The translations under genes and the position numbers were made by a program. Under the pieces are notes generated by a model. That model was not told where the DNA came from. It ran no database searches and saw nothing but the letters and a program-made list of their open reading frames with translations. Below are positions 1 through 64,000 of a DNA stretch of 64,000 nucleotides, piece after piece; position 1 is the first letter of the stretch; the number at the start of each line of letters is the position of its first letter. The stretch is from an uncultured Alphaproteobacteria bacterium (GTDB taxonomy: Bacteria; Pseudomonadota; Alphaproteobacteria; HIMB59; GCA-002718135): positions 1,059 through 65,058 of the forward strand of contig CABYXC010000008.1 of the NCBI GenBank assembly GCA_902522865.1. Direction: 5' to 3'.

Positions 1-124
1 TTTTTTTAACCAATAAATATAAATCACTATTCTTTTTAGAAATTTTTATAAAATCTAGTAAAATTCCTATATTTTTTGATGTAATCATTTGTTTTTATTA
101 CAATTATATCTATATAAAGTTTTC

Positions 125-1246
125 ATGAGTTTCAAATCTAATACAGGAACTATAATAGACAGGGCAATTAACGAATTCAGGACCGGAAGACCCTTAATAA
201 TTAAGAATAACAAGGAATATTGGATGTTTTTTAATATAGAGCATTCCCAAAGTAAAATTTTTAATCAATTCAATAAGCACTTAGTTGATGAAAAATACTT
301 ACTTATTACTAAACAAAAAGCTCAATCAATTTTTAATAAGAATATTAAAAGTAATATTTATTTTGAGATAAATCCCAAAACAGATGTAAATCAAATAATA
401 AATTTATTTGTTAATCCTCTTAGCAATAATAAAGTAATTAAATTTACCAATATTAAAAAATTCAAAGCTAAAAATTTTCATAATGTTTGTATTGATCTTT
501 CCAAAAATGCTAAAATGATACCATCTCTAGTTTTTAAAAAAATTAATAAAAAAAATTACAAAAATATAAATGAATTTGGATTTAAAAATGGAATTTTAAT
601 ATTTGATTACAAAGATTTATTGAAGCAAAATGAATTAATTTGTGAAAGTATCAAATTAGTTTCTAGTGCAAAAGTTCCACTACCAAAAAATGAAAATTCT
701 AATTTTAAAATATTCAAATCATATATTGGATCTGATAAACATGTAGCGATAATTGTTAATCCAAAAAAAATAAATAAAAAATCTGTTAATTTAAGAATAC
801 ATTCAGCTTGTTTTACGGGTGATATTTTTCATTCTTTAAAATGTGATTGCGGTGAACAGTTAAATCAATCAATCAATTACATGGTTAGAAATAATGGTGG
901 AATTATATTATATTTAGAACAAGAAGGTAGAGGAATAGGATTAGCTAATAAAATGAGAGCCTATTCTCTTCAAGCAAGGGGTATGGATACAATAGACGCC
1001 GATCATAATATTGGTTTTTTAGATGATGAAAGAGATTTTAATATTGCAGCTAGAATACTTAAATTATTAAAAATAAATAAAGTTAATCTTATTACAAATA
1101 ATAAAAATAAAATAAATTCTATTAAGAAAGCAGGAATTAAAGTTGAAAATCAAATAAATACAAAGCCAACCTTAAATAAATTTAATAAAAATTATTTTAA
1201 AACAAGAGTAAAAAAAGCCGGGTATGGTCTTAAACTAGTAGTATAA
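125..1246 (+). CDS. ribA: GTP cyclohydrolase II with degenerate N-terminal RibB-like domain
   Basis: C-terminal RIHSACFTGD...KCDCGEQL...QEGRGIGLANK motifs; ATG at 125 preferred over TTG at 89. Confidence 0.9.
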   Translation: MSFKSNTGTIIDRAINEFRTGRPLIIKNNKEYWMFFNIEHSQSKIFNQFNKHLVDEKYLLITKQKAQSIFNKNIKSNIYFEINPKTDVNQIINLFVNPLSNNKVIKFTNIKKFKAKNFHNVCIDLSKNAKMIPSLVFKKINKKNYKNINEFGFKNGILIFDYKDLLKQNELICESIKLVSSAKVPLPKNENSNFKIFKSYIGSDKHVAIIVNPKKINKKSVNLRIHSACFTGDIFHSLKCDCGEQLNQSINYMVRNNGGIILYLEQEGRGIGLANKMRAYSLQARGMDTIDADHNIGFLDDERDFNIAARILKLLKINKVNLITNNKNKINSIKKAGIKVENQINTKPTLNKFNKNYFKTRVKKAGYGLKLVV

Positions 1247-1248
1247 TT

Positions 1249-1692
1249 ATGAAAAAAATTCCTAAAATAAAACTACAATTAACAAACGACAATGAGTTTG
1301 ATTCATCTAAATTAAAGAATAAAACAGTTTTATTCTTTTACCCTAAAGCGTTAACTGGTGGATGCTCAGTAGAAGTTGCAGATTTTCAGAAATATTTAAC
1401 AAAATTTAGTAAAATTGGCTTTGATGTAATAGGAGCTTCTAAAGATCCTGTTGATCGGAATAAAAAATTTTCAGATAAGTATAAATTGAAATACCCACTT
1501 GGTTCGGATGAAGGAAAAAATTGTGATAAACTTGGTATTTGGATAGAAAAATCTATGTATGGTAGGAAATATTTTGGGATAGATAGATCTACATTTGTAA
1601 TCGATAAAAATGGAAAAATTCTAAATTCTTGGAATAAAGTTAAAGTTAAAGGTCATGTTGAAGAAGTTTATAATTTTTGTAAGGATCAGTAA
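1249..1692 (+). CDS. bcp: Peroxiredoxin, BCP/PrxQ family
   Basis: FFYPKALTGGCSVE peroxidatic motif; KSMYGRKYFGIDRSTF. Confidence 0.9.
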   Translation: MKKIPKIKLQLTNDNEFDSSKLKNKTVLFFYPKALTGGCSVEVADFQKYLTKFSKIGFDVIGASKDPVDRNKKFSDKYKLKYPLGSDEGKNCDKLGIWIEKSMYGRKYFGIDRSTFVIDKNGKILNSWNKVKVKGHVEEVYNFCKDQ

Positions 1693-1696
1693 ATTT

Positions 1697-2590
1697 TTAT
1701 TTAATTTTACCTATTTCTTTTTCTCTTTTGATTACAAATAAACCACTTAATGTAATAATTATTGCACCAATAATCATATTATAAGTTGGAGTTTCACCTA
1801 GTATTAAATACCCAAAAATCATACCAAATATAATTACACTGTATCTTGCAGAGGCGGTTAATGAGAGTGGTGCATAAAAAACTGTTAATACTGAAAATAA
1901 ATATCCGAATAAAACAAATATACTAGAAGCAAGAATATAATTTACATCTTCACTGCTTACTTGATAACCAAAAATAATTGAACCCAACCCTGCAAACCCA
2001 GTAATTAATAATGCTGTCACAAATGTAATTTCAACACTATTTGATTTAGTTGCTAAACTTTTTGTAGCAATATCTCTAATAGTTAAAAAAATAGCAGCTA
2101 AAATTGGTAATACTAAAAGATAATTAAATTGAAAATTTTGTGGATTTACAACTACTAATACACCTAAAAACCCAATGATAACTGCACACCATCTTCTTAT
2201 ACCAACTTTCTCTCCCAAAAAAAGAAAAGCAAATATTGTGACAAAGAAAGGATTAGTCATTAAAAGTGTATAAACCTCAGATATTGGAAGTAATATTAAT
2301 CCAACCAAAAAAAATAATGCCGTTAAAACTTCATACAAACCTCTTATATGAAAACTTTTGATTGATAGTATTTTAATTAAATTCTTTTTTTCGAAAAAAA
2401 TTAAATATAAACCTAATAGACTTGATGTAACTAAACCTCTTAAAAAAATTACAGAATATAATGAATTGTCATCACCTATATTTTTTACAACAAGTTTGAC
2501 ATAACTATCATTTATAGAGAATGATAATTGGCCTGCCATCATAAAAAGTACACCTATCGTCCCAACTGAAAATAAAATCTTGCTTTTCAT
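1697..2590 (-). CDS. DMT/EamA family transporter
   Basis: About 10 hydrophobic segments; LGEKVGIRRW motif. Confidence 0.85.
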   Translation of the reverse strand: MKSKILFSVGTIGVLFMMAGQLSFSINDSYVKLVVKNIGDDNSLYSVIFLRGLVTSSLLGLYLIFFEKKNLIKILSIKSFHIRGLYEVLTALFFLVGLILLPISEVYTLLMTNPFFVTIFAFLFLGEKVGIRRWCAVIIGFLGVLVVVNPQNFQFNYLLVLPILAAIFLTIRDIATKSLATKSNSVEITFVTALLITGFAGLGSIIFGYQVSSEDVNYILASSIFVLFGYLFSVLTVFYAPLSLTASARYSVIIFGMIFGYLILGETPTYNMIIGAIIITLSGLFVIKREKEIGKIK

Positions 2591-2614
2591 AATAAAAAAA
2601 AATATTTAACTGAT

Positions 2615-3949
2615 ATGTTACAAAGAAATACTTCCAGCCACTTATATGGATTTACTGACTTGAAGTCATTAAATGAAAGAGGCCCTTTAGTTATTTCTTA
2701 TGGAAAAGGAATATATGTTTACGATACTAAAGGTAATAAATATCTAGATGGGAATTCTGGTCTATGGAATCAGTGTGCTGGTTTTGACCATCCTGGATTA
2801 ATTGAAGTTGCAAAAAAACAGTATGAAAAATTTGCTGGTTATCATTCTTTATTTGGAAGATTGTCTGAAGAAACGTTGCAGCTATCTGAAAAAATAATTG
2901 AAGTATCACCTTTTGATCAAGGTCGTGTATTCTTTTGTAATTCAGGATCTGAAGCAAATGACACCATGGTCAAAATGTTATGGATGTTAAATGCAAGAAT
3001 TGGAAAGCCAAATAGACGAAAAATTATAACAAGAATTAATGGATACCATGGCGTTACTTTAGGAGCTTCTTCAATGACTGCCAAACCATACAATAAAGAG
3101 TTTGGTTTACCATCTGATGAATTTATTCATATTGAATGTCCTCATTATTGGAAATATGGATTAGAGAATGAAACGGAAGAAGAATTTTCACTTAGGATGG
3201 CCAAAAATTTAGAAGAAAAAATCATCAAAGAGGATCCAGAAACTATTGCAGGTTTTGTTGCAGAACCTGTTCAAGGTGCAGGAGGTTGTATACCTCCTTC
3301 AAAATCGTATTTTGATTTAGTTCAGCCTATATTAAAAAAATTTAATATTCCTTTTATCGCAGATGAAGTAATTTGTGGATTTGGTAGAACGGGAAATTTA
3401 TGGGGTTGTGAAACCTACAATATCAAACCGGATATAATTATCTCATCTAAATGTTTAACAGCTGGATACTTTCCTATGGGTGCAGTTATAGTTAATAAAA
3501 AATTTTCAGATAAATTTGTTGAAGTTTCAGAAGAAGCAGAAGAATTTCCACATGGTTTTACAGCTGGTGGTCATCCTGTTGGATGTGCAATTGCTTTGAA
3601 AGCTATAGATGTAATTATGAATGAAGGTTTATTAGATAATGTAAAGTTGATGGAACCCTATTTTTTTGAAAGATTAAATGAATTTAATGATTATGAACAC
3701 ATTGGAGAAACTAGAGGTATAGGTCTTATGGCTGCATTAGAGATGGTAAAAAATAAAGATACAAAAAAACCATTTGAAGGTCATCTTAATATGGGAGATA
3801 AAGTTGCTAATTTATCAATTGATAATGGATTAATTTGCAGACCTTTAGGTCCTGCAATTGTTTTGTGTCCACAATTCATAATTACTAAAAATCAAATTGA
3901 TGAAATATTTGACTCTCTTCATAAAACTATAAAGCAAGTTTTTAATTAA
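2615..3949 (+). CDS. Class III PLP aminotransferase (omega-amine:pyruvate transaminase type)
   Basis: SGSEAND, AEPVQGAGG, DEVICGFGRTG, SSKCLTAG, FPHGFT; LYGFTD N-terminus as in Vibrio fluvialis omega-TA. Confidence 0.9.
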   Translation: MLQRNTSSHLYGFTDLKSLNERGPLVISYGKGIYVYDTKGNKYLDGNSGLWNQCAGFDHPGLIEVAKKQYEKFAGYHSLFGRLSEETLQLSEKIIEVSPFDQGRVFFCNSGSEANDTMVKMLWMLNARIGKPNRRKIITRINGYHGVTLGASSMTAKPYNKEFGLPSDEFIHIECPHYWKYGLENETEEEFSLRMAKNLEEKIIKEDPETIAGFVAEPVQGAGGCIPPSKSYFDLVQPILKKFNIPFIADEVICGFGRTGNLWGCETYNIKPDIIISSKCLTAGYFPMGAVIVNKKFSDKFVEVSEEAEEFPHGFTAGGHPVGCAIALKAIDVIMNEGLLDNVKLMEPYFFERLNEFNDYEHIGETRGIGLMAALEMVKNKDTKKPFEGHLNMGDKVANLSIDNGLICRPLGPAIVLCPQFIITKNQIDEIFDSLHKTIKQVFN

Positions 3950-4242
3950 GTTTCGTATTTAACTATAAAACCTGAATACTTAACGTTACTAATGATACTA
4001 TTTGGGATAACTCCTTCAACTAGAGCTAGTGAGGGACCATCTTTAGCTTTTTCAGTAATAGATAGTATACTTTGCATATCTCCTTGAATTATGGCTTCTA
4101 CTTCATCTTTACTTTCTTTATTTTGAATATAACCATTTAATCCCAAAGATATTGCTAAATCACTAAACCAATGTCTAAAGCCCACTCCCTGAACTTTTCC
4201 TTTAATAATAAGTCGATAAGTTTTTATTTCATTTGTATTCAT
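3946..4242 (-). CDS. acyP: Acylphosphatase
   Basis: IKGKVQGVGFR signature; start moved to ATG at 4242 to avoid overlap with the divergent gene. Confidence 0.85.
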   Translation of the reverse strand: MNTNEIKTYRLIIKGKVQGVGFRHWFSDLAISLGLNGYIQNKESKDEVEAIIQGDMQSILSITEKAKDGPSLALVEGVIPNSIISNVKYSGFIVKYET

Positions 4243-4295
4243 TAAAGTATCAATATAAGTACTTTTTTTTATCATACAATCCTTCAATTCATTAT

Positions 4296-5174
4296 ATGAA
4301 AAAAAGTATAGTTTATTCTTCAATTCTTTTATTTTTTGCTGGAATTTTTTTTGTAACAAATGATGCAATAATAAACTACCTAACCCAAACAGATGTAAAA
4401 TTTTATCATTTCATCTTTTATGGAATACCCATTTTTTTATGTTTCCCCTTATATTTATTTTTTAATGGAACTTTAAAAAAAAATATAAAATGCACTAATT
4501 ATTTTCCACCTATTTTCAGAGGGTTTTTAAATATCCCTTTGCCTTTTATTGCCTTTATAACACTTGAACAAATTAAACTTCCAGAATTCACAACATTAAA
4601 TATGACTGCTCCATTGATGGGAACAATATTTGCCATTTTTTTACTAAATGAAAAATTAAATTTTTTAACTTACATATCTTTGTTCATTGGTTTTTTAGGT
4701 GTGCTATTTGTTATACAGCCGGGATTTGAAAGCTTTAATATTTATTATCTAATTGTTCTTATTGGGGTATTATTAATTACAATTACAACATTTATTGTAA
4801 ATAAATATAATCATGTAACTACAAATATTGGGTATTTTCTTTATGGAGGTTTCTTTGTTCACTTTATTTCAATACCTTTGTTTTTTATGAATCCATTAAA
4901 AGTAACTCTTTTTGAATTTATTTTAATTTCAACTGCTGCATTATTTATTAATTCAGCAATGTTTTTTGCAACTACTGCTTTTAAGATTGCGCAAAAACAT
5001 TATGCATCAGTATTTAGTTTAGTTTACCTCCAGGTTTTATGGTCATCTTTAGTTGGAATATTTATATTTAATGAATATATGAATTTATATGCTTATATTG
5101 GAGCAATATTTATAATTTTAAGTGGAATTGTTTCATTACCCTCGCAAATAAAACAATTAAAGGAAGCAAAATAA
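4296..5174 (+). CDS. DMT/EamA family transporter
   Basis: About 10 TM segments, FLLNEKL and VLFVIQPG; start at ATG 4296. Confidence 0.8.
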   Translation: MKKSIVYSSILLFFAGIFFVTNDAIINYLTQTDVKFYHFIFYGIPIFLCFPLYLFFNGTLKKNIKCTNYFPPIFRGFLNIPLPFIAFITLEQIKLPEFTTLNMTAPLMGTIFAIFLLNEKLNFLTYISLFIGFLGVLFVIQPGFESFNIYYLIVLIGVLLITITTFIVNKYNHVTTNIGYFLYGGFFVHFISIPLFFMNPLKVTLFEFILISTAALFINSAMFFATTAFKIAQKHYASVFSLVYLQVLWSSLVGIFIFNEYMNLYAYIGAIFIILSGIVSLPSQIKQLKEAK

Positions 5175-5896
5175 TGTATAAAATCTTATTATTTTTATTT
5201 CTTTTCTTTTTTAGCTATAAATCTTTTTCTAACGAAATTAAGGTCTTAAATGAAACCGTTGGTAATGGTTTAGAGGTAAAAAATCATTCAAAATTATCTG
5301 TTCATTACATCGGTAGACTCGAGGACAATACCGTTTTTGATAGTTCATACGATAGGGGGCAATTTTTCGATTTTCAAATAGGAGTAAGGAAAGTAATCCT
5401 AGGTTGGGAAACTGGGTTACTTGGTATGAGAGAGGGTGGAAAAAGAACAATATTTATTCCTTATCAATTAGCTTATGGAGAAAGTGGGGCAGGAAATTTA
5501 ATTCCACCAAAATCAAATCTTATTTTTGATATTGAAGTAATAAAAGTAATTCCACCTGGATATAAGGAAATAGATGGTTACCAATTAAAATTAGCGATGA
5601 CAAATGATTTTAAAATTATAGATATTAGAAATGCAGATCAAATAACTAGTAAAAATAAAATCCCAGGAGCAATACAGATAACAGCATTTGATAAAAATGG
5701 TAATTTTTTTCCAGATTTTTTTGAAAAGTATAAAGAAAATGTTCAAATAGGAGAGAAAGTTATTTTTATTAGCCAAAATGGAGACATATCTTCAATTTTA
5801 GCTAATGGATTTGTTGAGCAGCTTAATCAAATAAATATTTATCATTTAAAGGACGGAGTATCAGGTTTAGAAAAAATAAATTTTGATTTTGAGTAA
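5174..5896 (+). CDS. Exported FKBP-type peptidyl-prolyl isomerase fused to a rhodanese-like domain
   Basis: Signal peptide; VHYIGRLED..FDSSYDRG, IPYQLAYG, IPPKSNLIFDIEV; C-terminal IIDIR..IPGA..IYHLKDGV. Confidence 0.85.
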   Translation: MYKILLFLFLFFFSYKSFSNEIKVLNETVGNGLEVKNHSKLSVHYIGRLEDNTVFDSSYDRGQFFDFQIGVRKVILGWETGLLGMREGGKRTIFIPYQLAYGESGAGNLIPPKSNLIFDIEVIKVIPPGYKEIDGYQLKLAMTNDFKIIDIRNADQITSKNKIPGAIQITAFDKNGNFFPDFFEKYKENVQIGEKVIFISQNGDISSILANGFVEQLNQINIYHLKDGVSGLEKINFDFE

Positions 5897-5897
5897 A

Positions 5898-6701
5898 TTA
5901 AATATCTATTTTTTTATTATTTTCAGCTGCATAATTAATAATAAATTGCCATGCTGATCTACCAGTTCTATTACCTCTTTGTAAGCTCCATTTAATTGCT
6001 TCTTTTTCAATCTTATCATTAAAAGGAAGTTTAAATTTTTCACAATACTTAAAAATTATATTAACAAAATCATTTTGAGAAATATTATGAAAGCCAATCC
6101 ATAGACCAAAACGATCACTTAAACTTATTTTTTCTTCAACACTTTCATCTGTATGAATAGCAGATGACCTTTCATTTTCTATCATATCTCTTGGCATTAA
6201 ATGTCTTCTATTAGAAGTTACGTAAAGAACAATATTTTTAGGTTGATTTTGTATACTTCCATCTAATGTTGACTTAATAATTTTGTAATCACTATCTATT
6301 TTTTCAAATGATAAATCATCAATAAAAATTATAAAATTATAATTCTTTAAATTTGCATATTTTTCATAAATGACTTCAATATCAAAAATATTATTTTTAT
6401 TTAATTGTATTAATTTTAAATTCTTATTTTTTTTATTTATTTCATTAAAAACTGATTTAATTAGTGAGCTTTTACCATTACCTCTTGATCCCCATAACAA
6501 GGCATTATTTGTAAAATTTCCTTCAGCAAAATTTATAGTATTATCATAAACAGTTTTCTTTTGTCTTTCTATTCCAATTAAAAGATCAAGATCTATAAAT
6601 CTAAAATGAGTGATTATTTTGAGGTTTTTTATTTTACTATCCCAAATAAATGCATTTCCTCTTGAGAGTGTAAGATTTGATAAAAAATTAGTTAAAAACA
6701 T
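5898..6701 (-). CDS. DUF815-family AAA+ ATPase
   Basis: Walker A GSRGNGKSS; IFIDDLSF; TSNRRHL; EEKISLSDRFGL. Confidence 0.85.
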   Translation of the reverse strand: MFLTNFLSNLTLSRGNAFIWDSKIKNLKIITHFRFIDLDLLIGIERQKKTVYDNTINFAEGNFTNNALLWGSRGNGKSSLIKSVFNEINKKNKNLKLIQLNKNNIFDIEVIYEKYANLKNYNFIIFIDDLSFEKIDSDYKIIKSTLDGSIQNQPKNIVLYVTSNRRHLMPRDMIENERSSAIHTDESVEEKISLSDRFGLWIGFHNISQNDFVNIIFKYCEKFKLPFNDKIEKEAIKWSLQRGNRTGRSAWQFIINYAAENNKKIDI

Positions 6702-6776
6702 TGTAAATACTTTATTTGATTTTTCTTATTACACAGTATAATAAATCTCTCAAATTAAATCATCATAGGTACTATT

Positions 6777-7118
6777 ATGGAAGCATTTGGAACATTTTTA
6801 CCACTTATATTAATATTTGTAGTTTTTTATTTTTTATTAATTAGACCACAACAAAGAAAAGTTAAACAGCACAAAGAAATGCTATCCAATCTCAAAAGAG
6901 GTGATAAAATAGTAACTTCAGGTGGAATCATTGGAACTATAAACAAAGTAGCCGATAATAGGGAATTAACCTTAGAAGTTGCTGAAAATGTTGAAATAAA
7001 AATTGCATCCGGAATGGTTGCAGATTTATACGCAATGCCAGAAGTTCAAAAAAAAGAACCACCAAAAGATGAGAATAAAAGTAAATCCAGCTTCTCTTTA
7101 TTTTCTAGAAAAAAATAA
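6777..7118 (+). CDS. yajC: Preprotein translocase subunit YajC
   Basis: FYFLLIRPQQ, GDKIVTSGGIIG; upstream of secD. Confidence 0.95.
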   Translation: MEAFGTFLPLILIFVVFYFLLIRPQQRKVKQHKEMLSNLKRGDKIVTSGGIIGTINKVADNRELTLEVAENVEIKIASGMVADLYAMPEVQKKEPPKDENKSKSSFSLFSRKK

Positions 7119-7130
7119 ATTTTTTTATTA

Positions 7131-8681
7131 ATGAAAAATTATCCCATCTGGAAATCATTTACAGTAGTATCATTAGTTTTATTAGGAATAATTTTTGCAA
7201 TTCCTTCAATTATTTATGATGAAAATTCAGAAAATTGGTTTTTAAAAAATAAGATTAATTTAGGTTTAGACTTACAAGGTGGATCATATTTATTATTAGA
7301 AGTTCAACTAGATGTTTTATATAAAGAAGAATTAGATAATTTTGTCGATAGTGTTCGTTTGATTTCTAGAGATCAAGCTGTGAAAATTGAAAAAATTGAT
7401 ATTCAAGAAAATGAAGTTGTAGTTTTTTTTGGTAATAAAGAGAAGATAAAAGATATTAGAGATAGTTTTTTTCAAATGTATAGAGGAGTTACTTTACAAA
7501 TTAATAACAATAAACTCAGTATAAAGTTAAATGATGAATATAAAAAAATTATTCAAGACTCAGCAATTAAGCAATCACTTGAAATTGTTAGAAAAAGAAT
7601 TGATGAATCTGGAACTAAAGAACCTTTAATACAAAGATCTGGTAAAAAGAGAATACTTTTACAATTACCAGGAGTAAAAGACCCAGAAAGAATTAAAGAT
7701 TTATTAGGTAAAACAGCCAAACTAACTTTTCACATCGTTGATAATGATAATGTATCTGCTATTCAAAACAACTTAGCTTCTTTTGGAAAAATTATTGTTC
7801 AAGACATGTATGATGAAAATACAAAATACTTATTAGATAAAAGAGCAGTCGTAGGTGGAGAAAATTTAGTAGATGCGAAAGGTTCTTTTGATCAAACAGA
7901 GGGTCATGCAGTGTCATTCCGCTTTGATACAGAAGGTGCGCAAAAATTTGGTAAAGTTACAACAAACAATATTGGTAAAAATCTTGCTGTTGTATTAGAT
8001 GGTGTAGTTATCACAGCACCTAGAATTAGTAGTGCTATTACAGGAGGCTCAGGTATTATAACTGGTAATTTTAATGCTCAAGAAGCATCTGATTTAGCAG
8101 TTTTATTAAGAGCTGGTGCTTTACCTGCGCCTTTAGAAATAGTTGAAGAAAGATCAGTAGGCGCTGGTTTAGGAGCAGACTCAATAGCTGCCGGTCAAAT
8201 AGCTGCTATCATTGGTATGGTCTTAGTGTGTGTATTTATGATACTTATCTATGGAACATTTGGGGCTCTTGCTAACATTTCGTTAATAGTAAATTTATTT
8301 ATAATTATTTCATTATTAGGAACAATTGGTGCAACATTAACATTGCCTGGTATAGCTGGAATTGTATTAACAATTGGAATGGCAGTAGATGCAAATGTTT
8401 TAATTTTTGAAAGAATTAAAGAAGAGAGTTTAAAACAAACAAAAGTTTTTCAGATTGTTAAAAATGGTTTCGATAGAGCTATGTCAACTATACTTGATGC
8501 CAATATTACTACTCTAATTGCTGCTGTGTTACTATTTGCATTTGGATCTGGTCCAATAAGAGGTTTTTCCATTACACTGTCTTTGGGTGTGATAGCATCA
8601 ATGTTCACAGCTTTAATGCTAACAAATTTTTTAGTATATATGTACTTATCATTTGCAAATAAAAAGGAATTAAAACTATAA
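7131..8681 (+). CDS. secD: Protein translocase subunit SecD
   Basis: LGLDLQGG, LRAGALPAP, GMAVDANVLIFERI. Confidence 0.97.
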   Translation: MKNYPIWKSFTVVSLVLLGIIFAIPSIIYDENSENWFLKNKINLGLDLQGGSYLLLEVQLDVLYKEELDNFVDSVRLISRDQAVKIEKIDIQENEVVVFFGNKEKIKDIRDSFFQMYRGVTLQINNNKLSIKLNDEYKKIIQDSAIKQSLEIVRKRIDESGTKEPLIQRSGKKRILLQLPGVKDPERIKDLLGKTAKLTFHIVDNDNVSAIQNNLASFGKIIVQDMYDENTKYLLDKRAVVGGENLVDAKGSFDQTEGHAVSFRFDTEGAQKFGKVTTNNIGKNLAVVLDGVVITAPRISSAITGGSGIITGNFNAQEASDLAVLLRAGALPAPLEIVEERSVGAGLGADSIAAGQIAAIIGMVLVCVFMILIYGTFGALANISLIVNLFIIISLLGTIGATLTLPGIAGIVLTIGMAVDANVLIFERIKEESLKQTKVFQIVKNGFDRAMSTILDANITTLIAAVLLFAFGSGPIRGFSITLSLGVIASMFTALMLTNFLVYMYLSFANKKELKL

Positions 8682-9580
8682 TGTTTGGTTTAAATAAAAT
8701 TATTCCTGTTGAACCTAATATAAATTTTTTAGGTTTAAGAAGAAATTTTTTAATTTTTTCTATTTTAGCAATATTAATTTCCATTGGTCTATTAAGCATA
8801 AAAGGTTTAAATCTTGGTATTGATTTCAAAGGAGGTACTTTAATAGAGGTAAGTACAAAAAATACTTCAATTGGTGAACTAAGAGAAATTTTATCTTCTT
8901 CTTATAGTGATGTATCTTTACAGGAATTTGGTAATGAGAATATTATTTTAATAAGACTTCAAAATAAAAGTAATCAAGAAAGTATTGAAACAGTTAATTC
9001 TGTCAAAAATTTAATTCAAGACAAGGTTGTTGAGTTTAGAAGGTCTGAATTTGTTGGCCCTACAATTAGTTCTGAACTTCTGTTTAGAGGATTTCAGGCT
9101 GTCTCTTTTGCATTAATTGCTATTTTAATTTACATTTGGCTGCGTTTTGAATGGCAATTTGGCTTTGGTGCAGTTGTTGCCTTGACTCATGATGTATTAT
9201 TTACTCTTGGTTTGCTTTCTATTCTAAACGTTGAATTTTCTCTCGCAACAATAGCAGCAATTCTGACAATTGCTGGATATTCTATTAACGACACAGTTGT
9301 AATATTTGATAGGGTTCGTGAAAATTTAAGAAAATATAAAAAGCTTGAGTTAGTTGATCTATTTAACTTATCAGTTAATAATACTTTATCCAGAACTATA
9401 ATGACTAGTTTAACTACACTTCTTGCATTAGTTTCTTTATTTGTTTTTGGAGGAGAGGTAATTAGACCTTTCGCTTTGACAATGATTATAGGTGTAATAA
9501 TTGGAACCTACTCATCTGTTTTTATTGCGGTCCCAACTTTATTAATTTTTAAGTTTAGACCGCAAGATGAAGATGATTAA
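8681..9580 (+). CDS. secF: Protein translocase subunit SecF
   Basis: LGIDFKGG, GYSINDTVVIFDRVRE. Confidence 0.97.
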   Translation: MFGLNKIIPVEPNINFLGLRRNFLIFSILAILISIGLLSIKGLNLGIDFKGGTLIEVSTKNTSIGELREILSSSYSDVSLQEFGNENIILIRLQNKSNQESIETVNSVKNLIQDKVVEFRRSEFVGPTISSELLFRGFQAVSFALIAILIYIWLRFEWQFGFGAVVALTHDVLFTLGLLSILNVEFSLATIAAILTIAGYSINDTVVIFDRVRENLRKYKKLELVDLFNLSVNNTLSRTIMTSLTTLLALVSLFVFGGEVIRPFALTMIIGVIIGTYSSVFIAVPTLLIFKFRPQDEDD

Positions 9581-10173
9581 GCGTTATTTAAGTTTTCTGT
9601 AACCTTTTCCCAATTAACTAAATTATTAATAAATGCTTTTAAATAATCAGGTCTTCTGTTTCTATAATCAACATAATATGAGTGTTCCCAAACATCACAT
9701 CCAAGTAGAGGAGTTTGACCATGAACGATTGGGTTTTCTCCATTTGGTGTTTTTGTAATTTCTAATTTTCCATTATTTAAAACTAACCAACACCAACCTG
9801 ATCCAAATTGTCCAATGCCTGCATTTATAAAATCTTCTTTCATTTTTTCTACTGAACCAATATCTGAAACTATCTTATTTTCTAGCTCAGAGGGAATTTT
9901 ACCATCTGGATTATTTTTCATCACTTCCCAAAAATGAACATGATTTATATGTTGTGCCACATTGTTGAATACCGGAGCATTTTTTTGATAAGAGTTGATT
10001 ACTATATCATTAACGTTATCATCTGATATATTCTGTTCTTTAATAAACTTATTTCCATTAGTAATGTAAGCCATGTGATGCTTATCATGATGCAACTCTA
10101 AAGTTTCAGCCGACATATACGGCATTAGAGCATCTTTACTGTAGGGTAGATCTGGTAACTCTAGATTAATCAT
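9577..10173 (-). CDS. sodB: Fe/Mn superoxide dismutase
   Basis: HHDKHH, FGSGW, DVWEHSYY; metal specificity not proven. Confidence 0.9.
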   Translation of the reverse strand: MINLELPDLPYSKDALMPYMSAETLELHHDKHHMAYITNGNKFIKEQNISDDNVNDIVINSYQKNAPVFNNVAQHINHVHFWEVMKNNPDGKIPSELENKIVSDIGSVEKMKEDFINAGIGQFGSGWCWLVLNNGKLEITKTPNGENPIVHGQTPLLGCDVWEHSYYVDYRNRRPDYLKAFINNLVNWEKVTENLNNA

Positions 10174-10188
10174 TTTATTTCCTTTGAT

Positions 10189-12993
10189 TTATAAAATTTT
10201 CTTTAAAAATTCACCTGTAAAGCTTTTTTTATTATTTGCAATATCTTCGGGGGTACCAGTTCCAACAATTTGACCACCATTTACACCTCCTAAAGGACCA
10301 AGGTCAATTATATGATCAGCTGTTTTAATAACATCAAGATTATGCTCAATAACGATTACAGTATTACCTTCATCAACTAGTGTATGAAGAATTTTAAGTA
10401 ATTTTTTAACATCATCAAAATGTAGACCAGTTGTTGGCTCATCTAGAATATATAGTGTTTTTCCTGTTGATCTTTTTGATAATTCTTTAGATAATTTTAT
10501 TCTTTGCGCTTCACCACCTGACAAAGTAGTAGCTGATTGACCTATTTTTATATAATCTAATCCCACATCCATTAAAGTTTGTAATTTTTGTTTTATTGCA
10601 GGAATTTTATCGAAAAATTTATAACCTTCTTCAACAGTCATTTCTAAAACATCAGAAATAGATTTATCCTTATACTTTACTTCTAAGGTTTCTCTATTAT
10701 ACCTTTTACCTTTGCAAATATCACACTCTACATAAACATCAGCTAAAAAATGCATTTCTATTTTTTTTACCCCATCACCTTCACATGATTCACATCTACC
10801 GCCTTTAACATTAAATGAAAAACGACCTGGTTTATAGCCTCTAGCACTTGATTCATTTAAATTCGCAAACCAATCTCTTATCGGAGTAAAACATCCTGTA
10901 TATGTTGCTGGGTTTGATCTCGGTGTTCTTCCAATAGGTGATTGATCAATATCAATTACTTTATCGATATGATTAATACCTTTAAAGTTAAAACGACTTT
11001 CATCTTTATTTAAAGATTTGTTAAAATACTCATCTAACCTTTGATACAATGTATCAATTATCAATGAAGATTTACCACTTCCAGATACACCTGTTACAGT
11101 AATAAAATTTCCTAAAGGTAAAGTTATATTAAGATTGTCTAAGTTGTTTGTTTTTATTTTATTAAGCTTAAAAACTTTATTTTTATTAAATTTTCTTCTA
11201 TTTTTTGGAACTTCTATTTCTAAGGATTTATTCAAATATTTTGCTGTCAAACTTTTATTATTTTTAAGTATTTTTTTAAGTCCTCCCTCTGCAATTATGT
11301 GCCCTCCATTAACTCCTGCTTTAACACCAATATCAATTATATGATCAGATTGTCTAATTGCATCCTCATCATGTTCAACAACAATTACAGTATTTCCTAA
11401 ATCTCTTAATCTAAATAAAGTTTCAATTAGTTGCTGATTATCTTTTTGATGTAATCCAATAGATGGTTCATCCAAAACATATAAAACTCCTGTTAAACCT
11501 GAGCCAATTTGACTTGCCAATCTAATTCTTTGACTTTCACCTCCAGACAAAGTTTTACTAGCTCTTGCCAATGATAAATAATCTAATCCAACTCTATTTA
11601 AAAAAACTAATCTATCTTTTATTTCTTTAATAACTCCTTCAGCAATTTTTTTATTATTTTTATCAAGTTTACTTTCAAGTGATGAAAACCAGTGTAAACA
11701 TTCGCTAATTGATTTTTTAGTAATATTTCCAATATGATTTTCATCAATTCTTACGGCTAAAGCTTTATCGTTAAGACGGAAACCATTGCAAACTTCACAG
11801 TCTCTTTCAGATAAATATTTTTCTAATTCATACTGAAGCCACCATCTCTCAGTTTCCCCATATTTTCGATCAATAAAGTTAATTATTCCCTCAAAATCAT
11901 ATAAAAAATTTAGTTCACTATTCTCATCTCCATAAAGAATTATATTTTTTACTTTTTTTGGAATTTCACTCCATGGAACATTTTTCTTAACTTTGAATTG
12001 TTTTAAAATTTTATCTATTGTTTCAACAAAATATTTTTTTTGATAACCAAATACTTTTGTTTCCCATGGTTTAATAGCTCCATCAGAAATTGATCTAGTT
12101 TCATCTGGCACAATCTTGTTTTCGTCAAAATATTTTTCAACTCCTAATCCATCACACTCAGAACATGCACCTTGCGGTGCATTAAAACTAAATAGTCGAG
12201 GTTCAATTTCTTCAATACTAAATCCAGATACAGGACATGCAAATTTTGATGAAAAAACAGATATTTTATTTGTTTCCAAATTTTCTAAATATAACAAACC
12301 ATCTGATAGTGTTAAAGCAACCTCTATGCTTTCACTCAGTCTTTGTTGGATATTTTTTTTTACAACAAGTCGATCAATTACAACATCAATATTATGTTTA
12401 AAATTCTTTTTTAGTGTAGGCACTTCATCAATATCATAGACAACATTATCTACTTTAAGTCGTTGATAACCTCTTTTTTTTAAATCTTCGATTTCTTTTC
12501 GATATTCACCTTTTCGATCTCTAACTATTGGAGATAAAATATAAATTCTTTTATCAATATTATTTTTAATTATAAGATCAGTCATTTCACTAACTGATTG
12601 TGATTTAATTGGTTTACCTGTTGCTGGAGAATAGGGAACGCCAACTCTAGCATATAACACTCTTAGGTAATCGTAGATTTCTGTGACTGTACCTACGGTA
12701 CTTCTTGGATTTTTTTGTGTGGTTTTTTGTTCTATAGAAATAGCTGGTGATAGACCATCAATACTGTCTACATCAGGCTTATTCATCATTTGAAGAAATT
12801 GTCTTGCATATGCTGATAGACTCTCAACATATTTTCTTTGTCCCTCAGAATAAATTGTATCAAATGCTAAAGTTGATTTTCCTGAGCCACTTACACCTGT
12901 AATTACAACAAGTTTATTTTTTGGTATTTCTAAGTTGATATTTTTAAGATTGTGCTCTCTTGCACCTTTTATAACAATTTTATCTAAATTCAT
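10189..12993 (-). CDS. uvrA: Excinuclease ABC subunit A
   Basis: Two Walker [14 protein letters not shown] signatures, zinc fingers. Confidence 0.98.
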
Positions 12994-13050
12994 GAATATT
13001 AGTGTTATTTAATAACGTTAATATGTTATATGGATATATATAGAATTCTT

Positions 13051-13524
13051 ATGGTTGGTAGTGTTAATAAAACAATTTTATTAGGAAACTTAGGAAGAGA
13101 TCCTGAAATTAGGTCTATGCAGTCTGGAGCTAAAATGGCTTCATTTTCAATTGCAACTTCAAAAAGATGGAAAGATAGAAATACTCAAGAACAAAAAGAA
13201 AAAACATCTTGGCATAACATTGTTGTCTTTGGAGACGGCTTAGTTGATATAGTAGAAAAATACGTAAAAAAAGGATCTAAAATTTACGTTGAAGGAGAGC
13301 TTCAAACAAGGAAATGGCAAGATAAAGATGGAAATGACAGATACACTACAGAGGTCATTTTACAGGGATATAATTGTAATTTAACCCTCTTAGACAGTAG
13401 AAATAATAATTCTCAGATATCAGATAATTCTCAAGAAATGGATCAATCTAAGCCAGTTGAAGACAATTCTTTTGAAAATCAATCAGGTGATTCTGATGAT
13501 TTAGATGAAGATATTCCTTTTTAA
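13051..13524 (+). CDS. ssb: Single-stranded DNA-binding protein
   Basis: GSVNKTILLGNLGRDPE; C-terminal DIPF; start at ATG 13051. Confidence 0.96.
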   Translation: MVGSVNKTILLGNLGRDPEIRSMQSGAKMASFSIATSKRWKDRNTQEQKEKTSWHNIVVFGDGLVDIVEKYVKKGSKIYVEGELQTRKWQDKDGNDRYTTEVILQGYNCNLTLLDSRNNNSQISDNSQEMDQSKPVEDNSFENQSGDSDDLDEDIPF

Positions 13525-13665
13525 ATTTTTTATTAGATATTATTATTTAATTACTGAAAAATATAGTTTTTTTTATATAATTTAATCATTTATTTATATT
13601 GGTTTAAATTGTGCTTTTTGGTATAGAAAATACTTAATTTTTCTTAGAAAACTTGGATTTTTTTA

Positions 13666-16344
13666 GTGCCTGACAATATAGATACATCAAATAACGACAA
13701 TCAAGAAACTACTAATATACCTTCAGTAAGTTTAGAGCAAGAAATGCAAAAATCCTACCTGGATTACGCAATGTCTGTAATAGTTAGTAGGGCACTTCCA
13801 GACTGTAGAGATGGTTTAAAGCCAGTTCACAGAAGAATATTGTACTCTATGAGTGAGTCAGGGTACAATTTTAATAAACCATACAAAAAATCTGCAAGAA
13901 TAGTGGGTGATGTAATGGGTAAATATCATCCACACGGAGACTCAGCTATTTACAATTCTATGGTTAGAATGGCACAAGATTTTTCTATGCGATTAGAGTT
14001 AGTTGATGGTCAGGGGAATTTTGGATCTTTAGATGGCGATCCTCCTGCAGCAATGAGATATACTGAAGCACGTCTTGCTAAAGTATCCGAAAAGCTTGTT
14101 GAGGATATTGACAAAAACACTGTTGCTTTTCAGTCTAATTATGATGATACAACAAAAGAACCCTCAGTTTTGCCATCCCAATTTCCAAATCTTTTAGTTA
14201 ATGGGGCATCGGGAATAGCTGTTGGAATGGCTACTAATATTGCTCCACATAACTTAGGAGAAGTCATAGACGCATCTTTATTTCTTATTAAAAATCCAGA
14301 ATGTAATATCTCAGACCTTCAAAAATATATTTTTGGTCCTGATTTTCCAACAGGAGGTCAAATAATTGGTAAAAAGGGCATAACAGAAGCTTTTGAAACT
14401 GGAAAAGGAGGGTGTGTAGTTAGGTCAAAGACTAGTATTGAAAATTTTAAAAAGGATCGTGAAGCAATCATTCTCCATGAAATACCTTATCAGGTTAATA
14501 AATCAAAATTATTAGAAAGGATTGCAGAAATTGTAAAAAATGGAATTGTTGAAGGAATTTCAGATTTAAGAGATGAGTCAGATAGAAACGGTGTTAGGGT
14601 TGTTATAGAATTAAAAAAAGATGTAGATTCAAATATTATTCTCAATCAATTATATAAACATACGTTAATTCAAACGACATTTAATTCTAATATGCTTGCT
14701 TTAAACAAAGGTAAGCCAGAACAAATGAATTTAAAAGAAATTTTATCTTCATTTTTAGATTTTAGAGAAGAAGTAATAATAAAAAGAACATTATTTGACC
14801 TTAATAAAGCTAGAGAAAAAGCTCATATTTTAGTTGGATTGGTTGTTACTAATGAACATATTGATGAAATTATAGAATTAATAAAAAGTTCAAAAGATAC
14901 AAAAGAAGCAAAAGAAAAATTAATTAAAAAGAAATGGAAAGTATCTAAACAAAATCTTAATTTTATTAATTCAGTTGAGGATAATACTGTAGAATTAAAA
15001 AACAACACTTTCAATTTTTCTGACGCACAGGCTAAAGCTATTTTAGAATTAAGATTGCAAAAATTAACTGCTTTAGAAAGAGAAGATATACAAAAAGATT
15101 TAGAAAGTTTAATTTTAGAAATTAAAAATTACCTATCTATACTTAATTCTAGGGATATTCTTCTAAAGGAAATAGAAAATGAATTAGTTGACATTAAAAA
15201 AGAATTTGCAACTGAAAGACGTAGCGAGATTATTGATCAAGAATATGAGCAAGTTGATGATTTAAGATATATTCAACAAGAAGATATAGTTTTAACTATT
15301 TCTAATAATGGATACATTAAAAGATCACTATTATCTAATTATCGTTCTCAAAATAGAGGAGGTAAAGGTAAAACTGGTATGTCAACAAGAGAAGAAGATT
15401 TTGTTAAAGAAATTCACTTTGCGGATACTCATACTAAACTTTTAGTTTTTTCTTCATTAGGAAAGGTTTATTCTCTAAAATCTCATGATGTTCCTGAAGC
15501 TAGTTTAAAGGCAAGAGGAAAGCCTATAGTAAATTTATTGCCATTTAAAAATTCTGAAAAAATATCAACTTTTCTACCATTACCCCTAGATGAAAATCAG
15601 TGGGAAAAATTTTATGTTATTTTTACAACTAAAAATGGAATGGTTAGAAAAAACAAATTAATTGATGTTGCTAAGAGTGGAAAAAGAGAATTGAGGGACT
15701 CAGGCAAAGTATCTATTAAGCTTGATGAAAAAGATGAATTAATTGGTGTTAAGCTTTGTACTGTAGATGATGATATTTTACTTTCTTCATCAAATGGAAA
15801 ATGTTTACGTTTTCCAGTTGAAAAGTTAAGATTATTTTCTGGTTTAAATTCTTCAGGTGTAAGGGGTATAAAATTAGATAAGGGCAATACAATCATTTCT
15901 TTAGCAATTTTGAAACATTCAGTGATTGATATGAGCATTCGTCAAGAATACTTAAGGGCAGCATCCGAAAGTAGAAAAGAAACTTCAACACTCAAAAATG
16001 GATTTGAAGAATTAAATAATAATGAGGAATTTCTTTTAGCTATAACATCAAAGGGTTTTGGAAAAAGATCATCCGCCTATGAATATAGAATTTCAAATAG
16101 AGGAGGGAAAGGTATAACTGGTATAATTACATCAGAAAAAAATGGTGAAGTTGTTGATTGTTTTGTTGTTAAGGACAACGATGAAATTATTCTTGTTAGT
16201 GACAAGGGTCAAATAATTAGAGTTAATGTAAACCAAATTAGAATAGCTGGAAGATCAACAAAAGGTGTAAGTATTTTTAAGATTCCTGAAAGCGATAGAA
16301 TTGTTTCTGTTTCTAGAATACAAGAATTCGAAAATGATGAATAA
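13666..16344 (+). CDS. gyrA: DNA gyrase subunit A
   Basis: [14 protein letters not shown], GyrA-box QNRGGKG; GTG start. Confidence 0.98.
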
Positions 16345-16828
16345 AATTGGAATATATCCGGGCACTTTTGATCCTATGACTGCAGGTCATATGGACATAA
16401 TTAAAAGATCATTAAGAATAGTAGATAGTTTAGTAATAGCTGTCGCTAATAATATTAATAAAGATTCATTATTTAGTGTTCAAGAAAGAATTAATATTAT
16501 CAAAAGTGATATCAGTTCTGTAAATGAGCTAAATTCAAAAATTAATGTTACTGAATTATCAGGATTACTAACAACTTTTGCTAAAGATCAAAATGCCACA
16601 TGCATAATACGTGGTTTAAGAGCAGTATCTGATTTTGAGTATGAATTCCAAATGACAGGCATGAACTACCAACTTAACCCCGATATCGAGACAATATTTC
16701 TTATGACTTCAGAAAAAAACTCATTCATTTCATCTAATTTTGTTAAAGAAGTCCACAAACTAGGCGGTGATGTTTCAAATTTTGTTTCTAAAAATACTTT
16801 AGAGCTGCTTAATAAAAAAAACTCTTAG
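16334..16828 (+). CDS. coaD: Pantetheine-phosphate adenylyltransferase
   Basis: [24 protein letters not shown]; start ATG 16334 or 16337. Confidence 0.95.
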
Positions 16829-16836
16829 TTAATCAC

Positions 16837-16865
16837 TTGCGCTTACAATATTTGAACTATATAGA
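16837..16865 (+). promoter_or_regulatory. Putative sigma70 promoter of tRNA-Lys
   Basis: TTGCGC-N17-TATAGA ending 13 nt before the tRNA. Confidence 0.5.
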
Positions 16866-16878
16866 ATACAAATTCGAT

Positions 16879-16954
<76 letters not shown>

Positions 16955-16960
16955 TCCAAA

Positions 16961-17143
16961 ATGAAAAAAGCAAAAATTAAAAATATTGCATCAGGTATTG
17001 AGAAAAATTGTGATATTTTAAGAAAAAATGATAACATTCTTGAAGTAGTTCTTGAAAGAACAACAATAAAAATATTGCTTATAAAAAAGACTAATAAATA
17101 TATCGGATATTTTAAAGAAATGGAATTTGAGTCTGATGGTTAA
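16961..17143 (+). CDS. Small hypothetical protein (60 aa)
   Basis: ATG ORF filling the gap after tRNA-Lys; convergent stop overlap with next gene. Confidence 0.55.
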   Translation: MKKAKIKNIASGIEKNCDILRKNDNILEVVLERTTIKILLIKKTNKYIGYFKEMEFESDG

Positions 17144-17577
17144 TTTTTATTCTTAATATTTAATTCGTTTTCATAATCAATTTGTACTTGCTTTAAAATT
17201 TCTTTCTTTGTTTTTACTTTACCTTTTCCTACACCAGGGCAATTTTTAGCAATATCGTTATTCCAAGTTTTTGTATTCATATTTTCAGGCCAAAAAGGCC
17301 AAGTTCTACATTGTATAGGTCTTGATTTATAAACAGAGCATTTGTTATCTTTCAAAAATATGCAATTTCCATTATTTTTTTTTAGTTCCTTTAAGTGAAT
17401 GAAGCCATCAGTTTTTTGACAATAGTTTTTTATAAAGTTTTGTTCTGTAATCTTAAATCCATCTGACAATTTTTTAATATCTTTCTTACTTAAATAAACA
17501 AAACCATAGGTGCCTCTTGAAACACAACAATTTCCAGAACCCTGGCATTCAAATCTAATACCTTTTTCTATATCCAT
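17140..17577 (-). CDS. YkgJ-family cysteine-cluster protein
   Basis: CQGSGNCC...CIFL..CSVY..RPIQCRTWPFW..CPG; reads on the minus strand (CAT at 17575-17577) although the ORF track labels it +. Confidence 0.85.
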   Translation of the reverse strand: MDIEKGIRFECQGSGNCCVSRGTYGFVYLSKKDIKKLSDGFKITEQNFIKNYCQKTDGFIHLKELKKNNGNCIFLKDNKCSVYKSRPIQCRTWPFWPENMNTKTWNNDIAKNCPGVGKGKVKTKKEILKQVQIDYENELNIKNKN

Positions 17578-17582
17578 AACTA

Positions 17583-19664
17583 TTATCCAGCAGTAAGTGT
17601 TAAAATTGCTGCATCTCTTTCTTGAAGATACAATAAGTTTCGAAGATTTTCTCCTTCTATGTTTTCCAATTTTGGATTGTTGGACAATATATCTTCTACC
17701 ATAATTTTAGCATCCTCTAATAGATCGTAATCAAAACTAAGATCAGCTACATAAAAAGATGGGCTGCCAGATTGTTTTTTTCCTAAAATTTCTCCTGGAC
17801 CTCTTATTTTTAAATCCTCTTCAGCGATTTTAAAACCATCATTTGTTTGCTTCATTATATCAATTCTTTTTTTTGAAATTTCCCCAATATTATCTTTATG
17901 TAAAAGTATACAATATGATTGAATGTCATTTCTACCAACACGACCTCTCAATTGATGAAGTTGAGCTAAACCGAATCTTTCTGCATGCTCAATTACAATT
18001 GTTGTTGCAGAAGGAATATCTACTCCAACTTCAATAACAGTTGTTGAAACTAAAATTTTATAATCCTCATTTTTAAACTTTGTCATTATTTCTTCTTTTT
18101 CTATTTCACTTAAACGTCCATGCATTAAAAGAACTTTATTTTTGAAATATTTTTTTAAAATTTTGTATCTTTCCTCTGCAGCTTTTAGATCTAACTCTTC
18201 AGATTCTTCTATTAAAGGGCATACCCAGTAAAATTTAGATGATGAATTTTTAATTTTTTCTTTAATTCTATTAATTAGTTGATTTTCTTTTTTTAATGAC
18301 AAAGAGCTAGTTATAATTGGTTTACGACCTAAAGGTTTTTCAATTAATTTACTTTCTTTCATATCTCCATATGCTGCTAAAGTTAATGTTCTTGGAATTG
18401 GAGTCGCACTCATTACTAAAATATTTGGTTTATGATTTTTATGGTTAAATACCATTCTTTGATAAACTCCAAATCTATGCTGTTCATCAATAACTGCTAA
18501 ACCTAAATTATTAAATTTTACAGTATCTTGTATTAAAGCATGTGTCCCAATTATAATATCTGCTTTTCCCTTTGCAATTTCATCTAATTTTCCTTTCCTT
18601 TCCTTACCCTTATCCTTTCCTGTAAGAACAAGCACATTTATTTTTGAATCTTTTAATAAATTTAGAATATTTTCATAATGCTGAAATGCAAGAATTGTAG
18701 TAGGCACCATTAAAGCAGATTGAAAATTACTTTCAAATACTTTTATCATTGATATTAAAGCTACAATAGTTTTTCCAGATCCAACATCTCCTTGCAACAA
18801 TCTAATCATTTGATTAGAACTTCCTAGATCATGAAGTATTTCTTTTATTACATTATTTTGTGAATTTGTGAGTTTAAACTCTAAATTATTATAAAATTTG
18901 TTTAATGTTTTATTTTTACTAGTAATTTTAAGACCTTTTTTCTTTTGATTAAAATTTCTCATAATGCCTATAGCTAATTGATGAGATAATAATTCATCAA
19001 ATGCTAGTCTTCTTCTGAGCAAATTTTTATTATTTATATTATTATCACTTGGATTATGAAGATTTTTAACTACCTCATTCCATCCTTTAAATTTATATTT
19101 ATTTAATATTGAAGTTTCTATCCATTCATTAAAATTTGGTAAATTATTTAATATTTGATCGGTTAATTTATTCATTATTTTTTGATTTAGGCCACTAGTT
19201 AAACTGTAAACTGCCTCTTTACTTTTGATTATTTTATTATTGTTTAAAGCACTTACATGACTAGGGTGCGTTATTTGAAATGTGTTTCTAAAATATTCTA
19301 ATTTTCCAGATATTAATCTATTTTCATTTGTTGGAAGCATTTGTCTCAACATAGGATGTCTTGCATTAAAATATACTAATTCAATATTTGTATCTCCACA
19401 GATACATTTAATTTTGTAGGGTTGTCTTTTAAACCTTGAAGGCTCATGTTTAATAATTTTTAAATTTAATGTTACTAAAGAATTAATTTCAGCATCATGA
19501 ATATTTTCATAGAATTTTCTTTCAATAATATTATTTGGTATGTTCCAAACAAAATGAATATTTTTATATATACCTAATTTATTAATAATTTGTTCTAACT
19601 TTGGACCAACTCCTTTGAGAGAAGATATTGAAGATAATATGTAATTTAATTTTTCTGGTCTCAT
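17583..19664 (-). CDS. recG: ATP-dependent DNA helicase RecG
   Basis: QGDVGSGKT, DEQHRFG, SATPIPRT, QLHQLRGRVGR. Confidence 0.96.
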   Translation of the reverse strand: MRPEKLNYILSSISSLKGVGPKLEQIINKLGIYKNIHFVWNIPNNIIERKFYENIHDAEINSLVTLNLKIIKHEPSRFKRQPYKIKCICGDTNIELVYFNARHPMLRQMLPTNENRLISGKLEYFRNTFQITHPSHVSALNNNKIIKSKEAVYSLTSGLNQKIMNKLTDQILNNLPNFNEWIETSILNKYKFKGWNEVVKNLHNPSDNNINNKNLLRRRLAFDELLSHQLAIGIMRNFNQKKKGLKITSKNKTLNKFYNNLEFKLTNSQNNVIKEILHDLGSSNQMIRLLQGDVGSGKTIVALISMIKVFESNFQSALMVPTTILAFQHYENILNLLKDSKINVLVLTGKDKGKERKGKLDEIAKGKADIIIGTHALIQDTVKFNNLGLAVIDEQHRFGVYQRMVFNHKNHKPNILVMSATPIPRTLTLAAYGDMKESKLIEKPLGRKPIITSSLSLKKENQLINRIKEKIKNSSSKFYWVCPLIEESEELDLKAAEERYKILKKYFKNKVLLMHGRLSEIEKEEIMTKFKNEDYKILVSTTVIEVGVDIPSATTIVIEHAERFGLAQLHQLRGRVGRNDIQSYCILLHKDNIGEISKKRIDIMKQTNDGFKIAEEDLKIRGPGEILGKKQSGSPSFYVADLSFDYDLLEDAKIMVEDILSNNPKLENIEGENLRNLLYLQERDAAILTLTAG

Positions 19665-19707
19665 AGATTTTTACAAAATTATAAACTATATTCTATATTC
19701 AATTTTT

Positions 19708-19956
19708 ATGTCATTCAATTCACTTAAAAAAACCATAAAATATAGGGTTTCTTACTCTGGAACAAAAGAAACAGATATTTTATACAAAAGATATTTTATA
19801 AATCAGTTAGATAAATTTAGTGAAAAAGATCTTGAAGATATTAAATCGATATTTAATCATTTCTCCGATAATGAGATTTATGATTTTCTCACTTCTAAGG
19901 TAGCTATTCCATTAGAGTTTAAGGGAATATTTAATAAAATACTTAATGAAGAATAA
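19708..19956 (+). CDS. sdhE: Succinate dehydrogenase assembly factor SdhE/Sdh5-like
   Basis: YRVSYSGTKETD variant of the RGxxE motif; recG/sdhE-mfd synteny. Confidence 0.75.
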   Translation: MSFNSLKKTIKYRVSYSGTKETDILYKRYFINQLDKFSEKDLEDIKSIFNHFSDNEIYDFLTSKVAIPLEFKGIFNKILNEE

Positions 19957-22900
19957 AAATACAATCGGTCCATCAATTCATAATGTTGAGCCCTTTTTCA
20001 TTTCGCAGTTTTATCAAAATTCCAATAAATCAATTTTATACATTGGGAAAAATGAAAGAGAAATATCCTCTATGGAAGAAAAAATTAAATGGTTATTACC
20101 TGATGTTGAGATTTTATTATTTAAATCTTGGGATCAAATACCCTACGATAATGTTTCTCCTTCAAAAGAAGTGCAAATAGAAAGATTAAAAACACTTAAA
20201 ATTTTATCAAATTCTAATGCAAAAAGAATAATACTTACAACAATTAATTCAATAACACAAAAAATAATTCCTAAATCAATTATAAATTCACAACTTTTAA
20301 AAATTTCAAAAAAACAAAAATTTAAACTTGAGGATCTTATAAATAACCTTGTACTTTTAGGTTTCCAAAGAACTTCTTTAGTTCGTGATAAATCAGAATT
20401 TTCAGTAAGAGGATCAATTTTAGATATTTTTCCAAATGATAGATCAAAGCCAATAAGAATAGATTTTTTTGATGAAGAAATAGAAACAATTTTTGAATTT
20501 GATCAAATTACTCAAAAAAGACTAAAAGAAATAAATAGTTATTTAGAGTTTAATATTGTTAATGAACTAATTCTTAATGAAGATAATCTGAACTTATTTA
20601 GAAAAAATTTTAGAGAAATATTTCCAGAGTATAGGAATAGTCAAGTTTATAATCTTTTTTCTGAAAAAATTATTCCATCCGGCGGCGAACAATTCATACC
20701 TTTATTTTATGATAATCTTGAAACATTATTTGATTATATTGAAGAATATAAAATATTACTAAACGATGAATTTAATAACATTTTTGAAAATAGATTAGAA
20801 AATATAAATGATTTTTATTTAGCTAGAAAAAATAATAAAGAAAGTTTTTTTCTATCACCTGAGTATTTTTATTTGAATAAAGAAATATTTAAAAAATATT
20901 TAGAAAATAATGAGCACTTTTATTTCAAAACATTTGATAAAAATAATTATATTAATATTGATGTAAATATTATTCATAATTTATCATCTATTAAAAAGGA
21001 AATAGATTTCAGTTTTATAAATCAATTTTTTACAGCTAATTCTAAAGATAATATAATTTATATATGTTGTCGTAGTAAAGGAAGTTTAGAAAGGGTATCT
21101 AAGATATTAGAAAATAATTTAAGCTTAAATTTAAATGATGTAAAAAACTTTAATCATTCATTTCCTGATAATATACTTTTAACTATTCTAGATATTGAGG
21201 AGTCATTTAAATTTAATAAATATATTTTTATTAATGAAAAATCCTTATTTGGTTATTTTTTTAATACGCAAATATCTAAATCACGTAAACAAACAATATT
21301 TTTTGAAGAATTAAATAAATTATCTATTGATTCTATTCTAGTTCATTCTGAGTACGGTCTTTGTAAGTTTAATAATATTAGAAAAATTGAATTAAACGAC
21401 TCAATTCATGAGTGTTTAGAATTAGAATTTTTTGAAAATCAAAAACTTTTTTTACCAGTTGAAAATTTAAGTTATGTATCAAAATATAGCGATGATACTG
21501 ATGGAAATATTATTTTAGATAAACTTGGTGCTTCACATTGGCAAAAAAGGAAAGCAGATGCAAAAAAGAAAATTAGAGATGCTGCAAAAAAACTAATTTC
21601 AACAGCTTCTAAAAGACTTCAATCACAATCTTATGAAATTAATACAAATATTCCTGAGTATGACAAATTTGTAAGTACGTTTCCATATGTTGAAACTGAT
21701 GATCAATTGAATGCTATACAAGATGTAATTAATGATTTTTCTAAGATGATACCCTCTGATAGACTAATTGTAGGTGATGTAGCTTTTGGTAAAACAGAAG
21801 TAATTTTAAGAGCTATTTTTCTTGCTGCAAAATCAAATTTACAATCTGTAGTTTTAGTACCGACTACCATTTTATCTAGACAGCATTTTACTAATTTCAA
21901 AAAAAGATTATCAATTTTTGGTATCAACATTTCAGAAATTTCTAGATTAGTGTCATTAAAAGAAAAAAAAGAAATTTTTGAAAAATGTAATGCTGGTAAT
22001 ATAGATGTATTAGTTGGTACTCATGCGTTATTAAATGATAAATTAAAATTTAAAAAGCTTGGCCTAATAGTTTATGATGAAGAACAAAAACTAGGAACAA
22101 TTCAAAAAGAAAAATTTAAAGAAATTGCACCAAAAGCTCATTGTATCTCACTTAGTGCAACACCTATTCCAAGAACGTTAAGTATGTCTCTTTCAGGAAT
22201 AAGAGATCTAAGTCTAATCCTTACAGCGCCATTTGAAAGAATGGCTGTTAGGACTTACGTATCGCCTTTTGATTCATTGACTATCACAGAAGCTATAAAA
22301 AGAGAAATATATGGAAGAAAAAACGGAGTTTATTTTGTTGTTCCTAGAAAAAAGGACTTACCTTTTGTTGAGCAATTTTTAAAAGATAATTTACCAGAAA
22401 TTAAATATGTAATTACTCACGGTCAGCTTAGTCCTAAATTATTAGAAAGTAGAATATCAAAATTTTATAATCAAGAAGTACCTTTAATGTTAAGCACAAA
22501 TATTATTGAAAATGGTTTAGATTTACCTCATGTAAATACAATTATTGTTTACCGATCAAATATATTTTCTTTAGCTGCTTTGTATCAATTGAAAGGAAGG
22601 GTAGGTCGATCTTCCAAACGTGGATACGCATACATTACATACAAAGAGAGTGAGCTAAAAGATAATGGTAGAAAAAGATTATCAATAATAAACTCCTCCG
22701 ATCATCTTGGTGCAGGTTTTAATATAGCATCTCAAGATCTTGATCTTCGAGGTGGTGGTTCTGTAATCGGAGAAGAACAGAGTGGTTTTATCAAGGAAAT
22801 TGGAACTGAGCTTTATCATCAAATGCTTGAAGAAGAGATAAATTTACAAAAAAGTAAAATTAATTTAGATTTTATCAAAAAAGATATTTATCAACCAATT

Positions 22901-23323
22901 ATTAAAATCCCTGTTGAAATTTATATACCTGAAGATTTTATTAACGATGTTGATCTAAGACTTTCCATTTATAAAAGAATCTCAAATTTAAATAATAAAA
23001 AAGAAATTGAAGAGATTAAAATAGAATTAATCGATAGGTTTGGTAAATTACCTAAACAATTAATTAACCTTCTAAAATTAGTAGAAATTAAAATCATTTG
23101 TTTAAAAAATAACATTGAAAAGTTTGAATTTAGCAGAAGAGGCATATTAATTAGTTTTTTTCAAAATCAACCAAAAAATCCAGAAAAATTATTAGAACTT
23201 TCATTATCAAATAATAATTCTTTAATATTAAGACCTGATCAAAAAATTTTTTATGATTTTGGTGGTAATTTAATTAATGACAGGTTTGAATTATCTAAAA
23301 ATGTCATTAATTTAATTAAATAA
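19946..23323 (+). CDS. mfd: Transcription-repair coupling factor
   Basis: FSVRGSILDIF, CarD-like region, GDVAFGKT, DEEQ, C-terminal TRCF domain. Confidence 0.95.
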   Translation: MKNKNTIGPSIHNVEPFFISQFYQNSNKSILYIGKNEREISSMEEKIKWLLPDVEILLFKSWDQIPYDNVSPSKEVQIERLKTLKILSNSNAKRIILTTINSITQKIIPKSIINSQLLKISKKQKFKLEDLINNLVLLGFQRTSLVRDKSEFSVRGSILDIFPNDRSKPIRIDFFDEEIETIFEFDQITQKRLKEINSYLEFNIVNELILNEDNLNLFRKNFREIFPEYRNSQVYNLFSEKIIPSGGEQFIPLFYDNLETLFDYIEEYKILLNDEFNNIFENRLENINDFYLARKNNKESFFLSPEYFYLNKEIFKKYLENNEHFYFKTFDKNNYINIDVNIIHNLSSIKKEIDFSFINQFFTANSKDNIIYICCRSKGSLERVSKILENNLSLNLNDVKNFNHSFPDNILLTILDIEESFKFNKYIFINEKSLFGYFFNTQISKSRKQTIFFEELNKLSIDSILVHSEYGLCKFNNIRKIELNDSIHECLELEFFENQKLFLPVENLSYVSKYSDDTDGNIILDKLGASHWQKRKADAKKKIRDAAKKLISTASKRLQSQSYEINTNIPEYDKFVSTFPYVETDDQLNAIQDVINDFSKMIPSDRLIVGDVAFGKTEVILRAIFLAAKSNLQSVVLVPTTILSRQHFTNFKKRLSIFGINISEISRLVSLKEKKEIFEKCNAGNIDVLVGTHALLNDKLKFKKLGLIVYDEEQKLGTIQKEKFKEIAPKAHCISLSATPIPRTLSMSLSGIRDLSLILTAPFERMAVRTYVSPFDSLTITEAIKREIYGRKNGVYFVVPRKKDLPFVEQFLKDNLPEIKYVITHGQLSPKLLESRISKFYNQEVPLMLSTNIIENGLDLPHVNTIIVYRSNIFSLAALYQLKGRVGRSSKRGYAYITYKESELKDNGRKRLSIINSSDHLGAGFNIASQDLDLRGGGSVIGEEQSGFIKEIGTELYHQMLEEEINLQKSKINLDFIKKDIYQPIIKIPVEIYIPEDFINDVDLRLSIYKRISNLNNKKEIEEIKIELIDRFGKLPKQLINLLKLVEIKIICLKNNIEKFEFSRRGILISFFQNQPKNPEKLLELSLSNNNSLILRPDQKIFYDFGGNLINDRFELSKNVINLIK

Positions 23324-24417
23324 TGGTTAAAATTATAATTATATTTAATTTTTTTATTTTTTTATTTTTTAATAAAAATGTTTTATCTTTAGACAACAAA
23401 TATAAGCTTGAAATTTTAAAATCTAATTTAAGTTCCCCTTGGAGTTTAACATTTATAAGCAATAATCAGATTTTAATTAGTGAAAAAACTGGTAAAATCA
23501 AATTATTTGATATTTTAAGTAATAAAATTACTGAGATAGATCATAACTTAAATGTAATTAGAGATAAAAATTCGCAAGGTGGTCTTCTAGACATTTACTT
23601 TTATAATAATCAAGTTTTAATTTCTTACTCTGAAAAAATTGGTGATAAATTATTTAGTCCTTCAACAACATCTATTGCAAAAGCAGATTTAGATTTAAAT
23701 TTCTTACATTTTGAAAACATTTTTAGAGCTAATCCACCTATTAGATCACCATATCACTTTGGTTCGAGAATAGCTATTCATGATGATTATTTATACGCAT
23801 CTGTGGGTGAAAGAGGAAAAGGAATGATAGCTCAAGATGCTAATCAACATCCTGGAAGTATCATCCGAATTAAATTAGATGGAACTTCTCCTAAAGATAA
23901 TCCTCATTACATCTCAAAAGAAACATGGTTACCCGAAATATATCAAATCGGTGTGAGAAATCCTCAAGGAATGTCTATTTCTCCTTTTGATAATAAAATT
24001 TATATTAGTAATCACGGAGCAAAAGGTGGCGATTGGTTTGGTGAAGTTAAAAAGGGTGAAAATTATGGTTGGAAAATTTTAGGTTGGGGTGGAACTAATT
24101 ATGATAATTCCAAAATTGGTCCTAAATGGTTACCTGGTTTTACAAAAGCAATTCATTACTGGGTGCCATCAATTGCTATTAGTGCAATCACAATATATGA
24201 TGGAAATGAATTTCCAGAATTTATGGGATTAGCACTTATAACATCTTTAAAAGATCAATCTCTACGCTCACTAGATTTTTCAGATTTAGATAATGTGAAA
24301 GAACATATTATTTTTAAAAAAGATATAGGAAGAATAAGAGATATTAAAATTCATCCAGTGAGTGGTAAAATATTTTTGTTAGCACAAGATAAATTATGGT
24401 TATTTGAAAAAAAATAA
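23323..24417 (+). CDS. PQQ-dependent sugar dehydrogenase (YliI/Asd family)
   Basis: Signal peptide; PWSL, QGGLLD, HFGSRI, GVRNPQG, NYGW, RIRDI. Confidence 0.85.
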   Translation: MVKIIIIFNFFIFLFFNKNVLSLDNKYKLEILKSNLSSPWSLTFISNNQILISEKTGKIKLFDILSNKITEIDHNLNVIRDKNSQGGLLDIYFYNNQVLISYSEKIGDKLFSPSTTSIAKADLDLNFLHFENIFRANPPIRSPYHFGSRIAIHDDYLYASVGERGKGMIAQDANQHPGSIIRIKLDGTSPKDNPHYISKETWLPEIYQIGVRNPQGMSISPFDNKIYISNHGAKGGDWFGEVKKGENYGWKILGWGGTNYDNSKIGPKWLPGFTKAIHYWVPSIAISAITIYDGNEFPEFMGLALITSLKDQSLRSLDFSDLDNVKEHIIFKKDIGRIRDIKIHPVSGKIFLLAQDKLWLFEKK

Positions 24418-24463
24418 TTTTAATGTGTGTTGAGAAATATTCTTTTTAATTTATACATACATT

Positions 24464-24580
24464 ATGTTTGAATTTTTAGCGTTTTTAGTTGGTGTTATGA
24501 TTATGGGACCAATAGTCTATATTTATTTTTTAGTTCAAGATTTAAAAAAAAGGATTGATAAGCTTGAAAATAAAAATTAA
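24464..24580 (+). CDS. 38-aa single-pass membrane protein, not in ORF track
   Basis: MFEFLAFLVGVMIMGPIVYIYFLVQDLKKRIDKLENKN; stop lies 6 nt before the sulfotransferase start. Confidence 0.55.
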   Translation: MFEFLAFLVGVMIMGPIVYIYFLVQDLKKRIDKLENKN

Positions 24581-24586
24581 TTTTTA

Positions 24587-25414
24587 ATGCATAAAAATAT
24601 TTTTTTGGCTTCTTATCCTAAATCTGGAAATACTTGGTTGAGGTCTATTATTGGAAATTTTTATAATTTTGATAAAGATTTTAGCCTGAATGATTTAAAA
24701 TTAATACCTTTACTATCAATTAAAAAACATTTTAGTGAATTTGAAAATAAAGTTTATACAAATAATCATGATTTAGATTTTGATTGGATTTCACAAAATA
24801 TTATTAAATGTCAAAAAATATTAAATAATAATGTAAATCATCTGAATATATTTAAAACTCATAGTGCAAGACATAAAAATTTTACAAATGAAACGGTAAA
24901 TGCAGGTTTTATTTATATTGTTAGAGATCCTAGAGACATAATAGTTTCTCTTAAAAATTTTTCAGGTAAAGAAATTGATAAAACTATTGATGAATTTCTT
25001 TTTTCAAAAAGTTTAATGATTACAACTAATGGAGCACAAGAATTACTTTCAACTTGGGAACTTAATGTTCAATCCTGGTTAAATTATAATAGTGTTCCTA
25101 GATTGATCATAAAGTATGAAGATTTAAAATTAAATCCAAAAGAAATTATATTAAATATTACAAAATTTCTTAATAAAACACACAGATTAAATATAAACTT
25201 AAGTGACCAAGACATTGACAAAATAATAGAAAATACAAATTTTACTAATTTAAGAAATTTAGAAGATAAAAATGGTTTTGATGAAGCTACAAAACATTCT
25301 AAATTTTTCAGATCAGGCACATCTAATCAATGGAAAGATATATTATCTAATTCACAGGCCAAGCTTATTGAAAAAAATCTAAAATCATTAATGAAGTATT
25401 TTAATTATATTTAA
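24587..25414 (+). CDS. PAPS-dependent sulfotransferase, copy 1
   Basis: 5'-PSB ASYPKSGNTW, KTH, 3'-PB IVRDPRD..VS, FFRSGTSNQW. Confidence 0.9.
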   Translation: MHKNIFLASYPKSGNTWLRSIIGNFYNFDKDFSLNDLKLIPLLSIKKHFSEFENKVYTNNHDLDFDWISQNIIKCQKILNNNVNHLNIFKTHSARHKNFTNETVNAGFIYIVRDPRDIIVSLKNFSGKEIDKTIDEFLFSKSLMITTNGAQELLSTWELNVQSWLNYNSVPRLIIKYEDLKLNPKEIILNITKFLNKTHRLNINLSDQDIDKIIENTNFTNLRNLEDKNGFDEATKHSKFFRSGTSNQWKDILSNSQAKLIEKNLKSLMKYFNYI

Positions 25415-25421
25415 ATGATAA

Positions 25422-25497
25422 TGGCGGAGAGAGTGATATTCGAACTCACGAACGAGTTGCCCCGTTGCCGGTTTTCAAGACCGGTGCTTTCAACCGC
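25422..25497 (-). pseudogene. 5'-truncated tRNA-Ser(UGA) (3' 76 nt), att-like fragment
   Basis: Matches the intact tRNA-Ser but lacks its first 14 nt; T-stem mismatch (GTGAG/ATCAC); anticodon stem CCGGT/ACCGG. Confidence 0.85.
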
Positions 25498-25529
25498 AAT
25501 AAATGTTAGATTTTGGGGAAATTTTAAGG

Positions 25530-25560
25530 TGTCATGTGAAAGTCATGTAATTACATGACA
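25530..25560. repeat. GTCATGT direct and inverted repeats, including a perfect 18-bp palindrome
   Basis: TGTCATGTGAAAGTCATGTAATTACATGACA; palindrome GTCATGTAATTACATGAC at 25542-25559. Confidence 0.8.
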
Positions 25561-25564
25561 TTTG

Positions 25565-25654
25565 TGGCGGAGAGTGTGAGATTCGAACTCTCGATAGACT
25601 TGCATCTATGACGGTTTTCAAGACCGTTGCATTCAACCGCTCAGCCATCTCTAC
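25565..25654 (-). tRNA. Divergent full-length tRNA-Ser(UGA), probably a pseudo-tRNA
   Basis: 90 nt ending GCCA; anticodon arm ACGGT-CTTGAAA-ACCGT; different variable arm; mismatches at pairs 2:71, 7:66 and 50:64. Confidence 0.75.
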
Positions 25655-25674
25655 AGGGGACATGCTGGGAACAC

Positions 25675-25703
25675 TTTATATATAAAATGACACAACGCAT
25701 CAA
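25675..25703 (-). promoter_or_regulatory. Putative sigma70 promoter of the divergent tRNA-Ser copy
   Basis: Minus-strand TTGATG-N17-TATAAA, 20 nt upstream of the tRNA 5' end. Confidence 0.45.
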
Positions 25704-25834
25704 TTTTATAAAAAAATTATACCTAATTTTGTTACCAGATATAAACTTTTAAAAATACTAATTAAATTTATTAAAAAAAATAAATATTTAAATTTGTAAT
25801 ATTAAATTAAAATTATTTTTCTAAATATTTTTTA

Positions 25835-26662
25835 GTGTTTAAAAATATTTTTTTGGCTTCATATCCTAAATCTGGAAATACTTGGCTTAGATCAATAATT
25901 CTTTCCTCATTACAGCAAAACAATATTATCAATATAAAAGATTTATCAAAAATAAGATTGTTATCAGATAAAATGAACTTCACTTCATTTAAAAATAAGA
26001 TTTATGATAAAAAAGGATTGATTGATTATGATTGGATGTCAAAAAACCTTATTTTATGTCAGAAAAAACTTAATGAAAAAACTAAATATAATTTTTTTTT
26101 TAAAACTCATAGTGTGAGGCACAAAAGTTTTACAAATAAAACTGTAAATGCAGGTTTTATTTATATTGTCCGAGATCCTAGAGATATAGTTGTATCATTA
26201 AGTAATTTTACAGGAATAAATTTGGATGAAGCTATAAATCAAATTGTTTTTAATAAACAACTAATGACGAATGCAAATGGTGCTAGAGAATTGGTTTCCA
26301 ATTGGGATTTAAATATTAAATCTTGGTTAGAATACAAAAATGTCCCAAGTTTATTTATTAGATATGAAGACCTATTATTTAAATCAAATAACACAATATT
26401 AAAAATTATTGCTTTTATAAATTTAATTACGAATAAAAATATTTTAAATAATAAAAAAAATATTGATGAAATTGCAAAAAATACCAACTTCAAAACATTA
26501 CAATTTCAAGAAGCCTTAAATGGTTTTGATGAAGCATCGAAGCATTCAAAATTTTTCAGATCTGGGACATCTAATCAATGGAAAGATGTACTAACTAATA
26601 AACAGATTAATCTTATCGAGAAAAACTTAAAATCAATGATGACGTACTTTAATTATATTTAG
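25835..26662 (+). CDS. PAPS-dependent sulfotransferase, copy 2
   Basis: Same motifs and same length (275 aa) as copy 1; GTG start. Confidence 0.9.
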   Translation: MFKNIFLASYPKSGNTWLRSIILSSLQQNNIINIKDLSKIRLLSDKMNFTSFKNKIYDKKGLIDYDWMSKNLILCQKKLNEKTKYNFFFKTHSVRHKSFTNKTVNAGFIYIVRDPRDIVVSLSNFTGINLDEAINQIVFNKQLMTNANGARELVSNWDLNIKSWLEYKNVPSLFIRYEDLLFKSNNTILKIIAFINLITNKNILNNKKNIDEIAKNTNFKTLQFQEALNGFDEASKHSKFFRSGTSNQWKDVLTNKQINLIEKNLKSMMTYFNYI

Positions 26663-26669
26663 AATATAA

Positions 26670-26759
26670 TGGCGGAGAGAGTGAGATTCGAACTCACGAA
26701 CGAGTTGCCCCGTTGCTGGTTTTCAAGACCAGTGCTTTCAACCGCTCAGCCATCTCTCC
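26670..26759 (-). tRNA. tRNA-Ser(UGA), intact
   Basis: GGAGAGATGGCTGAGCGGTTGAAAGCACTGGTCTTGAAAACCAG...GTGAGTTCGAATCTCACTCTCTCCGCCA; acceptor, anticodon and T stems fully paired; long variable arm. Confidence 0.97.
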
Positions 26760-26851
26760 GTTTTAAAGACTACTATAGTTTCATCTTAAAAAAGTCAAAA
26801 TATTAAGTATAATCATTTCCTAATTGACGATAGTTTTGGTAATTTTAGTTC

Positions 26852-27889
26852 ATGATTATTAGGCTCGTAATATTCTTAATTTTTATTTCTTTCAAATCCT
26901 ATGCAGTTGAATGTGAAAAACCAAAAATGCCAACTGATGAAGAATGGAACATCTGGCTGACAAATATAAAACAAGAAGCACTCGAAAGAGGTATAAGTCA
27001 AAAAACTATTTCAAATAATTTAAACGATGTTAAGCCACAAAGTAAAATTATTATGCGTGATAGATGCCAGCCAGCATCAACAATGACTCTAGATGAATAC
27101 TTATTTTATACAATTACTAAAGATAAAGTATTTGCCGGAAAAAATTTTTTAAAAAAACATAAAGATTTATTAAAAGAAATTGGTGATTATTTTAAAATAC
27201 AACCAAGATTTATAGTATCTGTCTTAGGTATGGAAAGTTATTATGGAAGAAATCAAGGAAAAATAAATTCCATAATTGCGATAACAACTCTTGCATTTGA
27301 TAGAAGAAGAAGTGATTTTTATAAAAAACAATTATTTGCAGCTCTTGAAATATTAGATAAAAATCTTGTTCCAAATGGAGAACTGAAAGGTAGTTGGGGT
27401 GGGGCAGTTGGTATGACTCAAATGATTCCTACAACTTTTTTAGAAACTGCATACGATTGGGATGGCAATGGTATTGATATATGGAATAGTTATGCAGATG
27501 CTTTTGCTAGTACTGCAAACTATTTAACTTCATTAGATAAAAATCCATGGTCGTATGATAGTACTTGGGGAAGAGAGGTACTTCCGCCAAAAAATATTTC
27601 TTTATCTTTTTTTGATTCTATAAAACAAGTTAATCCAAAAGGTTGTGGCGCAGTTAAACGTAGATCAATTTCAAAAACTCTATCCGAATGGTCTAAATTA
27701 GGATTTACAAAAATAAATGGAGATCCTTTACCTATAAGGGATGATTTAGAGGCTAGATTAATAATGCCAGATGGGATAGATGGAAGAATGTTCATAGTAT
27801 ATCCTAATTATAAAAATATTCTTTATTACAATTGTTCATCATATTATGCTGTATCAGTAGGTCTCCTAAGTGATAAAATATCTAATTAG
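26852..27889 (+). CDS. Lytic murein transglycosylase (MltB/SLT_2 family)
   Basis: GMESYYG, GSWGGAVGMTQMIPTT, YNCSSYYA; signal peptide. Confidence 0.88.
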   Translation: MIIRLVIFLIFISFKSYAVECEKPKMPTDEEWNIWLTNIKQEALERGISQKTISNNLNDVKPQSKIIMRDRCQPASTMTLDEYLFYTITKDKVFAGKNFLKKHKDLLKEIGDYFKIQPRFIVSVLGMESYYGRNQGKINSIIAITTLAFDRRRSDFYKKQLFAALEILDKNLVPNGELKGSWGGAVGMTQMIPTTFLETAYDWDGNGIDIWNSYADAFASTANYLTSLDKNPWSYDSTWGREVLPPKNISLSFFDSIKQVNPKGCGAVKRRSISKTLSEWSKLGFTKINGDPLPIRDDLEARLIMPDGIDGRMFIVYPNYKNILYYNCSSYYAVSVGLLSDKISN

Positions 27890-28805
27890 TTTTATAATAA
27901 TTTTATTTATATTATCTTGTAATGAATTAAATCTTAATAATGTTTCTGATGTTGTAGAAAATAGTACAACTAAAATAGAAGAAATAATTGATAATAAAAT
28001 AGAAAATAAAAAAGAAAAAAAACAATCAAACAAAAAACAATCAAAAAATAATATTTTTTATTATGTTGGTGAGCCTTACTTTATTGAAGGGGTCAGTTAC
28101 ATTCCAGAGGAAAATTATAATTATTCGGAAATTGGACTTTCTTCTTTTTACGGTAAGGAATTACACAATATTAAAACTGTAAATAATGATATAAATAAAG
28201 TTACAGAGTTACTTGGGAGACATAAAACATTGCCTATTCCAAGTATGGTCAAGGTAACTAACTTGGATAATGGACTTTCTATAAATGTGAAAATAATAGA
28301 TAGACATGATGATAATGCAGTTATTATTCAGGTTTCAAGAAAAGTTGCACAACTTCTTGGATTTTATAAATCTAAAATAGCTACTGTAAGAGTAGAAATA
28401 CTTTCTGATGCTAGTAAACAATGGAAGAGTGTTGCAAATTCATTAAATGAAGAAAATTTTGATGAAACTATATCTGCTGCACCAACAGATATTGTATCTA
28501 TTGAAGAAATTGATGAAATCTTAGAAACTAATGATGAGAGCGCTACAATTACAGAAGAACCAATTGAACTTAAATCAGAAAAAATAACTGATTTTAAATT
28601 ATATTTAAGAGTAAAAGGGTTTGAAAATTATGAGAGTATTCGATCAGTATTAGATAATTACGATAAAAATGTAAAATATACTTCTGAAAAAAATAATTCC
28701 AAATATGACGTAATTATTGGTCCTTTAGAAAATACAGAAGCAAATAATTTGGTTTCATACTTTATCTCAAAAGGTTATAAGGAGACTGAAATTCTTATTG
28801 AATAA
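27870..28805 (+). CDS. rlpA: RlpA-family septal lipoprotein (DPBB plus degenerate SPOR domain)
   Basis: Lipobox ILSC; VGEPY, GLSSFYG, HKTLPIPSMVKVTNL; mltB-rlpA-dacA synteny. Confidence 0.82.
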   Translation: MIKYLISFIIILFILSCNELNLNNVSDVVENSTTKIEEIIDNKIENKKEKKQSNKKQSKNNIFYYVGEPYFIEGVSYIPEENYNYSEIGLSSFYGKELHNIKTVNNDINKVTELLGRHKTLPIPSMVKVTNLDNGLSINVKIIDRHDDNAVIIQVSRKVAQLLGFYKSKIATVRVEILSDASKQWKSVANSLNEENFDETISAAPTDIVSIEEIDEILETNDESATITEEPIELKSEKITDFKLYLRVKGFENYESIRSVLDNYDKNVKYTSEKNNSKYDVIIGPLENTEANNLVSYFISKGYKETEILIE

Positions 28806-28840
28806 CAAATAAAGGTCATAATTAAGAATTATTAATATTT

Positions 28841-29974
28841 ATGGTAAAAATTTTTAGCTTTTTTTTATTTTTTATTATTTCTTTAAAACTTTACGCCATT
28901 GATACAAAGGCAGAGCAAGCAGTTGTCATTGATTTTGATACAAATGAAGTTCTTTTTGAAAAAAATTCTAATGCAAAAGTTATACCAGCTTCAATGACTA
29001 AGATCATGACCGTTTATGTTGCATTTGATAGAATAAAGAATACCAATTTTGCAATTTCTAATGAATGTAGAGTGTCCCCTAAAGCTTATAAAAAGGGAGG
29101 TTCCAGAACATTTTTAGAGATAGATGATAATGTAACAGTTGATGATTTATTAAAAGGTATAATTGTTCAATCTGGTAATGATGCTTCTATAGCTTTAGCA
29201 GAATGTTTAGGTGGTACTGAAGAAGATTTTGCTAAACTTATGAATGTTTATGCAGAACGTTTAGGAATGACAAATACAAATTTTGTTAATTCATCTGGCT
29301 GGCCTGATGATAATCACTATTCTACTGTTTATGATCTTGGAATTCTTTCAAATGGAATAATTAGAGATTTTCCAAATCTTTATACATATTTCAAAATGGA
29401 AGAGTTTACTTATAATGATATTACTCAACCAAATAGAAATAAACTTTTATATCAAGTTCAAGGAGCAGATGGGTTAAAAACAGGTTTTACAAAAGAATCC
29501 GGGTGGGGAATAGCTGCTACAGCATTAAGGAATGATAGAAGAATTACAGTTGTTATCAATGGTACCAATAGCTCTAGATCAAGATTAAATGAATCTTCTA
29601 ATTTAATAAATTGGGCATTTAATCAAACTTCGCAACAAACATTAGTCGATAAAGATCAATTTATTAAAGAAGTAGATGTATGGCTGGGTAGTGAGAGTAG
29701 TATAAAATTAATTAGTGCACAAAAATTAGTCTCAACATTATCATTTGATCAAATTCAATTAATGAATTCATCTATTGAATATACCAAACCCATTTCTGCC
29801 CCAATAAAAAAAGGTGACGAATTGGGAAAATTAATAATTGATATTGATGGAAAGCCAAAAATAGAAATACCCCTTATTGCTGAAAAAGATGTATCTGAAA
29901 TCAATCCTTTATTTAAAATTTTTGCTGCAGCAAAATACTTGATTTTTGGAAGAAGTTTAGATGAAATTAAATAA
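28841..29974 (+). CDS. dacA: D-alanyl-D-alanine carboxypeptidase
   Basis: SMTK, SGN and KTG active-site motifs. Confidence 0.92.
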   Translation: MVKIFSFFLFFIISLKLYAIDTKAEQAVVIDFDTNEVLFEKNSNAKVIPASMTKIMTVYVAFDRIKNTNFAISNECRVSPKAYKKGGSRTFLEIDDNVTVDDLLKGIIVQSGNDASIALAECLGGTEEDFAKLMNVYAERLGMTNTNFVNSSGWPDDNHYSTVYDLGILSNGIIRDFPNLYTYFKMEEFTYNDITQPNRNKLLYQVQGADGLKTGFTKESGWGIAATALRNDRRITVVINGTNSSRSRLNESSNLINWAFNQTSQQTLVDKDQFIKEVDVWLGSESSIKLISAQKLVSTLSFDQIQLMNSSIEYTKPISAPIKKGDELGKLIIDIDGKPKIEIPLIAEKDVSEINPLFKIFAAAKYLIFGRSLDEIK

Positions 29975-30572
29975 AGGTTTGTTCATTACTTTTGAAGGAC
30001 CCGAAGCTAGTGGAAAGTCATCTCAAATATTACTTTTATCAAAATATTTAAAAAAAAATAAAATTCCTTTTATTGTATCTAGAGAACCAGGAGGAACTGA
30101 TTTAGCAGAAAAATTAAGAAAATTAATTTTAGATAATAAATCCACAATTAATAATTTAGAAGAATTGCTTCTTCTTATGGCAGGTAGATCAAATCATATA
30201 AATGAAGTAATTATTCCTAATCTTAAAAAAGGTAAGATAGTCATTTCCGATAGATATGCAGATTCTTCATTTGTTTATCAAGGATATGTAAATAAGTTTG
30301 GTATTAGAAGGGCTCAAAATCTTCATAAAGAACTTCTAAATAATTTCTTTCCTGACTATACTTTTATTTTTAAAATCGATCCAAAAGAAATAATTAAAAG
30401 ATTAAAACTAAGAAAAGTTAAAAACAAATATGATAAATCTAACTTATTATTTCATCAAAAAGTAATTAAAGGATATAAAAAAATAGCAAATCCGAAAAGA
30501 TATATAATTTTAGATGCTTCTTTATCTAGAGATATAATTCATAAAAATATTATTAAAAAATTAAAGTTGTAA
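29961..30572 (+). CDS. tmk: Thymidylate kinase
   Basis: FITFEGPEASGKS, REPGG, DRY. Confidence 0.95.
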   Translation: MKLNKGLFITFEGPEASGKSSQILLLSKYLKKNKIPFIVSREPGGTDLAEKLRKLILDNKSTINNLEELLLLMAGRSNHINEVIIPNLKKGKIVISDRYADSSFVYQGYVNKFGIRRAQNLHKELLNNFFPDYTFIFKIDPKEIIKRLKLRKVKNKYDKSNLLFHQKVIKGYKKIANPKRYIILDASLSRDIIHKNIIKKLKL

Positions 30573-30575
30573 TTA

Positions 30576-31559
30576 ATGATTGAATTAGTAGGTTTTGAAA
30601 AAGAGTATAATGATCTTCTTAACAGATACGAATCAAATAATCTTCCAAATTCAATTTTAATTCATGGATTGAATGGTATAGGTAAAAGAACTTTTCTTAA
30701 CAAATTAATTAAAAATATTATAAATATAGAATTTAAAGATATTAATTTGGATCATCATTTAAATTTATTTAAAAATAATACACATCCAAATATAAAAATA
30801 ATTGAAAAAGAAATTGATAGCAAAACTGGAAAAATTAAAACTAATATAACTATTGATCAAATTAGAAGATTAAAAACATTTTTAAATTCAACATCAATAA
30901 TTCAAAATTCTTCTAAAATAGTTATCATTGATTCAGCTGATTATTTGAATATTAGTTCTGCAAATAGTATGCTTAAGATTCTAGAAGAGCCAAAAGAAAA
31001 TACCTATATTTTTTTAATATCAAACCAGATTTCATTACTTCTGCCAACAATTAGATCAAGATGTTTAAAAATTAAATTTAATACTCATAATTTAACTAAT
31101 TTTACTAAAATAATTAAAGATAATATTGATGAAATATCTAATGAAGAAATAAATTTTTACTTTGAATTAACGTATGGATCACCAGGAACTACTATTCTAT
31201 ATTATAATAATGATTTCTTGGATATTTTCCAATTATCAATTAAGTGTCTTTTATCAAATGATCTAGATGATGATAAAATAAATTTATCTAATATTTTATC
31301 AAAACTTACTAATGATGAATTTAATAATTATTTATCAATTCTTAAATTTATTCTAATTGTTGCTAATAAGCTAAAAGTAAACAGAGATGATAAAAGCTTG
31401 GTTAATATACCAAATTATCTAGAGTTAGAGTCTTTATCTACAAATCTTACCAAAAAAAATCTTATTGATAGATTTGATTATTTAACTAATAACCAAAAAG
31501 AATTATTTAGTTTAAATCTTGATAAAAAAATATTTATATTAAATTTTTTAACTCAATAA
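30576..31559 (+). CDS. holB: DNA polymerase III delta-prime subunit
   Basis: ITIDQIR, SANSMLKILEEP, LLPTIRSRC; tmk-holB-metG synteny. Confidence 0.9.
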   Translation: MIELVGFEKEYNDLLNRYESNNLPNSILIHGLNGIGKRTFLNKLIKNIINIEFKDINLDHHLNLFKNNTHPNIKIIEKEIDSKTGKIKTNITIDQIRRLKTFLNSTSIIQNSSKIVIIDSADYLNISSANSMLKILEEPKENTYIFLISNQISLLLPTIRSRCLKIKFNTHNLTNFTKIIKDNIDEISNEEINFYFELTYGSPGTTILYYNNDFLDIFQLSIKCLLSNDLDDDKINLSNILSKLTNDEFNNYLSILKFILIVANKLKVNRDDKSLVNIPNYLELESLSTNLTKKNLIDRFDYLTNNQKELFSLNLDKKIFILNFLTQ

Positions 31560-31560
31560 A

Positions 31561-33081
31561 ATGAATTTTTATATAACTACTCCAATTTACTACACTAATG
31601 ATATTCCTCATATAGGTCATGCTTATACAAGTATAGCTTGCGATATTATTGCTCGATATAATAAATTATTAGGAAACAATGTATTCTTTTTAACAGGTAC
31701 AGACGAACATGGGCAAAAAGTAGAAAAAGCTGCTATTAATTCAAACTTGAAACCTAAAGAATTCGTCGATAAACTTTCAGTTAATTTTATTAATTTAATA
31801 CCTTTTTTAGGATGTGAAATAGATGATTTTATAAGAACTACTGAAGAAAGACATATTAATGCTTCACAAGAACTTTGGAAGCAATTAGAAAAAAATAATC
31901 AAATATATCTTTCAAATTATGAAGGTTGGTACTCAGTTAGAGATGAAGCATTTTATTTAGAAAATGAATTAAAAAAGATTGATGGTAAATATGTTACGGA
32001 TAATGGATCACCTGTAGAGTGGGTTAAGGAGGAGAGTTATTTTTTTAAGCTTTCAGAATGGCAAGATAAGTTGATCAATTATTATGAAAAAAATCCAGAA
32101 TCAATTCTACCTAAAACGCGATATAATGAAGTATTAAGTTTTATTAAAGGTGGATTAAAAGATCTGTCTATTTCAAGAACAACTTTTAATTGGGGAGTGC
32201 CAGTTCCAAATAATTCTAAGCATGTGATGTATGTTTGGATTGATGCATTATGTAATTACCTAACTGCAATTGGTTATCCAGATACAAATAATAATAATTA
32301 CAAGAAATTTTGGCCTGCAACACACATTGTAGGAAAAGATATATTAAGATTTCATGCAGTGTATTGGCCAGCTTTTTTAATGGCTGCGGGTATCGAACCT
32401 CCTAAAAGAATATTTGCGCATGGTTGGTGGACCAATGAAGGGCAAAAAATTTCTAAATCACTTGGTAATGTCATCGATCCTTACGATATTATTAATGAAT
32501 ATGGCTTGGATCAAATTAGGTTTTTTTTGTTTAGGGAAGTACCCTTTGGAAATGATGGAGATTTTTCAAAAAAAGCAATCGCAAATAGAATTAACGCAGA
32601 TCTATCTAATAATTTTGGTAATTTAGTACAAAGAATTTCATCATTTGCTGTAAAAAATAATGATTCTATACTAAAGCCAGCAGAAAATTTAACTAATGAC
32701 GATCAGGATTTAATTAATACTCTTCAAATTAAATTTGATGAATATTGTAAATTTATGAATAATCAACAAATTGATAGAGCAATTAAGTCTGTCTTGGAAT
32801 TAATATCTACTGGTAACGCATATGTTGATACTCAAGCACCATGGACATTGAAAAAAACAAATAAAATTAGAATGGAAGAAGTTTTATATATTGTTACAAA
32901 TATAATTATTAAATCAGCTATAATGCTTTATCCAATAATACCAACTAGTTCAAAAAAAATTCTTAATATTTTTAATTATAATATGGACAATAATAAATTT
33001 GAGAATTTTACTAAACTAATCAATCAAAATATAAAAATAAATAATCCAGAACCAATATTTCCAAGAATATTGAATGATTGA
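31561..33081 (+). CDS. metG: Methionine--tRNA ligase
   Basis: HIGH, LTGTDEHG, YVWIDAL, KISKS. Confidence 0.97.
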   Translation: MNFYITTPIYYTNDIPHIGHAYTSIACDIIARYNKLLGNNVFFLTGTDEHGQKVEKAAINSNLKPKEFVDKLSVNFINLIPFLGCEIDDFIRTTEERHINASQELWKQLEKNNQIYLSNYEGWYSVRDEAFYLENELKKIDGKYVTDNGSPVEWVKEESYFFKLSEWQDKLINYYEKNPESILPKTRYNEVLSFIKGGLKDLSISRTTFNWGVPVPNNSKHVMYVWIDALCNYLTAIGYPDTNNNNYKKFWPATHIVGKDILRFHAVYWPAFLMAAGIEPPKRIFAHGWWTNEGQKISKSLGNVIDPYDIINEYGLDQIRFFLFREVPFGNDGDFSKKAIANRINADLSNNFGNLVQRISSFAVKNNDSILKPAENLTNDDQDLINTLQIKFDEYCKFMNNQQIDRAIKSVLELISTGNAYVDTQAPWTLKKTNKIRMEEVLYIVTNIIIKSAIMLYPIIPTSSKKILNIFNYNMDNNKFENFTKLINQNIKINNPEPIFPRILND

Positions 33082-33856
33082 CTCACATTGTCATTTAAAT
33101 TTTAAAAAATTATCAGAAAATTTTGAGAATATAATAAATAATTCCAAAAAAAATAATATAAGCTCAATATTATCAATCAATACCAAACCTGAAGATTTCC
33201 AAGATCATTTAAATTTAATAAAAAATTATAATTCTATTTATCTCTCATATGGGCTTCACCCAAGTGATGTTAAATCAATGAACCAAATTGAATTACAAAA
33301 CTTTGATCAATACTGTAACAATGAAAAAGTAATAGGAATAGGTGAAACAGGCATTGACCTCTATCATAATGATGAATTTCTCAAAGAACAAACACAAGTA
33401 TTTGAAACCCATATTGAAGCTTCAATAAAGCATTCACTACCAATTATCATTCATCAAAGAAATTCTGAAAAAGAAATAGTAGATATTTTAAAAAATTATA
33501 AATCAAATAATTTAAAATTAATTTTTCACTGTTTTACCGGTTCAAATCAATTATTAAATTTTTGTCTAGATAATAACTACTACATTTCAATTTCTGGAAT
33601 AATAACATTTAAAAATGCTTCAAATTTAAGAGATATAATTAAGGATGCTCCTTTAGATTCTATACTTATAGAAACTGATAGCCCTTTTTTAGCACCCGAG
33701 CCAATGAGAGGTAAAGTTAATGAGCCATCTTTTGTAAAATATACTGCTGAATATTTAGCAAAATTTTTTAAATTATCCTTAGAAGAATTTGAAAAAATCA
33801 CTGATAATAATTTTTTTAAATTGTTTACGAAAGCTAAAAGGGATAATTATCTGTAA
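33074..33856 (+). CDS. tatD: TatD-family hydrolase
   Basis: DSHCHL, IGETGID, HCFTG, ETDSPFL. Confidence 0.92.
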   Translation: MIDSHCHLNFKKLSENFENIINNSKKNNISSILSINTKPEDFQDHLNLIKNYNSIYLSYGLHPSDVKSMNQIELQNFDQYCNNEKVIGIGETGIDLYHNDEFLKEQTQVFETHIEASIKHSLPIIIHQRNSEKEIVDILKNYKSNNLKLIFHCFTGSNQLLNFCLDNNYYISISGIITFKNASNLRDIIKDAPLDSILIETDSPFLAPEPMRGKVNEPSFVKYTAEYLAKFFKLSLEEFEKITDNNFFKLFTKAKRDNYL

Positions 33857-34608
33857 TGAAAATAACTATTTTAGGTTGTGGAGGTTCTTTCGGATCTCCT
33901 TTAGCATGGAATAGACATGGCAATATTGATCTTAATAATAAAAGAAATTTTAGAACAAGATCATCAGTACTTATTGAATATGAAAATACAAATATTCTAA
34001 TTGATACAAGTCCAGATCTAAGGCAGCAACTTTATAATGCTAAATGTACAAATATTGATGCAGTACTTTATACTCATATTCATTCTGATCACACATCAGG
34101 TGTACCCGATATAAGAGCAATGTCGTTAATAAATAAAAAAAATATACCTGCATATATGCCAAAAGATATGATTTTTGAAATGGAGACAAGTTATAAATAT
34201 ATTTTTAAAGGTGAAAAAGATTATCTACCGTTTATGGAAATCAGAGAATTAGACTCTAGTATAAAATTTCAAAATATAAATATAGAGACATTTAAACATA
34301 ATCATGGATCTATTGATGTCCAAACTTACAGGATTGGAAATTTTGCATATTCTACGGATCTTAAAAAATTTTATGATAATGATATTGATAAATTAAAAAA
34401 CCTTGATTTATGGATAGTTGGATTGTTAAGAGAAGATCCTCATCCTGCGCATGCTGGATTTAATCAAATAATGGAACTCATATCTTATATCAAACCAAAA
34501 CAAACTATTTTTACTCATATGACAGCTTTACTAGATGAAAAAGAATTAATAACAAAGTGCCCACCAAATGTTAAACCTGGATATGATGGTATGATTATTG
34601 ATTTATGA
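33856..34608 (+). CDS. Metallo-beta-lactamase-fold hydrolase (PhnP-like)
   Basis: LGCGGS, THIHSDH; usual position after tatD. Confidence 0.88.
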   Translation: MKITILGCGGSFGSPLAWNRHGNIDLNNKRNFRTRSSVLIEYENTNILIDTSPDLRQQLYNAKCTNIDAVLYTHIHSDHTSGVPDIRAMSLINKKNIPAYMPKDMIFEMETSYKYIFKGEKDYLPFMEIRELDSSIKFQNINIETFKHNHGSIDVQTYRIGNFAYSTDLKKFYDNDIDKLKNLDLWIVGLLREDPHPAHAGFNQIMELISYIKPKQTIFTHMTALLDEKELITKCPPNVKPGYDGMIIDL

Positions 34609-35540
34609 AACCAGTATATATTGGTTTTATAGGCATTGGAAATGTTGGATCAAACCTTGCAAATAATTTATTAAAATCAAATAATAATGTATTCGTGTAT
34701 GATAAAAATAATAAAGCTTATTCAAGATTAAAAAATTTAAAAAACAAACCTTGTAAAACGTTAAAAGAATTAACTGAAAAGAGTGATATTATTATAACGT
34801 GTCTACCTTCACCAAAAGCGGTAAGCAAAGTAATAAAAACCATATTAAAATATGTAACTAAAAAAAATATCTGGATCGAGATGAGTACTACAGATAAAAA
34901 TGATATGATTAGCTTATCCAAAAAAGTAATTTCTAAAGGTGGTAGTGTATTAGAATGTCCAATTACTGGAGGAGAACATAGAGCTAAATCAGGAAATATA
35001 TCTATTCTAGCTGCAGGTAAAAAATCAACTTTCAAAAAATGTTTTCCAATTTTATCATTACTTGGTCATGAAATTTTATATTGCGGAAATATTGGAAATG
35101 CTTCAATATTAAAAGTAATAACAAATTATTTAGCATCATTACATTTATTAGGTATAGGTGAGGCTTTGAGTGTTGCAAAAAAAAATAAAATTGGCTTAGG
35201 TTTAACTTATAAAGCTATAAAAATAAGCTCCGGAAATAGTTTTGTTAATGAAACTGAAACAAAGGTCATACTTGGAGGCAGTTATGATGTTGGATTCACT
35301 ATGGATCTAGTCAATAAAGATATAAATCTTTTCAATAAACTTGGAAAAAATATAAAGTTAGAATTAGGAAATTTTCTAAGTAGAAAATTTAAACTTGGTA
35401 TGAAAATTTTAGGTAAAAGGTCTTTTAGTACCAGTATTATTAAATTAATTGAAAAAGATGCCAAAATTAAATTAAGAGCAAAAAATTTCCCAAAACAATT
35501 AATTGATAAACAAAAAAAACAAAAAGGTGTAGAAGTATAA
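34605..35540 (+). CDS. 3-hydroxyisobutyrate dehydrogenase-family oxidoreductase
   Basis: GFIGIGNVG, EMST, ECPITGG, KVITN. Confidence 0.85.
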   Translation: MKPVYIGFIGIGNVGSNLANNLLKSNNNVFVYDKNNKAYSRLKNLKNKPCKTLKELTEKSDIIITCLPSPKAVSKVIKTILKYVTKKNIWIEMSTTDKNDMISLSKKVISKGGSVLECPITGGEHRAKSGNISILAAGKKSTFKKCFPILSLLGHEILYCGNIGNASILKVITNYLASLHLLGIGEALSVAKKNKIGLGLTYKAIKISSGNSFVNETETKVILGGSYDVGFTMDLVNKDINLFNKLGKNIKLELGNFLSRKFKLGMKILGKRSFSTSIIKLIEKDAKIKLRAKNFPKQLIDKQKKQKGVEV

Positions 35541-35541
35541 T

Positions 35542-36495
35542 ATGTCAGAAAAAAAATTACTGCCTGCTGAATCAGATCCAAGAAATCCTAGTTTTGCTTA
35601 CAAAAATAAATATAATGAACATGTAGAATGCACAGATCAATTCAATAATTATTTAAAGTCTACTGAGGTTAAAAAAGTTTTTTCTGGTATGTTATGGGGA
35701 GAAGGACCAGCTTATATTCCTCATTTGGATACATTAGTCTTTAGTGATATTCCAAATAACAGGATGTTAAAGTTAGCGAATGGTTCAGTTACTGAATATA
35801 AAAACCCATCAAATTATTGTAATGGAAATACTATTGATAAAGAAGAAAATGTAATTTCTTGTTCACATGGAGGGAGATGCATTTATAAAACTAATGATAA
35901 TTTAGAAGTGGTTGTTTTAGTTGATAGTTATAATGGTAAGAAACTTAATTCTCCAAACGACCTATTTGTTAAATCGGATGACACAATTTGGTTTACAGAT
36001 CCACCTTACGGTATTTTATCAGATTATGAGGGATATCCTGGCGAACAAGAATATGGTGGCTGTAATGTTTTTTCTTATGACCCGAAAATAAACACTATAA
36101 AAGTTATAATTGATGACCTTGATAAACCTAACGGTATTGCGATATCACCCAACGAAAAAAAATTATATGTTGCAGATACTGGAGAAAATATCAAACATTT
36201 GTATGTTTATGATATGGTTGATGGAATGCCCATAAATAGAAAATTAGTTTATGATTTTAAACCCTTTTTTTCTGATGGTTTTAGATGTGATAAAGATGGA
36301 AATGTTTGGACTAGTGCAGGAAAAGCAATTAAGTGTTTTAATCCTCAAAATGAATTAATTGGGCAACTTATAGTTCCAGAACTAGTATCAAATTTAGAAT
36401 TTGGAGGAGTGGAAGGAAATATTTTGTACATAACAGCCACAACTAGTTTATATTCAATTGAATTAAATCAACAAGGAGCTAGATTTTATGAATAA
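35542..36495 (+). CDS. SMP-30/gluconolactonase family protein
   Basis: GEGP, LNSPND, FTDPPYG, PNG, SDG. Confidence 0.9.
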   Translation: MSEKKLLPAESDPRNPSFAYKNKYNEHVECTDQFNNYLKSTEVKKVFSGMLWGEGPAYIPHLDTLVFSDIPNNRMLKLANGSVTEYKNPSNYCNGNTIDKEENVISCSHGGRCIYKTNDNLEVVVLVDSYNGKKLNSPNDLFVKSDDTIWFTDPPYGILSDYEGYPGEQEYGGCNVFSYDPKINTIKVIIDDLDKPNGIAISPNEKKLYVADTGENIKHLYVYDMVDGMPINRKLVYDFKPFFSDGFRCDKDGNVWTSAGKAIKCFNPQNELIGQLIVPELVSNLEFGGVEGNILYITATTSLYSIELNQQGARFYE

Positions 36496-36832
36496 ACCTC
36501 TATCTTCTGGAAAGTGTGAGCCATGCAATGGGAATACTCCTAAATTAGATTATCAAGAAATTAGTAAATTTTTATCCGAAATCAACGAATGGTCAGTTAA
36601 TGATAATCAAGAAATGATTTTCAAAAAATTTAAATTTAGTAATTTTAATAAAGCAATATCATTTGCAAATAAAGTTGGAGATATTGCAGAAACACAAGGT
36701 CACCACCCTGATATATCTATTGGTTGGGGGTATTGTTTAGTAATGGTTCATACACATGCGATAAATGGATTATCAATAAATGATTTTATTTTAGCTGCAA
36801 AAATAGATAATATAGAAAATAATGAAACATAG
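36488..36832 (+). CDS. Pterin-4a-carbinolamine dehydratase
   Basis: AETQGHHPD, THAINGLSINDF. Confidence 0.9.
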   Translation: MNKPLSSGKCEPCNGNTPKLDYQEISKFLSEINEWSVNDNQEMIFKKFKFSNFNKAISFANKVGDIAETQGHHPDISIGWGYCLVMVHTHAINGLSINDFILAAKIDNIENNET

Positions 36833-37382
36833 AGAACAATTTAATAATTACAGTAAGTCCATTTTTAATCTTCTATTAAATATTGATGACAAATTATTAA
36901 AAAAATCAGTGAATTTGATTAAAAAAACACAAAAACAAAAAGGAAAAGTTTATATAGTTGGTAATGGAGGCAGCTCTTCAATAGCAAGTCATGTTAGTGT
37001 AGACTTTGCAAAAATAGCTAGAGTTAATTCATCTACTTTTAATAATTCAAATTTAATTACATGTTTTGCAAATGACTATGGTTATGAAAATTGGGTAGTA
37101 GAAGCAATAAAGGCTTACCTAAATAAAAAGGACATGATGATCTTAATTAGTAGCAGTGGAACTTCAAAAAATATTGTTAATGCAGCTAATTATTGTAAAA
37201 AAAATTCTATTCAATTAATTACCTTGAGTGGCTTCAAAAAAAATAATCCACTATCGAAATATGGAAATGTTAATTTTCATATAAATTCTGATCAATATAA
37301 TTTTATTGAAATGTCTCATCATATTATTTTAGTTTATCTTGTTGATATATTTGCAAAAAATAAACTTAGTTCTTGGTATTAA
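36822..37382 (+). CDS. SIS-domain phosphosugar isomerase (GmhA-like)
   Basis: GNGGS, ANDYG, ISSSGTSKN, EMSH. Confidence 0.85.
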   Translation: MKHREQFNNYSKSIFNLLLNIDDKLLKKSVNLIKKTQKQKGKVYIVGNGGSSSIASHVSVDFAKIARVNSSTFNNSNLITCFANDYGYENWVVEAIKAYLNKKDMMILISSSGTSKNIVNAANYCKKNSIQLITLSGFKKNNPLSKYGNVNFHINSDQYNFIEMSHHIILVYLVDIFAKNKLSSWY

Positions 37383-37385
37383 TTA

Positions 37386-38765
37386 GTGCAAAAACAAAAA
37401 ATTTTCATTTGTGGGATAAGTACTGAATGTTGTTCTTACTCAACATTAATACAAGATGAAAATGATTTTGAAATTTTAAGTGGTAATAAACTTTTAAAAT
37501 ATATAGATTTTAATTATTCAAAATATAAGAATATTACCTTTATATCTAGTAAATTTTATCGTAGTTTACCTGGTGGACCAGTAGATAAAAAATTCTTTTT
37601 AAAAACAATTCAAAATATTAAAAATGATTTAAAAAAAAATACTTCAATAGATGGTATTTTATTTTTAATGCATGGAGCAATGTATGTAAAAGGTATAAAT
37701 GATCCTGAAGGTTTTTTTATTGAAAAGATACGTTCTAAAGTATCTAAAAATTGCAAAATATCATTATCTTACGATCTTCACGGACAGATGACTGATACAA
37801 TTATTAAAAATATTAATTATTTTGCAGCTTATAAAACAGCCCCACACATTGATGTTAAGCAAACTTATTTTAGAGCAATTAAAATGTTAATAAATGGAAT
37901 ATTAAAAAATAAAAAAAATCATATTGTTTGGGAAAAAATACCAGTTTTAGTTTCAGGTGAAATGTCATCAACAATAGTTGAGCCATGTAAAAAAATTTAT
38001 AAAAATCTTAATAAATTTAATAAATTGAAAGGGATTAACGATTGTAATTTACTTATTGGATATGTTTGGGCTGACGCTAAAAGAGCAACAGCTTCAGCAA
38101 TTGTAAATTGTAATGATGTTACTGTTGGTAAAAAAATTTGTAAGAAAATAGCACTAAGTTATTGGAATAATAGATTTAAATTAGTTTATGATATGCAATC
38201 TTATAAGTTAAATAAGATTTTTAACGTAATTAATAATAAAAAATTTACTATTTTAGCCGATAGCGGTGATAATCCAACAGCTGGAGGAGTCGGTAGTAGA
38301 ATTGATGTATTAGAGCACGTATTTAAAAACAATATTGAGAATACACTATTTGCAGGAATTTTTAATGAAGAAATTTTTAGAAAGCTAAAAAATAAAAAAA
38401 ACAAAATTGTCATAAAAGATACTATTTCAAAAAAGAAAATTTCTCTTGCAATTGATAAATATTATTTAAAAAATGATAATGCAATTTTAAGTTCAAATAA
38501 TAATACGATAATCTTTACAAAATATAGAAAACCTTTTCATTATTTAAGTGATTTTAAGGAATTAAATATCAATTTAAAAAAATATAAAATATTGGTTGTG
38601 AAATCAGGATATCTTTCACCAGAGCTTAAAAAACTTAAAGCAGATAATTTTATGATTTTAACAGATGGATTTGTTACCCAAGATTTTAAAAGAATTAAAA
38701 ATTTTTTCAGGGAAAAGCCAATTTATCCTTTCCAAAAAAACTTTAGATTCAATATAAATATTTAA
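37386..38765 (+). CDS. M81-family metallopeptidase (MlrC-like)
   Basis: HGAM, DPEG, DLHG, YKTAPHID, DSGDNPTAG, VKSGYL; GTG start. Confidence 0.85.
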   Translation: MQKQKIFICGISTECCSYSTLIQDENDFEILSGNKLLKYIDFNYSKYKNITFISSKFYRSLPGGPVDKKFFLKTIQNIKNDLKKNTSIDGILFLMHGAMYVKGINDPEGFFIEKIRSKVSKNCKISLSYDLHGQMTDTIIKNINYFAAYKTAPHIDVKQTYFRAIKMLINGILKNKKNHIVWEKIPVLVSGEMSSTIVEPCKKIYKNLNKFNKLKGINDCNLLIGYVWADAKRATASAIVNCNDVTVGKKICKKIALSYWNNRFKLVYDMQSYKLNKIFNVINNKKFTILADSGDNPTAGGVGSRIDVLEHVFKNNIENTLFAGIFNEEIFRKLKNKKNKIVIKDTISKKKISLAIDKYYLKNDNAILSSNNNTIIFTKYRKPFHYLSDFKELNINLKKYKILVVKSGYLSPELKKLKADNFMILTDGFVTQDFKRIKNFFREKPIYPFQKNFRFNINI

Positions 38766-40154
38766 TTAAGTGCCACAAAAAGTTTCAAAAACTTTTTCAC
38801 TTTCTAGAGGTGGAGTAATATATTTCTTATTTTCTATTTTCCCATAAGGATTTTTTAGTATTTTTTCGAATTCATATAATTGACTGTAATTGCCACTATA
38901 TACTTTGTTAATTATTTGATCAATAATATGATTTCTAGGAATAATTTTAGGATTAACATTTTTAAATTTAGTTAATTTGTTCTTTTTATATTTTTCTTCC
39001 CAATTTTTAAAAATATTTTTATCAAGAGTATTATTTTCTAAATCTAAAAAAGTATTTGTATAATCAAGTTTATAAATATGCATCAAATCTAAAAATTCTC
39101 TGATAATTTCTTCGTTATTTTTATTAGTGTCTAAATTAAATTTCATAGACATCATTGCTAACCAAGATTGATCAAACAATTTTTGATATTTATTTAATAT
39201 ATCTTCAATTTTTTTAATTGCTGTTTTTTCATTTGTATCAATTAAATGAAGAAAAGTTTCAGCAAATCTCGCTAAATTCCATAATGTTATTTTTGATTGA
39301 TTTTCAAATGAATATCTTCCCATTTTATCAATTGAACTAAAAACTTTTTTTGGATTATATTCATCCAAATATGCTGCTGGACCATAATCTATAGTTTCAC
39401 CCGATAAAGACATGTTATCGGTATTCATAACGCCATGAATAAAGCCAACTCTTATCCAATCTATGATTAACTTAGTTTGTAAAAAACAAATTTTTTCATA
39501 GAATTTTAAATATTTATCATCATTATTATCTATATCAGGATACAGCCTTGAAATTGTATAAGATATAAAGTTTTGAAATTCCTCTCTATTTTTTAAAAGA
39601 CTTCCAAATTGAAAAGTTCCCACTCTAATATGCGACTTCGCAACTCTAATTAAAATTGCACCGGGCTCTAATCTATCACGAAATACATTTTCACCAGTGG
39701 TAATAACTGCAAGTGCTCTGGTTGATGATATACCAAGATTATGCATAGCTTCACTTAATATATATTCTCTTATCATTGGACCTAAAGCAGCTTTTCCATC
39801 TCCATTTCTAGAGTAGGGTGTTTTGCCCGATCCTTTTAATTGTATATCTACCCTTTGATTATTATTAGTAATATGTTCACCAATAATTATAGCTCTACCA
39901 TCGCCTAAAATTGTAAAATTTCCAAATTGATGTCCAGCATAAGCTTGAGAGAAGTAATTTTTATCTAATTTATTTTTTCCCAAAAGAATATTACATTTTT
40001 CATCATCTTCATATTTACTAAAATCTAAATTTAACTCCTTTGCAAGATCACTATTAAACAAAACTAATTTTTTATTATTAAAATTTTCAGGATTAACTTT
40101 ACTATAAAAAATACTAGGTAATTTTGTATAACTATCTTGAAAATTCCAAACCAT
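38766..40154 (-). CDS. selO: Protein adenylyltransferase SelO/YdiU
   Basis: YAGHQFG, LGDGRA, HGVMNTDN, DYGP, C-terminal TFCGT. Confidence 0.93.
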   Translation of the reverse strand: MVWNFQDSYTKLPSIFYSKVNPENFNNKKLVLFNSDLAKELNLDFSKYEDDEKCNILLGKNKLDKNYFSQAYAGHQFGNFTILGDGRAIIIGEHITNNNQRVDIQLKGSGKTPYSRNGDGKAALGPMIREYILSEAMHNLGISSTRALAVITTGENVFRDRLEPGAILIRVAKSHIRVGTFQFGSLLKNREEFQNFISYTISRLYPDIDNNDDKYLKFYEKICFLQTKLIIDWIRVGFIHGVMNTDNMSLSGETIDYGPAAYLDEYNPKKVFSSIDKMGRYSFENQSKITLWNLARFAETFLHLIDTNEKTAIKKIEDILNKYQKLFDQSWLAMMSMKFNLDTNKNNEEIIREFLDLMHIYKLDYTNTFLDLENNTLDKNIFKNWEEKYKKNKLTKFKNVNPKIIPRNHIIDQIINKVYSGNYSQLYEFEKILKNPYGKIENKKYITPPLESEKVFETFCGT

Positions 40155-40224
40155 TTTGAATAAATATATATAAATTTTTTAAATTAAACATCTACAACTT
40201 TAGTATATAAGTACTTAGTCAGCA

Positions 40225-41007
40225 ATGAATACCATAATTGATATAGTTAATCAGTCAAAACATCCAATAGATAGCGATGAATATATACAATATTGCAATG
40301 ATGAAATTAAAAAAAATTCTATACTAATGTTAAATGATTTTTTAACAAATGACTGCTTAAGTGAATTAATTACTGAAGCACATGGATTACAAGATCAAGC
40401 TTTCTATTGTTCTCAAAATCATACTATCTTACTTAATAAACAAGATAAATTAAGTGACTTGAATGATCCTTTAAATAGAGAGGTCGTTAGTGATAAAGGT
40501 TGTGTCCCTCATGATCTGTTAAATCAGCAATCAAAATTAAATATTTTATATCAATCAAATATTTTTAAAAATTTTTTAAAAGGTGTCTTAAATTTAAAAG
40601 ATATTTATCCATACAGTGATACCTTATCTTCCATAAATTATAATTATTATCAAAAATCACAACAGCTAGGATGGCATTTTGATAATGCATCATTTGCAAT
40701 CACTTTAATGATACAATCTTCAGATAAAGGTGGTGAATTTGAATATGTTAGTAAAGGTAGAGATTTTTCTGAAAACTATATCGATAAATCATATATTAAA
40801 GATATTTTAGATAGAAAAATTTTACCACAAAAAGCAGATGTTGATGCAGGTACTCTTATATTATTTTATGGTAGAAATTATTTGCATCGTGTAACACCAG
40901 TAGGTTCCGAAAAACCAAGAATATTAGTAACACTTAATTACAATGAAGAAGAGGGCACAATGCTTTCAGAAAATGCAAGATTAACATTTTTTGGTAGAAT
41001 TAACTAA
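40225..41007 (+). CDS. 2OG-Fe(II) oxygenase, BesD/HalD-like fold with hydroxylase-type triad
   Basis: LGWHFD...GGEFEY...LHRVTPV..R. Confidence 0.75.
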   Translation: MNTIIDIVNQSKHPIDSDEYIQYCNDEIKKNSILMLNDFLTNDCLSELITEAHGLQDQAFYCSQNHTILLNKQDKLSDLNDPLNREVVSDKGCVPHDLLNQQSKLNILYQSNIFKNFLKGVLNLKDIYPYSDTLSSINYNYYQKSQQLGWHFDNASFAITLMIQSSDKGGEFEYVSKGRDFSENYIDKSYIKDILDRKILPQKADVDAGTLILFYGRNYLHRVTPVGSEKPRILVTLNYNEEEGTMLSENARLTFFGRIN

Positions 41008-41798
41008 TTATGATTAAAGAAAAATAATTGTTTTCCATTTACTCGATAATTATTAATCAATTTTTTTGCTTCTTCTGATGTAATCCAATCAATATATTTT
41101 TTAGCCTCTTCAATATTTAAATTATCATTTATCTTATTGCTTACTAAAATTATCCCATATTGATTAAATAATGGTGGTAAATTTTCACAGACAATTTGTA
41201 GATTTTCTTTTTTATTAAAAGCTATCCAAGTGCTACGATCACTAAGAGTGTACGCATTCTTTTGATTAGCTATTAATAATGTTGAGCCCATTCCTTGACC
41301 AACACTGAGATACCAATTTTCTTTAAATGGTATTTTTATATTTGATAGTTCCCAAAGCTCCTTTTCCTTTTTGTGTGTTCCACTCTCATCACCTCTTGAT
41401 ACAAATAATAATTTCGATTTTTTAATTTCAATCATTTTATTTTCAATTGAAGAGCATGTTTTGTTATCTTTTTTTGGTCCTATCAAGACAAAATCATTAT
41501 ACATCAAATCATATCTTAGGGTGCCATATCCCTTATTCATAAATTCTAGCTCTGATTTTTTATGATGAACTAATAAAATTTCTACATTTCCATCCATTGC
41601 AACTTTAATTGCTTGACCTGTTCCAAGTGATAATGCTCTCACTTTTATTTTATATTTTTTTTCAAATTCTTTGTTAATATATTGTAATAAGCCCGTATCG
41701 TGTGTAGAAGTTGTGCTTGCTATGGTTATATGCTTATCATTGGCTAGAGCATTCTTAATCAAGAATATTAAAATAAATATAAGTAAAACTCTAATCAT
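41004..41798 (-). CDS. tupA: TupA-like tungstate-binding periplasmic protein
   Basis: ASTTSTHDTGLL, GTGQA, SRGDESGTH, GQGMG, YTLSDR. Confidence 0.85.
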   Translation of the reverse strand: MIRVLLIFILIFLIKNALANDKHITIASTTSTHDTGLLQYINKEFEKKYKIKVRALSLGTGQAIKVAMDGNVEILLVHHKKSELEFMNKGYGTLRYDLMYNDFVLIGPKKDNKTCSSIENKMIEIKKSKLLFVSRGDESGTHKKEKELWELSNIKIPFKENWYLSVGQGMGSTLLIANQKNAYTLSDRSTWIAFNKKENLQIVCENLPPLFNQYGIILVSNKINDNLNIEEAKKYIDWITSEEAKKLINNYRVNGKQLFFFNHN

Positions 41799-41858
41799 AA
41801 AACTTGATACATCTTATAGTACTTACTAAATATATTTATATATTTTGAAAGGATAGTT

Positions 41859-42044
41859 ATGAAAATCATTAAAGTTTTAGAAAAAACTGAATTAGTAATA
41901 GTCGATTTAGAGGTAAATTTAGGTAAAGAAAAAAGAAATGGTTTAACATTATGTGTTAAATATAATGGTGATTATTATCCATTAAATACTGCACATGATG
42001 GAAGGCCAATTTTAATGAATAAAGATAATATAATTAAAAATTAA
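41859..42044 (+). CDS. Small hypothetical protein (61 aa)
   Basis: AAAGGA upstream of ATG; fills the intergenic space. Confidence 0.6.
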   Translation: MKIIKVLEKTELVIVDLEVNLGKEKRNGLTLCVKYNGDYYPLNTAHDGRPILMNKDNIIKN

Positions 42045-42381
42045 AATTAAATTTTTTAATTATAAACATAAAAATAGCATAAGCTATTGCAGTGCTAATT
42101 ATTGAAACTATCACAGAGAAAACAAAGTTTTGTTTAAATTTTAAAAGTATTGGTAAAACAATAAAAAATACTATTGAAGGTACAGTCATAACAATTGTAC
42201 TATAAGAAAGATCTATAACTTTTTGATAGTCTTTTGTATCCCAATACAGCCAAACAAATGCCAATAGTGAAGTTAATGGTAAAGAAACAATAATTGCGGC
42301 AGTCCAAGTATATTTTTTAGCTATTTCTGAAACAGCAACAATTATAATTGCACTGATTAGTGTCTTAAGAATTATGTACAT
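42034..42381 (-). CDS. Small membrane protein (DUF3147-like)
   Basis: IIVAVSEIAKK...LPLTSLLAFVW; 4 TM segments. Confidence 0.75.
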   Translation of the reverse strand: MYIILKTLISAIIIVAVSEIAKKYTWTAAIIVSLPLTSLLAFVWLYWDTKDYQKVIDLSYSTIVMTVPSIVFFIVLPILLKFKQNFVFSVIVSIISTAIAYAIFMFIIKKFNFNF

Positions 42382-43240
42382 TTTTGCTCACATTGGTTCG
42401 AGTTGCTATATAAACACCAAATGTACAAATTAACAACCCTATAATATCTATTAATAATAATTTTTCACCTAATAAAAACCATGCCATCACAGCTGTAGTT
42501 GGAGGTACTAGAAAGAAGAGACTTGAAGTTTTAGAAGCTGTTCCATTTTTTATCAAGTACATTAGAATTGCGTAAGCTCCAAAGGATACCATAATGATTT
42601 GCCAAGAAATTGATAAAATAAAACGTGTATCAAAATTAATAAATGATATTTCAAAAAAAAGTGAAATTATAAATAAAAATATTCCAGCACTTAATGCTTG
42701 ATAAAAATTATTAACCGAAAGACTGATTTTATGAGTAAATTTTTTTTGCCAAATAGTAGCTGAAGTTGCTCCTAAAAGTGCAACAATAGAAGCAATAACA
42801 CCTATTGTTGGGATTTCTGTTCCAATATCATAACCTATAACTAATATAGTGCCTAAAAAACCAAAAAATATTCCTATCCATTGCGTAACAGTAACTTTTT
42901 CTTTTAAAATAGGTCCACTTAGAATATTTGTTAAAATAGGTTGAAGGCATACAATTAACGCAGATAATGTTGCAGTAAGTCCCATAGAATAAGAAAAAAA
43001 TACTCCACCTAAATAAAATCCATGAAAAAGAATTCCCGTAATCATAGCTTGAAAGATTAAATTTCGATTTATTCTTATTCTTTCCCTAAAAATAATAGAA
43101 AAAATTAAAAAAAATGCACTTACAATACAAAACCTAAAACACAGTGCTGCAAAAGGGCTTGCTGATTGCACAATAAATTGACCACTTATAAAAGCACTAC
43201 TCCAAAAAAAGATAAATAGATATGAAAGATTTAGGTTCAT
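42365..43240 (-). CDS. DMT/EamA family transporter
   Basis: FWSSAF, LQPILT, LVPPTTA..LLGE. Confidence 0.88.
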   Translation of the reverse strand: MNLNLSYLFIFFWSSAFISGQFIVQSASPFAALCFRFCIVSAFFLIFSIIFRERIRINRNLIFQAMITGILFHGFYLGGVFFSYSMGLTATLSALIVCLQPILTNILSGPILKEKVTVTQWIGIFFGFLGTILVIGYDIGTEIPTIGVIASIVALLGATSATIWQKKFTHKISLSVNNFYQALSAGIFLFIISLFFEISFINFDTRFILSISWQIIMVSFGAYAILMYLIKNGTASKTSSLFFLVPPTTAVMAWFLLGEKLLLIDIIGLLICTFGVYIATRTNVSKNVHNS

Positions 43241-43300
43241 TATAAATAATAATTCTATTCTTTATTTATAAATGTTATGAAAATTTATTCATAGAATAAA

Positions 43301-43702
43301 ATGCTTAACAATAAAATCAATTTTTTTTGTCCAAATTGTAGTTCAGATAAATATATTGGTAAAACTACTATAGGAAAAAACTATAAAGATGAACCATATA
43401 AAAATGTAACATCTGAAATACAATGCGCTAAGTGTTTTATGGATATTCCATCAATTATTTCAGAAAATATTTCTCCTGATAAGCAAAATGAAATGTCCAA
43501 ACTTTGGAATGAAATATACAAACCATCACATAAAGAAAATGCTGCACAATGTTCAAAATGTTTTAGGTATTATTGGGAAATAGAAAAATATTTATCTGAA
43601 AATAATATTTCTGTAAAAGATATTTTCTATCAAACTTATAATCCTAAAAAATCAATTGGAGATTTAATTTGTAAGATTTGTGATCCATCATCTTTTAAAT
43701 AA
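43301..43702 (+). CDS. Hypothetical protein with four CxxC motifs
   Basis: CPNC, CAKC, CSKC, CKIC. Confidence 0.65.
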   Translation: MLNNKINFFCPNCSSDKYIGKTTIGKNYKDEPYKNVTSEIQCAKCFMDIPSIISENISPDKQNEMSKLWNEIYKPSHKENAAQCSKCFRYYWEIEKYLSENNISVKDIFYQTYNPKKSIGDLICKICDPSSFK

Positions 43703-43707
43703 AATTA

Positions 43708-44562
43708 ATGTTAGCATATATTCTTAATATATCAGGTTGGCTGTTATTACCTTTCATGGATGGTATTGCAAAATATCTATCTTCAGAAATACATTTCATA
43801 CAAGTTGTTTGGGGTAGATATTTTTTTATGCTTTTAGTCAGTTTTCCACTAGCATTTATATTTTTTAGAAAAGAAATTAGTTTTCCTAAAACAATTTCAG
43901 TACAGCTATTTAGAAGTTTTTTTTTATTTTTATCTACCGTTTTTTTCTTTTATGCAATTTCAGTTATAACTTTAGCGGAAGCTTTAACGCTTGCATTTAT
44001 CTCTCCAATAATAGTGACAATATTATCAATTTTTTATTTAAAAGAAAAAGTTGGAATTCATCGATGGACTGCAGTTTTGATTGGTTTTTTTGGTGTTATG
44101 ATCATTATAAGACCAGGTTTTATAGAAATAAATTTCGCATCTTTCTCAGCTATTGCAGCAGGAATTTCATACGCTTTTTACATAATTTATACTCGAAAAT
44201 TATCTTTTACAGATAGTGCTGTTGTTACTTTGCTTTTTACAGGTATCGTAGGTTGTATTTTTATATCTCTTATTGTTCCTTTTTACTGGATAAATTTAGA
44301 TTTAAGACAATTATTATTACTTATCTTATTAGCTTCAATTGGAACTTTAGGACATTTTTTAATAATTCTTTCTTTAAGACTTGGAGAAGCTTCTAAACTA
44401 GCTCCTTTGGGTTATTTTGAGATCTCCACAAATATACTTGTTGGATATGCCTTCTTCGGTGATTTGCCTGATATTTGGATTTATTTAGGATTATCTTTAA
44501 TTGTTTTTAGCGGTATTTATATTTTTATTAGAGAAAGAAGAAAGATTAAAAAAACTAATTAG
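43708..44562 (+). CDS. DMT/EamA family transporter
   Basis: LKEKVGIHRW, IIRPG, ASKLAPLGY. Confidence 0.88.
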   Translation: MLAYILNISGWLLLPFMDGIAKYLSSEIHFIQVVWGRYFFMLLVSFPLAFIFFRKEISFPKTISVQLFRSFFLFLSTVFFFYAISVITLAEALTLAFISPIIVTILSIFYLKEKVGIHRWTAVLIGFFGVMIIIRPGFIEINFASFSAIAAGISYAFYIIYTRKLSFTDSAVVTLLFTGIVGCIFISLIVPFYWINLDLRQLLLLILLASIGTLGHFLIILSLRLGEASKLAPLGYFEISTNILVGYAFFGDLPDIWIYLGLSLIVFSGIYIFIRERRKIKKTN

Positions 44563-45409
44563 TTTTTCTAGTTGTTTGATAAATAAATATTGTAACAGAT
44601 CCAAGCAGTAGGGCTCCTCCTATAATTGTATTTAGAGGAGGAATTTCATTTATAACAAACCAAACCCATGCAGTACCTAAAACACTTTCTAATAAAAATA
44701 TTAGAGCTACTTCGTGTGCTGGAGCAAATTTAGGAGAAATTGTTAAAATCATAAATGGAATAGGAAGTATTAATAAGCACATTATGAAAAGAAATAAAAT
44801 TTGATCATTATTTAAATCAAAGTTAATTCCAAATGGTAGAGCGTAAAGAGCTGATATTAAACATCCTAATAAACATGCAGGTACCAAATCTTTATTTTTA
44901 AATAATCTAACAAGAACCATACTAAAACCCATTCCTATTGCTACAATTAGAGCCATAATATCTCCATATAATCCTGTAGTTGTAAAGCTTCCTATTCCAA
45001 TTATTATCATTGCAAGCATAGCAATTAAAATCACTATCCATGTAAAAAGACTAGGTATTTCTTTAAGTATAAAAACTGAAAATAATGCAGCAAAAATAGG
45101 AGCTGATGCAATTAGAACTAATGTATTAGCTACAGCAGTATTTTGAATTGAATATACAAAACAAATATGAGTTATAGCATAGAGAATAGCGTAGATTATC
45201 CCTGGCACACCAATTAGATAAAATGATTTAAGAAAAGATCTTTTGTAAGTATAAATGAGAAAAATTAGTATCGTAACAATTGGTAGAGCGCTTCTATAAA
45301 ATATTAAACTAAAATCATCTAAATTTACTAATCTAATAAATAAACTATCAGGGCTAAGTATTAAAACCCCTACAAATGATAGTATAAGCCCCTTATTTCT
45401 TGTTTTCAT
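44555..45409 (-). CDS. DMT/EamA family transporter
   Basis: LSPDSLFIRL, VANTL..APIFAA, LLESVLG. Confidence 0.85.
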   Translation of the reverse strand: MKTRNKGLILSFVGVLILSPDSLFIRLVNLDDFSLIFYRSALPIVTILIFLIYTYKRSFLKSFYLIGVPGIIYAILYAITHICFVYSIQNTAVANTLVLIASAPIFAALFSVFILKEIPSLFTWIVILIAMLAMIIIGIGSFTTTGLYGDIMALIVAIGMGFSMVLVRLFKNKDLVPACLLGCLISALYALPFGINFDLNNDQILFLFIMCLLILPIPFMILTISPKFAPAHEVALIFLLESVLGTAWVWFVINEIPPLNTIIGGALLLGSVTIFIYQTTRKTN

Positions 45410-45477
45410 AAATATTTGAAAATAAATAGATTATTAATATATCTATCAGTATCGTTCTTTAATTCACACTTGTTTTT

Positions 45478-45885
45478 ATGAAAAAATTACTTTTTTTATG
45501 TTTTATTTTTTTATCACTAAATACTCACGCCTTAGATTCAAATAAATTAATAAACCTCGATGATTTAAAAATACTTTTTGATCTTCAAAAGAATGATTGG
45601 AACGAAAATGTTCTTTTTCTCATAAAAAAGAATTCATTTTCTAAAGTAGATAATGACTCAGATGTATTTTATTTAAAATCAATATTTAATGATGGCGAAA
45701 TAATTACAATGCCAATTTTTTCTAAGGATATTGTTGAAAAAATTATATTTGAATATATTTTTTTAGATTATAATAAAAAAAATTTAAAAATTATAAATAA
45801 TCATTTTAATTCGTTTAAAAATTTTTGTTTTGAATATCTCTATAATGACAAGTCTATACAAGTAGTTATTACTAAATGTAATTAA
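45478..45885 (+). CDS. Hypothetical exported protein
   Basis: Signal peptide MKKLLFLCFIFLSLNTHA. Confidence 0.6.
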   Translation: MKKLLFLCFIFLSLNTHALDSNKLINLDDLKILFDLQKNDWNENVLFLIKKNSFSKVDNDSDVFYLKSIFNDGEIITMPIFSKDIVEKIIFEYIFLDYNKKNLKIINNHFNSFKNFCFEYLYNDKSIQVVITKCN

Positions 45886-46790
45886 TTAAAAACCATTGAT
45901 GTAGCTTTAAAAATTAAACTATGTCTTTTAGCTAATTCTAATTTATCATTTGAATATCCACCACCTATTACTGTCGCAACAGGAATTGATTTATTTTTAA
46001 AAAATTCTAACACTGTAATATCTCTTTTTAATAATCCTTCAGTTGTTATTTTTAAATTTCCTAATTTATCATTCTCATGAATATCAACTCCAGTATCAAA
46101 AATTACTAAATCAGGATTAAAATTTTTTATACAACTATTAAGAGTTTGATATAATATTTCTAAATATTCATTATCTTCTAAATTATCTTCTAATTCAACA
46201 TCCATGTCACTTATTGATTTTCTAAATGGAAAATTATTTTTACAATGAATAGAACATGTAAAAATTTTATCATTATCTTTAAGGATTGAGGCTGTACCAT
46301 CTCCTTGATGCACATCAGTGTCAAAAATTAATATTTTTTTTACTTGATGGGTTCTTATTAAATGTAATGAAGCATAAGCCAAATCGTTAAAAACACAGTA
46401 TCCTGAACCAAAATCTCTATGACTGTGGTGTGTTCCACCTGCTAAATGATTTGCTATACCATTCTTAATTGCTTCTTTGCATGTTAATAGAGTTCCATTA
46501 ACTGCTAAAAAGGAGCGATTAGAAAGTGTTTCTGACCATTTAAAACCCAATCTTCTTATTTCTTTATCGGACAAAGTACCATTTTTAATTTTTAATACGT
46601 AATCTAAATCATGACATATAGAAACTTCATCAACACTTGATTTTTGAGGACTTAGAATTTTTGCACGATGATAAAAATCTGAAGTTTTTAATTCATTATA
46701 TAAATCTGAAAACTTACTGGCAGTAAATTTATGATTTTCAGGCAGAGGAATGTCATAATCTTCGTGTGTTACCCAACTGATTTTTTTCAT
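45882..46790 (-). CDS. Zn-dependent deacetylase/deacylase, histone deacetylase family
   Basis: AGGTHH, GSGYCVFND, DTDVHQGDGT, GVDIH..D.LG, GGGY. Confidence 0.92.
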   Translation of the reverse strand: MKKISWVTHEDYDIPLPENHKFTASKFSDLYNELKTSDFYHRAKILSPQKSSVDEVSICHDLDYVLKIKNGTLSDKEIRRLGFKWSETLSNRSFLAVNGTLLTCKEAIKNGIANHLAGGTHHSHRDFGSGYCVFNDLAYASLHLIRTHQVKKILIFDTDVHQGDGTASILKDNDKIFTCSIHCKNNFPFRKSISDMDVELEDNLEDNEYLEILYQTLNSCIKNFNPDLVIFDTGVDIHENDKLGNLKITTEGLLKRDITVLEFFKNKSIPVATVIGGGYSNDKLELAKRHSLIFKATSMVFN

Positions 46791-46844
46791 AAATTTGCCT
46801 CTTTTTAACTCAATTTATGCCTAAATTAATTTGTACATAGTTTA

Positions 46845-46913
46845 TGTGGCACTAATCTACCAATATATATTTAGTGAGTAAATGTATTCTATCCATAAAG
46901 AATTAGTGTCACA
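46845..46913. repeat. Intergenic stem-loop element copy A (candidate ncRNA or cis element)
   Basis: 12-bp inverted repeat TGTGGCACTAAT / ATTAGTGTCACA around a 45-nt AT-rich interior. Confidence 0.6.
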
Positions 46914-47022
46914 ACCAATATGGAATTTGTTTTAATATTTGATTTATTAATTATTTGTATGATTGGTTTTTTTATTGTCAATTTTTATTGAATTAATAAT
47001 CAATTTAAATAATATTTTAAGA

Positions 47023-47802
47023 ATGAAAGATTTTTATGATCTAAATGGCTATTTTTCACCATTAAAAATTTATAATGCAAAAGAAGCAAATTTTTTTAGA
47101 AATAAATTAGAAGACTCAGAAAAAAAATTAGGTAAACTTCATTATATTGTGAAAACTTATACAATAATGAAATGGGTGTATGAAATAGCAACTAATAAAA
47201 TATTGCTTGATTTTGTTGAAGAAATAATTGGTAAAAATATATTATTATATAATGCAACTTTTATAATAAAAGAACCAAACACTAAAACACACGTAAGTTG
47301 GCATCAAGATCTTACCTATTGGGGCTTTGATAATAATGAAAAACAAGTAAGTGCATGGTTAGCTTTATCCAAAGCTAATGATCAAAGTGGTTGTATGAAA
47401 ATGATTCCAGGTTCTCATAAAAATGGATTTTTTGAACATCATTCAACTGAAGATAAAAATAATGTTTTATCTAGAGGTCAAACTGTAAAAGATATTGATA
47501 TAAATAAAGCAGTATCATGTCCGTTAGAACCCGGTGAAGTTTCCTTTCATCATGGTCTAACATTACACGCATCTCAACCTAATTCTAGCAATGACAGAAG
47601 AATAGGATTAAATTTTCAATTTATTTCTACTGATATGAAACAACTAAAAAGCAAAAATGATAGCGCTATTTGTGTAAGAGGAGAAGATAAGTATAAAAAT
47701 TTTAAGACAGATCAAGTAGCTAAAGATGACTTTGATCATGAGGCTTATCAACATCTTTTAGTATTAAATAATCATTATAATGAAACAATAAGAAAAAATT
47801 AA
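47023..47802 (+). CDS. Phytanoyl-CoA dioxygenase (PhyH) family 2OG-Fe(II) oxygenase
   Basis: SWHQDLTYW, IPGSH, LHASQPNSSNDRRIG; start at ATG 47023. Confidence 0.88.
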   Translation: MKDFYDLNGYFSPLKIYNAKEANFFRNKLEDSEKKLGKLHYIVKTYTIMKWVYEIATNKILLDFVEEIIGKNILLYNATFIIKEPNTKTHVSWHQDLTYWGFDNNEKQVSAWLALSKANDQSGCMKMIPGSHKNGFFEHHSTEDKNNVLSRGQTVKDIDINKAVSCPLEPGEVSFHHGLTLHASQPNSSNDRRIGLNFQFISTDMKQLKSKNDSAICVRGEDKYKNFKTDQVAKDDFDHEAYQHLLVLNNHYNETIRKN

Positions 47803-47864
47803 TATTTATTTATTAGAATCTGAAATAAGAGATCTAAAAATTAACTTCTATTTAATCAAATCAT

Positions 47865-48776
47865 ATGAATGTTTTATCTGGAATTAGTATCGGATTTATT
47901 GGTTACACGATATTTGTCATTTTAGATACAATAATTAAAAAATACCTAGTTAATGAATATTCTGTTTTTCAAATAAATTTTTATATTTGTCTTTTTAGTT
48001 TTATACCAACACTATTAACTCTTTATTTTCTAAACAAATGGAGCTCACTAAAAAATGATATTATTCATATACAGCTTCTTAGAGGATTATTTGGATTAAT
48101 TTCAGGGGCTTTAGTAGTTTATTCATTTAGAGAACATGCATTTAGTGAAATTTACCCAATATTATTTAGTGCTCCATTAATGATAACAATGTTATCCCAT
48201 TTTTTTTTAGAAGAAAAAGTTGGTATTAGAAGATGGTCAGCGGTAACAGTTGGATTTATTGGTGTATTAATAGTTAGTAGACCTGGCACTATTCATTTTT
48301 CATTAAGTCTATTTGGTTTATTTTTTTCCGCATTACTAATGGCGATTAATATTACTTTAGTAAGAAAGTATTCAAATAATCAATCATCAATAGCATTTAC
48401 TTTTTATGCTTTTTTATCTGCAACTATTTTAAATGGATTACTTAGTTTTAATAGCCACATCGCATTATCTTTTAATGATCTAATGATACTTGTTTTTTGT
48501 GGTATTATTTGTGGAATAGGGGGTAATTGTTTAACAATCGCCTCAAAATTTTTAGAGTCTAGTGTTTTTGCTCCTATTCAATATACACAATTAATTTCTG
48601 GAGCAATTTTAGGTTATTTATTTTTTGCTGATATTCCAGATATTTATGAAATTATAGGATCATTAATTATTGTTGGTAGTGGAATTTATATAATAATTAG
48701 AGAAACAAAAATAGGGGTTAGGCCATATATTAAAGAAGATTCAAGATTTCGTGACCAATTTAATAGAGGTCACTAA
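47865..48776 (+). CDS. DMT/EamA family transporter
   Basis: LEEKVGIRRW, SRPG, APIQY. Confidence 0.88.
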   Translation: MNVLSGISIGFIGYTIFVILDTIIKKYLVNEYSVFQINFYICLFSFIPTLLTLYFLNKWSSLKNDIIHIQLLRGLFGLISGALVVYSFREHAFSEIYPILFSAPLMITMLSHFFLEEKVGIRRWSAVTVGFIGVLIVSRPGTIHFSLSLFGLFFSALLMAINITLVRKYSNNQSSIAFTFYAFLSATILNGLLSFNSHIALSFNDLMILVFCGIICGIGGNCLTIASKFLESSVFAPIQYTQLISGAILGYLFFADIPDIYEIIGSLIIVGSGIYIIIRETKIGVRPYIKEDSRFRDQFNRGH

Positions 48777-48831
48777 ATTAATAATTATAAATCAAAACTT
48801 TGTGATAATATTTTAATAGCATAAAATTATT

Positions 48832-50019
48832 ATGAAAAATTTATTAAATAATAAAAATCCAATAACTTTACTAATTTTATCATCAATAGCCATGCCTATC
48901 GCTTTTAGTACTTGGATGGTTTTATTAAATAATTTCTCAGTTGAAAGAGCAAGTTTCACTGGAGTTGAAATTGGAATACTTCAAAGTATCAGAGAGATAC
49001 CTGGCTTCCTAGCATTTACTATTATTTTTTTATTGTTCTATTTTAAAGAGCAATATTTTGCTATTTTTTCTTTAGCCTTAACTGGTTTTGGTGTTGCAAT
49101 TACAGGTTTCTTACCAACTGTTTATGGTTTGTATTTTACAACAATTATTATGAGTACTGGCTTTCATTATTGTGAAACGGCCAAAAATTCTTTGAGTTTA
49201 CAATGGCTTTCAAAAGAAGAAGCTCCACCAGTTCTAGGAAAATTAATAGCTGTTAGCTCAATTACGTCTTTATTTTTGTATTGTATAATTTGGAGTTTAT
49301 TAGAAATCTTTAATTTAGATTATAAGTATATATTTTTAATTGCAGGATTAATTTGTATTTTTATTTCCATACACCTTTTTATATCCTTTCCTTTTTTTGA
49401 AATCAAAAATAAACAACATAAAAAAATAATTCTAAAAAAAGAATATTCTCTTTACTATATCTTAATTTTTTTATCAGGTGCTAGAAGACAAATTTTTGTA
49501 GTTTTTGCAGCTTTTTTAATGGTAGAAAAATTTGGATATTCAGCATCGCAAGTTACTTTACTATTTTTAGTTAATTATATTTTTAATTGGTTTTTTGCAG
49601 AACGTATTGGAAAGTTAATAAATATATTTGGTGAGAAAAAATGTCTTATATTTGAATATATTGGACTCGTTATAGTTTTTACATCTTATGCATTCGTGAC
49701 TAATGCTTATGTTGCAGCAGGTTTATATATTATTGATCATATGTTTTTTGCATTAGCTATTGCAATTAATACATATTTTCAAAAAATTGCTGATCCAAAA
49801 GATATTGCAAGCACTGCAGGTGTTTCATTTACTATCAATCATATAGCTGCAGTATTTATCCCAGTACTTTTAGGATTTGTTTGGATTAATTCTCATTCAA
49901 TAGTTTTTTTAATTGGATCTTTGTTTGCTCTACTATCTTTAATCGCTTCATTTTTTTTACCTAATAATTTATCAAAGATTATTTTAGATGAAAGTAATTT
50001 AAAAAAAGTAAGAGTATAA
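48832..50019 (+). CDS. MFS transporter
   Basis: About 12 TM segments; QSIREIPGFL, GARRQIF, FTINHIAAV. Confidence 0.8.
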   Translation: MKNLLNNKNPITLLILSSIAMPIAFSTWMVLLNNFSVERASFTGVEIGILQSIREIPGFLAFTIIFLLFYFKEQYFAIFSLALTGFGVAITGFLPTVYGLYFTTIIMSTGFHYCETAKNSLSLQWLSKEEAPPVLGKLIAVSSITSLFLYCIIWSLLEIFNLDYKYIFLIAGLICIFISIHLFISFPFFEIKNKQHKKIILKKEYSLYYILIFLSGARRQIFVVFAAFLMVEKFGYSASQVTLLFLVNYIFNWFFAERIGKLINIFGEKKCLIFEYIGLVIVFTSYAFVTNAYVAAGLYIIDHMFFALAIAINTYFQKIADPKDIASTAGVSFTINHIAAVFIPVLLGFVWINSHSIVFLIGSLFALLSLIASFFLPNNLSKIILDESNLKKVRV

Positions 50020-50020
50020 T

Positions 50021-50440
50021 TTACTCACCTATATAACTAAGAATTATTTTTCTTTTGTATTTACTGTACCTGTGTTCAATTAGATATATTCCCTGCCACA
50101 TCCCTAATTTCATTTCTTTATTGTTTATAGGAATTGTTAATGAGGTTTGAGTAAGCATAGATTTTATGTGAGCAGGCATATCATCATCTCCTTCATAACC
50201 ATGTTTATATAATGAAGAATCTTCAGGAACAATTCTTTGAAAAAAAGAATTAATATCATCTAATACATCAGGGCTAGCATTTTCCATTATTGTTAATGAA
50301 GCAGAAGTGTGTTCTATAAATAAATTTAGCTGACCTTTAATTATATTATTTTTTAGAATCCAATCATGAACATTATTTGTAATTTCATACATTCCCTGTC
50401 CATTATTAGAAATTATCAATTCATCTTGTAGATTTAACAT
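50021..50440 (-). CDS. yjbQ: YjbQ/UPF0047 family protein
   Basis: HTSASL..EN, DDMPAHIKS, LGMWQGIYLIEHR. Confidence 0.9.
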   Translation of the reverse strand: MLNLQDELIISNNGQGMYEITNNVHDWILKNNIIKGQLNLFIEHTSASLTIMENASPDVLDDINSFFQRIVPEDSSLYKHGYEGDDDMPAHIKSMLTQTSLTIPINNKEMKLGMWQGIYLIEHRYSKYKRKIILSYIGE

Positions 50441-50460
50441 TTTCTAATCTTAAAATGAAG

Positions 50461-50538
50461 TCGTGGCACCTACAAGGAGAATTATAATGAAAATTAATGT
50501 TATGAAAAAAAGAACTATTCTTTTGATAAGTGCCACAA
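50461..50538. repeat. Intergenic stem-loop element copy B (candidate ncRNA or cis element)
   Basis: TCGTGGCACCTA / TAAGTGCCACAA inverted repeat; fully paired with two G-U pairs on the minus strand. Confidence 0.6.
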
Positions 50539-50633
50539 TTTATAAAATATAATCAAATTTTGTTTTAATAGAGATATAAATAAGGAAAAATTGTGTTATG
50601 ATTATCCTAATTCTTTTTAGCTAGGAATATTAT

Positions 50634-51524
50634 TTGTTAAACAATAATCAATTTGCAATTTTTTTAATTATTATATCAATTATTTTTGGCACTCTTATGG
50701 GTACATTTATAAAATTAGCTCAAGAAGAATTAAATGTATTTACAACTGGTTTTTTACGTTTTTTCTTTGGATTTTTAATCATCACCCCTTACATTCTAAA
50801 AACAAAATTTGAAGTATTTAGTACAAAAAATTTAAAAATTCATCTTTTACGGTCAGCACTAAACTTACCTGCAATGTTACTTGGTTTTGCAGCTTTAGCT
50901 ATGCTTCCATTAGAGAAAATGACAGCCATTCATTTTATAGTTCCTATCATTGTTACAATCTTAGCTGTGATATTTTTAAAAGAAAAAATCTATTTGTATA
51001 GGTCAATTGCATTAGTGATTGGTTTTCTAGGAATGTTAATAATATTGCGACCCGGTATTATAGATATTTCTATTGGAATATATATGGCGCTTATTTCATC
51101 GCTAATTTGGTCAGTAGTTATAATTTTAACTAAAAAAGTATCTAAGGATGATAGTGCTATAACAATATTATCACACCAGTATGTTTATATGAGTCTTTTT
51201 TCATTTCCATTAGTTATATATTTTTGGGATCAGCCAAGCTTAAAAACAATTATTTTTATATTATGTGCTGCAATGTCAGGAACTATATTACATATTGCAT
51301 TAAATCATGCATATAAATTAGTTGATGTAACTATGACTCAACCTTATTCATTTTTAGGATTAGTAGTTTCATCAATAATTGGATATTTTGTCTTTAGTGA
51401 TAAACCTGATTTTTATACCTGGTTAGGTGCTTCTGTAATTTTTTGTGGTGTGCTTCTAATTTCTTACAGAGAACTTCAATTAAATAAAGAAATTACAAGA
51501 AAGAGATTAAATATTAATTCATAA
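50634..51524 (+). CDS. DMT/EamA family transporter
   Basis: FLKEKI..R, ILRPG, QPYSF; TTG start. Confidence 0.85.
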   Translation: MLNNNQFAIFLIIISIIFGTLMGTFIKLAQEELNVFTTGFLRFFFGFLIITPYILKTKFEVFSTKNLKIHLLRSALNLPAMLLGFAALAMLPLEKMTAIHFIVPIIVTILAVIFLKEKIYLYRSIALVIGFLGMLIILRPGIIDISIGIYMALISSLIWSVVIILTKKVSKDDSAITILSHQYVYMSLFSFPLVIYFWDQPSLKTIIFILCAAMSGTILHIALNHAYKLVDVTMTQPYSFLGLVVSSIIGYFVFSDKPDFYTWLGASVIFCGVLLISYRELQLNKEITRKRLNINS

Positions 51525-51566
51525 TATTAATATTTAACATCGTTAGATTATGTGTATTATTAATAA

Positions 51567-52814
51567 ATGCAAAATAATTATTTTTATAAATGGATAGATA
51601 GTAATAAAGATGATGAAATAAATAGTTTCAAAGAATGTATCGATTCATATATTTATTTTAAGAAAGATGCTTTTTATAAAACTAACAAATTAATTAAAAA
51701 AAAACCAGAATTTAATGCTCCAAAATTATTAAAAATAGTTTTATTGCTTTTTTCTAGAGATGTACAAAAAATTTCATTAGCTAGAGAAACATTCAAATTA
51801 ATTTCCACTGATGAAGTAAATGATTATTTTCATCAATATTTAGAGATAGTAAATCTCTGGATTAAAAATGATTTAAAAAATTTATTAAATAAATTGGAAT
51901 TAATTATAAAAGATAATCCCAAAGATATTTTTGCAATCAGATTATTTCATTTTAATAATATTTTCTTGGGTATTGATAGTAAATTTTTAAATAAACATGA
52001 GGAAATACTAAGTAAGTGGTCTGAAAATGATCAGCATTACAATTTACTATTAGGGATGACTAGCTATGCTTTTGAAGAAAATAATATAATTGATAAAGCT
52101 AAGCTTTTAGCTTTAAATTCACTAAAACAATCATCAAATGACTTATGGAGTTGGCATGCCCTTTTGCATGTACACGATAATGAGAATAACAACTCTATTA
52201 ACAACAATGATAATTTTAATAAAATTAATTGGTCAATTTACGGTCCAATAAAAAGACATATATGGTGGCATCAATCATTAATATTATTCTACAATCAAGA
52301 ATATGAGAAAAGTTTAAAACTATTTGATAATTATTTCTCTTCTTCAGAAATTTTTTATTTAGATTTTTGTAATGCTTGTTCTTTTTTATTAAGACTTCAT
52401 TACAAAGGAGTGGATGTTAAAGAAAGAATGGATAAATTAAAAGATTATGCTGAATATTTTAAAAATCAACACATACTTCCATTCATTGATTATCATCTTA
52501 TTTTTTATTACTTATACTATAATGACCAAGATTATTTTCAGCAACTTGAAGAGAAAATGGAAGAAAATTATTTAGAAAATTCTTTTAAAGAAAATTATAT
52601 TAATTACTTAAAGCCAATCATTCACAGTATGAAAACAAATGAATTATTAAACGAAAATATAATTAAATCACAATTTAAATACCTTGGAGGTAGTTTTGCT
52701 CAACGAGAACTTATTTTTTTAAGTTTAATCCAAAATACAAAATATGAAAAGAATAAATCAGATTTAATATCAGAATATAATGATTATAAATCAGTATCAA
52801 AATTATATGTATAA
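51567..52814 (+). CDS. TTC38-like tetratricopeptide-repeat protein
   Basis: WSWHALLHV, HIWWH and GGSFAQREL motifs characteristic of the TTC38 family. Confidence 0.7.
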   Translation: MQNNYFYKWIDSNKDDEINSFKECIDSYIYFKKDAFYKTNKLIKKKPEFNAPKLLKIVLLLFSRDVQKISLARETFKLISTDEVNDYFHQYLEIVNLWIKNDLKNLLNKLELIIKDNPKDIFAIRLFHFNNIFLGIDSKFLNKHEEILSKWSENDQHYNLLLGMTSYAFEENNIIDKAKLLALNSLKQSSNDLWSWHALLHVHDNENNNSINNNDNFNKINWSIYGPIKRHIWWHQSLILFYNQEYEKSLKLFDNYFSSSEIFYLDFCNACSFLLRLHYKGVDVKERMDKLKDYAEYFKNQHILPFIDYHLIFYYLYYNDQDYFQQLEEKMEENYLENSFKENYINYLKPIIHSMKTNELLNENIIKSQFKYLGGSFAQRELIFLSLIQNTKYEKNKSDLISEYNDYKSVSKLYV

Positions 52815-54621
52815 TTCTAAATTATTAGAAGAAAAATTTATAAAAAATTCAAATAATAATTTTACCTTATTAAAAGATAATCTTTTTTTTCGAAATATAA
52901 CTTTTCAAAATTTTCAAATTTTAAAGATGATATCATTTTTGGTAAGAAACAAAAATTGGAATAACTATGATCCTAAAATTCTAAATTATGAAGAGAACTT
53001 TGATACATCCTTAGAATATATATTCGATTTAGAATATGGTATAGATGAAATTCTTAAAACAAGAAATGTTATATTATTTTCTGATAATTCTATCACTCTA
53101 TCCTCTGAAGGAGAATTTTTAACTGATTTTTGGACTAATAGAATAGGTTTTAATTTATTAATTCCATTACAAAATCATGTTGGTTCAAACATCATTGTAA
53201 CAAAAGGGAACGATTTAAAAGAGGAAAAAAAATTTCCAGAAAACATAAAACCCGACCAACCATTTTTTAAATTTAAAAACCTTGCTTATACTTTAGACGA
53301 TAGTTTGTTGGTTAATATTAATTTTGAGGGTATTTTATTTGAAATGGAGGATCAAAGAAACTGGGGTGATGCCTCTTATAAAATATATAGCGGCTCCTTA
53401 TTAGAACCTTTCCCATATGTAGAAAAAGGGGGGACTAATTTCTCTCAAACTGTTAAAATAGATTTAGTAAATAAAAAACAAAGATCTTTCCCGTCTAAGA
53501 ATATTGTAAAAATTGATCATACTACTCCTTATAAATTTCCTAAAATTGGTATAAAAATTGATTCTTTAATTGTTCCTGATGATAATTTAATAAATAACTT
53601 TGATTATTATTACTATCTTATTGATTTTACTGAAGATTTTACGAATGTAACTTCAAGATCTCAAAACAAAGTATTCCTTGTAGCTTTGGTTGATCATACT
53701 AATGATCCTGATGATGAGTTAAAAAAAATTTACAATTTTGTAACTGAAAATACTATTAATTTAGATAAAATTTTAATTTGTCCAAAAATATATTTGAATA
53801 GTTTTCAACCAGCTGGTGAATGGCCTAAAGCTCCGGAATTAAATGAATACTATAAAATTGCGAAAAAGATATTTTCTAATAGTGAAATTGTTTCTGGAAT
53901 GGTCACTAATTTTACAGAATTAAATAGAAAAAGACCAAAAATGTTTTATGATTTGGTTAGTTTTTCCTTCACTCCAATTGTTCATGATTCTAGTGATTTT
54001 GGTGTATTAAATACACCTGAAACTATACCTTATATCCTTAAAACTCTAAAAAATTTTTCTAATAGTACCAATGTTCATATTGGTCCAATTTCTATTGGTA
54101 TGCATTTCAATCCTTATGGTGAAGGTCTTGTAAGTAATAAAAACAAAATAAGATTAGAAATGGCTGATAGCGATCCAAGGCATGATCAATTATTTTCACT
54201 AACTTGGACACTGGCAATTTTTATTCAATCAATAAATAAAGAATCAAAATTTTTTACTTTTAATTCTATTTATGGGCATCATGGAATATTAAATAAAGAT
54301 AATACCAAAAGACCATTGTATCATTTAAATAATTTTCTTATTTCATTAACAAATTCAGAAATTTTTAAATTTAATCCAGTTAACGAAGTGTATGGATTAA
54401 AAATCGTACTAAATGATAAAAAGTATTATTTATTTGTTAATTCCTCAAAACAAAAAAAGGAAATTATTATTCCTGAAATAAATTTTAGTAATCAATATAA
54501 GCTTAATTTAAACAATTATACTGATATTTTTAATAATGATTTTTCTTTTTTTAACTTTAAAAATGATACAAGTCCATATACGTTTGAACCCTTAGAAATT
54601 AAATTTATAGAAGATAAATGA
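52807..54621 (+). CDS. D-apionate lactonase-like protein
   Basis: NRIGF, FEMEDQRNWGDASYKIY, SFQPAGEWP, NFTELNRKRP, NPYG, DPRH; start at ATG 52807. Confidence 0.72.
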   Translation: MYNSKLLEEKFIKNSNNNFTLLKDNLFFRNITFQNFQILKMISFLVRNKNWNNYDPKILNYEENFDTSLEYIFDLEYGIDEILKTRNVILFSDNSITLSSEGEFLTDFWTNRIGFNLLIPLQNHVGSNIIVTKGNDLKEEKKFPENIKPDQPFFKFKNLAYTLDDSLLVNINFEGILFEMEDQRNWGDASYKIYSGSLLEPFPYVEKGGTNFSQTVKIDLVNKKQRSFPSKNIVKIDHTTPYKFPKIGIKIDSLIVPDDNLINNFDYYYYLIDFTEDFTNVTSRSQNKVFLVALVDHTNDPDDELKKIYNFVTENTINLDKILICPKIYLNSFQPAGEWPKAPELNEYYKIAKKIFSNSEIVSGMVTNFTELNRKRPKMFYDLVSFSFTPIVHDSSDFGVLNTPETIPYILKTLKNFSNSTNVHIGPISIGMHFNPYGEGLVSNKNKIRLEMADSDPRHDQLFSLTWTLAIFIQSINKESKFFTFNSIYGHHGILNKDNTKRPLYHLNNFLISLTNSEIFKFNPVNEVYGLKIVLNDKKYYLFVNSSKQKKEIIIPEINFSNQYKLNLNNYTDIFNNDFSFFNFKNDTSPYTFEPLEIKFIEDK

Positions 54622-55640
54622 AAAAATTAAAAGGAGCATTAATTGGTTGTGGTTTCTTTGCTGAAAATCATATTTTAGCTTGGAATGAATTAAAAAATAT
54701 TGAGATAATATGTGTTTGTGATTTAGATATTAAAAAAGCTAATAAATTTAAATCTAAATTTAACATTTTACATTCTTATTCATCGATAGAGTTAATGTTA
54801 AAAAAACATAAAATAGATTTTGTTGATGTTGTAACAACAATGGAGACACATTTAAATATTGGTAAAATTTTATCTAAGTATAAAATTCCAACTTCTATAC
54901 AAAAACCATTTGCTGAAAATTTATCAAATGCAAAAAAAATTGTTTCTTTATATAAAAAAAACAAAACACCACTTATGGTGCATGAGAATTTTAGATGGCA
55001 AAGCCCTCTATTAAAATTAAAAGAAATTATAAATAAGGAGAAGTTAACTAAACCTCATTATGCCAAAATATCTTTTAGACATGCCAATCCTGTTGGATAT
55101 ACCAATCAAACATATTTATATGATTTAAAAGAGTATTTAACCTTAGACGTGGGAATCCATTTATTTGATTTAAGCAGATTTTTTATGGGAGAAGCAAAAA
55201 GTATTTATACAGTTAATCAAAATACAAATAATAAATTTAAAGGTGAAACAGATTTTATATCCCTAATAAGAAATAAAAATAAAAGTATTACCATTGTTGA
55301 TGCATCTATTTCTTCAATAAAAAAACCTGATAGATTTGCTCAAACACTAGTTAATTTAGAATTCTCTAACGGCTCAATTGATTTGGATTACAATTATAAA
55401 ATTACTCTTCACAAAAATAATAAGAAGAAGATTTATGATGGAAAACCAAAGAAATATAAATGGATTTCAAAGCCTTGGGATCAAATTCAGGAAAGTGTAA
55501 TTAATACGCACAAACATTTCATTGATTCATTAATAAATAATATTGAACACGACACCAGCGGTGAAGATAACATAAAGAGTTTATCATTAGTCTTCAATTC
55601 ATATAAATCTGATAAGCTAAGGAAAGAAGTTAAAATTTAA
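54618..55640 (+). CDS. Gfo/Idh/MocA oxidoreductase, D-apiose dehydrogenase-like
   Basis: IGCGFFAENH, QKPFA, VHENFRWQ, DVGIHLFD; ATGA overlap with the lactonase-like gene. Confidence 0.75.
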   Translation: MKKLKGALIGCGFFAENHILAWNELKNIEIICVCDLDIKKANKFKSKFNILHSYSSIELMLKKHKIDFVDVVTTMETHLNIGKILSKYKIPTSIQKPFAENLSNAKKIVSLYKKNKTPLMVHENFRWQSPLLKLKEIINKEKLTKPHYAKISFRHANPVGYTNQTYLYDLKEYLTLDVGIHLFDLSRFFMGEAKSIYTVNQNTNNKFKGETDFISLIRNKNKSITIVDASISSIKKPDRFAQTLVNLEFSNGSIDLDYNYKITLHKNNKKKIYDGKPKKYKWISKPWDQIQESVINTHKHFIDSLINNIEHDTSGEDNIKSLSLVFNSYKSDKLRKEVKI

Positions 55641-55654
55641 TTATTTATTTAATT

Positions 55655-58267
55655 TTAAATTGTAAATTTAGATATTTCATCTCTAATTAATTTACTTAAG
55701 AGACTGTAACCAAGTACATTCATGTGTAATGGATCTTCTGAATAAAATTTTTCAAATCCAGCATAAAGCATTGGAGAACAAAGATCAATATAGCGCCATT
55801 GACTAAAATTCTCAATTTTATTTTTTATTCGTTCATTTGCTTCTAAAATTGTATTTAAATAATTATTTCTGAATACACTTGGTTTTATGGATACAAAAAA
55901 ACATAACGTATGAGGTAATTTTTCATTAACTTCAGAAGCAAATAATAAAAATTCATTTTCTAAATTTTCAGCACTCATTCCGCTACCTATATCATTATCA
56001 CCAGCATAAAAAATCATCTTGTCAGGATTATTTGGGACTACTATTCTGTTAAAATAGGTGCGACATGAAACTAATGTGGAACCACCAAATCCTAAGTTTA
56101 ATAAACTATCAAATGACAAATCAGTTTTTGCATTTTCCCAATCTCTAAATGTTGAACTTCCAAATAAGACTATTTTGTTATTTTTATATTGATCTGAATG
56201 TAATTTAATTTCTAATTCTCTTACGTCTGCTTCAAATTCTTCTTCAATAGGGCTAACTAAATTTAAGTTACTAACTACATCTTCATTATTAATTTTATTT
56301 TTTGAAGCAGATTTCGCTAATTCAATTGCTTCTTCAACATATGTTCTAAAAGTTTTTCTATATTTAGATAAAAAATTTTCTAACTCTTTTTTATTTTTCA
56401 TATCATTTATAAAATCTTTTATTTTTATTGGTTTTTTAATAACTGCTGAATAAATTGTATCAGAAATTGAATAATCAAAATTGGCTAATGCAATAGGAAC
56501 AAGAAGAGGCTCTGGTTTTAATTGGTCTGCTAATAAAAATGCACCTGGTTTTAATGGGCCTGGAGAATTTGGAGTTAAATTATCTTCAGTTTCAGATGTA
56601 CCTTCTGGAGCTATAACTAAAGGTCTGTTTTGATCAAAAATATTTTGAGTTTCGATAAATAATTTGCTTTTTCTCTTCTTTTTTTGTTCTTGAGTTTCGT
56701 TTAAATAATCTGATTCTGGTGTATGGACGAAAATATAATCTAAATTCTCATAATAATTATATCTCCAGAATTCTGTATTTCTAGAATATCGAGCAATTCT
56801 TTGACCACCATCACCATATTTTGGGAATAAAATTTTTGCACTAATAAAGTGACTATCTATACTAAATTGATGTCCATTAGCTAAACCATTTTCTTCAATG
56901 CTTGCCAAATGATTATAAAAAAAAATGTTTGTAGGTTCGTCAGGTAAATTCTCCATACCTTTAATAACATAAGGCACTTGATCAAAAGCTTTTATAAAAT
57001 CTGAATTTGTTAATTTTTGTAATGCTTTTTTATTTATTGAGTCATATGAGGTTGCTACTCTGTTATATATTTTGTTAAGTTGTTTGAAAAATCTATTTTT
57101 TCTTTCTATACCACTCAAAGCATCAATCATTAAACTAGCTATAGATTTTTCATCATCATTACCTGTTATAATTAAATCATAAATTGTATCGAATGCTAAA
57201 GAATGAGTTAAATGATTTTCTAATAAATGAGGTATTGTATAAAGTTTTGAATTACTTGGTATTGTTGCAGAATTATCATTTAATAAATATTGAAAAAACT
57301 CTTTTTCATTTTTAGCTGGATATGTCGTTAAGCCTGTTGAACTTTGAATATAACGACCTAATTGCCATAATTGTCTTTTAAAGAATTTGATTGCCAATTC
57401 TGCATTGGTTTTAATTAAATTATCAATAAACTCATTTGAAAATTTTAATATAGTTGTATCTCTTGTTGCTTTTAATGAGTAGGGTGATACAATTTCATGA
57501 AATCCTGAAGATAATGATAATGCTACTCCTGGTCTAGCTATTGATCTTGAATTGTTTTCTAATTGATCATCTTTTAAATTTGTAAAAGATGCCTCAACCT
57601 TACCTTTTAACAAAATATTTATTCCATCTGATTTAGTGCCTTCTAGCGCTATATATTCACCTGCTGAAAATAGCCTAACGTTTGCATAGTTTATTAATTC
57701 ATCGAGATCATTATCATCAAGAAAAGCTAAAAATGCAGAATTTTTAATTCTTTTTGTATTTACAATATCTCCACTAGTTTTAACACCTTCTGCTATATTA
57801 ATGTTTTTTTGTTCAATAGGTTTTTTTAAATTGCGAGATGACTCTATTAAATTAATTGATTCAAATAATAAAAAAGAATAAAAAAAACTTGCATAATCAG
57901 GATCTACTTCTTCTAATTCTTTTAATTTTTCTATTTTGATAGAAATATATTCTGAATTACCTTTAATAAATATATCCGACATATATCTGCCTGGTGCATT
58001 TAAGCCAGAAATTCCAAGAGGTGATCCTTCATTTTGTAATGCTGCTAACTTATAAAAAACATTATTATGATATTTTACATATTCCGCTTCACCTTTTAAA
58101 AGAATAAAAATTTGATCTGCAATACCATGCTGTTCTGCAATTTTGATGTCTTCATTACTTTTATGAAATTCTGCACCAGAATTTATTAAATCTTCAGTAT
58201 TTTTTTTTGGAGACAAAGAAAAACCTTTATCTACAAGTATTAAAGATATTTTTTCACTTAAATTCAT
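55655..58267 (-). CDS. Multidomain protein: two cNMP-binding-like domains, PlsC-type acyltransferase and SGNH/GDSL hydrolase
   Basis: FILLKGEA and FSAGEYIALEG..ILLKGKV; FYNHL and VIAPEGT; FGSST, GFGGS, YAGDND, DPLH. Confidence 0.75.
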   Translation of the reverse strand: MNLSEKISLILVDKGFSLSPKKNTEDLINSGAEFHKSNEDIKIAEQHGIADQIFILLKGEAEYVKYHNNVFYKLAALQNEGSPLGISGLNAPGRYMSDIFIKGNSEYISIKIEKLKELEEVDPDYASFFYSFLLFESINLIESSRNLKKPIEQKNINIAEGVKTSGDIVNTKRIKNSAFLAFLDDNDLDELINYANVRLFSAGEYIALEGTKSDGINILLKGKVEASFTNLKDDQLENNSRSIARPGVALSLSSGFHEIVSPYSLKATRDTTILKFSNEFIDNLIKTNAELAIKFFKRQLWQLGRYIQSSTGLTTYPAKNEKEFFQYLLNDNSATIPSNSKLYTIPHLLENHLTHSLAFDTIYDLIITGNDDEKSIASLMIDALSGIERKNRFFKQLNKIYNRVATSYDSINKKALQKLTNSDFIKAFDQVPYVIKGMENLPDEPTNIFFYNHLASIEENGLANGHQFSIDSHFISAKILFPKYGDGGQRIARYSRNTEFWRYNYYENLDYIFVHTPESDYLNETQEQKKKRKSKLFIETQNIFDQNRPLVIAPEGTSETEDNLTPNSPGPLKPGAFLLADQLKPEPLLVPIALANFDYSISDTIYSAVIKKPIKIKDFINDMKNKKELENFLSKYRKTFRTYVEEAIELAKSASKNKINNEDVVSNLNLVSPIEEEFEADVRELEIKLHSDQYKNNKIVLFGSSTFRDWENAKTDLSFDSLLNLGFGGSTLVSCRTYFNRIVVPNNPDKMIFYAGDNDIGSGMSAENLENEFLLFASEVNEKLPHTLCFFVSIKPSVFRNNYLNTILEANERIKNKIENFSQWRYIDLCSPMLYAGFEKFYSEDPLHMNVLGYSLLSKLIRDEISKFTI

Positions 58268-58315
58268 TAATTATCTAGCTTAATAAATTTCTCTTTTTAA
58301 TTAAAGAAAAAAATA

Positions 58316-59020
58316 TTATCTTCTTATAATTGACTTAAAAATATTAATAAAAGATAACAGTATTATTTTTAACCTAAATATACTCACAATTGATTGAGCT
58401 AAATATGTCAATGCAGCAGCTCTTAAAACAGATTTACATTGATACATATTCTCTTTTGGAACATATCTTTTGAGTATTGGTAAAGCTCTCTTAAAACTTG
58501 CATCAAATTCTACAGGAAGAGTAATCAAATGGATTAAAACATTTGTAGATAAACAACCCATTATTATTATAGCGGCAATAAGAGTGATAAATGGACTTTT
58601 AGTGAAGGCAAATATTGAAGGTAGTCCTATAATTAATAAAAATGAACCAATTCTCTGAAAGAGCATTGTTTTTTCAATTAATGATTGTCTAAGTATAAGT
58701 GGTTTATATTTTTCTTTATCTTGAATTGCATGACCAATTTCGTGAGCAACAACGGAAATGCTTGTTATACTTTTTTTATCAAGTTTATCTGTAGCGATAT
58801 GTATTTTTTTATCTTTAGGATTGTAATGATCTAATTGTTTAATAGGATTAATTGATACATTGGTAATTTCTTCTTCTTCAAGTATTTTTTTTCCAAGCTC
58901 TCTTCCTGTAAAGGGCATATCAGGTAAAATTTTATTATATTTTTTTAAAATATAATTTACCCATAAACTTGGTAGAAAGAGTGCCATAAATGGTAAAAAA
59001 TAGTAAAATAATTTAATCAC
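58316..59020 (-). CDS. Membrane zinc metallopeptidase (YugP-like)
   Basis: DHYNP, AHEIGHAIQ, TLPVEFDAS, AAALTY; GTG start. Confidence 0.88.
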   Translation of the reverse strand: MIKLFYYFLPFMALFLPSLWVNYILKKYNKILPDMPFTGRELGKKILEEEEITNVSINPIKQLDHYNPKDKKIHIATDKLDKKSITSISVVAHEIGHAIQDKEKYKPLILRQSLIEKTMLFQRIGSFLLIIGLPSIFAFTKSPFITLIAAIIIMGCLSTNVLIHLITLPVEFDASFKRALPILKRYVPKENMYQCKSVLRAAALTYLAQSIVSIFRLKIILLSFINIFKSIIRR

Positions 59021-59103
59021 AATATAAAAATAGGAATAATATTATTAAAAATCAATTTTATTTAATCTGGTATTATTAACAATAATTAATTATTGTTTTA
59101 AAA

Positions 59104-60294
59104 GTGAAATCTAAATTTGAAAGAATTAATAGACTCCCTCCATATATATTTGGGGAGATAAATTCATTAAAAATGAAACTGAGAACAGAGGGTAGGGATA
59201 TTATTGATTTTGGTATGGGTAACCCTGATATGCCGACACCTCTTCACATAAGACAGAAATTGAAAGAAGTTATAGATAAGCCAGGTGTTGGACGTTATTC
59301 AGTTTCTAAAGGCATTAATGGATTAAGAAAGGCTCAAGCTAAATATTATAAAAAACGATTTAATGTTGATTTAAATCCATCAAGTGAAATTATAGTAACA
59401 ATTGGTTCAAAAGAAGGTTTAGCAAATTTAGCACAAGCTATTACTTCAAAAGGAGATAGAATATTATGTCCTGATCCATCATATCCAGTTCATCCATATG
59501 GTTTTATGATTGCCGGAGCTAAACTAACACCTTTGAAAACATTTTTTAATGGACAGTTTGATAAAAACAAATTTTTATTAAATATAGTTAATAATTTAAA
59601 AAAATATTCTTCAATAAAAGTTATTATCGTTTCTTTTCCCTCAAATCCAACAGCTCAGATAGTTGATTTAGATTTTTATAAAGAATTAGTGAAAATTGCA
59701 AAAAAATATCAAGTTTATATTCTATCTGATTTAGCTTATTCTGAAATTTACTTTGGCAATAATCCACCACCATCAATATTAGAAGTTAATGGAGCAAAGA
59801 GCATAGCAGTTGAATTTACAACTTTATCCAAAACTTATGCAATGGCTGGGTGGAGAATAGGTTTTGCGGTTGGAAACAAAACTTTAATTGAGGCATTAAC
59901 AAAAATAAAATCATATGTAGACTATGGTGCTTTTACACCAGTTCAAGTAGCAGCCACTGCTGCTCTAAACGGATCTCAAAAATGTGTAGAAGAAATAAGG
60001 GAGACTTATAAAAAAAGAAGAGATGTTTTAATAGAATCTTTTGAAAGGGCTGGTTGGGATAAAATTCCAGAGCCTGAAGCATCAATGTTTGTATGGGCTC
60101 CATTACCAAAAAAATATAAAAAAATGGGTTCTATGAAGTTTGCTAAAAATTTAATGATAAATGCTGACGTTGCAGTAGCCCCTGGTTTAGCTTTTGGAAA
60201 AGGAGGGGAGGGTTTTGTTCGTATTGGTCTAGTAGAAAATACTCAAAGAATAAGACAGGCGGCTAAAAATATTAAAAAATATTTTAATACTTAA
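59104..60294 (+). CDS. Class I/II PLP aminotransferase (AlaC / LL-DAP aminotransferase-like)
   Basis: RLPPYIF, GMGNPD, PSNPT, DLAY, SKTYAMAGWRIG. Confidence 0.88.
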   Translation: MKSKFERINRLPPYIFGEINSLKMKLRTEGRDIIDFGMGNPDMPTPLHIRQKLKEVIDKPGVGRYSVSKGINGLRKAQAKYYKKRFNVDLNPSSEIIVTIGSKEGLANLAQAITSKGDRILCPDPSYPVHPYGFMIAGAKLTPLKTFFNGQFDKNKFLLNIVNNLKKYSSIKVIIVSFPSNPTAQIVDLDFYKELVKIAKKYQVYILSDLAYSEIYFGNNPPPSILEVNGAKSIAVEFTTLSKTYAMAGWRIGFAVGNKTLIEALTKIKSYVDYGAFTPVQVAATAALNGSQKCVEEIRETYKKRRDVLIESFERAGWDKIPEPEASMFVWAPLPKKYKKMGSMKFAKNLMINADVAVAPGLAFGKGGEGFVRIGLVENTQRIRQAAKNIKKYFNT

Positions 60295-60296
60295 TA

Positions 60297-61274
60297 TCAA
60301 ACTGATAAAATTTTAATATAATGAGATAATTTTTCACCTGCATCCCATGCATCACTTAGACTTTTTCCTATAACCCAGTCTCCACTTAAAAATAATTTGT
60401 TATCCTTAGAATTAATCCAATTTTTTTTTGAAATACTATTATAACTGACTTTTGTTTGCGCAAATAACCATCTGTGTGATTTAATAAAACTTATCTCATT
60501 TTTTATACCAAATGTTTTTTCAAATATTGATTGAGCGTATTTTTCTAGATCAGATTTATCAATGCTAATATTGTTATTCGTATATTCAGAACTCATATTT
60601 AATACCCAACATTCGTCAGATAATTCATTAAATTTAATATTTTGATTCATAAAAAAACTAATATCTTTATGAAGATTTAATCCTGCTTTGATATTTATGT
60701 TGTTAATATCTTTATAACTTAACATTACTGTATGTATTGGATCATAAGATGGTTCGCTAACAATCTGAGTAAAATCAATTAAATCTTTTGAAAGTTCTTT
60801 TGATTGTAGATACGGTATACAAATTAACACATAATCAAAATCTTTAAATTCTTCCTTTTCAGAAAATAGTGAGAAGAGATCATTACTATTTTTTGAAACT
60901 TTAATTATTTTTGAATTTAAATAACTTTTTACTTTAATATTATCAAAAATAGACTTTGGAATAGAATTCATTCCATTTTGACCAATAATAATTTTTTTTC
61001 TAGTTTTTTTATTTTTTAAATAATCTGTTGCAAAATCTATTTCTATTACTTGTCCCAAATTAAATCTACTTATTACTTCATTTAATTGATTTACAGAATG
61101 ATTTGTCGATAGATAATGTGCTCCATGATCAAAAAGGTAATTATCATGCTTTCTAGTAGAGACTCTTCCTCCTGGTCTCCATGATTTATCAAAAATTGTA
61201 ATATTATGTTCTTGAAGATTATAAGCAAGAGACAAGCCAGTCATCCCAGCTCCAATTATTGCAATATTTTTCAC
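60297..61274 (-). CDS. Renalase-like FAD/NAD(P)-dependent oxidoreductase
   Basis: IIGAGMTG, GGRVSTR, FDHGAHY, HRWLFA, GDW. Confidence 0.82.
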   Translation of the reverse strand: MKNIAIIGAGMTGLSLAYNLQEHNITIFDKSWRPGGRVSTRKHDNYLFDHGAHYLSTNHSVNQLNEVISRFNLGQVIEIDFATDYLKNKKTRKKIIIGQNGMNSIPKSIFDNIKVKSYLNSKIIKVSKNSNDLFSLFSEKEEFKDFDYVLICIPYLQSKELSKDLIDFTQIVSEPSYDPIHTVMLSYKDINNINIKAGLNLHKDISFFMNQNIKFNELSDECWVLNMSSEYTNNNISIDKSDLEKYAQSIFEKTFGIKNEISFIKSHRWLFAQTKVSYNSISKKNWINSKDNKLFLSGDWVIGKSLSDAWDAGEKLSHYIKILSV

Positions 61275-61275
61275 A

Positions 61276-61479
61276 TTAATTAATGTTAATTATTTGAAAA
61301 TTTTTTTTGCCTGAAGATTTAATTTTTTTTAAACCAAATTTACTGCATAGATTTTTGTATCTCTGTTTTGCTGGTAAGTTAATTGTTTTAAAATGTATAT
61401 TATCGTGACCAAACATCATTTTCTGACCATTAATTTCATATAATTTTTTATAAATACTAGATTTTCTTCTAATAACCAT
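61276..61479 (-). CDS. Small basic hypothetical protein (67 aa)
   Basis: ATG ORF packed directly upstream of the oxidoreductase. Confidence 0.45.
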   Translation of the reverse strand: MVIRRKSSIYKKLYEINGQKMMFGHDNIHFKTINLPAKQRYKNLCSKFGLKKIKSSGKKNFQIININ

Positions 61480-61482
61480 GAT

Positions 61483-61566
61483 TTAATAGAAAAAATATAT
61501 AGTTAAATTTAAAGCAGCAAAGATAAAGACTATTGCAATAGCTGCGTATAAATTTCTCTTGTTCAT
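61483..61566 (-). CDS. 27-aa hydrophobic peptide, not in ORF track
   Basis: MNKRNLYAAIAIVFIFAALNLTIYFFY; stop lies 3 nt before the next ATG. Confidence 0.45.
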   Translation of the reverse strand: MNKRNLYAAIAIVFIFAALNLTIYFFY

Positions 61567-61610
61567 ATGTATTTATAGTTAAAATTATACTTAAAAGTCA
61601 AGATACTAAT

Positions 61611-62468
61611 TTAATTTAACATTAATGATTTTAAAAAATCTAAGTTTTCAATTAATCGCCTTAATTCTTCAGGATCTAATCCTTTTAAATTTTCTTTAAA
61701 TAAATTTTGATAGTCTAAAGTATCAATACGATCCGTATATATTTCTTTTAAAGAAATTGTATTTGAATTATCATAATCATAATTCCCAATTAATATTTTT
61801 GATAATGCAGGAAATATTAGTGATGTAGTTGTATAAGTTGCAAATCCTATTTCTCTGTCTTCGTCTTGTCTTTTATCTATAAAGGTAAAATATATAGCTA
61901 TTCTTGCTGCACGCGTTAATTCTGCAACAGATAATTCATTATCTTGAGATACATCTAAAAATGAAAAAGTTTCATTAATACAATTTGCTGGATTACTATC
62001 ATTATTACAAGTTTCTATTAATTGTGAATTCATTAAATTAATTATTTCACCATAAATAATTTGGAAGACACTTGGTATTGATTCACATTTTTCATAAACA
62101 GAATAATCTGCTGAATTTAAAAAGGAATAATCTATACCGTCCCAACCATCAGGAGCTGTAACTTCAAGTAAATTATCACCATCTTTTTTTAAAAAATAAT
62201 AATAACTACCATCTAGTTCACCCCATTTGTAAGCTGACCAATCTTCTACCTTTGATGTTTTTGATACATTAAATCCAACATATGTTTCATCAATCCACAT
62301 ACTTGTATTATTTGATATTATGAATACTTGATATTCTGCATCACAATCATCACTCCAAATACCTTGCATGTCTTTTGGAAAATTATCTTCAAAAATTAAT
62401 TCTGCATTGAGGTTGAATGGCAACAATAAAACAATACCAAAAATTAATTCTACTAAATTATTCTTCAT
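61611..62468 (-). CDS. Exported acidic protein with two EF-hand-like loops
   Basis: Signal peptide; DVSQDNELSVAE and DYDNSNTISLKE. Confidence 0.6.
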   Translation of the reverse strand: MKNNLVELIFGIVLLLPFNLNAELIFEDNFPKDMQGIWSDDCDAEYQVFIISNNTSMWIDETYVGFNVSKTSKVEDWSAYKWGELDGSYYYFLKKDGDNLLEVTAPDGWDGIDYSFLNSADYSVYEKCESIPSVFQIIYGEIINLMNSQLIETCNNDSNPANCINETFSFLDVSQDNELSVAELTRAARIAIYFTFIDKRQDEDREIGFATYTTTSLIFPALSKILIGNYDYDNSNTISLKEIYTDRIDTLDYQNLFKENLKGLDPEELRRLIENLDFLKSLMLN

Positions 62469-62967
62469 AGGGCATAACTCTTATTACATCTCCGTAAATA
62501 ATTACGACTCTTTGACCATTTGGAAGGGCATTATCATCTCCTTGCACAAAAGCTTTTTCTTGATCATTTTGGCAATTAGAAATTGCATTACCACATTCAT
62601 CAATATTCACTATATATTGAAAGCCATCATGATTACCAATTTTAGCTTGTATTACTGAGCCCATAGCAGCTCCTCCAATAGTTCCATATACTATCGCTAT
62701 ATCTTGACACTTTGTTCCTAATATTTCTTCTTCTCCACATATTTGAGAAGCTAAAAGACCTCCTATCATTGCTCCAGCAGTGGCTCCAATCCAATCACTT
62801 TCACCTTCAATTTTTACTGGAAGAGAGGTTTTAATTGTTCCATATTCAATATTAGTTACTTTTTGTGCATCAGATTTTTTTACTTTATTTGGAGATGTTG
62901 TATTACAAGAGATTAGTGCAAAACTAATTATAAGAGGAATTACCAATAATTTTACTAATTTGGTCAT
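62458..62967 (-). CDS. Glycine-zipper outer-membrane lipoprotein (SlyB/Pcp-like)
   Basis: Lipobox LISC; GATAGAMIGGLL and GTIGGAAMG; VQG..GQRV. Confidence 0.75.
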   Translation of the reverse strand: MTKLVKLLVIPLIISFALISCNTTSPNKVKKSDAQKVTNIEYGTIKTSLPVKIEGESDWIGATAGAMIGGLLASQICGEEEILGTKCQDIAIVYGTIGGAAMGSVIQAKIGNHDGFQYIVNIDECGNAISNCQNDQEKAFVQGDDNALPNGQRVVIIYGDVIRVMPYEE

Positions 62968-63063
62968 TAATTTATAACTTATTATAGTTAAAAATTGTCT
63001 AAAATAAGCAATTAATTTTAATAAATCATATAAATTTTCTAATAACTTACTATTTAAATATCG

Positions 63064-64000
63064 ATGAAAAGTTTATTTTTAATTCTTGGAAATCAATTAT
63101 TCCCACATAAACACCTCAGAAAATATAAAGACTCAACTATTTTTATGTGTGAAAGTTTTGATCTTTGTACCTTTCAAAAACATCATAAATTAAAACTCAT
63201 TCTTTTTCTGTCCTCAATGAGATCTTATGCTGATGAATTAAAAAAAAATAAATTTAAAGTAAACTATATTGATTTAAAAAAAGATTTTAAAATATCCTAC
63301 GAAAAAAAATTAGAAAATTTTATAAAAAAAAATAAATTCGAAGAATTAATTTCTTTTGAAATTGAAGATAAATTTTTTGAAAAAAAAATAAGCACCTTAT
63401 GTAAAAAAAATAAAATTAAATTAAATTTTATTCAATCACCCATGTTTTTAAATTCAAGAGATGAATTTAAAAATTATTTAAGTAAAACAAAAAAACCTTT
63501 TATGGCAAATTTTTATAAAATTGCTCGTGCAAAGATAGATATATTGATGGAAAATAATAAGCCCAAAGGTGGAAAATGGAGCTTTGATGAAGATAACAGA
63601 AAAAAACTCCCTAAAGATATTAAAATACCAGAAATGATTACTGCAAAAGAAACAAAGCATACAAAAGTTTTAAAACAAGAAATAAATAAAATTTTTAAAA
63701 ATCACCCAGGCCAAGTTGATAATTTTTGGCTACCTACAACTTATGATGATGCAATTAAATGGTTAGATTATTTTATTATTAAAAAATTTAATTTATTTGG
63801 TGATTACGAAGATGCAGTTGATACTAATAATAACTTTTTATTTCATAGTGTCCTAAGCCCCATGATTAATTTAGGTTTATTGACACCAGATCTAATAATT
63901 GAGAGGGTAAGAAAAGTTGAAAATAAAATTAAAATTAATTCTTATGAAGGTTATATTAGGCAAATTATTGGATGGAGAGAATTCATTAGGGGAATTTACC
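63064..64000 (+). CDS. Cryptochrome/photolyase of the PhrB/FeS-BCP type, truncated by the window end
   Basis: Translated by hand: MKSLFLILGNQLF, HHKLKL..SMR, GGKWSFDEDNR, FGDYEDA, FHSVLSP, EGYIRQIIGWREF. Confidence 0.88.
   Translation, partial: MKSLFLILGNQLFPHKHLRKYKDSTIFMCESFDLCTFQKHHKLKLILFLSSMRSYADELKKNKFKVNYIDLKKDFKISYEKKLENFIKKNKFEELISFEIEDKFFEKKISTLCKKNKIKLNFIQSPMFLNSRDEFKNYLSKTKKPFMANFYKIARAKIDILMENNKPKGGKWSFDEDNRKKLPKDIKIPEMITAKETKHTKVLKQEINKIFKNHPGQVDNFWLPTTYDDAIKWLDYFIIKKFNLFGDYEDAVDTNNNFLFHSVLSPMINLGLLTPDLIIERVRKVENKIKINSYEGYIRQIIGWREFIRGIY

Follow-up and report, generated by a model that had tools for sequence, protein, structure and literature searches.

A phage attachment-site remnant and a sulfotransferase cassette side by side at a tRNA-Ser(UGA) locus of a SAR11-like marine bacterium

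SAR11 genomes have been described as nearly free of mobile elements, and in the published accounts, as excerpted, recent work leaves open the route by which their single-gene variants ("metaparalogs") enter. Temperate pelagiphages of the HTVC019P type integrate into SAR11 tRNA genes; according to the excerpted report (Zhao et al., bioRxiv 10.1101/410191), their tyrosine integrase lies beside attP, a core of 11-46 bp falls in the middle of a tRNA-Cys, tRNA-Arg or one of two tRNA-Leu genes, and integration splits the host tRNA, whose role is proposed to pass to a tRNA of like kind that the phage brings. In SAR11, tRNA genes flank genomic islands that contain partial copies of the boundary tRNA, which are read as gene-cassette insertion, and integrases are almost absent, with one in the population described (Molina-Pardines et al. 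2025, Microbiome, PMC11796062, in excerpt). Both the additive flexible genomic island fGI-2 of Methylophilaceae, with recurring 20-bp tRNA-Lys ends, and the tycheposons described for Prochlorococcus add cassettes in tandem at one tRNA, delimit them by a tRNA 3′-end repeat and have a tyrosine recombinase encoded at that tRNA or close by (PMC10872708, in excerpt). Islands anchored at tRNA genes are already known, and the locus presented here is a further form of them.

The DNA analyzed, a stretch of 64,000 nt (the window), comes from a streamlined marine SAR11-like bacterium whose assembly comprises 35 contigs and is 73% complete. The locus at 24587-26759 holds, in order, a sulfotransferase gene (ST1), a 76-nt 3′ piece of a tRNA-Ser(UGA) gene, a third tRNA-Ser, a second sulfotransferase gene (ST2) and an intact tRNA-Ser, and every feature that a first-pass annotation had listed was found where it had been placed. 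ST1 (24587..25414, +) and ST2 (25835..26662, +) each encode 275 aa, and the stop codon of each lies 7 nt from a tRNA 3′ end, as the annotation had remarked. A repeat of 76 nt with 96% identity lies well outside what chance would produce. Its period of 1248 nt puts the DNA in excess of that in single-unit relatives at about 1.2 kb, in agreement with the insert size given earlier. Conserved genes flank the locus: on the left a glucose/sorbosone dehydrogenase gene (GSDH; 23323..24417, +; PF07995, 247.9 bits), which adjoins tRNA-Ser in most relatives, and on the right a lytic transglycosylase gene (SLT_2; 26852..27889, +; PF13406, 266.4 bits), which served as the anchor for surveying the tRNA-Ser site of relatives. 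The survey bears out that tRNA-Ser(UGA) is a recombination hotspot in the genus. We consider it likely that the locus is a composite of two unrelated kinds of tRNA-directed recombination, one having left a phage scar and the other an ST2 cassette.

The scar occupies 25482-25652 and is of phage origin. These 171 nt, which run from the last 15 nt of the tRNA fragment through a 67-nt spacer into the middle tRNA and cover most of it, are 93.0% identical to L136 and 94.2% identical to L137, two IMG/VR phage contigs that are also matched by a 29-nt string from the spacer and are the only phage matches known. Both contigs show the order integrase, arm with three GTCATGTAA repeats, 15-nt core, 67-nt arm and tRNA-Ser(tga) (ARAGORN), the core being flanked on one side by the integrase-side arm and on the other by the 67-nt arm. 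The same 15-mer is present in the window at 25483..25497, where it corresponds to positions 15-29 of the host tRNA-Ser, and the search that the first-pass annotation had proposed, for a phage attP matching the tRNA fragment, thereby found one. The phage match runs directly on from the host tRNA-Ser 3′ part into the attP arm (25498..25564, 67 nt, with GTCATGT repeats and an 18-nt palindrome), forming a host/core/phage-arm junction. Beside attP, the phage contigs encode a tyrosine integrase (384-aa ORF; PF00589, 56.8 and 57.6 bits; phrog_1 integrase), and L136 carries a tail fiber (phrog_4492) and a lysozyme (PF00959) on the same contig as the integrase. The similarity of L136 and L137 to cultured pelagiphages is weak and patchy, covering at most 6% of 8 kb, and Pelagibacter phages make up most of the records with such weak DNA similarity (27/36); the host of the phage is presumed. 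When cultured phage genomes were searched with the tRNA-Ser, only generic phage tRNA-Ser genes of ≤83% identity were returned and no attP.

The 73%-complete assembly yielded no other phage DNA, second junction or prophage body, and the phage integrase has no homologue in it or in any of 116 family genomes (116/116), from which it follows that the scar is a remnant and not a prophage. Among the same 116 genomes, no match covering the 67-nt arm was reported. With one junction left and the phage integrase absent, we infer integration at tRNA-Ser from what remains. On this reading, a temperate pelagiphage-like virus, carrying a tyrosine integrase beside attP and its own tRNA-Ser, would have used the 15-nt core to integrate into a copy of tRNA-Ser(UGA), within the D-arm/anticodon-stem region. 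Integration would have severed the native 3′ 76 nt, which form the fragment, and brought the arm and tRNA of the phage to lie next to it. The likeness to HTVC019P-type pelagiphages (10.1101/410191, in excerpt) extends to the integrase next to attP, the mid-tRNA core and the split host tRNA with a same-kind phage tRNA at hand; tRNA-Ser(UGA) differs from the targets given there, and here, unlike there, a single junction is left of a prophage that has been lost, and the phage tRNA has turned into a hybrid of host and phage. In this group, the scar would extend the list of phage integration targets to tRNA-Ser(UGA), with the hybrid tRNA as the remains of a lost prophage.

This hybrid is the middle tRNA-Ser (25565..25654, −; ARAGORN tRNA-Ser(tga)), as seen in an alignment with the two phage tRNAs and the host alleles: its 5′ end is host and its 3′ part is phage. 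The phage-type part, positions 24-90 (25565-25631), takes in the variable arm and the 3′ acceptor strand and is continued by a phage-type 3′ flank, while positions 1-16 (25639-25654) are host-type at 3/3 diagnostic positions; the switch falls within the common GGTTGAA at positions 17-23. The first-pass annotation was right that a third tRNA-Ser is present at this place, but it is not a sound gene: it scores 29.9 bits with Rfam (gathering 29), contains four non-standard pairs and forms no acceptor stem in its minimum-energy fold (−21.7 kcal/mol, z −0.21). The mispaired hybrid pseudo-tRNA was probably left when the phage tRNA later recombined, at the core-like GGTTGAA, with the 5′ end of a host-type tRNA and the prophage body was thereby lost.

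The displaced fragment (25422..25497, −; positions 15-90 of a native tRNA-Ser(UGA), from BLAST and alignment) is 96.05% identical to the intact gene (26670..26759, −; ARAGORN tRNA-Ser(tga), Rfam 62.6 bits), which folds as a clean cloverleaf (−30.6 kcal/mol). No second intact tRNA-Ser(UGA) was found in the 73%-complete assembly. Three differences separate the fragment from the intact gene, namely, a compensatory CCGG/CTGG pair and one T-stem base; the fragment carries the CCGG allele with one private change. The truncated copy had been taken to come from a separately evolved functional allele, and the survey reverses this logic, since CCGG is the commoner allele (46/52 typed relatives) and CTGG, that of the intact gene, the rarer (6/52). 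The intact CTGG gene is 100% common to G068, G031 and G127.

The ST2 unit, in turn, is identical in kind with a cassette of the tRNA-Gly(GCC) arrays of relatives. It is integrase-less, about 1.1 kb long and consists of a paired GGGAC-type direct repeat with ∼11-nt spacing at its left edge (25656..25674, +), an AT-rich spacer presumed to be the promoter region (25675..25834, +), ST2, 7 nt and a near-complete tRNA-Ser copy. The GGGAC motif recurs beside sulfotransferase cassettes in G003, G034, G016, G015, G022, G110, L101 and G097; within the window's own genome, this occurrence is the best-matching one (1 substitution) and the sole one beside a sulfotransferase gene. The spacer is co-linear at ∼98% with the cassettes of G113, G110 and G095 and of the metagenome contig L101, the window's cassette shows 24 differences from that of G113 over ∼1086 aligned sites, and six relatives hold copies in their tRNA-Gly arrays that are 96-98% identical to ST2 itself. 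Genes of ST2 type (≥85%) occur in 12/105 genomes of the genus, the window's included. In 9 of the 11 other carriers, the cassette sits in a tRNA-Gly(GCC) array beside blh, the other two carriers lying outside the comparison. There the ST2-type genes stand between 51-nt tRNA-Gly repeats and are followed by 7 nt and a tRNA-Ser copy or its relic. The same cassette is seen in metagenome contigs at tRNA-Gly (L099, L101, L102 and L104) and behind tRNA-Gln (L098 and L100), and at tRNA-Ser it is seen in the window's genome only.

The arrays (G003, G034, G016, G110, G113, G076, G069, G077 and G095) have 51-nt repeats of 96-100% identity, with the intact tRNA at one end and partial 3′ copies between the cassettes; the window's tRNA-Ser site holds a single partial tRNA copy. 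The rank and the neighbors of the ST2 cassette differ among six arrays, an indirect hint that cassettes excise or integrate as units; no circular form of the cassette was seen. The cassette appears to circulate in tandem tRNA-Gly(GCC) arrays and, in metagenomes, also at tRNA-Gln(UUG), and it probably entered the tRNA-Ser site by recombination of its own tRNA-Ser copy with the chromosomal gene, a copy that would now supply the only intact tRNA-Ser(UGA). We also infer the order of these events, the homologous (Campbell-type) nature of the entry and the action in trans of array integrases. Two observations ask for more. The window's ST2 unit is without the tRNA-Gly repeats that bound it elsewhere, so that an extra deletion or a motif-to-motif recombination must be assumed, and the cassette's own tRNA-Ser copy is CCGG in 7/7 relatives or contigs that keep it near-intact; as the intact gene of the window is CTGG, either the true donor is unsampled or a third event took place.

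The first-pass annotation had proposed that a single integrase, acting in trans, inserted one integrase-less island of 1.25 kb consisting of the middle tRNA and ST2, with the 76-nt fragment as its far end and the site gathering sulfotransferase alleles from relatives. We regard this as unlikely. It would account for a 76-nt direct repeat with allele differences, and it has parallels in G068, G031 and G126, whose tRNA-Ser fragments end ≤3 nt from the same position, beside integrase-less islands; the CTGG allele, too, goes in relatives with such a different island family at the tRNA-Ser site (4/6 carriers). However, the DNA at and beside the end of the fragment is a phage attP core, arm and tRNA, unrelated to ST2, the two phage contigs are without a sulfotransferase and a search of viral contigs with the ST2 protein found no relative. 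Moreover, the ST2 part is co-linear with the tRNA-Gly-array cassettes right up to the hybrid tRNA, and none of the 64 other examined loci (0/64) has two sulfotransferases. The last count also tells against the idea of a growing "stack" of alleles, ST2 being an old cassette that resides at tRNA-Gly in 9 of the 11 other carriers. That the extra 1.25 kb is an insertion holds, as close relatives (G010, G110, G125 and G111) and others have GSDH-ST1-tRNA-SLT only; this arrangement was found in 15/64 other loci, which makes ST1 an optional resident of the tRNA-Ser site in the genus. The tRNA-Ser islands of G068, G126, G031, G120, G076, G128 and G103 showed no integrase (28 ORFs against Pfam, 21 against PHROGs), their only matches being to LexA_DNA_bind, MORN, GDSL, carbamoyltransferase, hydrolase and GYD, and a 22-nt arm string common to the G068 and G031 islands had 0 matches in viral contigs.

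The description of the locus as lacking an integrase is accurate for the tRNA-Ser site, where none was found, but the genome does encode a tyrosine integrase (C1:38084-39127) on another contig, where it adjoins tRNA-Gly(GCC) and a perfect 51-nt repeat stands at a distance of 5 kb. Homologues of this tRNA-Gly integrase are present in 31/105 genomes. Integrase and sulfotransferase cassette share one array in G003 and G097, and most of the arrays examined are without an integrase.

An origin by tandem duplication in place of a sulfotransferase-tRNA-Ser unit, followed by divergence, would explain why the units agree in length and in their 7-nt gap and have kept their termini, and we find it scarcely credible. 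ST1 and ST2 are identical at 159/275 positions (58%) in a gap-free alignment. In the tree, the sulfotransferases of the tRNA-Ser site form one clade (support 95/95), and the ST2 clade is separate from it (100/100), with the ST2 of the window nested with those of G113 and G095 (99/98). The two genes of the window are not sisters within the genome, which answers the tree comparison that the annotation had suggested; for each of them, another genome holds a copy of 98% identity, which in the case of ST1 is G010. Duplication is further contradicted by relatives with 97-98% identical flanks, which have one unit only, and by the window-private changes in ST2, which were not copied from ST1. We considered gene conversion of ST2 by ST1 separately and rejected it, as only 3/28 window-private ST2 sites agree with ST1.

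A wrong join in the assembly, of two strains or of two loci that share the 87-90-nt tRNA-Ser repeat, has to be weighed in a fragmentary genome such as this one, the more so as the contigs of the relatives G113, G012 and G078 end at the locus and the second tRNA-Ser copy in the tRNA-Gly arrays of relatives could mislead assemblers. We judge it very improbable. A repeat-mediated chimera would join tRNA-Gly-array flanks to SLT and would not give rise to a unique hybrid tRNA that continues into the cassette motif. In three studies, Logan contigs bridge the spacer, hybrid tRNA, motif and ST2-upstream region with 1-5 differences (X1, 25513-25683, one other letter; X2, 25572-25785, two; X3, 25612-25738, five), so this joint exists in seawater DNA outside the assembly, with the proviso that X1 may be the window's source sample. 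Among the Logan pieces listed, none bridges 25497/25498 or ST2-tRNA-SLT, and the tRNA bins are swamped by the tRNAs of other organisms; this tells neither way. In addition, the genome's own tRNA-Gly array came out of the assembly as a separate piece devoid of ST2. Comparison with six relatives' arrays gave no trace in it of a vacated ST2 slot; own and relatives' arrays share only the 51-nt repeats, ∼14 nt of arm and a distant 72-80% similarity further out.

Taken as a composite, the locus and its relatives give a concrete anatomy of single-gene cassettes of 1.1-1.4 kb that are bounded by tRNA 3′ repeats, have paired direct repeats in both arms and are served by integrases that are encoded only sporadically. 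One and the same cassette can be traced at three tRNA sites, which shows how genomes held to be free of mobile elements still shuffle genes between tRNA sites. A tycheposon is defined by a family-specific recombinase together with hallmark replication or packaging genes. The tRNA-Gly arrays share with fGI-2 and, by description, with tycheposons the tandem addition at one tRNA, the delimiting tRNA 3′-end repeat and the presence of a tyrosine recombinase at the tRNA or in its vicinity (PMC10872708, in excerpt), but their cassettes are single genes, most of them without a recombinase. In relation to the SAR11 islands as excerpted (PMC11796062), the partial boundary-tRNA repeat and the near absence of integrases recur; a described cassette anatomy, the tracing of one cassette across three sites, its passenger tRNA-Ser copy and its conserved paired-repeat arms are the points of difference. 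Integron arrays likewise string promoter-proximal single-gene cassettes in tandem, with a tyrosine recombinase encoded once or elsewhere, and their boundaries are attC hairpins as opposed to 51-nt tRNA-Gly 3′ fragments. With the integron-integrase profile, the phage integrase scores 27.2 bits (cut-off 265), and the genome's own C1 integrase is absent among the matches listed.

The near-complete tRNA-Ser gene carried by the sulfotransferase cassettes could tentatively be seen as both a portable landing pad and a spare part, an idea that we put forward with considerable doubt. As a landing pad, it would allow an integrase-less cassette to hop between tRNA-Gly, tRNA-Gln and tRNA-Ser hotspots through recombination with the chromosomal tRNA-Ser. 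As a spare part, it would provide a working copy of the sole tRNA-Ser(UGA) found in the assembly, presumably essential, and make disruption by a phage and faulty prophage loss survivable. In that case, attack by phages on the tRNA, and not only the encoded enzyme, would bear on whether the cassette is retained.

As for these enzymes, both match PF00685 (Sulfotransfer_1) over profile positions 3-252 of 255, with 108.5 bits for ST1 and 89.4 bits for ST2 (cut-off 22). The PAPS-binding motifs are kept in both, as the annotation had noted: the alignment shows PKSGNTW and RDPRD to be identical, and we take these to be the phosphosulfate-binding loop and the 3′-phosphate-binding motif, respectively. 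Among solved structures, the closest chains are those of plant and animal cytosolic sulfotransferases and of Teg12/14 and StaL, and ST1 and ST2 are predicted to be PAPS-dependent, cytosolic SULT-like sulfotransferases of the small-molecule type. Their strain-variable presence would vary a sulfation reaction. The sole APS-kinase-like match in the 73%-complete assembly is a 137-aa ORF with 29 bits (cut-offs 127-139). ST1 starts 6 nt past the stop of a small ORF for 38 hydrophobic amino acids (24464..24580, +; from translation) that belongs to the native GSDH-tRNA spacer and is also readable in G103, a genome with an empty site.

The source assembly (1.41 Mb in 35 contigs, 29% G+C, 73% complete) has SAR11-like traits. 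On the left of the locus, a glucose/sorbosone dehydrogenase gene (GSDH, 23323-24417) is followed by a 38-aa hydrophobic ORF (24464-24580) and the sulfotransferase gene ST1 (24587-25414). Behind it, on the minus strand, lies a 76-nt fragment of tRNA-Ser(UGA) holding tRNA positions 15-90 (25422-25497), which a 67-nt spacer separates from a full-length but poor middle tRNA-Ser (25565-25654). A 19-nt paired GGGAC repeat and an AT-rich spacer lead to the second sulfotransferase gene, ST2 (25835-26662), an intact tRNA-Ser(UGA) (26670-26759) and, as the right flank, a lytic transglycosylase gene (SLT, 26852-27889). ST1 and ST2 each encode 275 aa, align without gaps at 58% identity and match PF00685, and each stop codon lies 7 nt from a tRNA 3′ end, so the layout read in the first-pass annotation, two sulfotransferase/tRNA-Ser units with a third tRNA between them, is borne out. 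The middle tRNA has four non-standard pairs, scores 29.9 bits with Rfam versus 62.6 bits for the intact gene, and does not form its acceptor stem when folded.

A 29-nt string of the spacer is present in two IMG/VR viral contigs, to which window positions 25482-25652 align over 171 nt at 93.0% and 94.2% identity. In each contig a 384-aa tyrosine integrase (PF00589, phrog_1) is followed by an arm bearing three GTCATGTAA repeats, then by a 15-nt core that matches tRNA-Ser positions 15-29 exactly, the 67-nt arm and a phage tRNA-Ser(UGA) that folds into a normal cloverleaf. Tail-fibre and lysozyme genes share a contig with the integrase. Cultured phages show weak DNA similarity that covers at most 6% of 8 kb, and 27 of the 36 records are Pelagibacter phages. 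Integration at the core would join host positions 30-90 and the shared core (15-29) to the phage arm and phage tRNA, and the fragment, arm and tRNA of the window appear in exactly this layout. The search for a viral attP proposed with the first reading returned the 15-nt core, and since the DNA adjoining the fragment matches phage core, arm and tRNA, the fragment is best read as a phage scar, not as the far end of a single sulfotransferase island. We note that an 18-nt perfect palindrome, GTCATGTAATTACATGAC (25535-25552), lies within the phage-derived arm, is kept in both phage contigs and may be an integrase or accessory-protein site. In the accessible text of a study of temperate pelagiphages (bioRxiv 10.1101/410191), the phage core lies midway along a host tRNA, whose gene is split, and a phage tRNA acts as stand-in. 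The scar and the phage contigs share this design, whereas the targets named in that text are tRNA-Cys, tRNA-Leu and tRNA-Arg, and here the target is tRNA-Ser. The prophage itself is gone: neither other phage DNA nor a homologue of the phage integrase was found in the source genome, and the integrase is present in 0 of 116 family genomes. We infer that the loss went through recombination at a core-like site.

In an alignment with both phage tRNAs and the host alleles, the middle tRNA is host-type at all three diagnostic positions within positions 1-16, with one private change. It is phage-type from position 24 to position 90, a stretch that takes in the variable arm and the 3′ acceptor strand, and on into the 3′ flank. 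The switch falls in the common GGTTGAA, itself part of the core. This pattern marks the middle tRNA as a host/phage hybrid, whose acceptor-stem mismatches are explained by a host 5′ end joined to a phage 3′ part. Its host-type 5′ end is followed by the cassette motif, not by the SLT flank.

SLT is present in 81 of 105 genus genomes, the source genome included. The DNA upstream of it was tallied for 60 of the 80 others, and four added loci bring the number examined to 64, the other 16 rows being low-ranked or truncated. The "empty" state (GSDH, at most 260 bp, tRNA, SLT) accounts for 23 of the 60, GSDH-ST1-tRNA-SLT for 11 (15 of 64 with the added loci), and mfd-tRNA-SLT without GSDH for 9. Other DNA separates GSDH from the tRNA in 7, once with a tRNA fragment, and 2 carry islands whose GSDH side lies beyond the fetched DNA. 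The last 8 have no full tRNA within 400 bp of SLT; 3 of these are contig ends, and the others (G009, G126, G103, G128, G081) are rearranged or hold 5′ fragments. Two sulfotransferases occur at none of the 64 loci, which speaks against the suggestion that the site stacks sulfotransferase alleles. The flanks are 96-98% identical to those of the closest relatives, which makes the extra 1248 nt an insertion within the window's lineage. Several features of the site in relatives were also seen. Fragments of 42 nt (tRNA-Ser positions 1-42) adjoin SLT or sit 4 kb away in G126 (L079), G128 (L085) and G009 (L057/L007); in G009, 83 kb of the same contig separate the ST1-tRNA unit from SLT, suggesting a rearrangement broken at the tRNA. 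Contigs of G113 (L037), G012 (L070), G078 (L082) and others stop about 50-210 bp from the SLT start, at the tRNA-Ser locus, consistent with assemblies broken by strain-level variation. GSDH falls into two allele classes, about 90-93% and 73-76% identical to the window protein, and ST1 presence does not track them, suggesting that homologous replacement is frequent in the surroundings of the hotspot.

The window's fragment shares its CCGG/CCGG anticodon stem with 46 of 52 typed SLT-proximal tRNA-Ser genes, and the intact gene shares its CTGG/CCAG stem with 6. On these counts the truncated copy carries the native allele, reversing the earlier argument that it was a separately evolved one. Four of the six CTGG carriers (G068, G031, G120, G076) have islands at the tRNA-Ser site, and two of them, G068 and G031, keep a native-allele fragment (positions 16-90) and have in common one arm sequence in which GTCGTGTAGAT repeats are paired. 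The carriers' tRNA-Ser islands yielded no integrase, and a search of viral contigs with the G068/G031 arm gave no match. One island family is marked by an 84-aa ORF, conserved but assignable to no known family, that adjoins the 3′ end of tRNA-Ser in G076 (L041), G120 (L063) and G031 (L064); these islands also encode secreted proteins of 550 aa and 110 aa, proteins with MORN-like repeats and, in G076, a 77-aa LexA-type DNA-binding protein (PF01726, phrog_3502).

ST2-type genes (at least 85% identical) occur in 12 of 105 genus genomes. In 9 of the 11 other carriers (G095, G113, G110, G077, G069, G076, G016, G034, G003) the gene belongs to a tandem array next to blh and carotenoid genes, with tRNA-Gly(GCC) as its start; the genes of G111 and G070, not among these nine, lie away from SLT. 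A 51-nt copy of the 3′ part of tRNA-Gly stands at either end of each array cassette. The ST2 cassette runs from such a repeat through 35-80 nt, a paired GGGAC-type repeat and an AT-rich spacer to ST2, and then through 7 nt, a tRNA-Ser copy, a second paired repeat and 70-100 nt to a tRNA-Gly repeat. Its tRNA-Ser copy covers positions 4-90, is 94-98% identical in six close relatives and is heavily decayed in G003, G034 and G016. Window positions 25671-26756 and G113 disagree at 24 aligned sites, which is roughly as much as the flanking genes diverge. A metagenome contig (L101) matches at 98.8% over 690 nt, with tRNA-Gly repeats lying upstream. In two further contigs (L098, L100) the cassette comes directly behind an intact tRNA-Gln(UUG), and ST1-like genes (about 76% identical to ST1) form cassettes too (G003, G097, G015/G022, L104). 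The sulfotransferase tree that had been proposed as a check (36 rows) separates the two enzymes: window ST2 groups with the G113 and G095 array copies (support 99/98) inside an ST2 clade (100/100), and 16 ST1 genes from the tRNA-Ser site form a single clade (95/95). G110, G095, G113 and G111 hold both enzymes, with ST1 at tRNA-Ser and the ST2-type gene elsewhere (confirmed as a tRNA-Gly array in the first three, another contig in G111), so the window differs from them in the position of ST2, not in its possession. In G125 (L124, 4745-6180) and G076 (L119), an array cassette with a secreted protein of about 370 aa as cargo ends with a tRNA-Ser piece (positions 2-58) and a paired GGGAC repeat; given the different cargo, the tRNA-Ser relic looks like part of the cassette backbone.

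The source genome has two PF00589 genes, neither of which reaches Xer cut-offs. One (contig C1, 38084-39127) directly follows tRNA-Gly(GCC) beside blh, with a perfect 51-nt tRNA repeat 5 kb on and paired direct repeats of its own in each arm. It has homologues in 31 of 105 genomes, several of them interrupted by stops or reduced to N-terminal stumps; in G003 and G097 integrase and sulfotransferase cassette share one array, and other relatives have integrases at tRNA-Gln, tRNA-Val and tmRNA. Plausibly, such integrases move the array cassettes in trans and bind the paired repeats as arm-type sites. In the C1 element (34182-39235, outside the window; L096), the tRNA and a 348-aa tyrosine integrase are followed by six small ORFs, secreted or hypothetical, and then by the tRNA 3′ repeat. 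Its arms have paired direct repeats of CCGACA, CTGTGGT and ACGCTCC type, and it looks recently integrated. In G105, G097, G112 and G018 (L125-L128), a pseudo-tRNA-Gly lies directly upstream of integrases about 33% identical to this one, with paired GTGACA repeats in between; its 3′ 47-51 nt are identical to tRNA-Gly(GCC), its 5′ half is unrelated (Rfam 31-35 bits), and it resembles an att copy carried by the element.

The left edge of the window's ST2 unit is the paired repeat itself, which is fused to a host-type tRNA-Ser 5′ end; at the right edge is a full tRNA-Ser. Such a structure is expected from recombination between the chromosomal tRNA-Ser and the tRNA-Ser copy on a circular motif-spacer-ST2-tRNA-Ser unit. 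This would give two tRNA-Ser genes; a phage would then have integrated in the left copy and later been lost, with the fragment, arm and hybrid as its remains. Events could also have run in the reverse order, though this would require recombination across only ~20 nt. An assembly artefact, in the form of a repeat-induced chimera of two tRNA-Ser-bearing loci, would yield neither the hybrid tRNA nor its fusion to the motif, and Logan contigs from three studies, one run of which may be the source sample, span the spacer, hybrid tRNA, motif and ST2-upstream region with 1-5 differences. The circular-unit model leaves three features unaccounted for: the ST2 unit has no tRNA-Gly repeats, the near-intact cassette tRNA-Ser copies elsewhere are CCGG in 7 of 7 cases versus CTGG in the window's intact tRNA, and ST2 has ~20 private substitutions. 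From these we infer that the ST2 donor is unsampled or that a third event intervened at tRNA-Ser. The private substitutions were not copied from ST1. Of the integrase-less, allele-stacking island first proposed, tRNA-directed recombination and a foreign origin of ST2 stand, and the anatomy gives way to a phage scar and a tRNA-Gly-array cassette.

Both enzymes are full-length PF00685 proteins with identical PKSGNTW and RDPRD motifs, taken as the PAPS-binding motifs. Their nearest solved relatives, cytosolic small-molecule sulfotransferases, Teg12/14 and StaL, give a hint that the acceptor is a small molecule or glycopeptide-like compound and not a polysaccharide. The search for an APS kinase gave nothing convincing in the 73%-complete source assembly, which has no evident PAPS source for the two enzymes; its one APS-kinase-like sequence, an ORF of 137 aa (contig C3, 70293-70541; L135), scores far below family cut-offs.

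In its accessible text, a study of a Mediterranean SAR11 population (PMC11796062) describes tRNA-bounded islands, partial tRNA repeats as signs of cassette insertion and a near absence of integrases. The available portion of "Pelagibacter, resolved" (bioRxiv 10.64898/2026.04.03.716430) proposes tRNA-anchored boundaries for the main hypervariable region, and that of PMC10872708 describes additive islands with recurring tRNA ends, and tycheposons, in other streamlined plankton. A 2026 preprint on Arctic SAR11 (10.64898/2026.10.07.757358), as far as its accessible part goes, found no tRNA association for variable regions and does not settle on a mechanism. Our literature searches and comparison with these papers found no report of a sulfotransferase/tRNA-Ser cassette or a tRNA-Ser-integrating phage in SAR11, and supplementary data may hold such cases. 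The biology of tRNA-anchored islands is already known, and the locus is a fresh variation on it, of moderate interest. Sulfotransferase paralogues more distant from ST1 (33-41% identity) also form tandem pairs at other places in genomes of the genus, on contigs of G020 (C24; L017/L030), G036 (C5; L018) and G011 (C14; L016).
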